DNA of 63,766 bases, the filler included, from Lama guanicoe (taxonomy: Eukaryota): the NCBI GenBank assembly GCA_013239625.1. It is 76 parts of 75 records of this genome, joined end to end, with 100 filler letters (N's around TTAATTAATTAA, not from the genome) between each part and the next. Parts side by side here need not be neighbours in the genome. Positions count along the whole stretch, not along the records: positions 50,339 to 50,984 come from MU054983.1; 75 more parts are not named here. The stretch is one strand, 5' to 3'. Each line of letters begins with the position of its first letter. The stretch's first letter is position 1. Positions 1 to 63,766 of this stretch are shown piece by piece. The position numbers were made by a program, and so were the translations under genes. The notes beneath the pieces were generated by a model. That model was not told where the DNA came from and made no database searches. It saw only the letters and a program-made list of their open reading frames with translations.

Positions 1-829
1 AAGTCCCAGTGGCAGAGGCTGCCTCCCCAAGGTCAGGAAAGGTATTTCTTGGACTTCCACGGACAGGGAACACCTGTGACTGAGGAGAGCTGCGTGGAGT
101 TGTCTCTCGAGCTCCCCCACGCACTGACAATGGTTCCGGAACCCTGAGCGTGGGGAGGTTCCACCAACGGTCGGCAGCGCGTGGGTTCCAACGGAATGGC
201 AGAGCTGGTCTCCCCTGAGGGTTTTCCTAATGTCTCTGTGCCAGGGAATGCTAGGGGGGTTTGCAGGAAATCCCAGTGTTAGAGGCTGCCTCCCCCAGGT
301 CAGGGAAGGTATTTCTCGGACTTCCCCGGACAGGGAACACCTGTGACTGAAGAGAGCTGCGTGGAGTTGTCTCTCGAGCTCCCCCACGCACTGACAATGG
401 TTCCGGAACCCTGAGCGTGGGGAGGTTCCACCAACGGAGCGTAGGTTCTAACGGAATGCCTAAGCTCGTGTCCCCTGAGGGTTTTCCTAATATCTCTGTG
501 CCAGGAATGCTAGGGGGGTTTGCAGGAAGTCCCAGGGACAGAGGCTGCCTCCCCAAGGTCAGGGAAGGTATTTCTCGGACTTCCCCGAACAGGGAACACC
601 TGTGACTGAAGAGAGCTGCGTGGAGTTGTCTCTCTACCTCCCCGACGGACTGACAATGGTACCGGAATCCTGACGGTGGGGAGGTTCCATCAATGGTGGG
701 CAGCGAGTGGGTTCTAACGGAATTGCAAAGCTCGTCTCCCCTGAGGTTATTCCAAGTTTCTCTATGCCCGGGAAGGCTATGTTGGTTTGCAGGAAGTCCC
801 AGGGACAGAGGCTGCCTCCCCAAGGTCAG
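1..829 (-). repeat. GC-rich ~267-bp tandem satellite, ~3 monomers (strand assignment arbitrary)
   Basis: AA(G/A)TCCCAG..AGAGGCTGCCTCCCC recurs at 1, 268, 527 and 794 (periods 267, 259, 267). Confidence 0.95.
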
Positions 830-929
830 NNNNNNNNNNNNNNNNNNNNNNNNNNNNNNNNNNNNNNNNNNNNTTAATTAATTAANNNNNNNNNNNNNNN
901 NNNNNNNNNNNNNNNNNNNNNNNNNNNNN
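830..929. other. Artificial scaffold-joining linker N44-TTAATTAATTAA-N44 (first of ~75 copies in the window)
   Basis: Exactly 44 N + TTAATTAATTAA + 44 N = 100 bp, repeated identically (e.g. 874, 1578, 2140 ... 63161). The 12-mer gives TAA in all six frames, and unrelated sequence lies on either side. Confidence 0.98.
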
Positions 930-1533
930 GGAAATAAGGGAATCCCCATAAAGCTCTCAGCTGATTTCTCTACACAAACACTACAGGCAACAGGGAGTGG
1001 CAAGATTTGTTCAAAGTCCTGAATGAAAAAAAGATGCAGCCTAGGATACTTTATCCAGCAAGGCTATCCTTTAGAATAGAAAAAGAGACAAAAAGAATTT
1101 CACAGACAAGCAAAAACTACAAGAGTTTAGCAACACTAAACTCATGCTAAAAGAAGTATTGAAAGATCTACTGTAAATAGAAAAATAGCAGGATGTTACA
1201 GAAATGAGAATCTCATAACTGGAAAGGTGATAACTACTCATGAATAACAAATAAAATAAACACGAAAATTTAAAAGAAGACATCTAAATCATTAAGAGTG
1301 GGAGAGGGAAGAAAGACAATATGGAGTATTTTTTCTTCTTTCTTTTTTACAATTTTTGTTCTCGGTAGGATGGGTTTAAGTTATAGTAATGGGCAAATAG
1401 ACTTGCAAAAAAGGGTAACCACAAGCAAAAACCTTACAAGGGAGTCACAAAAACTAAATAAAATCCAAGATAATACAGAGGAATATTGCCAAACCACAAA
1501 AGGAAGAAGAAAGGAACAAAGAGGAAATAACAA
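930..1533 (+). mobile_element. L1 fragment: ORF1 3' end and inter-ORF region
   Basis: Reads GIPIKLSADFSTQTLQA..EWQDLFKVLNEKKMQPRILYPARLSF..KLQEFSNTK..LKDLL* with frameshifts, which is the L1 ORF1p C-terminus. Confidence 0.9.
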
Positions 1534-2195
1534 NNNNNNNNNNNNNNNNNNNNNNNNNNNNNNNNNNNNNNNNNNNNTTAATTAATTAANNNNNNNNNNN
1601 NNNNNNNNNNNNNNNNNNNNNNNNNNNNNNNNNAGTCGGTGCCAGCTGGACCGCTGGTTGGAAGCTCCAACTCCGAGCCGGGGATCGGCCCAAAAGTTTC
1701 TTGGCTCTGTTGCCTGGTAGGCCTTTGGCACCTACCTGGAGCCGGGGCCTCTGGCTGTGGAAGTGCAATGTGGGGGGCTCCCGGGAAAGGGGTCAGGCGG
1801 CTGCAGGAGGGCGGTCCTCCTGTCAGAGCCCCCCAGGGAGCCAGTCAGCCTGTGTTCAGCTGAATTGCTCCCGCCAGACCCCTCTGCCGCGCCACCTGCC
1901 CCAGCACCCCAGCCACAGCTGTCCAGGGCCAGGTGTGTCCCTGCTGCCTCTCACCCAGCCGGGCTCCCCTCAGTCCACTGCTGGCGTCCCCTTCCCCTCT
2001 CCCACCCACGAGTCCTCTCATCCTGGGCTTTCTCTACGTGGCCACCGGCCTGTCCCAACCACTGGGCGGGCTGTGTCCCTGGCGGGCGTGGTCTGNNNNN
2101 NNNNNNNNNNNNNNNNNNNNNNNNNNNNNNNNNNNNNNNTTAATTAATTAANNNNNNNNNNNNNNNNNNNNNNNNNNNNNNNNNNNNNNNNNNNN

Positions 2196-2756
2196 TATAG
2201 AATATAGAATGATGAACCCAAAGTATAGAATATAGAATAGAAATTATAGAACCCAGTATTTAGAAAATGGAAAGCAGAATTCAGTATTTAGTATATAGAA
2301 TACAGAATACCGAATATGGATTATAGAACACGGAATGCAGAACCCAGAAACTACAATATAAAATATGGAATACTGAATATAGAATATAGAATATAGAATT
2401 TAGAACACAGAATAAAGAATATAGACTATAGTATATAGAACCCAGAATTTAGAACATGGAATGCANNNNNNNNNNNNNNNNNNNNNNNNNNNNNNNNNNN
2501 NNNNNNNNNNNNNNNNNNNNNNNNNNNNNNNNNNNNNNNNNNNNNNNNNNNNNGAATATAGAATTTAGAATATAGAATGAAGAACACAGAATATTGAATA
2601 TAGATTACAATATATAGAATCCAGAATTAGAACATGAAATGCAGAACACAGAATTGAGAATATGGAATACAGAATAGTGAATTTAGAATTTAGAATATAG
2701 AATGTATAACAGAATATAGATTATAGAATAGAGAATGTAGAACCCAGAATTTTGAA
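2196..2756 (+). repeat. AT-rich 7-bp-periodic satellite (AGAATAT/AGAATTT/AGAACAC/GGAATGC units)
   Basis: Direct 7-mer periodicity throughout. Confidence 0.93.
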
Positions 2757-4153
2757 NNNNNNNNNNNNNNNNNNNNNNNNNNNNNNNNNNNNNNNNNNNN
2801 TTAATTAATTAANNNNNNNNNNNNNNNNNNNNNNNNNNNNNNNNNNNNNNNNNNNNGCAGATATTTGTGCAAACGTTGCATTTGTTGCAGGTAAAAAAAA
2901 AATTCAGTTTTTACCCACTCACTTTTTTTTTCTGTTTGGTGTAAAAATCAAAGAAAGCAAAACTTGCCTTGGAAATAGACTTTGTCTTAACACTGAAGCA
3001 AAACAGAAACATCTGACAGTGTAATCAACTTCTTGCTGCTATGGACAAGTTTCTGTTTTATTAAAACAAAGAATTTATCTAAAACTGATTTCTGTCTCAT
3101 TGCCCAAGGCTTAAAAAGGGGAAATGAAACAGACTATGGATTGAGCAGTTGAAATATGCAGGCTAGTGTGGAAATTGGGAAATAGCAAGAGGAGGTTTTT
3201 GTTTTCCTTCTGTTTATGTAGTTGGGCAAGCTGTTCTTCACTTGTTGGGGAGAAACATTGTCATCTTGGGAAAGGGTGTGAGTGAACTGTACACTTGCCA
3301 AGACATCAGTTTTATAGGGACTCTGAGGAAATGACACTGGTGGTGAACAGGGGGTGAGTCCGTGGNNNNNNNNNNNNNNNNNNNNNNNNNNNNNNNNNNN
3401 NNNNNNNNNTTAATTAATTAANNNNNNNNNNNNNNNNNNNNNNNNNNNNNNNNNNNNNNNNNNNNAAAAAAAAAGTTGGCAGGGGAGGGGAGGTGGGCAG
3501 AGCCTGTGTGCTGGAGAGTATACAGTTTACAGGCCAGCGCCCTACATGTTGTGAAACTGTCTCCGATTTGAGACTTTAGAGGGACTGTAGGAAGGCGCCA
3601 GAACTGGAGAGTCCGGGCCTCTCCGGGCCCTGCTTTGAGGAGTTAGCAGGTGGGAGGTGAGGAGCCAGTCCGAGAGCGAATCCTCGGAGTCGTGTTAATT
3701 TTTATTCTAAAGTATAAAGGGACCAACCCAAGCCTTCACAAAATGATTTACCGTGTTTACTCCCCTCCTGTCCCTTTCCTCCCGGCACTGCGGTCCTGAG
3801 GTGAAGTTTGAGAAAAGCAGCGTATTTCCCTCCCTCTAGGCCCGCACGCTGCCCACGTGCAGACGCGGTCGCCAAGCTTTACATAGTTTAGTCTGCGGTT
3901 GATTCTTCACGAGGTTCAATACACAAAGAACTGATCCCTTTGTTTTGATCCAGGTTCAATATCGAAGGAGGTGGAGAGTGTGCCTGCGTGTTTAAGAAAG
4001 GCTTAAGTCGTGCCGATCGGGATGATGCAAGAAAATATACACGCAGCAGGAAANNNNNNNNNNNNNNNNNNNNNNNNNNNNNNNNNNNNNNNNNNNNTTA
4101 ATTAATTAANNNNNNNNNNNNNNNNNNNNNNNNNNNNNNNNNNNNNNNNNNNN

Positions 4154-4954
4154 AGGGAATACAAAGTTTCTTGTCATTTGCCAACTCCACTCGATACATA
4201 TACATATGGGGAGGAACAAGTTCCAACTCGGCATTATAGAGCAAACCGTAGGAATTTCAAACCGGCACTAGGATACAGACTGAGAAACCAGAGTAAGTGT
4301 TTCTCCTGCAACACATTCCCTTTGTGCTGGATGAATGAACGTCTGTTCACATGCTCAGTTNNNNNNNNNNNNNNNNNNNNNNNNNNNNNNNNNNNNNNNN
4401 NNNNNNNNTTTCTTTTCAGTTGCAAACTCCACTCCATACATATATATGGGGAGGAACAAGCTTCAACATTGTTTCACAGTGCAAACCTCAGGAACTTCAA
4501 ACCGGCACTAGGAAACAGACTGAGAAACCAGAGTAAGAGTTTCTCCTGCAACCCTTTCCCTTTTTGCTGGATGAACGAACATCTCACCATATGCTCAGTT
4601 CTGAGAGATAAGTGTGTGTGAAAGCCGTCCTTCACCTAGCTTGAAGGGAACACAAAGTTTCTTTTCAGTTGCAAACTCCACTCCATACATATATATGGGC
4701 AGGTACAAACTCCAACTCGGCTTTACAGTGAAAACGGCAGGCACTTCAAACCGGCACTAGGAAACAGACTGAGAAACCAGAGTAAGGGTTTCTCCTGCAA
4801 ACCGTTCCCTTTGTGCTGGATGAACGAACGTCTCTCCACATTCTCAGTTCTGAGAGATAAATGTGTCTGAAAGCCATCCTTCAGCTAGCTTGAAGGGAAT
4901 ACAAATTTCTTGTCATTTGCCAACTCCACTCGATGCATATATATGGGGAGGAAC
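4154..4954 (+). repeat. ~249-bp tandem satellite
   Basis: TCTT(T/G)TCA(G/T)TTGC.AACTCCACTC recurs at 4411, 4660 and 4908 (periods 249, 248). Confidence 0.93.
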
Positions 4955-5054
4955 NNNNNNNNNNNNNNNNNNNNNNNNNNNNNNNNNNNNNNNNNNNNTT
5001 AATTAATTAANNNNNNNNNNNNNNNNNNNNNNNNNNNNNNNNNNNNNNNNNNNN

Positions 5055-5979
5055 TACTTAGAGATACGCATTTAAAGTTCCCTTATGCCTTTTCATGACT
5101 TGACAGCTCATTTTTTAGGGCTTAATAATACTGCACCATCAGGAAGTACCATAATTTATTCATCACCTACTGAAGGGTATCTTGATTGCCCCCAAGTCTT
5201 GCCAATTATAAACAGAGCTGCTATCAACATTTGAGTGCAGGTTTTTGTGTGGACATGTTTTCAGCTCCTTTGGGTAAATACCTAGGAATGTGAGTGCTGG
5301 ATCATATCGTAAGAGTATATTTGGTTTTGTAGGAAATCATCAAACTCTGTTCCAGAATGGCTGTACCATTTTGCATTCTCAGCAGCAAACTTTGAGTGTT
5401 CCTGTTATTGCACACCCTCACTAGCGTATGGTACTGTCAGTGCCCTAGATTTTGGTCATTCTCATAGATGCCCAGTGGTGTCTCACTGTTTTAATTTGCA
5501 TTTCCCTGATGATATATTATATGGATCATCTTTTCTTTTGCTTATTTGAAATCAATGTATCTTCTTGGTTATATGTTTATTAGGATTCTTTTTTATTTAT
5601 TATAATTTTACAATGTTGTGTCAAATTCCAGTGTTCAGCACAAATTTTCAGTCATTCATGGACATATACACTCTCATTGTCACAGTTTTTCTCTCTAAGT
5701 TATCATAATATTTTGCGTATATTTCCCTGTGCTAGACAGTGTAATCTTGTTTATCTATTCTAAAATTTTGAAATCCCAGTCTAGCCCTTCCCACCCTTCA
5801 CCAACTGGTAACCAGAAGTCTATATTCTTTGTCTGTGAGTCTATTTCTGTTCTGTATTTACGCTTTGTTTTTATTTATTTGTTTGTTTTTGTTTTTTGTT
5901 TTTTAGTTTCCACAAACAAGTGATCTCATTTGGTATTTTTCTTTCTATTTCTGGCTTTCTTCACTTTGAATGATATTCT
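5055..5979 (-). mobile_element. Old L1 3' region interrupted at ~5588 by the 3' end of a second, probably younger L1
   Basis: Antisense L1 motifs (GGGTAAATACCTAGG, GGCTGTACCATTTTGCATTC, TTTAATTTGCATTTCCCTGATG), then a T-rich tail and an L1 3'UTR (ACAATGTTGTGTCAAATTCCAGTG...). Confidence 0.85.
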
Positions 5980-6079
5980 NNNNNNNNNNNNNNNNNNNNN
6001 NNNNNNNNNNNNNNNNNNNNNNNTTAATTAATTAANNNNNNNNNNNNNNNNNNNNNNNNNNNNNNNNNNNNNNNNNNNN

Positions 6080-6532
6080 ATATGTATGGGGAGGTACAAG
6101 CTCCAACTCGATTTTACGGTGAAAACTGAAGGAACTTCCATCTGGCACAGGGAAACAGACAGAGAAACCAGAGTAATTATTTATCCTGCAAACTGTTCCC
6201 TTGGTGCTAGATGAACGAATGAACGAATGTCTCTCCAAATGCTCAGTTTTGAGGGTTAAGTGTGTGTGAAAGCCGTCCATCACTTAGCTTTTGGGGAAAA
6301 CAAACTTTCTCTTCAGTTGCACAATCCAATCCATACATATGTATGGGGAGGTACAAGTTCCAACACGGTTTTACAGTGAAAACTGCAGGAACTTCAAACC
6401 GGCACTAGGAAACAGACTGAGAAACCAGAGTAAGTGTTTTTCCTGGAAACTGTTCCCTTTGTGCTAGATGAACGAACGTCTCACCACATTCTCAGTTTTG
6501 AGAGTTAAGCGTGTGTGAATGCCGTCATTCAC
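6080..6532 (+). repeat. ~249-bp satellite
   Basis: Same monomer as 4154-4954 (GGCACTAGGAAACAGACTGAGAAACCAGAGTAAG). Confidence 0.92.
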
Positions 6533-6685
6533 NNNNNNNNNNNNNNNNNNNNNNNNNNNNNNNNNNNNNNNNNNNNTTAATTAATTAANNNNNNNNNNNN
6601 NNNNNNNNNNNNNNNNNNNNNNNNNNNNNNNNTTACGTTGCATATATACATCAAATTTTCTTCATCCATTTTTCTGTCAAGTTGA

Positions 6686-7161
6686 TGTTGGGTTTGTAGG
6701 CCCCTGTCTGAAAGGCTCAAGAGAATAAGCTCATTGGCTGAACTGATAAACATGCTGTGAGGAATGTCACATATCCAGGGTGGATAAGAAATGGCCTACC
6801 CCAAATGTATCCAGTATGGATGGCTGGATAGCCTATTCTGGGTAAGATACTCAGAGGAGGACAACCTAAGATAGGCACAGCCGGCTGGATAAGAGATGGC
6901 ATACTTAATGGAGTTCCGTGATGAAATTTAAATCAATCTTTGATCATTTAACATCCTATGTTTATTGCAGGAGCATGGCGACATAAATAGCTTAAGGTTA
7001 TTAACATTGTTATAACTAAGATGATATGTGAGGTATTGTGCATGTCCGAAATAAACCCTGTTTCTAAGAATCAATAAACAGCAGAGAACTGCTTCGGTTC
7101 TCTCCACACAGAGTTTGTGTGTATATGATATCGTACCACTGACAGGCATAATTAAATTTCT
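6686..7161 (+). mobile_element. Probable ERV LTR next to a short L1 remnant
   Basis: Starts with TG. Has short internal repeats (GGATAAGAAATGGC/GGATAAGAGATGGC) and AATAAA followed by a U5-like TC/GT tract. Family not identified. Confidence 0.5.
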
Positions 7162-7261
7162 NNNNNNNNNNNNNNNNNNNNNNNNNNNNNNNNNNNNNNN
7201 NNNNNTTAATTAATTAANNNNNNNNNNNNNNNNNNNNNNNNNNNNNNNNNNNNNNNNNNNN

Positions 7262-7751
7262 GAACACAGAATTTAGAATATAGAGTACAAACTTGAATAT
7301 AGAATTTAGAGTATAGAATTCAGAACACATAATTTAGTATAGAAAATAGGGAATATAGAAGCCAGAATTTAGAACATGGAATGCAGAACACAGAATTTAG
7401 AATATAGAATACAGAATACTGAATATAGAATTTAGAATATAGAATGCAGAACACAGAATTTAGAATATAGAATACAGAATNNNNNNNNNNNNNNNNNNNN
7501 NNNNNNNNNNNNNNNNNNNNNNNNNNNNTAGAATATAGTATTCAGAATACTGAATATAGAATTTAGTATATAGAATTTAGAACACAGTATACAGAAAAAA
7601 GAATTAAGAATATAGAAACCAGAATTTAGAACATGGAATGCAGAACACTGAATTTAGAATTTATATTAAAGAATACATAATATAGAAATTAGAACATAGA
7701 AAGAGCAATACAGAATTTAGACTATGGAATACAGAATACTGAATATAGAAT
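7262..7751 (+). repeat. AT-rich 7-bp-periodic satellite
   Basis: AGAATTT AGAACAT GGAATGC AGAACAC AGAATTT AGAATAT AGAATAC units. Confidence 0.93.
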
Positions 7752-8540
7752 NNNNNNNNNNNNNNNNNNNNNNNNNNNNNNNNNNNNNNNNNNNNTTAAT
7801 TAATTAANNNNNNNNNNNNNNNNNNNNNNNNNNNNNNNNNNNNNNNNNNNNGTGTAAGTGGAATGATCTGTGTAATTTATGGATTGTGGTTTCCTAAGAA
7901 AATTGCATTCTGTCCATTTTTTTTCCTTCCATCTTCCTGCTGCCTAGGGTACACGATCACTGTGGTGGCCACCTTGGGACAAGGGATGGAAACAAACCAA
8001 CCAAAAAATACATTGTTTAGAGACATCCCATCAGCCTGGGTCCCTGGATGAGCTTGTGTAACAGCGCCTCCTGCTGGCCGTGCATCAACCACAGACTTCC
8101 TTTGTGAGGGGGGAATTAAGGTCTGTCTTAATCTCGCCACTGTGGTTTGTGNNNNNNNNNNNNNNNNNNNNNNNNNNNNNNNNNNNNNNNNNNNNNNNNN
8201 NNNTGCTGTGGAAAGTAAAAATGTGTGCACTCGGGGATGGAGAGGGTGTTACAGTGCCAAACGGACTGGGTTCCAGAGACAGCAGTTGTATGAGAATCCC
8301 GAAGCTCGAGGAGAGAAGAGAGGAGATCAGATCTGCTCAGGAAACAAATCGGCCCTAACATCACGGTGGACATAAGGCAAGGATACAAGGTGGACGGTAG
8401 CAACCAGAGATCCCAAGGAATGGGTTTTGTCTGATGCAAGCTGTGAAGGAGGATCTCTGATATTCAGGCTTAAGCTGTTTCTCGTTCTATGCTGTTATCC
8501 CCTGTGTCTTCCTCACACAGTCAGAAAACCTCTACTCCAC

Positions 8541-8754
8541 AATGAACTTAGTGTCCGAGAGTAAACAATCTTATGGTTACCAGGGAAAGGGGGTGAGAGG
8601 GGATAAATTTGGGAGTTTGAGATTCACAAATTATAACCAATATATATATAATAGGTGAAGGACAGATTTCTTCTGTACAGCACAGGGAACTATATTCGAT
8701 ATCTAAATATGAATACGAGTATATGTATATATATGCAGGACTGGGACATTGTGC
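8541..8754 (+). mobile_element. L1 3'UTR fragment
   Basis: AAACAATCTTATGGTTACCAGGG...GGGATAAATTTGGGAGTTTGAGATT...GTACAGCACAGGGAACTATATTC, typical of laurasiatherian L1 3' ends. Confidence 0.8.
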
Positions 8755-9094
8755 NNNNNNNNNNNNNNNNNNNNNNNNNNNNNNNNNNNNNNNNNNNNTT
8801 AATTAATTAANNNNNNNNNNNNNNNNNNNNNNNNNNNNNNNNNNNNNNNNNNNNACTGAAAATCAGAGTGATGTAGGGTGGGTGTAGTTTATGCAATAAA
8901 GACAAAGCAAAGAGCTAAGTCGAAGCATTTCGTCTCTAAATCAGAAAAGATGCAAGTTAACATTTTTCAGGGTTATATAAAATTTATATAATAGGTATGT
9001 GTATGTATTTTGTTTTCCACTTTACCTGACTTTTCTAATTAAGCTATGACTTTTCTAGCCTGGTATTGTCAAATAATGCGATCTATAAAACACA

Positions 9095-9720
9095 TCGCTG
9101 GCTGCCGCGGAGAGAGCGCGCCCAGCCCGCCGTGATACCCGCGAGCTCAGGGCGCCTCCTCTCGCCGCGGCCCCGGGCCCGGTCCGGCCGCCCCGCATCT
9201 GCTACTGGGGCTGCTGAGCCGGAGCGGGCGCTGGGGCGCGCGGGCACAGGAGCCGGGGGTGGGGGGGGTGCAGCGTCGGACAGGTCCCCCCCAGCCGTTG
9301 GCGGGGACGGGCAGGACCCGCACCCCAAGCACCTGTACACGGGCACGGGCACGGTCACGCGCGGCATCCAGAGCGCCGCGCACTGCGTCATGTTCTCCGC
9401 GCCCTGGTAACTGGCTGCACCGCCGGCCTGGGGCTCCAGGGGCGCGGATGGGGCCGGGGCCCCGCACTGTGCACTGGGGGGCGCGGGGAGGCGCGGGGTG
9501 GGCGGGCGCGGTCCGGGACGGAGGGGGAGAGGGCTGTCCCTGAGGGCCCAACCGTTAAAGGCCGTCCCTCAGGCTCCTGTAACCCCCACCCTTCCCCGCT
9601 ATACTCGCACCCAGGGAAGGGGAGGGGGTCGTCGCCCCTCGTGGTAGCCAGGAGCCCAGAACCCACCTGTGCCCCGCGCCCCAGCCTCCAACTTCTGGGC
9701 AGGCGGGAGGCAGCGGCCTG
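9095..9720. promoter_or_regulatory. CpG island containing a candidate coding exon (strand unresolved)
   Basis: Very GC- and CpG-dense. 9315-9406 has nearly all G/C at one codon position; plausible splice sites exist on both strands. Confidence 0.6.
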
Positions 9721-10719
9721 ATGTGAGGNNNNNNNNNNNNNNNNNNNNNNNNNNNNNNNNNNNNNNNNNNNNTTAATTAATTAANNNNNNNNNNNNNNNN
9801 NNNNNNNNNNNNNNNNNNNNNNNNNNNNGCCTCTCCCCCAGCAGGGCCTTGGGGTCTGTCCGGTTCTCTGTGGTTCCTTTTCATGCTGACTCCCCAGCCA
9901 GTGAGCGTTCTCCTAGGCCTGTCCCCACAAAACCCTTCTCTCCAAAATACAAGCACATCATGTCACAATCCTCTTGTTCAACCAGGGAATGTTCAGCCCA
10001 CTTTTTCCCTCCCCAGTTAAATACCCAACTGTCCTCCCTCCAATCCCACCATTTCTTTCTTTGTGAGAACTCTGCAGTCTCCACACACCGTCCTGAATGC
10101 AGGTGCCTTGCTGGCTGGGACCGAGATGTTTCTTTCTCACACAGCCTGTGTCCTTTCACTTTCCCCTTGTTACCTTAAAAAAGCCTTTCCTGAGTCTCCC
10201 ACCCCTCTGATGCTGAACTTCACAAAGTGCTGAGGTTACAGTCAGTATGTGCACACCTCCCAGGTTTTGGCAAGGTTCCTTCACAAGATCTTCATTAAGG
10301 AGTTGCATGAAGAAGTTTAAATAGGCTATTCTTGCATCTGAGTGGAATCTGCATAAAATTTAAATGGCTTTGAAGACTTTGAAGTGAGAGTTAACCAGGG
10401 ACAGAGATGTTGCAGGGCCTAGTCAAAAGTGTCATGAGGCAAAATGTTCCTCAAAGGCTCAGGGTGGCTTCTGAATGCAGAGTCGGCAGGGAGGAGGTGA
10501 CAGACAGTGAGTGGGGTGAGTGACACAGGGTACGCTTCCCCAACTGGGGAAGAATTGGGTTCTTTTCTAGTTTTCCAAACAATTTCTTNNNNNNNNNNNN
10601 NNNNNNNNNNNNNNNNNNNNNNNNNNNNNNNNTTAATTAATTAANNNNNNNNNNNNNNNNNNNNNNNNNNNNNNNNNNNNNNNNNNNNTGTCCATTTGTA
10701 TGTCAGTACCACACAGTCT

Positions 10720-10848
10720 TTGTTTCTGGTTTTTTTTGGGGGGGGGGACCTAGGTTTATTTACTTTTTAGAGGAGGAACTGGGGATTGAACCCAGGACCT
10801 CATGCATGCTAAGCATGTGCTCTACCACTTTGAGCTACATCCTCCCCC
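10720..10848 (-). mobile_element. tRNA-Ala-derived SINE (camelid vic-1-like) inserted in an antisense L1 fragment
   Basis: Reverse complement GGGGAGGATGTAGCTCAAAGTGGTAGAGCACATGCTTAGCATGCATGAGGTCCTGGGTTCAATCCCCAG (A and B boxes, AGC anticodon loop), then a C-run and A-rich tail. Degenerate TSD AGTACC(ACAC)AGTCT at 10705-10719 and 10850-10860. Confidence 0.88.
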
Positions 10849-11196
10849 TAGTACCAGTCTCGATTACTGCAGCTTTAGAGACAGTTTTGAAACTGGCAAG
10901 TGTGAATCCTCACACCTTGTTCTTTTTCAAGACTGTCTTGGCTATACTGGGTCTTTCGCATTTTCATAAATTGTAAATGGAGATCGTAATGTCCTTTTCT
11001 GGTTTTTCATTGCTACTGTATAGAAATATGATTATATTGTTTTTGTATTCTGTAACCTTGTTGAATTCATTTAGTTGTTCTAATAGTTTAGTTTCTNNNN
11101 NNNNNNNNNNNNNNNNNNNNNNNNNNNNNNNNNNNNNNNNTTAATTAATTAANNNNNNNNNNNNNNNNNNNNNNNNNNNNNNNNNNNNNNNNNNNN

Positions 11197-12089
11197 CTCT
11201 ATATAGTTTATACTGTGTTCTACATTCTATATTCTAAATTCTATAATCAGCTTTCTGTATTCTAGATTGTAAATTATGTGTTCTACATTCTATATTCTAA
11301 ATTCTATATTCAGTATTATGTAATCTATATTCCAAATTCTGTGTTCTGCATAGCATGTTCTTTATACTGGATTCTATATTCTGTATTCTACATTCTATAT
11401 TCTGTGTTCTACATTCTATATTCTAAACTCTATATTNNNNNNNNNNNNNNNNNNNNNNNNNNNNNNNNNNNNNNNNTATTCTAAATTGTATATTCAGTAT
11501 TGTGTATTCTATATTCTAAATTCTGAGTTCTGGTTTCCATGTTCCAAAATCAGGCTTCAATGTTCTCTAAGCTATACTTTTTATTTTGATTTCTACATTC
11601 TATATTCTAAATTATATATTCAGTATTATGTATTTTATATTCTATATTCTGTGTTCTACATTCAATTTTTTAATTGTTTATTGTGTATTTTCTATTCTAT
11701 ATTCTAAATTCTGTGTTCCGCATTCCATGATTTAAATTCTGTGTTCTATATTCTCTTTTCTATATTCTATATTATGTGTTCTACGTTCTATGTTGTAAAT
11801 TCTATATTCAGCATTCTGTATTCTATATTCTAAATTTTGTGTTCTACATTGTATATTCTATATTCTATATTCAGTATTATGTATTCTATAGTCTAAATTC
11901 TGTTTTCTGCATTCCATGTTCTAAATTCTGTGTTCTAAATTCTCTCTTCTACATTCTAAATTCTGTGTTTTGTATTCTATATTCTAAATGCTATATTTAG
12001 TATTCTGTGTTCTATATTGTAAATTCTGTGTTCTACATTATATATTCTAAATTCTAGATTAAGTATTCTGTATGTTATAGTCTAAAATC
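11197..12089 (-). repeat. AT-rich 7-bp-periodic satellite (reverse orientation)
   Basis: (TTCTATA)n variants; GCATTCCATG at 11720 and 11909 (189 bp = 27x7). Confidence 0.93.
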
Positions 12090-12189
12090 NNNNNNNNNNN
12101 NNNNNNNNNNNNNNNNNNNNNNNNNNNNNNNNNTTAATTAATTAANNNNNNNNNNNNNNNNNNNNNNNNNNNNNNNNNNNNNNNNNNNN

Positions 12190-13182
12190 ACCTACAGAAT
12201 GGGAGAAAATATTTCCAAATGATGTGGCTGACAAGTGGCTAATACACAAACTATATAAAAAGCTCATACAATTCAATACCAAACAACCCATCAAGAAATG
12301 GGCAGAAGTTCTGAATAGATTTTTTTCAAAGAAAACATACAGAGGGCTAACAGACACATGAAAAGTTGCTTGACATCACTAATTAGTAGAGAAATGCCAA
12401 TCAAAGCAGCAATGAAATATCACCTCACACCTGTCAGAATGGCTTGCATCAAAAAAACTACAAATAACAAACGTTGGAGAGGATGTGGAGAAAAGGAAAC
12501 CATTATACACTGTTGGTGGAAACATAAATTGGTGCAACCACCATGAAAACCAGTGTGGAGATGCCTCAAAAAGCTGAAAATAGAACTACATATGATCCAG
12601 CAATTCCACTCCTAGGTATATATTCAGAAATAAACAAAAACACAAACACTAATTCAAAAAGACACACATACCTCAGTGTTTATACAACATCACTATTCAC
12701 AATAGCCAAGAAATAGAAACAGCCTAAATGTCCTCAACAGATGACAGGATATAGAAGCTGTGAGACATATTTATTTATACTATATCTGCTTTATCTATCT
12801 ATCGTCTAGATAAAATGGAATATTACTCAGTCATAAAAAAGAATGAATTTCTACCATTTGCAATAACATGGATGGACCTAGAGAAAATTATGTGTAGTGA
12901 AATGTCAGACAGAGAAAGAGTCATACTATATCACTTATATATGAAATCTAAAAAATAATACAAATGAATATATACACAAAACAGAAACCAATTCACATAT
13001 ACAGAAAACATTCTAGTGGTTACCAAAAGGGAGAGAAAAGGGGGAGGGACATGTTAAGTGTATGGGATTAAGAGAGAGAAACTACCATGTATAAAACAGA
13101 TAAGCAACAAGGAGATAGCACAGGAAATTATAAATATTTTCTTGTAGTAACTTTGAATGGAGCATGATCTATAAAAATACTG
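12190..13182 (+). mobile_element. L1 ORF2 3' end plus 3'UTR
   Basis: Degenerate ORF2 C-terminus ([36 protein letters not shown]) followed by 3'UTR motifs. Confidence 0.92.
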
Positions 13183-13282
13183 NNNNNNNNNNNNNNNNNN
13201 NNNNNNNNNNNNNNNNNNNNNNNNNNTTAATTAATTAANNNNNNNNNNNNNNNNNNNNNNNNNNNNNNNNNNNNNNNNNNNN

Positions 13283-13990
13283 ACACAATTACACACTCAC
13301 CAGAATGGCCAAGTGAAAAATAAAAATTTGTTTGTGAGTATGTAGAAAAACTGAAACGAATATGTTAGTGGTGGGAATGCAAGATTATAGCTCACTGCTT
13401 GGCAATTGCTCATAAAATTCAACATGTTTTGTGTGATCCAACAATTCCACTCCAAGGTATTTTTCTAGAGAAACAAAAATGTACATCTGTATAAAACAAT
13501 GCGCCAAGTTGTCCTTAAGAATTTTATTTACAATGGCCAAAACCTGGAAACAGACTGATGTCCATCAACTGTTTTTTTTTCCATTGAAATATAGATGGCT
13601 TATAATATTTTGTTAATTTTAGGTGTACTAGATAGTGATTTGATATTTGCATACATTATGAAATGATTACCATGGTAAGTTTAGTAACCATCTGTCCCCA
13701 TCAGAATTGTTCCAATATTACTGAGCATTTTCTTTATGCAATATATTACATTCCCATGGGTTGTCTGTTTTCAGCTGAAGGAATGTTTTTCTTAATCCCC
13801 TTCCCTTGTTCCACTCCCACCCCCACCTCCTTTTCTTCTGGAAATCATCGTTTCATTTTCTGAATTTAGGACTCTTTTCATTTTGTTTTGGGTGTTTATT
13901 TTTTTTTGCCTTTCAGATCCCACATATAAGGGATAACATATAGTATTTGTTTTTCTCTGTCTGACATTTTCACTAAGAATAATACCCTCC
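13283..13990. mobile_element. Old L1 (+) fragment followed from ~13572 by an antisense L1 3' end
   Basis: ACCAGAATGGCC...GATCCAACAATTCCACTCC on +, then TACATTATGAAATGATTACCATGGTAAGTTTAGTAACCATCTGTC (antisense L1 3'UTR). Confidence 0.75.
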
Positions 13991-14169
13991 NNNNNNNNNN
14001 NNNNNNNNNNNNNNNNNNNNNNNNNNNNNNNNNNTTAATTAATTAANNNNNNNNNNNNNNNNNNNNNNNNNNNNNNNNNNNNNNNNNNNNATGTCTGAAA
14101 AATGGTACAAAGGATTGTTGAGAATCTCAATTTATTTGCGTGGCCACCATATGTGCACAATACTTTTAC

Positions 14170-14196
14170 CTTTTGCATGGCAGAGTCCAAGATTTC
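14170..14196 (-). CDS. Candidate 27-nt microexon (EILDSAMQK in frame 0), host gene unknown
   Basis: Minus strand reads gtttcctttttttttaaag|GAAATCTTGGACTCTGCCATGCAAAAG|gtaaaa: pyrimidine tract, AG, frame-preserving length, AAG|GTAAAA donor. Confidence 0.35.
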
Positions 14197-15976
14197 CTTT
14201 AAAAAAAAAGGAAACACATATATACATACATACACACAAATAAAATACCCAGAGAAATATAAAATGTTTATATTACAAGGACACAAGAAGAGAAATCCAA
14301 GTTCCCCCTAAAGGGTATTTTGTTTTTATAAGTTCAGAATTCCAAAAAATGTTTTTATCAGGCATGATTAGTTACTTTCAGAGTGAGATTTTTTTTATAG
14401 TTCCCAATTAAAGTTGTAAGTTTTCTACGAATACAAACCTGGCTGGGATATTAGTTGGAGGGTGCCAAACTATCATTACTTTTTCTAATCTTTTCTTTTC
14501 TTTTTTTTTGAAACTTTACTTTTATGCCCCATTCTAACCCCGGGTTGTCAGAATAAAATTGCTAGTAATATTTCCCAAAGGGACAACCCTGTGGCATGAA
14601 GTCTTTGCCTCTACCACTCCTGCAAATTTCTCTGTCACCCGAGAAAGCTGTTATCAGCCAGGAGGAGGGTCCCATTTTTGGAGTTGAAAGGTTCTTCATA
14701 AGAGTTTTACTTTAATCCCGAAAAATTCAATGGAGGTAACCAAATTTAGGAAAACATTAGACCAGCCTCTTACCTAACCACTCAGTCCTGACCCCAGTGT
14801 CTTTCAACTTGGACCCACTCGGGACGTCTCCACTGGGTGAGTATTTTCCAGGTATCTTTCCACCAGCCCCACCTTGAGCGTCTCCTCAAGGTGGGTATTT
14901 CCTGTTACCTTTCAACAAGGTCCCACACAGCATGTCTCCACTGGGTGGGCAATTCCCCCCAGTCTCCTTCAACTAGNNNNNNNNNNNNNNNNNNNNNNNN
15001 NNNNNNNNNNNNNNNNNNNNTTAATTAATTAANNNNNNNNNNNNNNNNNNNNNNNNNNNNNNNNNNNNNNNNNNNNGCAGCGGCAGCACAAAGCCCAGCT
15101 ACGCAGCGTCCGCCTCCAAGAAGGGTGGCGCTGGGCCTGCCCGGCCCCTTGTGCTGGGGGCATTTGTCCAGCAGGGTCGCTGCGATTTTTACTGCGTCTC
15201 ACGATGTCCATGGATGTGCTTGGTAAGCATCCCAAGAGGAAAAGAGACTCAATATCCTTGTTCCCAAATGGCACTGCCTTATGGAATCACTTTCTGGGCT
15301 ACCTCCTTTGGGATCCTTTAAGCATTTAAAGTTTCTAGATTTTAGTGTTTTAACAAGGGTTTAATTACTAAGGTAAGTGTATGCACCTGCTAAGGCATTC
15401 CTAATTATTTGATAGTGGTGCAGTCTTTCTCAATACAGCCAATTTTGTGGTGTAAGCTACACTAACGAAGCACACTGAGAGCACACATTCCACCAATGTT
15501 GGGGAAGCTTATTTAAATTAAATAAATTTGCAAAGGGCTGAATTTTTACCACTGGCCTCAACAATTATGCATCAGTATCTCATGCTGGAAGCCAGTGGGC
15601 ACGGTGTCGGAATGAGACACACTTCCCATTACTTGTTCTCAAAGTGCCTTTCAGAAAAATTGTCACTCTTAAAATTTTATCCTTTCCAGATTGTTTTACA
15701 TACTCTCCTTGTTCCACCTTTGTNNNNNNNNNNNNNNNNNNNNNNNNNNNNNNNNNNNNNNNNNNNNTTAATTAATTAANNNNNNNNNNNNNNNNNNNNN
15801 NNNNNNNNNNNNNNNNNNNNNNNAAGCCACGTATTCAAGGCCTGATTTCACCAGCTCAACTTTCTAGGTCAAGCTTTTACAGATCACAATTACACAGGCA
15901 GGGAGGGTATCCAGGGGGAGACAGACCTAATGATGACAACCCAAACTGAACTTCCCATAGAAACTTCAATTCTACA

Positions 15977-16170
15977 GACTTGGAATTCAAATCCTGGCTC
16001 TGCCAGACCTCCTTGCTACTTATTTGGGGGCAGTTTCTTGATGTCTCCAAGCATCTATAAAATGGAGATAACAGTAGCTATCTGATGGAGGTGTAAGGAT
16101 AAGAGATGATGATAATATACGTGAAGTGCCTGGTCAGTGTTTGGAGCACATAATCGGTGTTCAATAAACA
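15977..16170 (+). mobile_element. MIR element (further MIR/L2 remnants to ~16420)
   Basis: TTCAAATCCTGGCTCTGCCA...CATCTATAAAATGGAGATAACAGTA...GTTCAATAAA MIR core. Confidence 0.8.
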
Positions 16171-16787
16171 AAACCTACTGCCATTTTTATTAAAGGGGGT
16201 AAGGCCAGACTTTTTCTATGGAAGATTCTTGAAAACTCTATTATCATGTAGTATTAATAGTCCCATTTTACAAATGGAAAAAAAATTAAGCTCAGAGAAG
16301 TTAAATCACTCATTCACATACTGAGCGTGATCAGCATGTACTGTGTGCCAGCCCAGGGCTGGTCTCTGCAGATGCAGGGATGGAGAGGACAGATTCTGAC
16401 CTCAAGTGCCCACTGTCTACCAGAGGATAAAATGCCCCCTCAGAGGGAAGCACAGGCTGCGGCAGCACCCGGGCAAGCTCATGCAGAACTGGGGCAAGCG
16501 GGCGTCAGGGAGCCATGAAGTCACTACTCACCAACAGCAGTGCTCCCGGTTAGNNNNNNNNNNNNNNNNNNNNNNNNNNNNNNNNNNNNNNNNNNNNTTA
16601 ATTAATTAANNNNNNNNNNNNNNNNNNNNNNNNNNNNNNNNNNNNNNNNNNNNCGGCCTGTGTGGCATGTGCTCTGTGCTCCACCAGCCCTCTGTGGGGT
16701 CCCTCCTTTTCTGAGTCTGTGCACGAGCTCCCTTTGATGCCAGCCCATGGGGGTGGCAGATGCAGTAGGTGTTTCTAGGTCTAGAGA

Positions 16788-17461
16788 CAGGATGGCTTCT
16801 CTAGGAAGCAGGGGCCAGAATGATCCCCACTGTGCCGATGGGGGATTGGGGAGACCCTGAGAGGCACGTGGCTTGTCTAGGATGATAACACTGCTGAAGA
16901 GCCAGGTCTGAACCCAGCTGTGTCTTCAGAGCTGTGGCACTGGTTGCATCCAGGCCTCCCCAGGGTTATGGGGGGGGCTGAGTTGGTGTCACTGTGTGTG
17001 AACATGGCATGGAGTGAGAAATGAGAGATTGGCATCCCAGAAAGGCCCTTGAGGAGCTTTGTGTCAGGAGAAAGCTTGGATAAGTGGACCCCAGGAACTG
17101 ACCTCACTTCCCTGGCAATAGAGCCCAACAGAACTTAGAACCGAAGTCACCAGGCACCCACTCAGTAGAGAAGTCCCTACTCAGCTCACCTGGTTGGAGA
17201 CAGAGGCATGTTCTGCTGCATCCCAATACCCCGAGGCCGCAGCCCCCGGAAAGCCCGCAGCTCTACCAACGCTGCCAGCACTGGGTCAGGTCTCACCCAA
17301 GGCGCCTCTGGCCTTTTGGCCAGAGAGACCCAAAGGTAACACAGGGAGGCCCAGGGCAGGCCCGCTAAGGCTGGGCCACCACTCAGATCCCACCAAGGAA
17401 GACCCACGGCCACGTCCTGGCTGGTGGAGGTGGAGCAGTCATGTTGGGGATGGGTTTCTGA
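16788..17461 (+). repeat. Unidentified multi-copy GC-rich segment, paralogous to 51085-51909 in reverse orientation
   Basis: 16788-17045 matches the reverse complement of 51653-51909, and 17260-17461 matches that of 51225-51425, with scattered substitutions. Confidence 0.85.
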
Positions 17462-17561
17462 NNNNNNNNNNNNNNNNNNNNNNNNNNNNNNNNNNNNNNN
17501 NNNNNTTAATTAATTAANNNNNNNNNNNNNNNNNNNNNNNNNNNNNNNNNNNNNNNNNNNN

Positions 17562-18151
17562 AGAAAGTGGCTGGAGGAATAACTCTCCCAGACTTCAGAC
17601 AATACTATAGGGCTGCAGTCATCAAGACAGCATGGTATTCGTACAAAAACATACATATAGACCAATGGAACAGAATAGAGAGCCCAGAAACGAACCCACA
17701 AACTTTTGGTCAACTAATCTTCAACAAAGGAGGCAAGAACATACAATGGAATAAAGACAGTGTCTTCAAATGGTGTTGGTAAAACTGGACAGCAGCATGT
17801 GAAGCAATGAAGCTAGTACACTCCCTTACACCATACACAAAAATAAACTCAAAATGGAAGTCTTCAAATGGTGTTGGTAAAACTGGACAGCAGCATGTGA
17901 AGCAATGAAGCTAGTACACTCCCTTACACCATACACAAAAATAAACTCAAAATGGATCAAAGACTTAAACATAAGACAAGATACAATAAACCTCCTAGAA
18001 GAAAATATAGGCAAAACATCTGACATACATCTCAAAAATGTTCTCTTAGAAGAGTCTACTCAAGCAATAGAAAAAAAATCAAGAATAAACAAATGGGACC
18101 TGATGAAATTTACAAGCTTCTGCACAGCAAAGGAAATCATAAGTAAAACAA
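17562..18151 (+). mobile_element. L1 ORF2 fragment with an internal exact 97-bp duplication
   Basis: [49 protein letters not shown]; 17762-17858 is repeated at 17860-17956. Confidence 0.93.
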
Positions 18152-18251
18152 NNNNNNNNNNNNNNNNNNNNNNNNNNNNNNNNNNNNNNNNNNNNTTAAT
18201 TAATTAANNNNNNNNNNNNNNNNNNNNNNNNNNNNNNNNNNNNNNNNNNNN

Positions 18252-19021
18252 CTCGTCTCCCCTGAGGGTTTTCATAATGTCTCTGTGCCAGGGAATTCTA
18301 CGGAGGTTTGCAGGAAGTCCCATGGACAGAGGATGCCTCCGCAAGGTCAGGGAAGGTATTTCTCAGACTTCCCCGAACAGGGAACACCTGTGACTGAAGA
18401 GAGCTTCGTGGAGTTGTCTCTCGAGCTCCCCCANNNNNNNNNNNNNNNNNNNNNNNNNNNNNNNNNNNNNNNNNNNNNNNNNNNNNNNNNNNNNNNNNNN
18501 NNNNNNNNNNNNNNNNNNNNNNNNNNNNNNNNNNNNNNNNNNNNNNNNNNNNNNNNNNNNNNNNNNNNNNNNNNNNNNNNCTTGGGAGAATTTACTGGGA
18601 TGCAGTGTTTCAAAATAGCCAGTGGAAACCGTGTCCTGGGCTGCTCACCCAGGCTTTAGAAATGTCTATTTCAAATTTAGATGTAGTTGACTAGCACTGA
18701 CAATGGTTCCGGAATCCTGGGCGTGGGGAGGTTCCACCAAAGGTCGGCAGCGCATGGGATCTAACGGAATGCCTAAGCTCGTCACCCCTGAGGGTTTTCC
18801 TAATGTCTCTGTGCCAGGGAAAGCTAGGGTGGTTTGCAGGAAATCCCAGTGACAGAGGCTGTCTCCCCAAGGTCAGGGACGGTATTTTTCGGAATTCCCC
18901 GGACAGGGAACACCTGTGATTGAAGAGAGCTGCGTGGAGATTTCCCTCGAGCTCAACCATGCACTGACAATTGTTTCGGAATCCTGAGCGTTGGGAGGTT
19001 CCACCAACGGTCGGCAGCGCG
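18252..19021 (-). repeat. ~267-bp satellite interrupted by non-satellite sequence (18581-18693)
   Basis: Monomer motifs on both sides of an unrelated segment. Confidence 0.9.
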
Positions 19022-19389
19022 NNNNNNNNNNNNNNNNNNNNNNNNNNNNNNNNNNNNNNNNNNNNTTAATTAATTAANNNNNNNNNNNNNNNNNNNNNNN
19101 NNNNNNNNNNNNNNNNNNNNNAGAACATGGTCAATAGTTAATAAATGTTAGCTGTTTTCTTACGTTACTCGTATCATCCTTGATCCCCGCAAGCTGCCCA
19201 GGGCTTAAGCAGGCCATATGTGATGTATTCCTTTTCTAGAAAAGTAAACCAAGGCTGCAAGTTTCATGGCCCGGGAGCCCACAGGAACGAGTGGCTGAGC
19301 CTGGATCCCTGCAAGATACTGCATGACAACAGTGTCCACACCACTACTTGATCGTGCCCAAACACTGTTCCACAGGTCTGCCTGCACAG

Positions 19390-19485
19390 GAAAATGCAGA
19401 TTCCTGGGCTACTCCTCAGATCTACTGAGGAGCCAGAGCCTGGAAATCTGTCTTTGTAAAGTGCCTCTCAAGGAATCCCAATGCC
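19390..19485. mobile_element. MER5-like (hAT-Charlie) DNA transposon remnant
   Basis: AAATGCAGATTCCTGGGC..CTCAGATCTACTGA...GGAAATCTG, resembling the MER5A core. Confidence 0.65.
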
Positions 19486-20041
19486 TAGCTGCTGTTGGGG
19501 CCGCCATCTTCATCCCNNNNNNNNNNNNNNNNNNNNNNNNNNNNNNNNNNNNNNNNNNNNNNNNNNNNNNNNNNNNNNNNNNNNNNNNNNNNNNNNNNNN
19601 NNNNNNNNNNNNNNNNNNNNNNNNNNNNNNNNNNNNNNNNNNNNNNNNNNNNNNNNNNNNNNNNNNNNNNNNNNNNNNNNNNNNNNNNNNNNNNNNNNNN
19701 NNNNNNNNNNNNNNNNNNNNNNNNNNNNNNNNNNNNNNNNNNNNNNNNNNNNNNNNNNNNNNNNNNNNNNNNNNNNNNNNNNNNNNNNNNNNNNNNNNNN
19801 NNNNNNNNNNTGGAACATTCTTTGCCAAGATATTATATTTGCCCTGGACACGGCTAATTGAAAGGAGGTTGCCAAAACAAATGTGGCCCTTGGCAAGGGG
19901 CCCCTGGGGACACAGGTGATCCAAAAATGGCACTGTACCCANNNNNNNNNNNNNNNNNNNNNNNNNNNNNNNNNNNNNNNNNNNNTTAATTAATTAANNN
20001 NNNNNNNNNNNNNNNNNNNNNNNNNNNNNNNNNNNNNNNNN

Positions 20042-21889
20042 AGCTGCGTGGAGTTGTCTCTCGAGCTCCCCCACGCACTGACAATTTGTCTGGAATCCTG
20101 AGCGTGGGGAGGTACCATCAACTGTCGGCAGCGCGTGGGTTCTAACGGAATGCCTAAGCTCGTCTCCCCTGAGGGTTTTCCTAATGTCTCTGTGCCAGGG
20201 AATGCTAGGGGAGTTTGCAGGACGTCCCAGGGACAGAGGCTGCCTCNNNNNNNNNNNNNNNNNNNNNNNNNNNNNNNNNNNNNNNNNNNNNNNNNNNNNN
20301 NNNNNNNNNNNNNNNNNNNNNNNNNNNNNNACTGACAATGGGGATCCTGAGCGTGGGGAGGTTCCACCAACTGTCCGCAACGCATGGGTTCTAACGGAAT
20401 GCCAAGCTCGTCTCCCCTGAGGGTTTTCCTAATATCTCTGTGCCAGGGAATTGAAGGGGGGTTTGCAGGATATCCCAAAGGTATACGCTGCCTCCCCAAG
20501 GTCAGGGAAGGTATATCCCAGACTTCCACGAACAGGGAACACCTGTGACTGAAGAGAGCTGCGTGGAGTTATCTCTCGAGCTCCCCCACGCACTGACAAT
20601 GGTTCCGGAATCCTGAGCGTAGGGAGGTTCCACCAACTATCGGCAGCGCGTGGGTTCTAACGGAATGCCTACGCTCGTCTCCCCTGAAGGTTTTCCTAAT
20701 TTCTCTTTGCCAGGGAATGCTAGGGGTGATTGCAGTATATCCCAGTGACCGAGGCGGCCTCCCCAAGATCAGGGAAGGTATATCCCAGACTTCCACGAAA
20801 AGGGANNNNNNNNNNNNNNNNNNNNNNNNNNNNNNNNNNNNNNNNNNNNTTAATTAATTAANNNNNNNNNNNNNNNNNNNNNNNNNNNNNNNNNNNNNNN
20901 NNNNNGGGGTGTTGCAGGAAATCCCAGTGACAGGGGCTGCCTCCCCAAGGTCAGTGAAGTTATTTCTGGGACTTCCCCGAGCAGGGAACACCTGTCACTG
21001 AAGAGAACTGCGTGGAGTTCTCTCTCGAGCTCCCCCAATCAATGACAATGGTTCCGGAATCCTGAGCGTGGGGAGGTTCCACCAACGGTCGGCAGCGCGT
21101 GGGTCCTAACGGAATGCCTGTTCTCGTCTCCCCTGAGGGTTTTCCTCATGTCTTTGTGCCAGGGAATGCTNNNNNNNNNNNNNNNNNNNNNNNNNNNNNN
21201 NNNNNNNNNNNNNNNNNNNNNNNNNNNNNNNNNNNNNNNNNNNNNNNNNNNNNNNNNNNNNNNNNNNNNNNNNNNNNNNNNNNNNNNNNNNNNNNNNNNN
21301 NNNNNNNNNNNNNNNNNNNNNNNNNNNNNNNNNNNNNNNNNNNNNNNNNNNNNNNNNNNNNNNNNNNNNNNNNNNNNNNNNNNNNNNNNNNNNNNNNNNN
21401 NNNNNNNNNNNNNNNNNNNNNNNNNNNNNNNNNNNNNNNNNNNNNNNNNNNNNNNNNNNNNNNNNNNNNNNNNNNNNNNNNNNNNNNNNNNNNNNNNNNN
21501 NNNNNNNNNNNNNNNNNNNNNNNNNNNNNNNNNNNNNNNNNNNNNNNNNNNNNNNNNNNAATGAGAATGGTTCCGGAATCCTGAGCGTGGGGAGGTTCCA
21601 CCAACGGTCGGCAGCGTGTGGGTTCTAACGGAATGCCTGTGCTCGTCTCCCCTGAGGGTTTTCCTCATGTCTCTGTGCCAGGGAATTCTAGGGGGGGTTG
21701 CAGGAAATCCCAGGGTCAGAGGCTGCCTCCCCAAAGTCACTAAAGTTATTTCTCGGACTTCCCCGAGCAGGGAACACCTGTGACTGAAGAGAGCTGCGTG
21801 GAGTTGTCTCTCGAGATCCCCAACTCAATGACAATGGTTCCGGAATCCTGAGCGTGGGGAGGTTCCACCAACGGTCGGCAGCGCGTGGG
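20042..21889 (-). repeat. ~267-bp satellite (two separate scaffolds: 20042-20805 and 20906-21889)
   Basis: Same monomer motifs as 1-829. Confidence 0.93.
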
Positions 21890-23648
21890 NNNNNNNNNNN
21901 NNNNNNNNNNNNNNNNNNNNNNNNNNNNNNNNNTTAATTAATTAANNNNNNNNNNNNNNNNNNNNNNNNNNNNNNNNNNNNNNNNNNNNTGTGTGTGGTT
22001 TTAACAAGACACAATCATTAGAACATATACTTGCAGGTGCCAGCGCAAAATCCCCAAATCAATTGTCTAGCTCAACATGTAAAATCTTTCTAATCTACGT
22101 TGGATTTGTATGGATAAGTGAAGTTGTTTGCTAAGAACTCAAGACCAGGTTTATAATACAGGCTGATTTAGCTCAGCAGGTCCTCCCAAGCTGAAGTTCT
22201 GCCAGATGGCGGGGCCAAGGGGAGAGGGCGGGTCCTGCCCTCCCTGAGCTGANNNNNNNNNNNNAGTTTCATGGCAAAGACCTTCACCAGGTGAAGAAAT
22301 TGATGTTTCTTCTAAGAAAATTGGGTCTGAAGAGTCCAAAAAGCGCGGGAGTGACACAATCCCATTTGTCTAAAGTAGGGAAGAGTGGCTGTGGGGCCAC
22401 TTGGGAGACTCGTTATTCCAGGTGGGCAGTGTTGGTGTCTTCCATTGAGTTGTAGGACAGTCAGTGGGTAAAGGCGAACAGATTGAAGGCATGTTTTGAT
22501 GGTTAAAATGAAAGGATCAATGCTGTCTGTGAAGGTAGGATGGAGTAAGGCCCAGGTTTCTGGGTGGATTAATGAGTTAAATAATGGTCCTGCTGTGTTC
22601 TGAGGACNNNNNNNNNNNNNNNNNNNNNNNNNNNNNNNNNNNNNNNNNNNNNNNNNNNNNNNNNNNNNNNNNNNNNNNNNNNNNNNNNNNNNNNNNNNNN
22701 NNNNNNNNNNNNNNNNNNNNNNNNNNNNNNNNNNNNNNNNNNNNNNNNNNNNNNNNNNNNNNNNNNNNNNNNNNNNNNNNNNNNNNNNNNNNNNNNNNNN
22801 NNNNNNNNNNNNNNNNNNNNNNNNNNNNNNNNNNNNNNNNNNNNNNNNNNNNNNNNNNNNNNNNNNNNNNNNNNNNNNNNNNNNNNNNNNNNNNNNNNNN
22901 NNNNNNNNNNNNNNNNNNNNNNNNNNNNNNNNNNNNNNNNNNNNNNNNNNNNNNNNNNNNNNNNNNNNNNNNNNNNNNNNNNNNNNNNNNNNNNNNNNNN
23001 NNNNNNNNNNNNNNNNNNNNNNNNNNNNNNNNNNNNNNNNNNNNNNNNNNNNNNNNNNNNNNNNNNNNNNNNNNNNNNNNNNNNNNNNNNNNNNNNNNNN
23101 NNNNNNNNNNNNNNNNNNNNNNNNNNNNNNNNNNNNNNNNNNNNNNNNNNNNNNNNNNNNNNNNNNNNNNNNNNNNNNNNNNNNNNNNNNNNNNNNNNNN
23201 NNNNNNNNNNNNNNNNNNNNNNNNNNNNNNNNNNNNNNNNNNNNNNNNNNNNNNNNNNNNNNNNNNNNNNNNNNNNNNNNNNNNNNNNNNNNNNNNNNNN
23301 NNNNNNNNNNNNNNNNNNNNNNNNNNNNNNNNNNNNNNNNNNNNNNNNNNNNNNNNNNNNNNNNNNNNNNNNNNNNNNNNNNNNNNNNNNNNNNNNNNNN
23401 NNNNNNNATGGGGCACAGAAGCGAAAACCACCCGCTTCACAGTAGAAGGTGCTGTTTTGTGCAAATCTGACCGAAGGCAGGAACCCAGTGATCAGTTTGG
23501 CTGGCAAATGAAGAGACTTCTGGATTGGGTGGGGCACTTGCTGTGACTNNNNNNNNNNNNNNNNNNNNNNNNNNNNNNNNNNNNNNNNNNNNTTAATTAA
23601 TTAANNNNNNNNNNNNNNNNNNNNNNNNNNNNNNNNNNNNNNNNNNNN

Positions 23649-24439
23649 TTCCGGAATCCTGAGCGTGGGTAGGTTCCACCAACGGTCGGCAGGGCGTATG
23701 TTCTAACGGAATGCCTTAGCTCGTCTCCCCTGGGATTTTTCCTAATGTCCCTCTGCCAGGGAATGCTAGGGTGGTTTGCAGGAAATCCCAGTGAAAGAGG
23801 CTGCCTCCCCAATGTCAGGGAAGTTATTTATCGGACTACCCCGTTCAGGGAACACCTGTGACTGAAGAGAGCTGCGTGGAGTTGTCTCTCGAGCTCCCCN
23901 NNNNNNNNNNNNNNNNNNNNNNNNNNNNNNNNNNNNNNNNNNNNNNNNNNNNNNNNNNNNNNNNNNNNNNNNNNNNNNNNNNNNNNNNNNNNNNNNNNNN
24001 NNNNNNNNNNNNNNNNNNNNNNNNNNNNNNNNNNNNNNNNNNNNNNNNNNNNNNNNNNNNNNNNNNNNNNNNNNNNNNNNNNNNNNNNNNNNNNNNNNNN
24101 NNNNNNNNNNNNTCCCCCTAACAGGGAACACCTGTGACTGAAGAGAGCTGCGTGGAGTTGTCTCTCGAGCTTCCCATGCACTGACAATGTTTAGGGAATC
24201 ATGAGCATGGGGAGGTTCCACCAACGGTCGGCAGCGCGTGGGTTTAATAGAATGCGAAAGCTCGTCTCCCCTGGGTTTTTTCCTAACTTCTCTGTGCCAG
24301 GGAATGCTAGGAGGGTTTGCAGGCAATCCCAGTGAAAGATGCTAGCTTCCCAACGTCAGGGAAGGTTTTTCTCGGACTTCCCCGTTCATAGAACCCCTGT
24401 GACTGAAGACAGCTGCGTGGAGTTGTCTCTCGATCTCCC
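23649..24439 (-). repeat. ~267-bp satellite, CCCTGGG(T)nCCTAA variant
   Basis: Monomer motifs with CCCTGGG(A/T)TTTTTCCTAA replacing CCCTGAGGGTTTTCCTAA. Confidence 0.92.
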
Positions 24440-24539
24440 NNNNNNNNNNNNNNNNNNNNNNNNNNNNNNNNNNNNNNNNNNNNTTAATTAATTAANNNNN
24501 NNNNNNNNNNNNNNNNNNNNNNNNNNNNNNNNNNNNNNN

Positions 24540-26090
24540 AGCATGTGGAGAGACGTTCATTGATCCAGCACTAAAGAAACGGTTTGATAAGGAAACACTT
24601 ACTCTGGGATCTCAGTCTGTCTCCTAGTGCTGGTTGTAATTTCTTGCACTTTTCACTGTAAAACCAGGTTGGAGCTTGAACTTCCCAATGTATATGTATG
24701 TAGTGGGTGGAAAACTGAAATNNNNNNNNNNNNNNNNNNNNNNNNNNNNNNNNNNNNNNNNNNNNNNNNNNNNNNNNNNNNNNNNNNNNNNNNNNNNNNN
24801 NNNNNNNNNNNNNNNNNNNNNNNNNNNNNNNNNNNNNNNNNNNNNNNNNNNNNNNNNNNNNNNNNNNNNNNNNNNNNNNNNNNNNNNNNNNNNNNNNNNN
24901 NNNNNNNNNNNNNNNNNNNNNNNNNNNNNNNNNNNNNNNNNNNNNNNNNNNNNNNNNNNNNNNNNNNNNNNNNNNNNNNNNNNNNNNNNNNNNNNNNNNN
25001 NNNNNNNNNNNNNNNNNNNNNNNNNNNNNNNNNNNNNNNNNNNNNNNNNNNNNNNNNNNNNNNNNNNNNNNNNNNNNNNNNNNNNNNNNNNNNNNNNNNN
25101 NNNNNNNNNNNNNNNNNNNNNNNNNNNNNNNNNNNNNNNNNNNNNNNNNNNNNNNNNNNNNNNNNNNNNNNNNNNNNNNNNNNNNNNNNNNNNNNNNNNN
25201 NNNNNNNNNNNNNNNNNNNNNNNNNNNNNNNNNNNNNNNNNNNNNNNNNNNNNNNNNNNNNNNNNNNNNNNNNNNNNNNNNNNNNNNNNNNNNNNNNNNN
25301 NNNNNNNNNNNNNNNNNNNNNNNNNNNNNNNNNNNNNNNNNNNNNNNNNNNNNNNNNNNNNNNNNNNNNNNNNNNNNNNNNNNNNNNNNNNNNNNNNNNN
25401 NNNNNNNNNNNNNNNNNNNNNNNNNNNNNNNNNNNNNNNNNNNNNNNNNNNNNNNNNNNNNNNNNNNNNNNNNNNNNNNNNNNNNNNNNNCCTAGGTGAA
25501 GGACAGCTTTAACAAACACTTATCGCTCAGAAGTGAGCATGTGGAGAAAGGTTCTTTGATCCAGCACTAAAAGAACGGGATGTAAGAGAAACACATACAC
25601 TGGGTTCTCAGTCTGTTTCCTAGTGCCGGTTTGAAGTGCCTGCAGTTTTCCCTGTAAAACTGATTTGGACATTTACCACCCTTTATATATGTATGTATTG
25701 TTTTAGCAACTAAAAAGAAACTTTGTGTTCTCTTCAAGCTAGGTGAAGGACAGCTTTAACAAACACTTATCGCGCAGAAGTGAGCATGTGGAGAGACATT
25801 TGTTTATCCAGCACAAAGTGAACGGGTTGCAGAAGAAAATATTACTTTGGTTTCTCAGTCTATTTCCTTGTGCCGGTGTTAATTTCCTGCAGTTTTCCCT
25901 GTAAAACTGATTTGGACATTTACCACCCTTTATATATGTATGTATTGTTTTAGCAACTAAAAAGAAACTTTGTGTTCTCTTCAAGCTAGGTGAAGGACAG
26001 CTTTCACAAGCACTTATGCCTCAGAACTTAGTATGTTGAGGGACGTTCTTTGATACAGCACTGAAAGAATGGGTTGAAAGTGAAACACTT
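24540..26090 (-). repeat. ~247-bp variant of the 249-bp satellite (reverse orientation)
   Basis: CTAGGTGAAGGACAGCTTT at 25492, 25739 and 25986 (period 247); TTTCTCAGTCTGTTTCCTAGTGCCGGTTTGAAGT is the reverse complement of the family core. Confidence 0.92.
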
Positions 26091-26522
26091 NNNNNNNNNN
26101 NNNNNNNNNNNNNNNNNNNNNNNNNNNNNNNNNNTTAATTAATTAANNNNNNNNNNNNNNNNNNNNNNNNNNNNNNNNNNNNNNNNNNNNATTCAATTCG
26201 GTTTTTACGTTACTACTAAACAGCTCAGAATGTATAAAACAATTTAATTGTGCTGTTTGTTTACATATTTATTCACATTCAGCCTCTTGCTAAAGAGAAT
26301 TTAAACAATTCTTTTAAAAACAGCTTAACAACCTTAACAACAAAAAGGCAAACCTGAGAATGAAGAGAAAATGGANNNNNNNNNNNNNNNNNNNNNNNNN
26401 NNNNNNNNNNNNNNNNNNNNNNNNNNNNNNNNNNNGATTCCATGAAGTCAGGGCAAGTGTTAAGGCTGACTAGAAATTCAGCTGTAGGATTCATGGCAGC
26501 GAAACCAAAAAGAAAAGATGAT

Positions 26523-26650
26523 GGGGCGGGTGGTAGAGCATGTGCTTAGCGTGCACGGGGTCCTGGGTTGAAGCCACAGTGCCTCCACTAACAGATAAAT
26601 ACATCTAAATACCTGCCCCCCAAAAAGATCACCAAAGAAAAGAAAAAGAG
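26523..26650 (+). mobile_element. Diverged tRNA-Ala-derived (vic-1-like) SINE
   Basis: GTGGTAGAGCATGTGCTTAGCGTGCACGGGGTCCTGGGTTGAAGCC, then a C-run and A-rich tail as in 10720-10848. Confidence 0.8.
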
Positions 26651-26738
26651 AAATATCTTTCCCAAAGAACCCTGATATTAAATTTGGATTAAATATTTAA
26701 AAAAAGAAAAAAAGAAAAATATAAAAGATAAGTGACAA

Positions 26739-27056
26739 TGTGAAGGAAAACCACAGCTGGGCTAACAAGCTAAGTCACAAATCTAAGTGTGATAAGTGTC
26801 GGTTTACTGATCTAAGTTTTGCTGGGCTACCTGGTAAGTCTGAAGTTTAGTGTCAGTTTACTGGGCTAATAAGCTAACCCGAAAATCCAAGGTCAACATT
26901 TCTCAGTAACGTGATCTGTTCCAAATTGATAAGCTTCAGTGTACTGATTCCTTGCTTTTTGTTGTTTGAGCCTTATTGGCTAATAGCCCCATACTTGTAA
27001 TTAACCTTATAAAACATCATGTGCACGTCTTGGAGGTGCTCAGAGCTTTGGAAAAG
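26739..27056 (+). mobile_element. Probable ERV LTR (U3 part)
   Basis: Starts TGTGAAGG. Has internal repeats CTGGGCTAACAAGCTAA/CTGGGCTAATAAGCTAA and a TATAAAA box near 27008. Confidence 0.55.
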
Positions 27057-27156
27057 NNNNNNNNNNNNNNNNNNNNNNNNNNNNNNNNNNNNNNNNNNNN
27101 TTAATTAATTAANNNNNNNNNNNNNNNNNNNNNNNNNNNNNNNNNNNNNNNNNNNN

Positions 27157-27746
27157 TCTATAAGTGGAAAATTTACATCTAGGCACGTGTACACATTTTC
27201 ACAAGGCCACCTAACACCAGTTTCGAATTCGTGCATTTTTCACAGAAAAATTCTTCTGGAGCGATTTCATCCTAACAGATATGTAATTTACATAAATTCC
27301 TTCAACATGGAATTCCAGGTTCCGTACATGCTACATGCATGACGGATGCGACAAACATGAGGTTCTGAGTTGTGAGTATGTTGATTAGTGTCCTTTCATC
27401 CAGCAAACAAGGCATATATACCCTTTGAAATATTTACTATGACTTCATAGGTTTTTTCTATCACCAGGTTCTTATATCGGACATTTGGCACCAGAAAACA
27501 CTCTTTCAGAGAATTCTCACCAATACACATGTAATTAACATTGTTTACATAACCATGGCATTGTGTATTCTGAACATGATTCATGCACCACGGATTCCTC
27601 AAACATGCATTTCTGAGTTGTCAACATGCGCATGACTGATGTTTCCACCACCAAACAAGTTACCTATGCACTTTGAGATATTTACTTAGTCACTTCATAG
27701 CTTCTTCCTGTCACCAGTTTTAAGAATCACACTTTGATCACAGAAG
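27157..27746 (-). repeat. Highly diverged ~248-bp tandem repeat, apparently related to the 249-bp satellite
   Basis: AAACATG...TTCTGAGTTGT at 27353 and 27601 (period 248). GTGAGTATGTTGA..CTTTCATCCAGCA aligns with GTGAGCATGTGGA..CTTTGATCCAGCA in the first 25.5-kb monomer. Confidence 0.75.
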
Positions 27747-27846
27747 NNNNNNNNNNNNNNNNNNNNNNNNNNNNNNNNNNNNNNNNNNNNTTAATTAATT
27801 AANNNNNNNNNNNNNNNNNNNNNNNNNNNNNNNNNNNNNNNNNNNN

Positions 27847-28833
27847 TTTCTTTTGAATAATCATGGTTCCCTTGTTATATGTCAGCCAACCGTACACTTT
27901 TTGTGCTTGTTTGTTGGTTTGATTTCTGTTGGTCGGCTTCTTGCTTGTTTTGCAAACACGTCAGGCCATGCATCCCTCCTTTCACTTCAAACCGAGAGTA
28001 AAATAAGCTGATTCACTTAAGAGAGTGCTTCCAATCACCTATGATTTCCTGCTTCCCTCTCCCATTTTTATGGTTTTGATGTCCTCCTTACCTTCTTCTT
28101 TTTTCTTCTTTGCCACTCATGCTCTTCTTACATTTCCAATAATGGTTTCTTCTTTCCATTTCATCTTGCTGGTTTTCTATTCAGGGTAGTTTTCTCAAAC
28201 ATTCTTGTAGGATAAGTTTTGAACTGCTGTATTCTTTTAAGATTTGCCGGTTTGTGGAATTCTCTAGTTCAGCTGTTATTAGAAATGTTGTTCATTTGGC
28301 ATAGGCTACCATTGGTGGCAGCATTTGGCCATATTTGGCCATTCAGGATATGGTCTGTGTCCTGGCACTCCTCCCTCTCCTGCAATATTGCTGCCGAGAT
28401 ATCATCTGAAACCCCTCTGGAGGATCCCTTGTGACTATGTTGTTTCCTCCAGGTGCATTTTAAATCTCTGGGATATTCGTGAACTTTGTTGATTTGAATC
28501 ATACAGCTGCTGGTATGTCTATTGTCATTCCACCTCTTTTGGATGCTGTGTAATTCCTGAACTCGATTATATGATTCTTTCTTGGCTTTCAGCAAGTTTC
28601 AGACTGATTTTTCTACAGATATATCTTCAGACATTTTTGTTTCTTTATCTCTTGCTTTTCCAAGTGGGACTCTTATGAATTCTAGTTTTTCATGCCTTGC
28701 CTTAACCCAGGATTCAACAGCAATATTTTCATTGGTTTGCACTTCATTTCCTTTGTCCGCTTCTGACCGAGGGGTTTCTGATCAAGGGTTTTCTGTTCCC
28801 CTGTCTTCACAGTCATTCACGCGTCCCTCTGCA
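27847..28833 (-). mobile_element. Decayed L1 ORF1 region
   Basis: Minus-strand peptide LKCTWRKQHSHKGSSRGVSDDISAAILQEREEC aligns with L1 ORF1p LKAAREKQ.VTYKG.PIRLSADFSAETLQARREW. Confidence 0.75.
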
Positions 28834-29561
28834 NNNNNNNNNNNNNNNNNNNNNNNNNNNNNNNNNNNNNNNNNNNNTTAATTAATTAANNNNNNNNNNN
28901 NNNNNNNNNNNNNNNNNNNNNNNNNNNNNNNNNGTGCCATTTACTTTGCTTTGCCTTCATAAAGGGGCAGAAGTGGGTCTTAAATCCATGCCACTCTTTT
29001 GTTCCCTTTACGAGGCTGGTTTTTCTGAATATCAGGATAACATGGCCTTCTCCTCAGTAACTGGCTCACCTGGATCTCGTGGACACAGGGACCGCTAAAG
29101 GGGACCGTAACTTCCTGTCTGCTTCAGCTATAGTGGACATTCAGAACCGGGTCTGTGGTTTGCCTCAGCAGCCGTGCAGGCCTCCCTGCCGCGGCCTTTA
29201 CTTGTAACCCATGGTGGCAGAAAATAGCTGACTCCGTGTCTGTTGCAGCTGACGTCCACCACTGTCGGCCTTGTCGTAGGTTTGCGGTAGTGAGTCTCCG
29301 ACACCTCAGTCAGCCGTGAAGGAAGATGCTTTGGCCGACCTAGGACCTTGGATTCTCACACCCACCCTGGTTCATCTCACTCGGTGGAAGGGTTTGGCTA
29401 CCACCATCATGTTGACCATGAGGCCATGTTTGTCCTTTCATGCTCTGGTCCAAATGTGGACNNNNNNNNNNNNNNNNNNNNNNNNNNNNNNNNNNNNNNN
29501 NNNNNTTAATTAATTAANNNNNNNNNNNNNNNNNNNNNNNNNNNNNNNNNNNNNNNNNNNN

Positions 29562-29775
29562 TTGTGGAATCCGGTCCATGCCACAGGGAAGCAGGGCTTT
29601 TAACCTCCGGGAACCAAATCCATCACGGTATGGATCCAGGGTGAAACTTCCATGTTAAATCACCTGGCGCTCCCTTCTTGTGCTGAAATGCCCTCCCCTG
29701 TCGATGGCATTAGGTCGTATTAGAAGTCCCGACTTGCTTGTCCTTAGCTAAGACTCTGAGCCTCTTGCTCAGTCT
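29562..29775 (-). repeat. Unidentified multi-copy segment, paralogous to 62698-62907 in reverse orientation
   Basis: GAAGTCCCGACTTGCTTGTCCTTAGCTAAGACTCTGAGCCT and its flanks match the reverse complement of the 62.7-kb scaffold. Confidence 0.85.
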
Positions 29776-30470
29776 NNNNNNNNNNNNNNNNNNNNNNNNN
29801 NNNNNNNNNNNNNNNNNNNNNNNNNNNNNNNNNNNNNNNNNNNNNNNNNNNNNNNNNNNNNNNNNNNNNNNNNNNNNNNNNNNNNNNNNNNNNNNNNNNN
29901 NNNNNNNNNNNNNNNNNNNNNNNNNNNNNNNNNNNNNNNNNNNNNNNNNNNNNNNNNNNNNNNNNNNNNNNNNNNNNNNNNNNNNNNNNNNNNNNNNNNN
30001 NNNNNNNNNNNNNNNNNNNNNNNNNNNNNNNNNNNNNNNNNNNNNNNNNNNNNNNNNNNNNNNNNNNNNNNNNNNNNNNNNNNNNNNNNNNNNNNNNNNN
30101 NNNNNNNNNNNNNNNNNNNNNNNNNNNNNNNNNNNNNNNNNNNNNNNNNNNNNNNNNNNNNNNNNNNNNNNTTATAGATTATCACCATTTCTGTTGAGGA
30201 CACTCCTACTTGCTAATCTTGAATACAAGTATCTTTGATTCTCTTAATCTATTTCATTCCTGAGTTTCCTGTTCCTGAATTTAAAGAGTGAATTATGGAC
30301 ACATATATTTAAGATTCTCTCATTATATTTCTCTGACTCATCCTCTAACCAAATCATATCTGGAGAAGAGNNNNNNNNNNNNNNNNNNNNNNNNNNNNNN
30401 NNNNNNNNNNNNNNTTAATTAATTAANNNNNNNNNNNNNNNNNNNNNNNNNNNNNNNNNNNNNNNNNNNN

Positions 30471-31277
30471 ACACTCAATATTCTGTATACTGTATTCTAT
30501 ATTCTAAATTCCGGGTTCTTCATTCTATATTTTCAATCTATATTCTGTATTCTGAACTCTATATTATTAATTCTCTGTTCTAAATTCCATGTTCTCAATT
30601 CTGGGTTCTGTAGTCTGCATTTTATATACTGTGTTCTACATTATATATTCTACATTCTATATTCTGAATTCTGTATACTAAATTCTGTGTTCTTCATTCC
30701 ATGTTCCAAATTCNNNNNNNNNNNNNNNNNNNNNNNNNNNNNNNNNNNNNNNNNNNNNNNNNNNNNNNNNNNNNNNNNNNNNNNNNNNNNNNNNNNNNNN
30801 NNNNNNNNNNNNNNNNNNNNNNNNNNNNNNNNNNNNNNNNNNNNNNNNNNNNNNNNNNNNNNNNNNNNNNNNNNNNNNNNNNNNNNNNNNNNNNNNNNNN
30901 NNNNNNNNNNNNNNNNNNNNNNNNNNNNNNNNNNNNNNNNNNNNNNNNNNNNNNNNNNNNNNNNNNNNNNNNNNNNNNNNNNNNNNNNNNNNNNNNNNNN
31001 NNNNNNNNNNNNNNTTTTATATGCTGAATTCTGTATTCTACATTCGAAAGTCTGTGTTCTACATTCTAAACTCTGCAATCTATATTCTGTATACTGTACT
31101 GAATATTCTAATTTCTCTGTTTTGAATTCCATGTTCTAATTTCTGGGTTCTGTAGTTTGTATTTTATATTCTATATTTTGTGTACTACCAACTGTATTCT
31201 ACATTCTATATTGTATATTCTGTATTCAGCTTTTAAATTCTTTGTTCTGAATTCCATGTTCTTAATTCTGTGTTCTC
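30471..31277 (-). repeat. AT-rich 7-bp-periodic satellite, more diverged
   Basis: TTCTATA/TTCTAAA/TTCTGTG/TTCCATG units. Confidence 0.9.
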
Positions 31278-31774
31278 NNNNNNNNNNNNNNNNNNNNNNN
31301 NNNNNNNNNNNNNNNNNNNNNTTAATTAATTAANNNNNNNNNNNNNNNNNNNNNNNNNNNNNNNNNNNNNNNNNNNNAAACACCAGTCTCTCAAGAATTT
31401 GGCTCTGTCTTCCCAGAGGGTGGGTGTCATAAGTGAAATGCAGTGAGTGATGAAGTAAGAGCTCTTTGTCTCTGGTACTGCCTTTTCCACCCTTGCTGTG
31501 TTAACTTGATCTTCCCTTCATATATTATGTTCTCCATTTAATTTGCTGCAGTTAATATCAGTTGTTCTTCAACATACCNNNNNNNNNNNNNNNNNNNNNN
31601 NNNNNNNNNNNNNNNNNNNNNNNGCTCTCCAGGACCAGGCCTGTCTCCCCACACCCTCACCTCTGTTCTGTCTGCCCACCACCTGCACAGATATTTCCTT
31701 AACTCTGCAGAATTAACTTTCCAAAATGGCAGCTGAGTAACTGGGGGGGATTGTAGACCTCTCATCCCTTTACT

Positions 31775-32182
31775 GATTCATTCACTTATCTATCCAACAA
31801 ACAGTGAGCACCTGCTATGCCAAACACTGTATCAACTGCTGGGGAGACCAAGACAGGTAAGACTTGGTGTCTGCACTCCCCAGGCCAGGCGAGACTTGGC
31901 GAGTAGTTGATGGATTGCTAAGCAGGTGAACACAAATTGGACTTCCTAGAGCTGAAAATATTTGAACTGAATCTTGAAAGGTGAAAGGAAGTTAGATCTC
32001 TATTGTGTGGTAGAGGGAGTGGACACTTCATGCAGAGAGGTAGAGACATATAAGAGTACACGGCATGAAGCGGCTTGGCCAGACTGAAGAACAAGTAGGG
32101 TTAGAAAAAAGTATCCAAGTTGGGAGTATCTGATGCACAAGGCCTCTGTCACGATGGGTCTTGTGTGCTTAGACTTTAATGT
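31775..32182 (-). mobile_element. L2 3' remnant
   Basis: TTCATTCA...CAACAAACAGTGAGCACCTGCTATGCCAAACACTGT...CTGGGGA. Confidence 0.65.
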
Positions 32183-32282
32183 NNNNNNNNNNNNNNNNNN
32201 NNNNNNNNNNNNNNNNNNNNNNNNNNTTAATTAATTAANNNNNNNNNNNNNNNNNNNNNNNNNNNNNNNNNNNNNNNNNNNN

Positions 32283-33306
32283 TTCTGCATTCCATGTTCT
32301 AAATTCTGGGATCTGTATTATGTTTTCCCTAACCTAAATTCTGTGTTCTATATTCAATATTGTGCATTCTATATTCTACATTCCGTATTCTATATTGTCT
32401 ATTCTGTGTCCTACGTTCTATAATCTAAATTCTTTATTCAGTATTCTATATTCTATATACTGTGTTCTACATTCTATATTCTTAATTCTATATTCAGAAA
32501 TCTGTATTCTATTTTCGTTATTCTGTGTTCTGCCTTCCATGTTTTATATTCTGGGTTCTATATTCTCTATTCTATATTCTATATTCTGTGTTCTACATTG
32601 TATATTATAAATTCTATATTCAGTATTCTGTATTCTTTATTCTAAATTCTGTGTTCTAAATTTCATGTTCNNNNNNNNNNNNNNNNNNNNNNNNNNNNNN
32701 NNNNNNNNNNNNNNNNNNNNNNNNNNNNNNNNNNNNNNNNNNNNNNNNNNNNNNNNNNNNNNNNNNNNNNNNNNNNNNNNNNNNNNNNNNNNNNNNNNNN
32801 NNNNNNNNNNNNNNNNNNNNNNNNNNNNNNNNNNNNNNNNNNNNNNNNNNNNNNNNNNNNNNNNNNNNNNNNNNNNNNNNNNNNNNNNNNNNNNNNNNNN
32901 NNNNNNNNNNNNNNNNNNNNNNNNNNNNNNNNNNNNNNNNNNNNNNNNNNNNNNNNNNNNNNNNNNNNNNNNNNNNNNNNNNNNNNNNNNNNNNNNNNNN
33001 NNNNNNNNNNNNNNNNNNNNNNNNNNNNNNNNNNNNNNNNNNNNNNNNNNNNNNNNNNNNNNNNNNNNNNNNNNNNNNNNNNNNNNNNNNNNNNNNNNNN
33101 NNNNNNNNNNNNNNNNNNNNNNNNNNNNNNNNNNNNNNNNNNNNNNNNNNNNNNNNNNNNNNNNNNNNNNNNNNNNNNNNNNNNNNNNNNNNNNNNNNNN
33201 NNNNNNNNNNNNNNNNNNNNNNNNNNNNNNNNNNNNNNNNNNNNNNNNNNNNATCTTTATTCTATATTCAGTATTCTGTATTCTATATTCTAATTTCTGT
33301 GTTCTG
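32283..33306 (-). repeat. AT-rich 7-bp-periodic satellite
   Basis: Same units; internal N gap. Confidence 0.92.
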
Positions 33307-33406
33307 NNNNNNNNNNNNNNNNNNNNNNNNNNNNNNNNNNNNNNNNNNNNTTAATTAATTAANNNNNNNNNNNNNNNNNNNNNNNNNNNNNNNNNNNNNN
33401 NNNNNN

Positions 33407-34196
33407 GTGGGTATTGAGGGAACATAACTCAACATCATGAAAGCTATATATGACAGACCTACAGACAGCATAGCATTAAACGGTGAAAACCTCAAAAGCT
33501 TCTCACTAAATTCTGGGACAAGACAAGGATGCCACTATCACTACTCCTATTCAACATAGACTTGGAAGTCCTGACCATAGCAATCAGGCAAGTAAGAGAA
33601 GTAAAAGGGGTCTAAATTGGAAAAGAAGAGGTAAAAGTGTAACTACATGCAGATGACACGACACTATATATAGAAAACCCTAAAAGGTCCACACCAAAAG
33701 TACTAGAGCTGATTGAAGAATTTAGCAATGTATCAGGTTACAAGATTAATGTTCAAAAATCAGTTGCATTTCTTTACACTAATGATGAATCAACAGAAAA
33801 AGGAAGTAAAGAAATAAAACACTTTAAAATAGCACCCAAAGTAATAAAATTTCTAGGAATAAATCTANNNNNNNNNNNNNNNNNNNNNNNNNNNNNNNNN
33901 NNNNNNNNNNNNNNNNNNNNNNNNNNNNNNNNNNNNNNNNNNNNNNNNNNNNTTAAAAAATGGAAAGGTATCCCATGCTCTTGGATTGAAGGAATCAATA
34001 TTGTTAAAATGGTCACACTGCCCAAGGCAATATACAGATTTAATGCAATCCCTGTAAAATTACCCCAGACATATTTCATAGAACTAGAACAAATCACAAT
34101 AAAATTTATATAGAACCATCAATGACATAGAAATTCCAGGGTATTACTGAAGAATAAAAAGAAAGAGCCTGGAGGAATAACTCTCCCAGACTTCAG
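33407..34196 (+). mobile_element. L1 ORF2 reverse-transcriptase fragment, disabled
   Basis: [49 protein letters not shown] with stops and frameshifts. Confidence 0.93.
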
Positions 34197-36012
34197 NNNN
34201 NNNNNNNNNNNNNNNNNNNNNNNNNNNNNNNNNNNNNNNNTTAATTAATTAANNNNNNNNNNNNNNNNNNNNNNNNNNNNNNNNNNNNNNNNNNNNGCAT
34301 CAAAGGGCCACAGATGCATCTCTTCCCCAGAAGTCCTGATCCGTAAAATTCATCCCACTAAAACCCTTACACACCTATTCAAAGATGCCTTTTCAATGCT
34401 GTTCATCACAGCACTGGTTGAAACAGTCGGAATTAAAGCAACACTAATGTTGATGGAGAGGGGATGGGGTCCATTCGTTCTGGTTCATGTGGATGAAAGA
34501 ATGCTGTGCAGTTGGAAAAATGGGTGCTTGGTCTCAACCCAATATCAAGGGAGGCCTCAGGGTGGAAGTATGCAGACCCACTCTCTGCATCCATGGTCCC
34601 ATCTGCACGACCACATGTGTGTGAAATCAATATAGATGGAAATTTATCTGATTGTGAGTGTGTGAGAGACAGAGATGGAGAGAGACATACTGAGAGACAC
34701 AGAGACTGAGACATAAGCACCAAATCATTCATGACAGACACAGGTGGGAATTACAAATCTCTTCTCTTTTAGGCAATATTTCAATTTTTTGTACTGTGTC
34801 TGTATTACTCTACTAATTCTAAAAGGATTAAAATCATATGCTAATGTGACCCATTCATTACTCATCTATGGAGTAATTAAAGTACATTAATCCTATTTTT
34901 AAAAGAATTTAAAGCCTTCTCAGGACTCAGTTCCTTGTCAGCTCCGTGGCAGCAGAGGTTCTCCAGGAGGTCGTGTCTCTTCTGAATCAGCATCCAATAG
35001 AGGCGAGGAAGAAGTACCCGACTTGGACACTGAAGACTACAATAGATGAGAGTCTGTTGAGAGAAATTAAGACCTACATTCACAGAGAATAATCCCATAT
35101 TCATGGAGCAGAAGGCTTCATTCTACTAAGATGACAATAGTCCACGAGTAGATCTAAGGCTTCAAAGAATGCCTACCCAAATCCCAGGTGGTGTTTTGCA
35201 GGAATTGACNNNNNNNNNNNNNNNNNNNNNNNNNNNNNNNNNNNNNNNNNNNNTTAATTAATTAANNNNNNNNNNNNNNNNNNNNNNNNNNNNNNNNNNN
35301 NNNNNNNNNCTGGGCTCCATGGGGATAGTAGATGTCCTCATCTTTCATGTATCTAAGGTATCATTCAAAATTTGGAAAAGTAATTTACACAGTAGAACAT
35401 ATGTATGAATGTGAAAGCAAGATGAATGAAAGAAAAAGAATATGAGTATCAGGGAGAGAATTCCAAATGGAAAAGACCAATCAGGGAGTTTTGGACATAT
35501 CGAGAAATTGAGGGCTTGTCAATTTCCAATTCTGGTTGCTTCCACCAAAGGTATCGCAGGACCCAACTCCGGGACACATTCGCATTAAATGTTTGGAAAA
35601 AAGAGGAGACTTTGGCAAAAGACCAGCCAGTGGATCGAAAGCAGAGCGATGGGCTGGAGGCCAAGTAAAGCAGGAACACGGGGGAGGAGTGATGGAAGAG
35701 CTGGGTCAAATGCTGCCAAAGGGCCACGCGTGATGAAGACTTAAAACTGACCACTATATTTAGCAACATGGGGTCACTGATGGCCTTGACAGAGCAGTTT
35801 CCATAGAGCAAGGGATCAGGGGAACAGCCAGAGTGGGTGCAAAAGGGGATGGCTCAAGAGAATATGCAGACATTGAGTTTAAACTACTCATTAAAGATTT
35901 GCTGCAAAGACANNNNNNNNNNNNNNNNNNNNNNNNNNNNNNNNNNNNNNNNNNNNTTAATTAATTAANNNNNNNNNNNNNNNNNNNNNNNNNNNNNNNN
36001 NNNNNNNNNNNN

Positions 36013-36936
36013 GGCAGCCTCTGTCCCTGGGACTTCCTGCAAATCCCCCTAGCATTTCCTGACATAGAGACATTAGGAAAACCCTCAGGGGAGACGAGCG
36101 TAGGCATTCAGTTAGAACCGACACGCTGCCGACCGTTGGTGGAACCTCCCCACGCTCAGGATTCCGGAACCATTGTCAATGCGTGGGGGAGCTCGAGAGA
36201 CAACTCCACGCAGCTCTCTTCAGACACANNNNNNNNNNNNNNNNNNNNNNNNNNNNNNNNNNNNNNNNNNNNNNNNNNNNNNNNNNNNNNNNNNNNNNNN
36301 NNNNNNNNNNNNNNNNNNNNNNNNNNNNNNNNNNNNNNNNNNNNNNNNNNNNNNNNNNNNNNNNNNNNNNNNNNNNNNNNNNNNNNNNCCGACCGTTGGT
36401 GGAACCTCCACACGCTCAGGATTCCGGAACCGTTATCAAGTGCGTGGGGGAGCTCTAGAGACAACTCCACGCAGCTCTCTTCAGTCACAGGTGTTCCCTG
36501 TTCTGGGAAGTCCGAGAAATACCTTCCCTGATCTTGGGATGGCAGCCTCTGTCCCTGGGAATGGCTGCAAACGCCCCTAGCATTCCCCGGCACAGAGACA
36601 TTAGGAAAACACTCAGGAAAGACGAGCTTAGGCATTCCGTTAGAACACACGCGCAGCCGACCGTTGGTAGAACCTCCCCACGCTCAGGATTCCGGAACCG
36701 TTATCAAGTGCGTGGGGGAGCTCTAGAGACAACTCCACGCAGCTCTCTTCAGTTACAGGTGTTCCCTGTTCGGGGAAGTCCGAGAAATACCTTCCCTGAT
36801 CTTGGGATGGCAGCCTCTGTCCCTGGGAATGGCTGCAAACGCCCCTAGCATTCCCCGGCACAGAGACATTAGGAAAACACTCAGGAAAGACGAGCTTAGG
36901 CATTCCGTTAGAACACACGCGCAGCCGACCGTTGGT
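36013..36936 (+). repeat. ~267/268-bp satellite; near-identical 268-bp variant monomers at 36389-36936
   Basis: GACCGTTGGT at 36391, 36659 and 36927 (period 268). Confidence 0.95.
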
Positions 36937-37036
36937 NNNNNNNNNNNNNNNNNNNNNNNNNNNNNNNNNNNNNNNNNNNNTTAATTAATTAANNNNNNNN
37001 NNNNNNNNNNNNNNNNNNNNNNNNNNNNNNNNNNNN

Positions 37037-37495
37037 CACTCCATACATATATATGGGGAGGAACAAGCCCCAACTCGGCATTACAGTGCAAACGGCAGGC
37101 ACTTCAAACTGGCATTAGGAAACAGACTGAGAAACCAGAGTAAGTGTTACTCCTGCAACCCGTTCCCTTTGTGCTGTATAAACGAACGTCTCTCCACATG
37201 CTCAGTTCTGAGAGATGAGTGTGTAAAAGCCATCCTTCAGCTAGCTTGAAGGGAATACAAAGTTTCTTGTCATTTGCCAACTCCACTCGATACATATATA
37301 TATGGGGAGGAAAAAGCTCCAACTCGGCATTATAGAGCAAACTGTAGGAATTTCAAACTGGCACTAGGAAACAGACTGAGAAACCAGAGTAAGGGTTTCT
37401 CCTACTACACGTTCCCTTTGTGCTAGATGAATGAAAGTCTCTCCATATGCTCAGTTCTGAGAGATTTGTGTGTGTGAAAGCCGTCCTTAACCCAT
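37037..37495 (+). repeat. ~249-bp satellite
   Basis: Same monomer and same variant order as 4660-4954. Confidence 0.93.
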
Positions 37496-37595
37496 NNNNN
37501 NNNNNNNNNNNNNNNNNNNNNNNNNNNNNNNNNNNNNNNTTAATTAATTAANNNNNNNNNNNNNNNNNNNNNNNNNNNNNNNNNNNNNNNNNNNN

Positions 37596-38035
37596 CAACA
37601 TGACACATATCTAATAAAGGAAGGACAAAATTCACAAGACAATGACAGTACACAAAGAAAAATCATTTGAAAAATTCAACATGCTTTCATCATCAGAACT
37701 CTCATGAAAGTGAGTACAATGGGAACATCTCTCAACATACTAAAGGCCATTTATAACTATTTATAATAGGGGAAATGCTGAAAGCCTTCTGGGTAAATTC
37801 GGGAATACAAGGATTGCTACTCTCAGCACTTGTGTTCAATAGTAATAGAAGAAAGGAAAAGAAAAAGAAATAAAAGAAATGCAAAATGGAAAAAAGAGTC
37901 AAAATTGTCACCATTACAGATGGCATAACAATCTACATAGAGTGTCCTAAGGGCTCCACATTGACTATTATGAACAATAAATAATATCATCAACGAAGCA
38001 GGGTACAAGATAAATGTAAAGAAGTCTCTTGCATT
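37596..38035 (+). mobile_element. Decayed L1 ORF2 RT fragment
   Basis: GAAAAATCATTTGAAAAAATTCAACATGCTTTCAT...GGAATACAAGGATTGCTACTCTCA. Confidence 0.8.
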
Positions 38036-38676
38036 NNNNNNNNNNNNNNNNNNNNNNNNNNNNNNNNNNNNNNNNNNNNTTAATTAATTAANNNNNNNNN
38101 NNNNNNNNNNNNNNNNNNNNNNNNNNNNNNNNNNNAACACTGGAAGCATATCTATGGATGTCACACATCAGGGCCTGCTGGAATCTTTCCGCAGACCTGC
38201 ATTGGCATCCTCTGTGCCGTACCGTGCCGGTGCCATCCAAAATGTAGCATCCGCTTTTGGGAGATAATGGTGAAGGTAATGCTTCCTCTTCTCACGCTGT
38301 GGACTTGGACCACTCTTCCTTGTCCTCTCATCCTAGTGGCACGGTTGCACGAAGGAGTTGCGCATCCTGTGCCTCAAACCAAACCATAATCCCAGCCCAG
38401 GTTATGAATGTAGCAGATCTTAAGGCTTTTCATTCTGATTTCAAACCCAAGGCCCATGGATCCCTCAGACCAGATGCACGATAGCTCTGATTCAGCCCCA
38501 CAGGTGCTCTATTGACAAAATGCCCAGATGGTCTCTGGTCCTGCAGATGCACTGGGTGTGGCCATGGGACATATCGNNNNNNNNNNNNNNNNNNNNNNNN
38601 NNNNNNNNNNNNNNNNNNNNTTAATTAATTAANNNNNNNNNNNNNNNNNNNNNNNNNNNNNNNNNNNNNNNNNNNN

Positions 38677-39456
38677 TTTGCAAATGAAATCGACAAAGGC
38701 TTGATCTCCAGAATATATAAGTAGCACATACGACTTGATAAGAAAAAAACAAACAACCCAATCCAAAAATGGGCAGAAGACCTAAACAAGCAATTCTCCA
38801 AGGAAGGAATACAAATGATCAATAGGTGCATGAAAAAAATGCTTAATATCACTAATTATCAGGGAAATGCAAATCAAAACTACAATGAGATATCACCTTA
38901 CACACTGAGAATGGTCATCATTCCAAAGTCCACAAATGACAAATGCTGGAGAGGCTGTGGAGAAAAGGGAACTCTCCTACACTGCTGGTGGGAATGCAGT
39001 TTGGTGTAGCNNNNNNNNNNNNNNNNNNNNNNNNNNNNNNNNNNNNNNNNNNNNNNNNNNNNNNNNNNNNNNNNNNNNNNNNNNNNNNNNNNNNNNNNNN
39101 NNNNNNNNNNNNNNNNNNNNNNNNNNNNNNNNNNNNNNNNNNNNNNNNNNNNNNNNNNNNNNNNNNNNNNNNNNNNNNNNNNNNNNNNNNNNNNNNNNNN
39201 NNNNNNNNNNNNNNNNNNNNNNNNNNNNNNNNNNNNNNNNNNNNNNNNNNNNNNNNNNNNNNNNNNNNNNNNNAAAACAACAATGCCATTTGCAGCAGCA
39301 TGGATGTTCCTGGACAATGTCACTCTAAGGGAAGTAAGCCAGAAAGAGAAAGAAAAATGCAATAAGACACTTCTCTTATATGGTATATACAAAGAAAAAA
39401 AAACATTAATACAAAACAGAAACAGACTCATAGACATATAATACAAACTTGTGGTT
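38677..39456 (+). mobile_element. L1 ORF2 3' end and 3'UTR
   Basis: AACAACCCAATCCAAAAATGGGCAGAAGACC; peptide [20 protein letters not shown]. Confidence 0.92.
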
Positions 39457-39556
39457 NNNNNNNNNNNNNNNNNNNNNNNNNNNNNNNNNNNNNNNNNNNN
39501 TTAATTAATTAANNNNNNNNNNNNNNNNNNNNNNNNNNNNNNNNNNNNNNNNNNNN

Positions 39557-40617
39557 CATTCCATTTTCTAATTTCTATATTCAGTATTCTGTATTCTATA
39601 TTCTAGATACTGTGTTCTGCATTCTATATTCTAAATTCTATATTCAGTATTCTATATTCTATACNNNNNNNNNNNNNNNNNNNNNNNNNNNNNNNNNNNN
39701 NNNNNNNNNNNNNNNNNNNNNNNNNNNNNNNNNNNNNNNNNNNNNNNNNNNNNNNNNNNNNNNNNNNNNNNNNNNNNNNNNNNNNNNNNNNNNNNNNNNN
39801 NNNNNNNNNNNNNNNNNNNNNNNNNNNNNNNNNNNNNNNNNNNNNNNNNNNNNNNNNNNNNNNNNNNNNNNNNNNNNNNNNNNNNNNNNNNNNNNNNNNN
39901 NNNNNNNNNNNNNNNNNNNNNNNNNNNNNNNNNNNNNNNNNNNNNNNNNNNNNNNNNNNNNNNNNNNNNNNNNNNNNNNNNNNNNNNNNNNNNNNNNNNN
40001 NNNNNNNNNNNNNNNNNNNNNNNNNNNNNNNNNNNNNNNNNNNNNNNNNNNNNNNNNNNNNNNNNNNNNNNNNNNNNNNNNNNNNNNNNNNNNNNNNNNN
40101 NNNNNNNNNNNNNNNNNNNNNNNNNNNNNNNNNNNNNNNNNNNNNNNNNNNNNNNNNNNNNNNNNNNNNNNNNNNNNNNNNNNNNNNNNNNNNNNNNNNN
40201 NNNNNNNNNNNNNNNNNNNNNNNNNNNNNNNNNNNNNNNNNNNNNNNNNNNNNNNNNNNNNNNNNNNNNNNNNNNNNNNNNNNNNNNNNNNNNNNNNNNN
40301 NNNNNNNNNNNNNNNNNNNNNNNNNNNNNNNNNNNNNNNNNNNNNNNNNNNNNNNNNNNNNNNNNNNNNNNNNNNNNNNNNNNNNNNNNNNNNNNNNNNN
40401 NNNNNNNNNNNNNNNNNNNNNNNNNNNNNNNNAAATTCTATATTCAGTATTCTGTATTCTATAGTCTAAATTCTACATTCAGTATTCTGCATGGTATATT
40501 CTATATTCTGTGCTCTGCATTCCATGTTCTAAATTCTGGCTCCTATATTCTCTTTTCTATATTCTACATTTTTGTTATTCATTCTATATTCTACATTAAA
40601 TATACTGCATTCAGTAT
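39557..40617 (-). repeat. AT-rich 7-bp-periodic satellite
   Basis: Same units flanking a long N gap. Confidence 0.9.
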
Positions 40618-40797
40618 NNNNNNNNNNNNNNNNNNNNNNNNNNNNNNNNNNNNNNNNNNNNTTAATTAATTAANNNNNNNNNNNNNNNNNNNNNNNNNNN
40701 NNNNNNNNNNNNNNNNNCTCACTGAATCTTAATATTTGAACCACAAGGAACCCTATAAGACTTTTTTCCATGCGTTAACTATCAGCTCTGTATATGC

Positions 40798-40822
40798 GTG
40801 TGTGTGTGTGTGTGTGTGTGTG
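40798..40822. repeat. (TG)n microsatellite
   Basis: About 12 perfect TG units. Confidence 0.95.
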
Positions 40823-40892
40823 GCTGACTGATGCTGAGAGGTCATGGGAGTTCTACATTAAAAAGAAAAATGAATCCTCCTCTTCAAACTGG

Positions 40893-41366
40893 TCCTATTA
40901 CTTTCCTGGGGCTTTCATAACAAATTCAATGAGCCTGGTAACTCGAAACAAATAAATTTATTATTTTATTGTTCTAGAGGCCAGAAGTCTGAAATCAAGG
41001 TGTTGGCACGGACGTGCTCCCCCTGAAGGTTTTAGGGGAGGAGACTTCTTGTCTCTTTCAGCTTCTAGTTGCTCCCAGAAACCCTTAGCTTCCTTGGCAT
41101 CTTCGCTCTAATCTCTGTCAATCACCCTGGTCACATTGCTTCTTCCTCTTCATGTGTCCCCGTGTCTTCTCTTCTGTATCTTCTAAGGGCACCTCTTATT
41201 GTATTTAAGGCACATCCCGCTAATCCAAGATAATCTCCCTCATCTCAAGATCCTTAACTTAATTACACAGACAAATACCCTTTTTCCAATTAAGGTCACA
41301 TTCATAGGTTCTGGGATTTAGGAAAAGGACATATCATTTTGCAGGTCACTAATCTATTCACTATAC
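40893..41366. mobile_element. MLT1-type (MaLR) solo LTR
   Basis: GTTCTAGAGGCCAGAAGTCTGAAATCAAGGTGTTGGCA...TAATCCAAGATAATCTCCC...CTTAACTTAATTACA...AAGGTCACATTCATAGGTTCTGGGATTTAGGA. Confidence 0.88.
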
Positions 41367-41537
41367 TAGAGAAAGGAGGAAAAAAGGAGAAAAAATGGAC
41401 ATAGATCCCCCACATTGGAGATTTATACCTTGTCTAANNNNNNNNNNNNNNNNNNNNNNNNNNNNNNNNNNNNNNNNNNNNTTAATTAATTAANNNNNNN
41501 NNNNNNNNNNNNNNNNNNNNNNNNNNNNNNNNNNNNN

Positions 41538-42673
41538 AGACAACTCCACGCAGCTCTCTTAAGTCACAGTTGTTCCCTGTTAGGGGGAATTCGGAGAAAT
41601 ACATTCCCTGACCTTGGGGAGGCAGCCTCTGTCACTGGGATTTCCTGCAAACCACCCTAAAATTCCCTGGCACAGAGACATTAGGAAAAAACCCAGGGGA
41701 GTCGAGCTTAGGCATTTTGTTAGAACCCATGCGCTGCTGACCGTTGGGGGAACCTCCCCACGCTCAGGATTCCGGAACCATAGTCAGTACGTGGGGGAGC
41801 TTGAGAGACAAATCCACGCTGGTCTCTTCATTCACATGTGTTCCCTGAACGGGGAAGCCCGAGAAATAACTTCCCTGACCTTGCGGAGGCAGGCTCTGTC
41901 AATGGGATTGCCTGCAAAACCCCTAGCATTCCCTGGCACAGAGGCATTAGGAAAAAACCCAGGGAGATGAGCATAGGCATTCCATTAGAACCCACGCGCT
42001 GCCGAACGTTGGTGGAACCTCCCCACGCTCAGAATTCCGGAACCATTCTCAGTGCGTGGAGAGCTCGAGAGACAACTCCACGCAGCTCTCTTAAGTCACA
42101 GGTGTGCCCTGTTAGGGGGAATTCTGAGAAATACCATCCCTGACCTTGGGGAGGCAGCCTCTGTCACTGGGATTGCCTGCAAACACCCTAGCATTCCCTG
42201 GCACAGTGACATTTGGATAAAAACCAGGGGAGACGAGCTTAGGCATTCCGTTAGAACCCAAGGGCTGCCGACCGTTGGTGGAACCTCCACACGCTCAGGA
42301 TTCCGGGACCATAGTTAGTGCGTGGGGAGCTCGAGAGACAATTCCACGCAGATCTCTTCAGTCACAGGTGTTCCCTNNNNNNNNNNNNNNNNNNNNNNNN
42401 NNNNNNNNNNNNNNNNNNNNNNNNNNNNNNNNNNNNNNNNNNNNNNNNNNNNNNNNNNNNNNNNNNNNNNNNNNNNNNNNNNNNNNNNNNNNNNNNNNNN
42501 NNNNNNNNNNNNNNNNNNNNNNNNNNNNNNNNNNNNNNNNNNNNNNNNNNNNNNNNNNNNNNCGTTGGTGGAACCTCCCCACGCTCAGGATTCCGGAACC
42601 ATTGTCAGTGCGTGGGGGACCTCCAGATACAACTCCACGCAGCTCTCTTCAGTCACAGGTGTTCCCTGTTAGG
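41538..42673 (+). repeat. ~267-bp satellite (GGAAAAAACCCAGGG variant)
   Basis: About three monomers with the family motifs. Confidence 0.93.
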
Positions 42674-42773
42674 NNNNNNNNNNNNNNNNNNNNNNNNNNN
42701 NNNNNNNNNNNNNNNNNTTAATTAATTAANNNNNNNNNNNNNNNNNNNNNNNNNNNNNNNNNNNNNNNNNNNN

Positions 42774-43508
42774 ATACTTAGTTTTAGATCCCAAATCCCA
42801 CTTTAAACCACACACTGGCCTATTCAAACCATCAGGAAAGACAAGCAAAGGGATTCTATTAAAACCAAGACGCTGATGTCAGTTGGAGGAACTACCCCAC
42901 CCTCAGGATACTGGAACCCAACCTTGTGTGGTGGGGAGATNNNNNNNNNNNNNNNNNNNNNNNNNNNNNNNNNNNNNNNNNNNNNNNNNNNNNNNNNNNN
43001 NNNNNNNNNNNNNNNNNNNNNNNNNNNNNNNNNNNNNNNNNNNNNNNNNNNNNNNNNNNNNNNNNNNNNNNNNNNNNNNNNNNNNNNNNNNNNNNNNNNN
43101 NNNNNNNNNNNNNNNNNNNNNNNNNNNNNNNNNNNNNNNNNNNNNNNNNNNNNNNNNNNNNNNNNNNNNNNNNNNNNNNNNNNNNNNNNNNNNNNNNNNN
43201 NNNNNNNNNNNNNNNNNNNNNNNNNNNNNNNNNNNNNNNNNNNNNNNNNNNNNNNNNNNNNNNNNNNNNNNNNNNNNNNNNNNNNNNNNNNNNNNNNNNN
43301 NNNNNNNNNNNNNNNNNNNNNNNNNNNNNNNNNNNNNNNNNNNNNNNNNNNNNNNNNNAGGGTAGACAAGTTAAGCGATTTTATAAGAACCAAGGCCCTG
43401 CTCTCAGTTGGAGGAGGCTGCCCACTCTTAGGATAACTGTGCAAGTGTTTGTGTGTGTTCTGGAGGTGTGGAAACAGACTCCATGTATATTTATGGGGGC
43501 ACAGGTGT
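42774..43508 (+). repeat. Highly diverged relic monomers of the 267-bp satellite
   Basis: AGACAAGC..GGATTCTATTAAAACCAAG..CAGTTGGAGGAACTACCCCACCCTCAGGATACTGGAACC aligns with AGACGAGC..GCATTCCGTTAGAACCCAC..CCGTTGGTGGAACCTCCCCACGCTCAGGATTCCGGAACC. A second copy lies at 43359-43508. Confidence 0.78.
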
Positions 43509-44670
43509 NNNNNNNNNNNNNNNNNNNNNNNNNNNNNNNNNNNNNNNNNNNNTTAATTAATTAANNNNNNNNNNNNNNNNNNNNNNNNNNNNNNNNNNNN
43601 NNNNNNNNGGTAAAGTTACAGTCAGGGGGAGATTCATCTCTAAGGGAATAAAAAGTAGAAAGAGTTACTAGTGAAAGAAAGAAAATAATGTCAGGGAAAA
43701 ATTTTTTTTTTAATTCTTGAGGGAAATATATTAAGGAAAAATCAAAGAACAGTACAAATTTAAGAATAAAAAGATTTTCTAAATAAAATGTGGCCACATA
43801 ACAAAGACAAGGGGAAGATTAAAGACTATCTAAGATATTATCAAAGGGACAATTACAATATATAAAGATAGCAGGATTCTATGTGAGCATGGAGATTATA
43901 TAAAAATAATGACACTCAAGAGAACACAGGAGGAAAACATTTGAGTTCAGATAATAGATACATTAAAGGCATATATTTAGGAAAATGTTTGAAATATGAG
44001 TAAAAGAAGGCTTACTTTGATTTGTTGAGAAAAATAACAACCAAATACACATTTTAAGAGTAAACACAGTTCTTTTGCATACTAATAGTTTTATATATAT
44101 ATAGTTTTGATTTATATCTGTGGCCTTGATTTCTTACTTAGGCCAAGTGTAAGTAATGAAAACAAAGAAAGTTCTCAATATTCACATCTGGGATGGCATT
44201 TCCTCAGTATATAACAAATTACGGCTAGAATGATGAGACATTTACATCTGCGCATGTTAAATTCACAACGGATTTAAGCCATGTTAGTGGGGATACTGAC
44301 TATGTCTGCACTAGGGTACATACAACTGGAATGCAAAGGAGTCATAATCACTACCATATAGGTGTTATTTAAAGTGAAAAAGACCACATTAAAAATGACT
44401 ATAGAAAGAGAAATAGAAGGATTCTGAAGCCTAATCCCTAGAGATTTCAACCTTTAGGAGTCTAACAGAGATTTAAAAATGGGGGAAAAAATGAAGACTT
44501 ACAACTTGTCAAGCAATGTGTTAAGGAATCTTTAAATACTTCTAATTGGACAGTTTGGATTATTTATAGTNNNNNNNNNNNNNNNNNNNNNNNNNNNNNN
44601 NNNNNNNNNNNNNNTTAATTAATTAANNNNNNNNNNNNNNNNNNNNNNNNNNNNNNNNNNNNNNNNNNNN

Positions 44671-45186
44671 GTCTGTGATCCATTTTGAATTAATTTTTAT
44701 TTGTTATATAAAATATGGGAGTCCAGATTTCAGATTCATTCTTTTGTCTTCAGATACCCAGCTGTCCCTGTACCATTTGTTGAATAGACTATTCTTTCAA
44801 TGGAGTGTTGTTGGCCCCCTTGTGGAAAACTGTCTGTAAATGTAAGTTTTTTCCCCCTGGGTTTTTATTAGTCTCATAGATTTATTTTTTCAAACTTATG
44901 CCAGAAGCATACTGACTTAGTACTATAGCTTTTTAGTACACTTTAAAGTGAGTCCTCCAACTTTGCTCTGCTTTTTCAAGATTATTTTGGCTGACATGAG
45001 CCCCTTGCACTTCCATATGAATTTTGGGACACGTTTTTCAATTTTTGCAAAGAAGTCAGCTGGAATTTTGATAGGGATTCCACTGAATTTGTAAACCACT
45101 TTGGAGAGTCTTAACATTTTTAACAATATTGTCTTTTATTCCATGAACATGGGATGTCTTCCATATATGTAGATCTTTTAAATTTT
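44671..45186 (-). mobile_element. L1 ORF2 fragment (antisense)
   Basis: Peptide YKFSGIPIKIPADFF..IEKR.PKFIWKCKG...AK.IL.K.SKVGGLTL. Confidence 0.88.
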
Positions 45187-46062
45187 NNNNNNNNNNNNNN
45201 NNNNNNNNNNNNNNNNNNNNNNNNNNNNNNTTAATTAATTAANNNNNNNNNNNNNNNNNNNNNNNNNNNNNNNNNNNNNNNNNNNNTAAGATCATCACAC
45301 AAGGCAGGGAAAGAGAGAAGAGGGAAGTCCAGCTGTCGGCGTCCATCAGTTTTCTTGCAGCCACAATGTGCCTCTAGGGCGGCCCCGCTAACAAGGCCCC
45401 CCATAAGGAAATCCGGCATCCACACTGCCCCTGCCGTCCCCAAGCAGCCCCGACGACCTTCTCCGAGCCTGTGAATGGTCTTCTAATGATCTCCCAGTTG
45501 GTGGCACCCTCCACCTCTTCCCTGCTACACACACACACAAAGCCAAGGCAGCCTTCCCAAATCACAAATTTGATTACATCACCCCACTTCAAACCATTCA
45601 GAGGCTCCCTGGTGGAATTCTATCCCCACCCCAGACCTTGCTCGCCCAGCCTCACCTCAGTACCCAGGTCCCCAGTGACCTCAGGGGCCCCCTGACCTGC
45701 TCCTACTTCCCACTTGCCTCCAGGCTTATTTTGACTGTTTCCCAAGGAAGCCTTCCCTCCAAATTTGTTCCTCTGTTCCTAGAATATTATAGGCTTAAGT
45801 AAACTTCTGACAATGCTAAGCTCTCAAGAAGCAAATACATTTTGCTTACTAATGTGGCTACATCCTCTCCCCTAGACTCAGAGAAGTGCGTGTGTTATGA
45901 ATAAATAAATGATGGGGTGAGTCTCAAAGTGACAGACATACCTACTCTCACCCGTCCCGACCNNNNNNNNNNNNNNNNNNNNNNNNNNNNNNNNNNNNNN
46001 NNNNNNTTAATTAATTAANNNNNNNNNNNNNNNNNNNNNNNNNNNNNNNNNNNNNNNNNNNN

Positions 46063-46634
46063 TTGAAAGAAAAAGCTGCCAACCAAGAATATTTTACCTG
46101 GTACACTTACCTGTCAGAATTGAAGGAGACACAAAAAGTTTCCCAAACAAAAGCTGAAGGGATTCATGACTCAACCAGCCTTACAAGAAAGGTTAAAGAG
46201 AACGCATCAAGATGAAATGAAAGGAAGCTAATCTGTAACAGGAAAACATATGAAAGTATAAAAGTCGCTGGTAAAGGTAGTTATGTATTTAAACTCAGAA
46301 TAGTCTAATATTGTAAGAGTGGTAGGTTATCACTTATATCTCTAGTATAAAGGCTAAAAGACAAAAGTACTAAAATAATTGTATCTACAATGATTTATTA
46401 ACGAATACTCAATGTTAAAATATGTAAAAAATCAAAAACATAAAATGTGGAGTGTAAAAGCATAGAGTTTCTGTGTGAGTTTGAAGTCAGATTGTGATTA
46501 GCCTAAAATATATTCCTATAACTATGTTTTATGTAACTCTCATGGTAACTATAAAACAAAAACATGTCGTAGATAAATAAAAGATAAAAAGGAAGGAGTC
46601 AAATCACACAAATACAGAAAATCATCAAATCAAG
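46063..46634 (+). mobile_element. L1 ORF1 end and inter-ORF region
   Basis: GCCAACCAAGAATATTTTACC...GAAGGAGA...AAAAGCTGAAGGGATTCAT...CCAGCCTTACAAGAAA. Confidence 0.8.
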
Positions 46635-46828
46635 NNNNNNNNNNNNNNNNNNNNNNNNNNNNNNNNNNNNNNNNNNNNTTAATTAATTAANNNNNNNNNN
46701 NNNNNNNNNNNNNNNNNNNNNNNNNNNNNNNNNNCAGATACAAGAACTGCTCATCCAGAGAACAGGCATCAGAGAGTGCTGCGATAGTGCTGGGCAGCAC
46801 TTTCCAGGTCGGGAATGAGTCCTGATTC

Positions 46829-47535
46829 GTACGTAAATGCCCAGGAGTGGGATTGCTGGAACACATGGAACATAAGTCTATTTTCAGTTTTTAAAGGAAC
46901 CTCCATAACGTCCTCCATCTACACTCACTGCACCAATCTACACTCACACCAGCACTGTGGGAGGGTTACTTTTTCTACACACCCGCTTCAGGATCTTTCA
47001 ATTGCAGACTTGTCAATGATGGCTATTCTGGCTGTTGTGAGGTGATACCTCATTGTAGTTTTGCTCTTCATTTCTCTTACAGTCAGTGATACTGAGCATT
47101 TTTTTTCATGTGCCTATTGGCCATTTGTATGTCTTCATTGGAGAATTGCTTGTTTAGGTCTTTTGCCCATTTTTGGATCGGGTTGCTTGTTTCTTTCATA
47201 TAAGGTGTATGAGCTGTTTGTATTTTTTGGAAATTAGTCCCTTGTCAGTAACATCATTTGCAAATATTTTCTCCCATTCTGTAGGTTGTTTTTTCATGTT
47301 GTTGATGGTTTCCTTAGCTGTGGAAAAGATTTTAAGTTTAATTAGATCCCACTTGTTTATTTTTACTTTTATTTTCAGTACTCAAAGAGCTGGTTCAAAA
47401 AATATTTTGCTGTTATGTATGTCCATGAGTGTTCTGCTTGTGTTTTCCCCCAGGGGTTTTATAGTATCTGGTCTTATATTTAGGTGTTTCATCCATTTTG
47501 AGTTTATTTTTGTACATGGTATTGTAGAATGTTCT
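46829..47535 (-). mobile_element. L1 ORF2 3' region (antisense)
   Basis: GTGAGGTGATACCTCATTGTAGTTTTG...TTTGCAAATATTTTCTCCCATTCTGTAGGTTG...CCATTTTGAGTTTATTTTTGTA. Confidence 0.92.
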
Positions 47536-48613
47536 NNNNNNNNNNNNNNNNNNNNNNNNNNNNNNNNNNNNNNNNNNNNTTAATTAATTAANNNNNNNNN
47601 NNNNNNNNNNNNNNNNNNNNNNNNNNNNNNNNNNNGGATGATCATATAGAAATAAAAAAGGAGAATCACGTTTGGCCTAAGAACACTTCCTTAACAAAAC
47701 GAAAGGACAGAATCATACTCAGAGCAAAAATTAAAATCCATTTATACCATCAACCCTCCCACTCTTTTATACACTGTCCTCATGTAATCTGCCAGATGGC
47801 GCCCTGGAGAAGGCCCTTTGTCCGGAACTCGTGCTCATTTTCAGAGCTCGGCCAAGAGGGAGGTTGGTCCCCAGGGCCTGAGAGGGGCTATATGTGAAAT
47901 CTTCTCTGCTGAGACCCACCGGACTGAAGGGAACGGTGTGCTCTGAGGGAGAGAGCACACACCGAGCCTCTGTGGAGTCATCTCTGAGATCATCCCAAAG
48001 GCACACAGCTCTAACTCTGTACACGGGAATTTTTGATTGGCATCTTAGTTGGAAATCTCCTCCTGGATAGAAAGAAGCAGATTCAAGATGTTGCAATTGG
48101 ATGGGCAGGTCGGCCTCTCGAATTTGTCGATGAGAGGGGGACAAGCAATTCTCTGCAGAAGTAGGAACACCCATCCCTGCTCTGCTGACTTCATCTACAG
48201 AGAAACAGAGACGCGGCTCTAGGGGGTATTCAACACCCAACCAGCAGTTCTTACCGAAGTCAACGTCCCCACTTTATTCTCCTGTCAGGTCTCTGCACAA
48301 AAACTGTGACTCAGCCCCAAATATCACATACCCATCACCCTGAACCACTCTGTGTCTGTGTCCAACTGAAGCATTAATGCCTGTGAACGTTATTGTCAAA
48401 TCGTGTCCCCCTTTCAGCCCGTCTCCCGCCATCATCCTAGCCGAACCTCGGTGTCTCTCTCCAGGCAGCACTCTTCCCACTGGCTTCCCATCAGCTTACC
48501 TTGCCCTGCTTCCNNNNNNNNNNNNNNNNNNNNNNNNNNNNNNNNNNNNNNNNNNNNTTAATTAATTAANNNNNNNNNNNNNNNNNNNNNNNNNNNNNNN
48601 NNNNNNNNNNNNN

Positions 48614-49745
48614 AGAACACAGAACTTTGAATATAGAATAGAGAATACTGAATATAGAATTTTGAGTACAGAATGTAGAACACAGAATAAAGATTAAAGA
48701 ATACGGAAAGCAGAATATAGAATACAGAATATAGAATGTAGAAATCAGAATATAGAATATGGAAAAGAGAATACAGAACCCAGAATTAAGAACATGGAAT
48801 GCAGAACACAGAATTTAGAATATAGAATACAGAATACTGAATATTGAATTTAGAACATGGAATGCAGAACACAGAATTTAGAATGTAGAACACAGAAATA
48901 CAATTTAGAATGCAGAATATTGAATACAGAATATAGAATGTACAACACAAAATATAAAATATGTAAAACAAAATACAGAACCCAAAATTTAAAACATGGA
49001 TTGCAGAACACAGAATTAAGAAAATAGAATACAGAATACTAAATATAGAGTTTACAACATATAATGCAGAACCCAGAATTTAGAATATAGAATACAGAGT
49101 ACTGAATGTAGNNNNNNNNNNNNNNNNNNNNNNNNNNNNNNNNNNNNNNNNNNNNTTAATTAATTAANNNNNNNNNNNNNNNNNNNNNNNNNNNNNNNNN
49201 NNNNNNNNNNNTCTATATTCAACATTCTATATTCTGTATTCTATATACTAAATTCTGTGTCCTGAATTCCATGTTGTAAATTCTGGGCTCTGCATTCTGT
49301 ATTCTATATTCTATATTCTGTATTCTACATTATGTATTCTACATTCTATATTCTGTTTTCTATATTCTATATTCTGTGTTCTACATCCTGTATTCTACAT
49401 TCTATATTCTGTAATCTGTATTCTATATTCTCAATTCTGTGATCTATAATCTATATTCTATATTCTNNNNNNNNNNNNNNNNNNNNNNNNNNNNNNNNNN
49501 NNNNNNNNNNNNNNNNNNNNNNNNNNNNNNNNNNNNNNNNNNNNNNNNNNNNNNNNNNNNNNNNNNNNNNNNNNNNNNNNNNNNNNNNNNNNNNNNNNNN
49601 NNNNNNNNNNNNNNNNNNNNNNNNNATTGAATTTCTAAATTCAGAGTTATGTATTCGGATTTCTATATTCTATATTCTGTGTTCTACATTCTATATTCTA
49701 CTTTATATATCCTGTAATATATATTCTAAATTCTGTGTTCTGAAT
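48614..49745. repeat. AT-rich 7-bp-periodic satellite (48614-49111 on +; 49212-49745 on -)
   Basis: Same units on two separate scaffolds. Confidence 0.92.
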
Positions 49746-49845
49746 NNNNNNNNNNNNNNNNNNNNNNNNNNNNNNNNNNNNNNNNNNNNTTAATTAATTA
49801 ANNNNNNNNNNNNNNNNNNNNNNNNNNNNNNNNNNNNNNNNNNNN

Positions 49846-50238
49846 GCCGGCACACGTGGTGCGGACAATCACGACATCATGCCTCAGGATCCTTACCTGA
49901 TGTACCAGAGGTTGCTCTAGGGCGGCCCCTCGTCGCACGCCTGCCCGCGGACCATGTCGGAGACCGTGTCCCCCTCCGCCGCCATCACCGTCGCCTTCGC
50001 CGCCGCCGCCGCCGCCACCACAACCGCCGCTGCCGCTACCATGGAAACCGACGCGGACGCCACCGGCGCCGCCAACGCTCTGGGCTGGCCCCTCCGCGGC
50101 CGCCGCTCGGAAGCCGCCGCTCAGGCTGAGGAGGGACAGCGGCGCTCAGAAGAGCCCCGGGCCGCTGGGAACGACTGCCGCCTCCCTGCCTGCCTGATAA
50201 AGGGGCGGGCCGGCGGCCGGGCCAAGGGCGTGGCGTGG
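49846..50238 (-). promoter_or_regulatory. CpG-island promoter and probable first exon on the minus strand, with a GCC/GGC repeat
   Basis: GC box GGGGCGGG at 50202-50209, KLF-type GGGCGTGG at 50226-50233, GGC-rich leader, consensus donor CAG|GTAAGG (exon ends at 49897). Confidence 0.6.
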
Positions 50239-50383
50239 NNNNNNNNNNNNNNNNNNNNNNNNNNNNNNNNNNNNNNNNNNNNTTAATTAATTAANNNNNN
50301 NNNNNNNNNNNNNNNNNNNNNNNNNNNNNNNNNNNNNNTCTTGCTTCTGATGTACCTGCCTCCCTTTCTCTCATCTTGCCTAG

Positions 50384-50984
50384 ATATGGTTTCAAAACCG
50401 GAGAGCTCGGCACCCAGAGCAGAGCAGAGGGGCGCCTGTCAAGGCCCGGGCAGAAGACCCCGATGCCAGACCAGCCCCGACTGTCTAATCGGACCAAAGG
50501 CCCCCGCCCAACATCCACAACGGTGCTCATCAATTGCCTCCAACTGATCCACTGGACAGCTTCCAGTTCCTTGCCACAGCAGCCGCTCCTCAGTACCCCA
50601 GGTTTTTTGTGCCTTGTACTCCCCCTGGTGGCTGGGTGGGCCAGCCATTGATGCTCCTGGTGCTCCAGCACACCCCGGCTTGGCAGAGAGTTGAGAACCC
50701 TCCACATCTGGGAACAGACCCCAGCGGCACCACAGCAGGGCCGAGTCCAGGAGGGGGTCCCGCACCTGTGCACGCTGCACTCACGCCCTCCGACCACGGA
50801 GGGCCCTGCCCGCACAACAGCCTGCACCCTGGTGCGGTAGCACCCCTTCAGCCTGTCCCCCGCAGCGGTCCTCCACAGACCGGGCAGCATCCGGCTCAAA
50901 CACGCAGCCCCCACGTGGCAATTCTGCAGCCCAAACAGGCCGAGACACGCCTGTGGCAGCAGCAGGCCCCATCGGATCAACTCA
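50384..50984 (+). pseudogene. DUXC: DUXC-like exon (homeodomain-2 helix 3 plus C-terminal region) with an in-frame premature stop
   Basis: Acceptor tccctttctctcatcttgcctag|ATA TGG TTT CAA AAC CGG AGA GCT CGG CAC CCA = IWFQNRRARHP. TAA at 50486-50488, then the same frame stays open and Pro-rich to the scaffold end. DUX family is clear; the DUXC subtype is inferred. Confidence 0.82.
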
Positions 50985-51084
50985 NNNNNNNNNNNNNNNN
51001 NNNNNNNNNNNNNNNNNNNNNNNNNNNNTTAATTAATTAANNNNNNNNNNNNNNNNNNNNNNNNNNNNNNNNNNNNNNNNNNNN

Positions 51085-51909
51085 GAAAAGACATACCCAG
51101 AATGCATGGGCTCCACCTCGGGCAGCAGGACCCGTCCCCGGCTCTCCACATAACAGCCAGCCAGCTTTGACCTAGGCTGTGGATGTGACCGGCCCCCCAG
51201 GCCTCTGACATGCTCTTGCTTGAGGCAGAAACCGATCCCCAACATGACTGCTCCACCTCCACCAGCCAGGACGGGGCCGTGGGGCTACCTGGGTGGGATC
51301 TGAGTGGTGGCCCGGCCTGGGCGTGCCTGCCCTGGGCCTCCCTGTGTTACCTTTGTGTCTCTCTGGCCAAAAGGCCAGAGGCCCCTTGAGTGAGACCTGA
51401 CCCAGCGCCGGCAGCGTTGGTAGAGNNNNNNNNNNNNNNNNNNNNNNNNNNNNNNNNNNNNNNNNNNNNNNNNNNNNNNNNNNNNNNNNNNNNNNNNNNN
51501 NNNNNNNNNNNNNNNNNNNNNNNNNNNNNNNNNNNNNNNNNNNNNNNNNNNNNNNNNNNNNNNNNNNNNNNNNNNNNNNNNNNNNNNNNNNNNNNNNNNN
51601 NNNNNNNNNNNNNNNNNNNNNNNNNNNNNNNNNNNNNNNNNNNNNNNNNNNNTTCTGGGCTGGTTCTCTCATTTCTCTCTCAATGCCATGTCCACACGCA
51701 GTGACACCAACTCAGCCCCCCATAGCTCTGGGGAGGCCTGGATGCAGCCAGCGCCGCAGCTCTGAGGACACAGATGGGTTCAGACCTGGCTACCCCCACT
51801 CAGCAGTGCTATCATCCTGGACAATCCACGTGCCTCTCAGGGTCTCCCCAATCCCCCATAGGCACAGTGGGGATCATTCTGGCCCCTGCTTCCTAGAGAA
51901 GCCATCCTG
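51085..51909 (-). repeat. Second copy of the unidentified GC-rich segment at 16788-17461
   Basis: Reverse-complement match, e.g. LPTLPALGQVS.K.PLAFWPER.KGNTGRPRAG appears in both ORF-track translations. Confidence 0.85.
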
Positions 51910-52009
51910 NNNNNNNNNNNNNNNNNNNNNNNNNNNNNNNNNNNNNNNNNNNNTTAATTAATTAANNNNNNNNNNNNNNNNNNNNNNNNNNNNNNNNNNN
52001 NNNNNNNNN

Positions 52010-53067
52010 ATGCTGAATTATTTTACTCATATTTGGAATTTAAAACAAATTAACATAAAAAAACAGAAAACGAGTTATAGATACAGAAAGAAATAGGTTG
52101 CTCACAAGAAGGAGGGAAATGTGGTGAAGAAAAAGAAAGAGTTGAGGAAAACTAAGAGAGAAAATTTTCCAGTTGCAAATTAAATGAGTCAGGGACAAGA
52201 AAATTCCTGTACGGGGAATAGTCAATAACTATGAAATATCTTTAAATAGCAACATATAATAACTAGATTTATTGTGATCAGTTTGAAATGTATTAAAATT
52301 TGCAAACATTTTGATTTGTTATGTAAGAGAAACTAACACAGTGTTATACATTAAAGTACACTTCAAAAACAAACAAACATACTTATAGAAAAAAAGCAGA
52401 TTTGTAGTTAACAGAGGCAGGAGTTGGGAAAGCAGAATTACATTAATGCATTCGAAAGATACATATGTCCAGCAGTTAAATAAACGTGTTCAAGGGATGC
52501 TACGTATTAACATGGTNNNNNNNNNNNNNNNNNNNNNNNNNNNNNNNNNNNNNNNNNNNNTTAATTAATTAANNNNNNNNNNNNNNNNNNNNNNNNNNNN
52601 NNNNNNNNNNNNNNNNTTTTGATTTGCATTTCTGTGATATTTAGTGATATTGAGCAATTTTATATGTGCCTAGTGGCCATTTGCAGTGTTTATTGGAGAA
52701 ATGCTTGTTTAGGTCTTCTGCCCATTTTTGGATTGAGTGGTTTGTTTTTTGTTATTAAGTTTTATGAGCTGTTTATATATTCTGGAAATTAAGCCTTTGT
52801 GAGTCGAGTCATTTACAAATATTTTCTCCCGTTCTGTAGGTTGCCGTTTTGTTTTGCTTTTGGTTTCCTTTACTGTGCAAAAGCTTGTAAGTTCAGTTAG
52901 GTCCCATTTGTTTGTTTATTTTTGCTTTTATTGCTGGGGTAGACTGCCCTAGGAGAACATTGCTGAGATGTATGTCACGTAATGTTTTACCTATGTTTTC
53001 TCCTAAGAGGTTTATAGGGTCTTGTCTGCATGTTTAAGTCTTTAAGCCATTTTGAATTTATTTTTGT
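52010..53067. mobile_element. L1 fragments (3'UTR on + at 52010-52516; antisense ORF2 3' part at 52617-53067)
   Basis: TACTCATATTTGGAATTTAAAACAA...ATAGATACAGA; TTTGATTTGCATTTCTGTGAT...AAATATTTTCTCCCGTTCTGTAGGTTG. Confidence 0.85.
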
Positions 53068-54057
53068 NNNNNNNNNNNNNNNNNNNNNNNNNNNNNNNNN
53101 NNNNNNNNNNNTTAATTAATTAANNNNNNNNNNNNNNNNNNNNNNNNNNNNNNNNNNNNNNNNNNNNGATACTTTTCCTCAAAACTGAGTAGCTGTGAGA
53201 CACACTTCAGGAGTAAGGTAGATGCAGTGTGCTTCATTTCCCATGTTGTTCCAACACAATTTTCCAGTTATATCAAAGTAAATTAAAATCTGTCTTCAAT
53301 AGCAGATGCTCTGGCATGATACAACAATGTCAATTCCACTTATTTATTGAGCCAGAGCAGTTTTAGAGTAAATGATTTTATACCAAACTNNNNNNNNNNN
53401 NNNNNNNNNNNNNNNNNNNNNNNNNNNNNNNNNNNNNNNNNNNNNNNNNNNNNNNNNNNNNNNNNNNNNNNNNNNNNNNNNNNNNNNNNNNNNNNNNNNN
53501 NNNNNNNNNNNNNNNNNNNNNNNNNNNNNNNNNNNNNNNNNNNNNNNNNNNNNNNNNNNNNNNNNNNNNNNNNNNNNNNNNNNNNNNNNNNNNNNNNNNN
53601 NNNNNNNNNNNNNNNNNNNNNNNNNNNNNNNNNNNNNNNNNNNNNNNNNNNNNNNNNNNNNNNNNNNNTGAGTTATAAGACAGAACAACCCCTGGATATG
53701 AATCAGTGGCACCAATCAGTGGGGGCACATGTGTGCACACACACGCCCATGCACACGGAGCAGCCTTGGAGACACTCCATCTGTGCTGATGGAGCAAAGT
53801 CATGTTGGGGAGATGAGGAAAAAGTGCCTAATACAATCAAACCACAACACCTGAGGAATGGGTAATAGGAGTCAATTGAATTTTCTGGTTAGCTGAAGGT
53901 CAAAGAATAACACTTTTAGTTTCAAACGTCATTACTAAAAATTTTCTTAAAGCACAGNNNNNNNNNNNNNNNNNNNNNNNNNNNNNNNNNNNNNNNNNNN
54001 NTTAATTAATTAANNNNNNNNNNNNNNNNNNNNNNNNNNNNNNNNNNNNNNNNNNNN

Positions 54058-54985
54058 CCAACGGTCGGCAGCGCGTGGGTTCTAAAGGAATGCCTAAGCT
54101 CATCTCTCCTGGGTTTTTCCTAATGTATCTGTGCCAGGGAATGCTAGGGGTGTTTGCTGGCATTCCCAGTGACAGAGGCTGCCTCCCCAAGGTCAGGGAA
54201 GCTATTTCTCAGGATTTCCCCTAACAGGGAACACCTGTGACTGAAGAGAGCTGAGGGGAGTTGACTCTCGAGCTCCCCCACGCACTGGCAATGGTTCTGG
54301 AATCCTGAGCGTGGGGAGGTTCCACCAACGGTCGGCAGCGCGTGGGTTCTAAAGGAATGCCTAAGCTCATCTCTCCTGGGTTTTTCCTAATGTATCTGTG
54401 CCAGGGAATGCTAGGGTGGTTTGCAGGCAATCCCAGTGACAGAGGCTGCCTCCAAATTATCAGGGAAGTTATTTCTCAGACTTCACCATTCAGGGAACAC
54501 CTATGACTGAAGAGAGCTGCATGGAGTTGTCTCTCGAGCTCCCCCACGCACTGGCAATGGTTCTGGAATCCTGAGCGTGGGGAGGTTCCACCATCGGTCG
54601 GCACCGTGTGGGTTCTAACGGAATGCCTAAGCTCGTCTCCCCTGTGTTTTTTCCTAATGTCTCTGTTACAGGGAATGCAAGGGTGGTTTGTAGGAAATCC
54701 CAGTGACAGAGGCTGCCTCCNNNNNNNNNNNNNNNNNNNNNNNNNNNNNNNNNNNNNNNNNNNNNNNNNNNNNNNNNNNNNNNNNNNNNNNNNNNNNNNN
54801 NNNNNNNNNNNNNNNNNNNNNNNNNNNNNNNNNNNNNNNNNNNNNNNNNNNNNNNNNNTGGGTTCTAACGGAATGCCTAAGCTCGTTTGCCCTGGATTTT
54901 TTCCTAACGACTCTGTGCCAGGGAATGCTAGGGGGCTTTGCAGGCAATCCCAGTGACACAGGCTGCCTCCCCAAGGTCAGGGAAG
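54058..54985 (-). repeat. ~266/267-bp satellite variant
   Basis: Tandem monomers sharing CTCATCTCTCCTGGGTTTTTCCTAATGTATC. Confidence 0.93.
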
Positions 54986-56222
54986 NNNNNNNNNNNNNNN
55001 NNNNNNNNNNNNNNNNNNNNNNNNNNNNNTTAATTAATTAANNNNNNNNNNNNNNNNNNNNNNNNNNNNNNNNNNNNNNNNNNNNTATAGCACACATGAA
55101 GCACTTAACACACTGGCACTTAGCTGTGTTCACTATGTGGGGTCGCCCCACTTAGCGTGTGTCAGAGCTGTAAAGGCAGCATTTGTCTTTTGAGGATGCA
55201 CTGGTACCCCTTGAATAGGTTCTGAATTTGATGATTTCCTTTAATCCTTGTAACTCTGTGTGCTATGGGCAGTTATTTTCATGGACAGATGATGAATCTC
55301 AGGGTAAAAAAGACTGTGTAATTTGCCCAAAGTCAGACCATAATTTTGGGTGCAGGGGCCTAGGTTCAGCATGGGCCCCTGGGCCTTCTGCCCTTTCCAT
55401 TCAGCACCAGAGCCAGATGTGGGGTTGGCTGTTTCCCTGCCCAGAATATCCGGCGGGAACCAAGACACAACTGGCCCTGTGCTGCTTGAGCAAAAACTCC
55501 AAAGGAGAGGCAGTTATAAAAGGGATCAACATGAAAACAGACGACAGCAACCTGTCATCAGCTCTGAGAAGGAAAAGAACACGCCTCGCCGTGCAGAGCT
55601 NNNNNNNNNNNNNNNNNNNNNNNNNNNNNNNNNNNNNNNNNNNNTTAATTAATTAANNNNNNNNNNNNNNNNNNNNNNNNNNNNNNNNNNNNNNNNNNNN
55701 TCAGACCATGAGCATCGTGGCCCTGTGTGGAGGGTGGGGTCTTGCATGGTCAGGAAGGCTTTAAGTCCTCTGGTCCTGAAACTGTCCGAAGTGCAGAATT
55801 CCCTTCTCTTATCAACTCACAAAGATTGCCCTCGGGCTCCTTTGGTCCTTAAGCAAGCTTTGTTCCAGCATTGTCCCATCAGGGCTTCAGAGCACTCCAG
55901 AAAACATGCTGGGAAAACAACCAAACAGCAAACTAGAGAAACAAGCAAACAGTCAAGCAATAAATACATTTTAAAAAATGAATAATTAAAATGAAAAATG
56001 GAAACCATGAGTGTGAGTGTGTGTCTGTGTCTGTGTGGGTGGGGGAATGCATTGTGCCTGTGTATACTTATACATACACATGATAATACACTATAGACAT
56101 TGAGATAGATAAATGTATATGAAAATATTTGTGTATAGATTATCAGTCTAATTTTCATCTATTTATCATTTATCTATGGAAATTTTTACCTACTTATCTC
56201 TCAATTTATCTCTGTACCTATC

Positions 56223-56261
<39 letters not shown>

Positions 56262-56273
56262 AATCTATCTATC
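56223..56273. repeat. (ATCT)n tetranucleotide microsatellite in the intron upstream of the DUXC-like exon
   Basis: About 9 perfect ATCT units plus degenerate flanks. Confidence 0.9.
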
Positions 56274-56358
56274 AATTCCTCTATCTCTCTATCTACCTAC
56301 GTATCTGTCTGATATGCCATTTCCTCCATACGGCAGATTTTGTGTGCACTGAATGTGA

Positions 56359-56652
<294 letters not shown>

Positions 56653-56753
56653 TNNNNNNNNNNNNNNNNNNNNNNNNNNNNNNNNNNNNNNNNNNNNTTA
56701 ATTAATTAANNNNNNNNNNNNNNNNNNNNNNNNNNNNNNNNNNNNNNNNNNNN

Positions 56754-57619
56754 ATGGAATGCAGAACACAGAATTTAGAATATCAAATTCAGAATACTGA
56801 ATATAAAATTTAGAATATAGAATGTTGAAAACATAATATAGAATATAAAACACGGAATGCAGAATATAGAACGTACAATATAGAATGTAAACAAAAAATA
56901 TAGAAATGAATAGAGAATATAAAACCCAGAATTAAGAAATGGAGTGCAGTACACAGAATTTAGAATATACAATACAGAAGACTGAATTTAGTTTTTAGAA
57001 TATAGAATGTAGAACACAGAATATAGAATATAGAATACGGAATGCAGTATATGGAATGTAGAATATGGAATGAAGAACACAATGTATAGAATATAGAATA
57101 GAGAATACAGAACCCAGAATTTAGAACACGGATGTAGAACACAAAATTTAGAATATAGAATTCAGAATACTGAATATAGAATTTAGAATATAGAATATAC
57201 AACTCAGAAAATAGAAAAACAGAGAATATAGAAACCAGAATTTAGAAAATGGAATGCAGGACACAGAATTTAGAATATAGAATACAGAAACCTCAATATA
57301 CAATTCAGAATATAGAATGTAGAACACAGCATATAGAATATAGAATAGAGAATATAGAAGCCAAAATTTAGAGCATGTAATGCAGAACACAGAATTTAGA
57401 ATATAGAATAAAGAATACTGAATATTGAATTTAGAATATAGAATGTAGAACACAGAGTTCAGAATATAGAATACGGAATGCAGAATATAGAATTTAGAAT
57501 ATAGAATGTAAAACACAGAATATAGTATATGGAATATGGAATGCAGAATATAGAATACAGAATATAGAACTTAGAACACAGATTATACAATATGGAAAAC
57601 AGAATAGACAACCCAGTAT
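56754..57619 (+). repeat. AT-rich 7-bp-periodic satellite
   Basis: Same units; the GGAATGCAGAACAC block recurs about every 120-190 bp. Confidence 0.93.
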
Positions 57620-58199
57620 NNNNNNNNNNNNNNNNNNNNNNNNNNNNNNNNNNNNNNNNNNNNTTAATTAATTAANNNNNNNNNNNNNNNNNNNNNNNNN
57701 NNNNNNNNNNNNNNNNNNNCGCCTTTCTGAATTTACAAAAAGGGGTAAGATGTTCATATCATTGGGTGCTCACCAACATACAAATTAATTAGTGAGAAGT
57801 ATCACTTTAAAAAATGCGATGTGTCCTCAGTCTTGTAAGAATTACTAAATGGTGCTAAAGCTTATGTTTAGAGTTGATTCATTGGACTTTGGGAATGACT
57901 TCGCCATCAGATAGTGCCAGGAAATGTGAGTTCAACTTTCATGTCCTTTCGGTGCCAGAAAATGCTGTCACCGCCCTTGCCTCTTAACCAGCATAAAGCT
58001 CCAGAATGGACTGACCAGACAAGGTGACAGACAACACAGAACCTCCACGAATTACCTTAGAGACAGGCCCAGGGACAAAAGGAGCTCAACAAAGACAAAA
58101 GACAACACAAAGGAGCATTTAAAATGAGGCTTTGCCAGCTTTAAAATACTTTCAGGTACGTTTTACTGAAGGATCATAGAAGAGAATTAAATCACGGTC

Positions 58200-58400
58200 T
58201 CTGGAATGAGACAGCCCCGGTGGGCACTAGCTGTGTGGCCTTGGGGAAGCTATGTAACCTTTGCAGGTTTCACTTTGCTTATTCCTTAAAGTAGAAAGAA
58301 TAACAGTATGTACTTCTTAGAGTTATACTAAGGCTTAAAATACGAAAATACATGTAGTGCAATTAGCAGAATGATTAGCAACCAATTAATCCATTAATTT
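58200..58400 (+). mobile_element. MIR remnant
   Basis: CACTAGCTGTGTGGCCTTGGGGAAG...TAACCT...ATAACAGTATGTACTTCTTAGAGTT. Confidence 0.7.
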
Positions 58401-58541
58401 TGTTAAAAATTAATATTAATTTTGTTATTGTTTATACTATTNNNNNNNNNNNNNNNNNNNNNNNNNNNNNNNNNNNNNNNNNNNNTTAATTAATTAANNN
58501 NNNNNNNNNNNNNNNNNNNNNNNNNNNNNNNNNNNNNNNNN

Positions 58542-59380
58542 AAACAAGCGAATACAAAGGGACTCACACCCGGACATAACATAAGTGAAATGGCAGAAGT
58601 TAAAGATAAAAAGAGACTTCTAAAGGCAGCAAGAGGAAAACAAAGAGTCAGTTACAGGGAATCCCCATAAGATTGTCAGCTGACTTTTCTGCAGACACAT
58701 CGCAGGCCAGAAGAGGGGGGCATGATATGTTTAAAATGCTGAAAGGAGGGAAAAGCCCTGCAAAGTTGAATACTCTACCCAGCAAAGCTGTTATGCACAA
58801 CTGAAGGAGAGATAGAGGTTGTCAGACCAAAGCTAAAAGAGTTCATGACTACTAAACAGACCTTATGAGAAATATTAATGGATATTCTTTAAGTGAAAAA
58901 GAAAAGGCTACAGTAAGAATGAATAAAGTATAAGAAGGGAAAAATCCCACTGGTAAAGGCTGTGGATCAACTATTAAATAACCTAATACATACGTTAAAA
59001 TATTAAAAGACAAAAAGTGTAAAATCAAAATATAACTACAATAAATAATTAAGTGATAGACACGATGATTTTAAATATGACATGAAAAACACAAATTTTG
59101 GGAGGGGGAGTACAAAATGTAGAGCATTTTAAATGACCATCAGTTTAAAGTAAGTAGATATAGTTTACAGATCAATAAAAATGAACTCCATGGTAACCAC
59201 AAATCAAAACTTACAATAGTAACACAAACAGAGAGGAAAGAATAGAAACTTAAAACCAATGAAAGTTATCAAAATACAATATAAGAGACTAAGAGAAGAC
59301 GATAAAAGAGAAGAACTACAGAAAGATCAGGAGACGATTAACAAAATGGGAATAAGTACATAATTATCAATAATCACTTG
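58542..59380 (+). mobile_element. L1 ORF1 3' half, inter-ORF spacer and start of ORF2
   Basis: CTAAAGGCAGCAAGAGGAAAACAA..GGGAATCCCCATAAGATTGTCAGCTGACTTTTCTGCAG; ends ATGGGAATAAGTACATAATTATCAATAATCACT, a degenerate ORF2 N-terminus. Confidence 0.88.
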
Positions 59381-60488
59381 NNNNNNNNNNNNNNNNNNNN
59401 NNNNNNNNNNNNNNNNNNNNNNNNTTAATTAATTAANNNNNNNNNNNNNNNNNNNNNNNNNNNNNNNNNNNNNNNNNNNNCGCGTCCCCCTACCCCTGTC
59501 ATACCCAAGGCTGCCATGGAGGGAGAAGGACCTCAGAAAGGCATGGAACAGACCTTGGGGGAACACGGGGCTGTCAGCAAAGCTTCCTGGAGGAGCTGGC
59601 ACCTGGGCTGAGGAGTTAAAGAAAAGGAAGGAAAAAGTAGGGTGGGGAAGGAAGCAGGAGGGAAAGCGCTGCCTCAGGCTCAGGAATGGAAGAGAGTGGG
59701 GGTCTGGGCTTGGACTGGGGGTCCNNNNNNNNNNNNNNNNNNNNNNNNNNNNNNNNNNNNNNNNTGGGGAGAGAGGAGCTTGGAGACCTGCCCCATGTCT
59801 GACAGGTTCCAGAAGGTTCTGGAAGGACAGAAGGGAACTTTGCACTGGAGCCTGGTAGGAAAGTCTCTCAAACAAGAGTCATCAGGCTGGGAGGGGTGTG
59901 GGGAGGAGGGCTGGGCCCTGGGGCCCCTCCTGAGGCTGCTCCTCCCTGTCTCCACCCCTCCACTGGGCCTGGTGGCCAGGGTGGTCAGTTGTCCTACTCG
60001 GCTGGCTGCTCCTAAGGTGCTCATCAGACCCAGATGGGCCTGGCCTGGTGGGCACTGAGCCGGCCACCTGGGTTCCCCACAGGTCCTCCTTTGAGCTCCC
60101 AAGGCCAATGCCAGGATATTCATCTCCTGGTCAACTGGACTGGGGAGGAGCCGCCCTGCCCATTGAGGAAGTGGGGATTACCTTGTTGAAGGGTCCTGAC
60201 ACAGAAGGGTTGACTGACGCCAGCTTCCCCTCCTGGGTTCCCAGGGAAGGAGGATTGGTTAAATCGCAACGCAAACACCCTGGGAGAGGGAAGGCAGCTG
60301 GCAGCGACCGATCTGAGTCACCAGGACCATCTCCAGGCTGTGGGAGTGCGCCCACTGCTGGGAGGGGCACTCCCTCGTCTCACCCCAGNNNNNNNNNNNN
60401 NNNNNNNNNNNNNNNNNNNNNNNNNNNNNNNNTTAATTAATTAANNNNNNNNNNNNNNNNNNNNNNNNNNNNNNNNNNNNNNNNNNNN

Positions 60489-60963
60489 ATATCTCTGTGC
60501 CAGGGAATGCTAGGGCGGTTTGCAGGAATTCCCAGTGTCAGAGGTTGCTTCCCCATTGTCAGGAAAGATATTTCTCGGACTTCCCCGAGCAGGGAACACC
60601 TGTGACTGAAGAGAGCTGCGTGGAGTTGTCTCTCGAGCTCCCCCACGCACTGACAATGGTTCCGGAATCCTGAGCGTGGGGAGGTTCCACCAACGGTCGA
60701 GGCAGCGCATGGGTTCTAACGGAATGCCTTAGCTCGTCTCCCCTGAGGGTTTTCCTAATGTCTCTGTGCCAGGGAATGCTATGGGGGGTTTGAAGGAAGT
60801 CCCAGTGGCAGAGGCTGCCTCCCCAAGGTCAGGAAAAGTATTTCTCAGACTTCCCCGGACAGGGAACACCTGTGACAGAAGAGAGCTACGTGGAGTTGTC
60901 TCTCCAACTCCCCAACGCACTGACAATGGTTCCGGAATCCTGATGGTGGGGAGGTTCCACCAA
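60489..60963 (-). repeat. ~267-bp satellite
   Basis: About two monomers with the family motifs. Confidence 0.93.
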
Positions 60964-62697
60964 NNNNNNNNNNNNNNNNNNNNNNNNNNNNNNNNNNNNN
61001 NNNNNNNTTAATTAATTAANNNNNNNNNNNNNNNNNNNNNNNNNNNNNNNNNNNNNNNNNNNNGACGGATCGAGCCTCCTTCTATGATCCCCGTGCCGGT
61101 GCTCTTTCTACAGCAGAACATTTTACTCATTGCGTGAAGACAATCAGAAAGAAAGCTGATAGTGTTAAGATGACGCCCTTACCCCTAAGGTTTTAATTCA
61201 GTTCCGAGCTATGCTGCCTTTGATTTGGATTGGTCCTCTTTTTTCTTAAAAATCAAAACTAATGCCAAACTCTCCATTACAATTAAAACATCCAGGAAAG
61301 GCTGGCTTAGTCTCCTGTTGCCTATCATCTCTCCTTACCAGATCTTACCTGTGAATCGCTAAGCCAATTACTTTAATATTTATTGAGAGAATTTTTAAAT
61401 CTTTATTGTTCCATCAGTTCAATAGCACTTGATACATAATAAGCACATAAATAATCTAGACTGGATGAATGAAGCGTTGATAAATTAGCTTTCACAGTAT
61501 TGTGTAAATTTAAACTACAAGCAAAAAATGTGTGTGTTCTGTCTTTTCTACATTTGCATCAGAGTGGAGGGCTGCTGGGGAAAATGACCTAAAGCACTCT
61601 TTCTTTTCCTGGGCACCACACTCTATGAAATGTTCCTGTAAGTACTCTCCCTTTTAGCTCAGGAAATTCTCTCTGGTCTACTTACTCTCAACCATCTAGC
61701 CCTGATGCGATTTCCAGGGTTTCTGCTTCATCCTGATCCTGTGTTCTCCTTCTCCACCTGTCTCCTCACTATTGACAGCTAGTTGGATGGTTAAGTGTTG
61801 CTGTAGTTTCCACTGACAAGAGATGGAAATGGTTACCATGTTCTCTGGGTTTATACCACTATATCTTGATTGATCAACATTAGCATTTGTTTAGTTATTT
61901 GTTCTAAAAATGCTCCTCTTGTCCCTCCTTTTTCCTACCTACTTGTGATNNNNNNNNNNNNNNNNNNNNNNNNNNNNNNNNNNNNNNNNNNNNTTAATTA
62001 ATTAANNNNNNNNNNNNNNNNNNNNNNNNNNNNNNNNNNNNNNNNNNNNTCATTATGCATCAGAAACATAGGAATCAAGGCCTCAGAGCATTATATCCAC
62101 ATGTGATTTTGAATAAAACCAGTGCCACTCCACTTAGCATGAACGTGCTGAATTCAATCTTAAGTAGCTCAATGAGGTCAGACAGAGAACAAACAGAATG
62201 GGCCGAAAAATGCATCCTAAATGCTATTTTTAAAATAAACAGTTATAAAATATGCCGTAAAATAACCTGAATTAAAATACATCTATACACTGAACAATAT
62301 TTAACCCTAAAATGTATTTTAAATAATGCAGCAAAATCAAACATTGTAACGTAATTAGCATCTTTACACCCATATGCTTCTTATGGTTGGACAACGCGCA
62401 CCCTTCCGAGAAACTTAAATCTTACTGAACTTTCCCCTACATGTAGTGACGCCTACTTCATTAATATTCAGTTCTGACAAATTCAGGAAGCAAGCCACTG
62501 ACTCCTGGGGTTGTAACCCANNNNNNNNNNNNNNNNNNNNNNNNNNNNNNNNNNNNNNNNNNNNTTAATTAATTAANNNNNNNNNNNNNNNNNNNNNNNN
62601 NNNNNNNNNNNNNNNNNNNNACCCAAAAGACCGAGGACCATGATGGGTAGACGACAGCCCAGGTTTTTTTGCCACAGATTAGTGGTTCCACTCAGGA

Positions 62698-62907
62698 AGA
62701 CTGAGAAATAGGCTCAGAGTCTTAGCTAAGGACAAGCAAGTCGGGACTTCTAATATGACCTAATGCCATCGGTGGGGAGGGCAGTTCAGCACAAGAAGGG
62801 AGCGCCAGATGAGTTAGCATGGAATTTTCATCCTGGATCCAAACCGTGATGGATTTGGGTCCCAGAGGGTAAAAGCCCTGCTTCACTGGGACATGGACCG
62901 ACAACAA
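62698..62907 (+). repeat. Second copy of the unidentified segment at 29562-29775
   Basis: Reverse-complement match with several substitutions. Confidence 0.85.
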
Positions 62908-63766
62908 GCTGAGACAGGAAGTATGAGGCAGAGAAAACTTCCCCCAGGACACTCCCGAGTCTGGGTGCAAGGAAGGGTGATGGACAAGCGTGGTCCCAGT
63001 GCCACCTGCATCACAGGTCTCAAGTGGCTGTGGAGCTGCAAGCTCCTGGCCAAACCTCAGACCTGAGTGCAGCACTCTGGGCTGCAGCCTGGGGAACGGC
63101 TTCAGCAGCAGGCTGTNNNNNNNNNNNNNNNNNNNNNNNNNNNNNNNNNNNNNNNNNNNNTTAATTAATTAANNNNNNNNNNNNNNNNNNNNNNNNNNNN
63201 NNNNNNNNNNNNNNNNCTATTTTATAAGGGTCATTACTGAGGTCAGTTCCTAGGCAGCCACTCTATTTAATAATTTCAACTCCGAGCTGAAATACTGAGT
63301 CCAGATCTTCTGGTAAGTGCACCAGTATCTAGATACTCATTCAGTCCCATAACATGTGTGTTTTCCTTCATAATTTAAGACTCACAGAATCAATTCAATC
63401 AAATACCATGTTGTTGAATTCACCCTTTTGTTTATTTGATTTGGGCAGGTAGTTAATAAATATTAAAGAATAAAAAGGCATATATTCTCTTTCTGTTCTG
63501 ATCTCTTTCATTTCAAGGGCATGCTTGGATCTGTTTTTTATTTTCAGTCTGAATACAATGATGTGTTTTGTTGAGGAATACTGGCTGGCTTTCCTCTGCA
63601 AGATGACTTTCCGCAGGGGTTTTAAAGCTAGGAAGGAAGAGTCTCACTATTTATTCAGGACGAGAGGCAGCCCTTCATCTAACAACATAGTCTTACTTGC
63701 TGGTTTTGGAATTCAGATTAATCGCAGTCATCAGAAATTTTCTGATATTCCTGTTCTAATTCTAAG

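Follow-up and report, generated by a model that had tools for sequence, protein, structure and literature searches.

A stop-bearing exon of a DUXC gene lies at positions 50384 to 50984 of the window, the 63,766-nucleotide stretch of Lama guanicoe DNA (assembly GCA_013239625.1) analysed here, and it most likely belongs to a decayed, non-functional, low-copy DUXC paralogue that escaped homogenisation of the array. This copy is a diverged side branch and not a typical array unit. A dead copy is favoured because its depth is low relative to other family members, its sister copies carry two further frameshifts, its sequence has drifted towards A/T and its branch is long. The original prediction had offered either a dead array unit or a truncated competitor of the full-length protein; of these, the dead copy is retained, the typical array unit gives way to a side branch, and the competitor is improbable.

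The window is composed of 76 pieces of 393-1559 bases each, linked by 44N-TTAATTAATTAA-44N, and this joining linker of 100 bases is artificial and has stops in all six frames. Since the pieces are separate scaffolds, adjacency along the window is meaningless. The scaffold that holds the exon has 646 bases (50339-50984), is isolated and unplaced, and ends at 50984, which is the end of the scaffold and not of the exon. Links between the DUXC exon and its window neighbours at 56402-56556 and 49846-50238 were considered and rejected, as these lie on different scaffolds. The scaffold at 49846-50238 (73% G+C, rich in CpG and GCC runs) resembles the 5' end of a gene and is unlinked to the DUXC exon. 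Satellite makes up many of the 76 pieces: a recurring satellite of ~267 bases is found at 1-829, 36389-36936, 41538-42376 and 54058-54720, another of ~248 bases at 4409-4954 and 25492-26088, and a degenerate 7-base satellite with higher periods of 21, 35 and 63 bases at 2196-2742, 11209-12086 and 56763-57606.

Table 1. Coordinates of the DUXC exon, its parts and its surroundings along the window
Feature	Position	Strand	Basis
Left scaffold linker, artificial	50239..50338	.	Scaffold limits
Intron 3' end (intron within homeobox 2), with polypyrimidine tract; acceptor AG at 50382-50383	50339..50383	+	Sequence; same context before the equivalent exon in L001
Predicted last coding exon of a DUXC paralogue, 5' 200 codons; scaffold end precedes the activation domain	50384..50984	+	82% identity to P0002 residues 151-350; scaffold limits
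End of helix 3 of homeodomain 2 (IWFQNRRARH)	50384..50413	+	Pfam PF00046 positions 46-55; PDB match
Premature TAA at exon codon 35; Pro in dominant copies and Camelus	50486..50488	+	Frame reading, contig depth, Camelus proteins
165 open codons after the stop; contain 18 of 19 window-derived amino-acid changes (stop excluded)	50489..50983	+	Frame, codon comparison
Run of six T; one extra T (frameshift) in sister copies	50603..50608	+	Contigs in X4, X8; frame switch in P0006, P0043
Sole in-frame ATG of the exon piece; start of 204-aa gene models P0045, P0046 of relatives	50651..50653	+	
Right scaffold linker, artificial	50985..51084	.	Scaffold limits
Open DUXC exon for the initial part of homeodomain 2, AG...GT, phase 0 at its end	56402..56556	+	Different scaffold (55701-56653); not assignable to the same gene copy

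The exon opens with IWFQNRRARHP, which begins at 50384 in phase 0 directly after the AG that ends at 50383, and the frame from this point contains only one stop, the TAA at codon 35, after which it is open to 50983. Acceptor, exon start, single stop and 165 open codons had all been described in the original prediction, and the sequence bears them out. The match of IWFQNRRARH to PF00046 is below the Pfam cut-off because the segment is so short, and the best PDB match of the exon start is the second homeodomain (HD2) of DUX4 (E 0.13). The 45 bases of intron are all the upstream sequence on the scaffold, from which the homeobox exons are absent; the earlier claim that truncation keeps the homeodomains is unsupported, as the scaffold has no upstream exons. 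The phase-0 acceptor before IWFQ stands at the same place as in the metagenome contig L001 and the intron lies inside the homeobox, so the copy is not a retrogene. A donor of matching phase (0) ends an HD2 exon at 56556, on another scaffold, and this exon has a best-alignment identity to dromedary of 96%.

L001 is the one relative found among at least 597 pattern matches in the metagenome scan, which is informative on exon layout only; its DUXC sequence has 45% identity and the acceptor context found at 50383. At positions 280-2863 this contig, which is host DNA within a metagenome assembly, carries a complete DUXC-like gene in which both homeobox exons are present and the last exon is open; its identity to a reindeer protein is 57-89%. 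By analogy, the stop of the window copy probably lies in the last exon. In L001 a single open frame extends from IWFQ at the end of HD2 as far as the terminal motif, and the accessible text on cattle terms the equivalent exon, exon 5, the last exon (bioRxiv 10.64898/2026.03.05.709741). The 443-aa dromedary protein has activation motifs that begin at residues 370 (LLDELL) and 409, and the scaffold stops at dromedary residue 350, so the activation domain is outside it. The prediction that the stop would remove this domain is upheld, the domain being beyond both stop and scaffold. No in-frame C-terminal activation domain is present here, given the stop at codon 35, the position of the domain off the scaffold and the frameshift of the sister copies within it.

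The scaffold exon is identified by its sequence as the last coding exon of camelid DUXC. Without gaps, 163 of 200 residues are identical to dromedary DUXC residues 151-350 (82%), with an E value of 1e-88 within the window, so the likeness is not due to chance. Protein searches were made with a peptide query that has X at the stop position, and matched 32 longer proteins and 6 of similar length. The best matches are dromedary proteins named DUX4-like (78-82%), followed by an alpaca model (70%), so that the top five of the 32 are camelid proteins (70-82%), four of them named DUX4-like; reindeer, whale and buffalo proteins come next with 41-50% identity. The supplement of PMC13558733, in its accessible files, classes as DUXC a protein that matches P0040 over the displayed stretch. 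By these matches the sequence falls with DUXC and not with DUXA, DUXB or another homeobox gene. A non-DUX homeobox gene was considered and rejected on the protein and PDB matches, and the DUXC-like character that had been predicted is confirmed and narrowed to camelid DUXC. In a tree of 111 shared downstream residues, 7 rows of Camelus type are separated from 5 rows that include the window copy and the alpaca models (100/100), which places the window copy in a South American branch apart from Camelus.

Four sequencing runs of 24 (X2, X4, X8 and X10, which represent four organisms and four studies) were compared as assembled contigs at 80% likeness. At both 50486 and 50487 the letter is C in the whole depth of X2 (1648.7/1648.7), X8 (1433.1/1433.1) and X10 (5030.6/5030.6) and in 945 of 1010.5 of the depth of X4, which gives 94-100% across the four runs; codon 35 is crossed without gaps in X4 by a contig of 170 bases and depth 879.6. 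Proline stands at this site in all seven Camelus proteins covering the stretch. The family norm at codon 35 is CCA (Pro). The path from CCA to TAA takes two changes, for which CAA is a possible intermediate that is seen in none of the contigs of the four runs, and the single change from CAA proposed in the original prediction does not agree with a starting codon that reads CCA in all four runs and Pro in Camelus. A general loss of DUXC among South American camelids, an idea suggested by the missing full-length alpaca protein, is rejected at this site, where all 4 runs show CCA in the dominant type.

The stop is very probably real and shared. The remainder of X4 (65.5 of 1010.5 depth) has T at the first codon position: the displayed rows include all 11 T>C places and both T>G places of this run, and its count of T>A is zero. 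The contig of depth 65.5 begins ~27 letters to the left of the codon, as calculated by bin arithmetic, which is under the 31-letter bridging rule. Two alpaca models, P0006 (XP_072796960) and P0043 (XP_072796936), read Ser-Asn across the site in a shifted frame, so their codon is N-A-A, in which the first letter is not fixed. The disabling lesion thus extends beyond one assembly, as N-A-A in the two alpaca models and as a first letter T in X4. X2, X8 and X10 yield no stop-bearing contig across the codon, and as contigs drop rare variants this does not mean absence; contigs resembling the subfamily of the window copy are found near the codon in X2 (50339-50469, 2 differences) and in X8.

The dominant DUXC type has a depth of ~600-1000 in three runs and the diverged contigs one of 10-40. 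The ratio of dominant to subfamily contig depth is ~13 in X4, 23 in X8 and 23-43 in X2, a rough ratio, as depth is not copy number. DUXC is multicopy by this measure, in agreement with the predicted multicopy family, and the window copy is not of the dominant type. The depths suggest tens of dominant DUXC copies, within the same limit. All four runs also hold further low-depth DUXC-like contigs, ~80% identical (50344-50749 and 50740-50813), one of which omits 72 bases between 50740 and 50813 in each run; these low-depth contigs are older paralogues besides the dominant and window types. Runs X15-X20, which are RNA or possibly RNA, contain 0.04-0.09 of the query words and give no evidence either way.

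The window copy joins P0006 and P0043 in the tree (100/99). Of 13 informative sites, these two models share 12 with the window and none with the dominant type; the 12 include ancestral letters common to camel. Among 72 shifted-frame codons they differ from the window copy at 2 and 4, and among 111 downstream residues at 9-10. The T run 50603-50608 is where both models change frame, and an extra T behind 50602 is found in one contig each of X4 and X8. Both also lose frame a second time inside the activation domain, where LLDELL is kept and the final EFQALLDML motif is lost; P0045 (alpaca) and P0046, which are of the other type, keep the whole activation domain. In the annotation of P0006 and P0043 the shifted frame bypasses the stop and regains the DUXC frame at the extra T, which gives 354-aa "uncharacterized proteins", and these gene models are probably artefacts.

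P0006, P0043 and P0045 all lie on a 55.6-Mb alpaca contig and all are without homeodomains; no Pfam homeodomain is on record for P0006, and none is found in the sequence of the two alpaca subfamily models. Among the 32 and 6 protein matches there is no alpaca or llama protein with an in-frame exon start, and the protein searches and six listed clusters give no full-length South American camelid DUXC. The HD2 exon (56402-56556), used as a query, has 87 matches, cluster representatives only, of which none is named from alpaca or llama. The high-copy South American camelid DUXC family may be collapsed or unannotated.

Changes in the window copy were analysed from 39 of the 91 listed differences to the dominant type (40 rows displayed, with the minority row 50592 A>G dropped); sites 50585, 50592 and 50595 fall in a hole in the dominant contigs and are based on low-depth contigs. 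The 39 differences touch 35 codons and alter the residue in 24, and the derived state is that of the window copy in 20 of these 24 (stop included), as the dominant type agrees with camel there. It carries A/T at 31 of 35 sites that alter G+C (p 3.5e-6), 11 of which are CpG transitions, and appears from this composition to have left a homogenised, G+C-rich pool. The ratio of nonsynonymous to synonymous rates against the dominant type is 0.60 (p 0.13; 25 and 14 changes, with multi-hit codons split by hand), a value that points clearly to neither neutrality nor constraint. The part upstream of the stop holds only 1 of 19 derived residues, where ~3 are expected (p 0.14), and the first 10 codons are without change (p 0.38). 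This ratio and the upstream sparing fit both a dead copy and a kept N-terminal part, and the A/T drift together with the sister frameshifts would point to release from constraint.

In the proposed course of events, a single DUXC copy would have departed from the homogenised high-copy pool once the lineage had separated from Camelus, and then gained the stop at codon 35, two changes from CCA. The stop-bearing copy would have duplicated to a few copies while decay continued: substitutions biased towards A/T and many amino-acid changes would have accumulated, and sister copies would have gained two frameshifts. The dominant copies, which have Pro at codon 35, would provide DUXC function. We infer the order of these events, as well as the completeness of the dominant units as genes and the lack of a useful protein from the window copy; if this copy were transcribed and spliced, the product would have ~184 residues without the activation domain. 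Some findings run counter to a dead copy: the additional lesions sit in the sister copies while the scaffold in the window has the stop alone, all lesions are downstream of the stop, which a kept truncated protein also predicts, and the splice acceptor is intact.

These same findings bear on the possibility that the subfamily is expressed as a protein of ~184 aa (dromedary numbering), which would have both homeodomains and no activation domain and would compete with full-length DUXC as DUXA does with DUX4. A stop in the last exon need not lead to junction-dependent decay. The probable last-exon position, the spread of the stop type over a few copies and more than one organism, and the unchanged helix 3 and acceptor agree with such a protein, as does precedent: besides the competition between DUXA and DUX4, a frameshifted DUX4C antagonises DUX4 if overexpressed, in the accessible part of PMC10514451, and C-terminally deleted DUX4 reaches higher levels, in that of PMC4914088. 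However, the sparing of codons 1-34 is not significant, with the p values given above, the copy is outnumbered ~13- to 43-fold in DNA depth, the two alpaca subfamily models lack a Pfam homeodomain, the stop adds ~770 bases of 3' UTR, and the lack of alpaca- or llama-named proteins among the 87 HD2-exon matches also counts against it, weakly, as these are cluster representatives. A competitor would require linked intact homeobox exons, a promoter and expression that outweighs a DNA share of ~2-7%, and is improbable. The same doubt applies to its wider form, an unlikely one, in which a small South American camelid DUXC subfamily common to several species would have a fixed stop after homeodomain 2 and act as a brake that only binds DNA, its homeobox exons selected and its tail decaying. 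A bypass of the stop is less credible still, whether by read-through or by re-initiation at the ATG at 50651, which would give a full-length or an activation-domain-only product, the latter able to titrate p300/CBP. The 165 codons open after the stop could be read in its favour, and overexpression of the DUX4 C-terminus on its own has a dominant-negative effect (PMC4914088, accessible part), but an open frame is expected because this is a young coding-exon relic of 63% G+C, the frame of the sister copies breaks both downstream of the stop and within the activation domain, and 18 derived changes lie in the downstream part.

The remaining explanations concern the scaffold itself. The draft is fragmentary, and the stop could have arisen as an error of sequencing or assembly, as the scaffold is tiny and unplaced, no run contains half of its words (best 0.40) and three of four runs have no contig that bears the window letters across the codon. 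Against this, two adjacent letters must both be wrong, P0006 and P0043 fix the codon as N-A-A, and in X4 a depth of 65.5 out of 1010.5 lacks C,C at 50486-50487 and has T as first letter, which makes an error most improbable. The scaffold could also be a partial duplicate of the last exon alone that was never in a whole gene copy. The homeodomain-less models on the 55.6-Mb alpaca contig agree with this, and sloth has many partial DUXC-like sequences in the available portion of PMC13558733; an open HD2 exon in the same assembly and the retained intron end speak against it, and such an origin is improbable. It differs from a decayed paralogue in history only.

DUXC is an early-embryo gene switch. 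A dead copy carries little weight, as defective units are normal in the DUXC and DUX4 families, and the window copy is most likely ordinary gene-family debris. A high-copy DUXC type open at codon 35, which South American camelids seem to carry, is relevant to genome activation and to embryo production in alpacas and llamas. The diagnostic letters of the subfamily make the idea of a competitor testable; if true, it would mean an independent origin of a DUXA-type brake, with an antagonist born within the activator's own family.

A literature search, whose coverage mostly leaves out subscription journals, found no report of South American camelid DUXC. The nearest described relative is dromedary DUXC (XP_064352192-194, XP_064337769-770; "DUXC_dromedary_chr17" in PMC13558733), which has the same exon with 163 of 200 residues identical and is found, according to the accessible part of that paper, as three tandem units and one single copy. 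In the dromedary copies the frame is open, codon 35 encodes Pro and the activation domain is complete, whereas the window copy carries a stop and falls in the South American branch. Alpaca XP_072796960 and XP_072796936 belong to the same subfamily as the window copy and have N-A-A at the site; unlike it, they have the extra T and the second frameshift and are annotated as uncharacterised in a shifted frame. The antagonists DUXA, DUXBL and DUX4C lack the activation domain, and the predicted product of the window copy would resemble them in having two homeodomains and no C-terminal domain (PMC10514451 for DUXA and DUX4C, accessible part); DUX4 without its last 98 residues does not bind p300/CBP in the passages available from PMC4914088. 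These antagonists are expressed and tested, while the product of the window copy is a predicted one.

Stop-bearing or incomplete copies beside intact multicopy genes, as found here, are described in the accessible portions of several sources. DUXC clusters include a dolphin pseudogene copy and a megabat copy with a stop (PMC3004920), dispersed DUX4 homologues in human, DUX1 and a 389-aa copy on chr21 among them, are without a complete C-terminal domain (PMC13558733), and cattle have a deviant distal unit without expression (bioRxiv 10.64898/2026.03.05.709741). In comparison with these defective copies, the window copy contains an intron and is specific to South American camelids.
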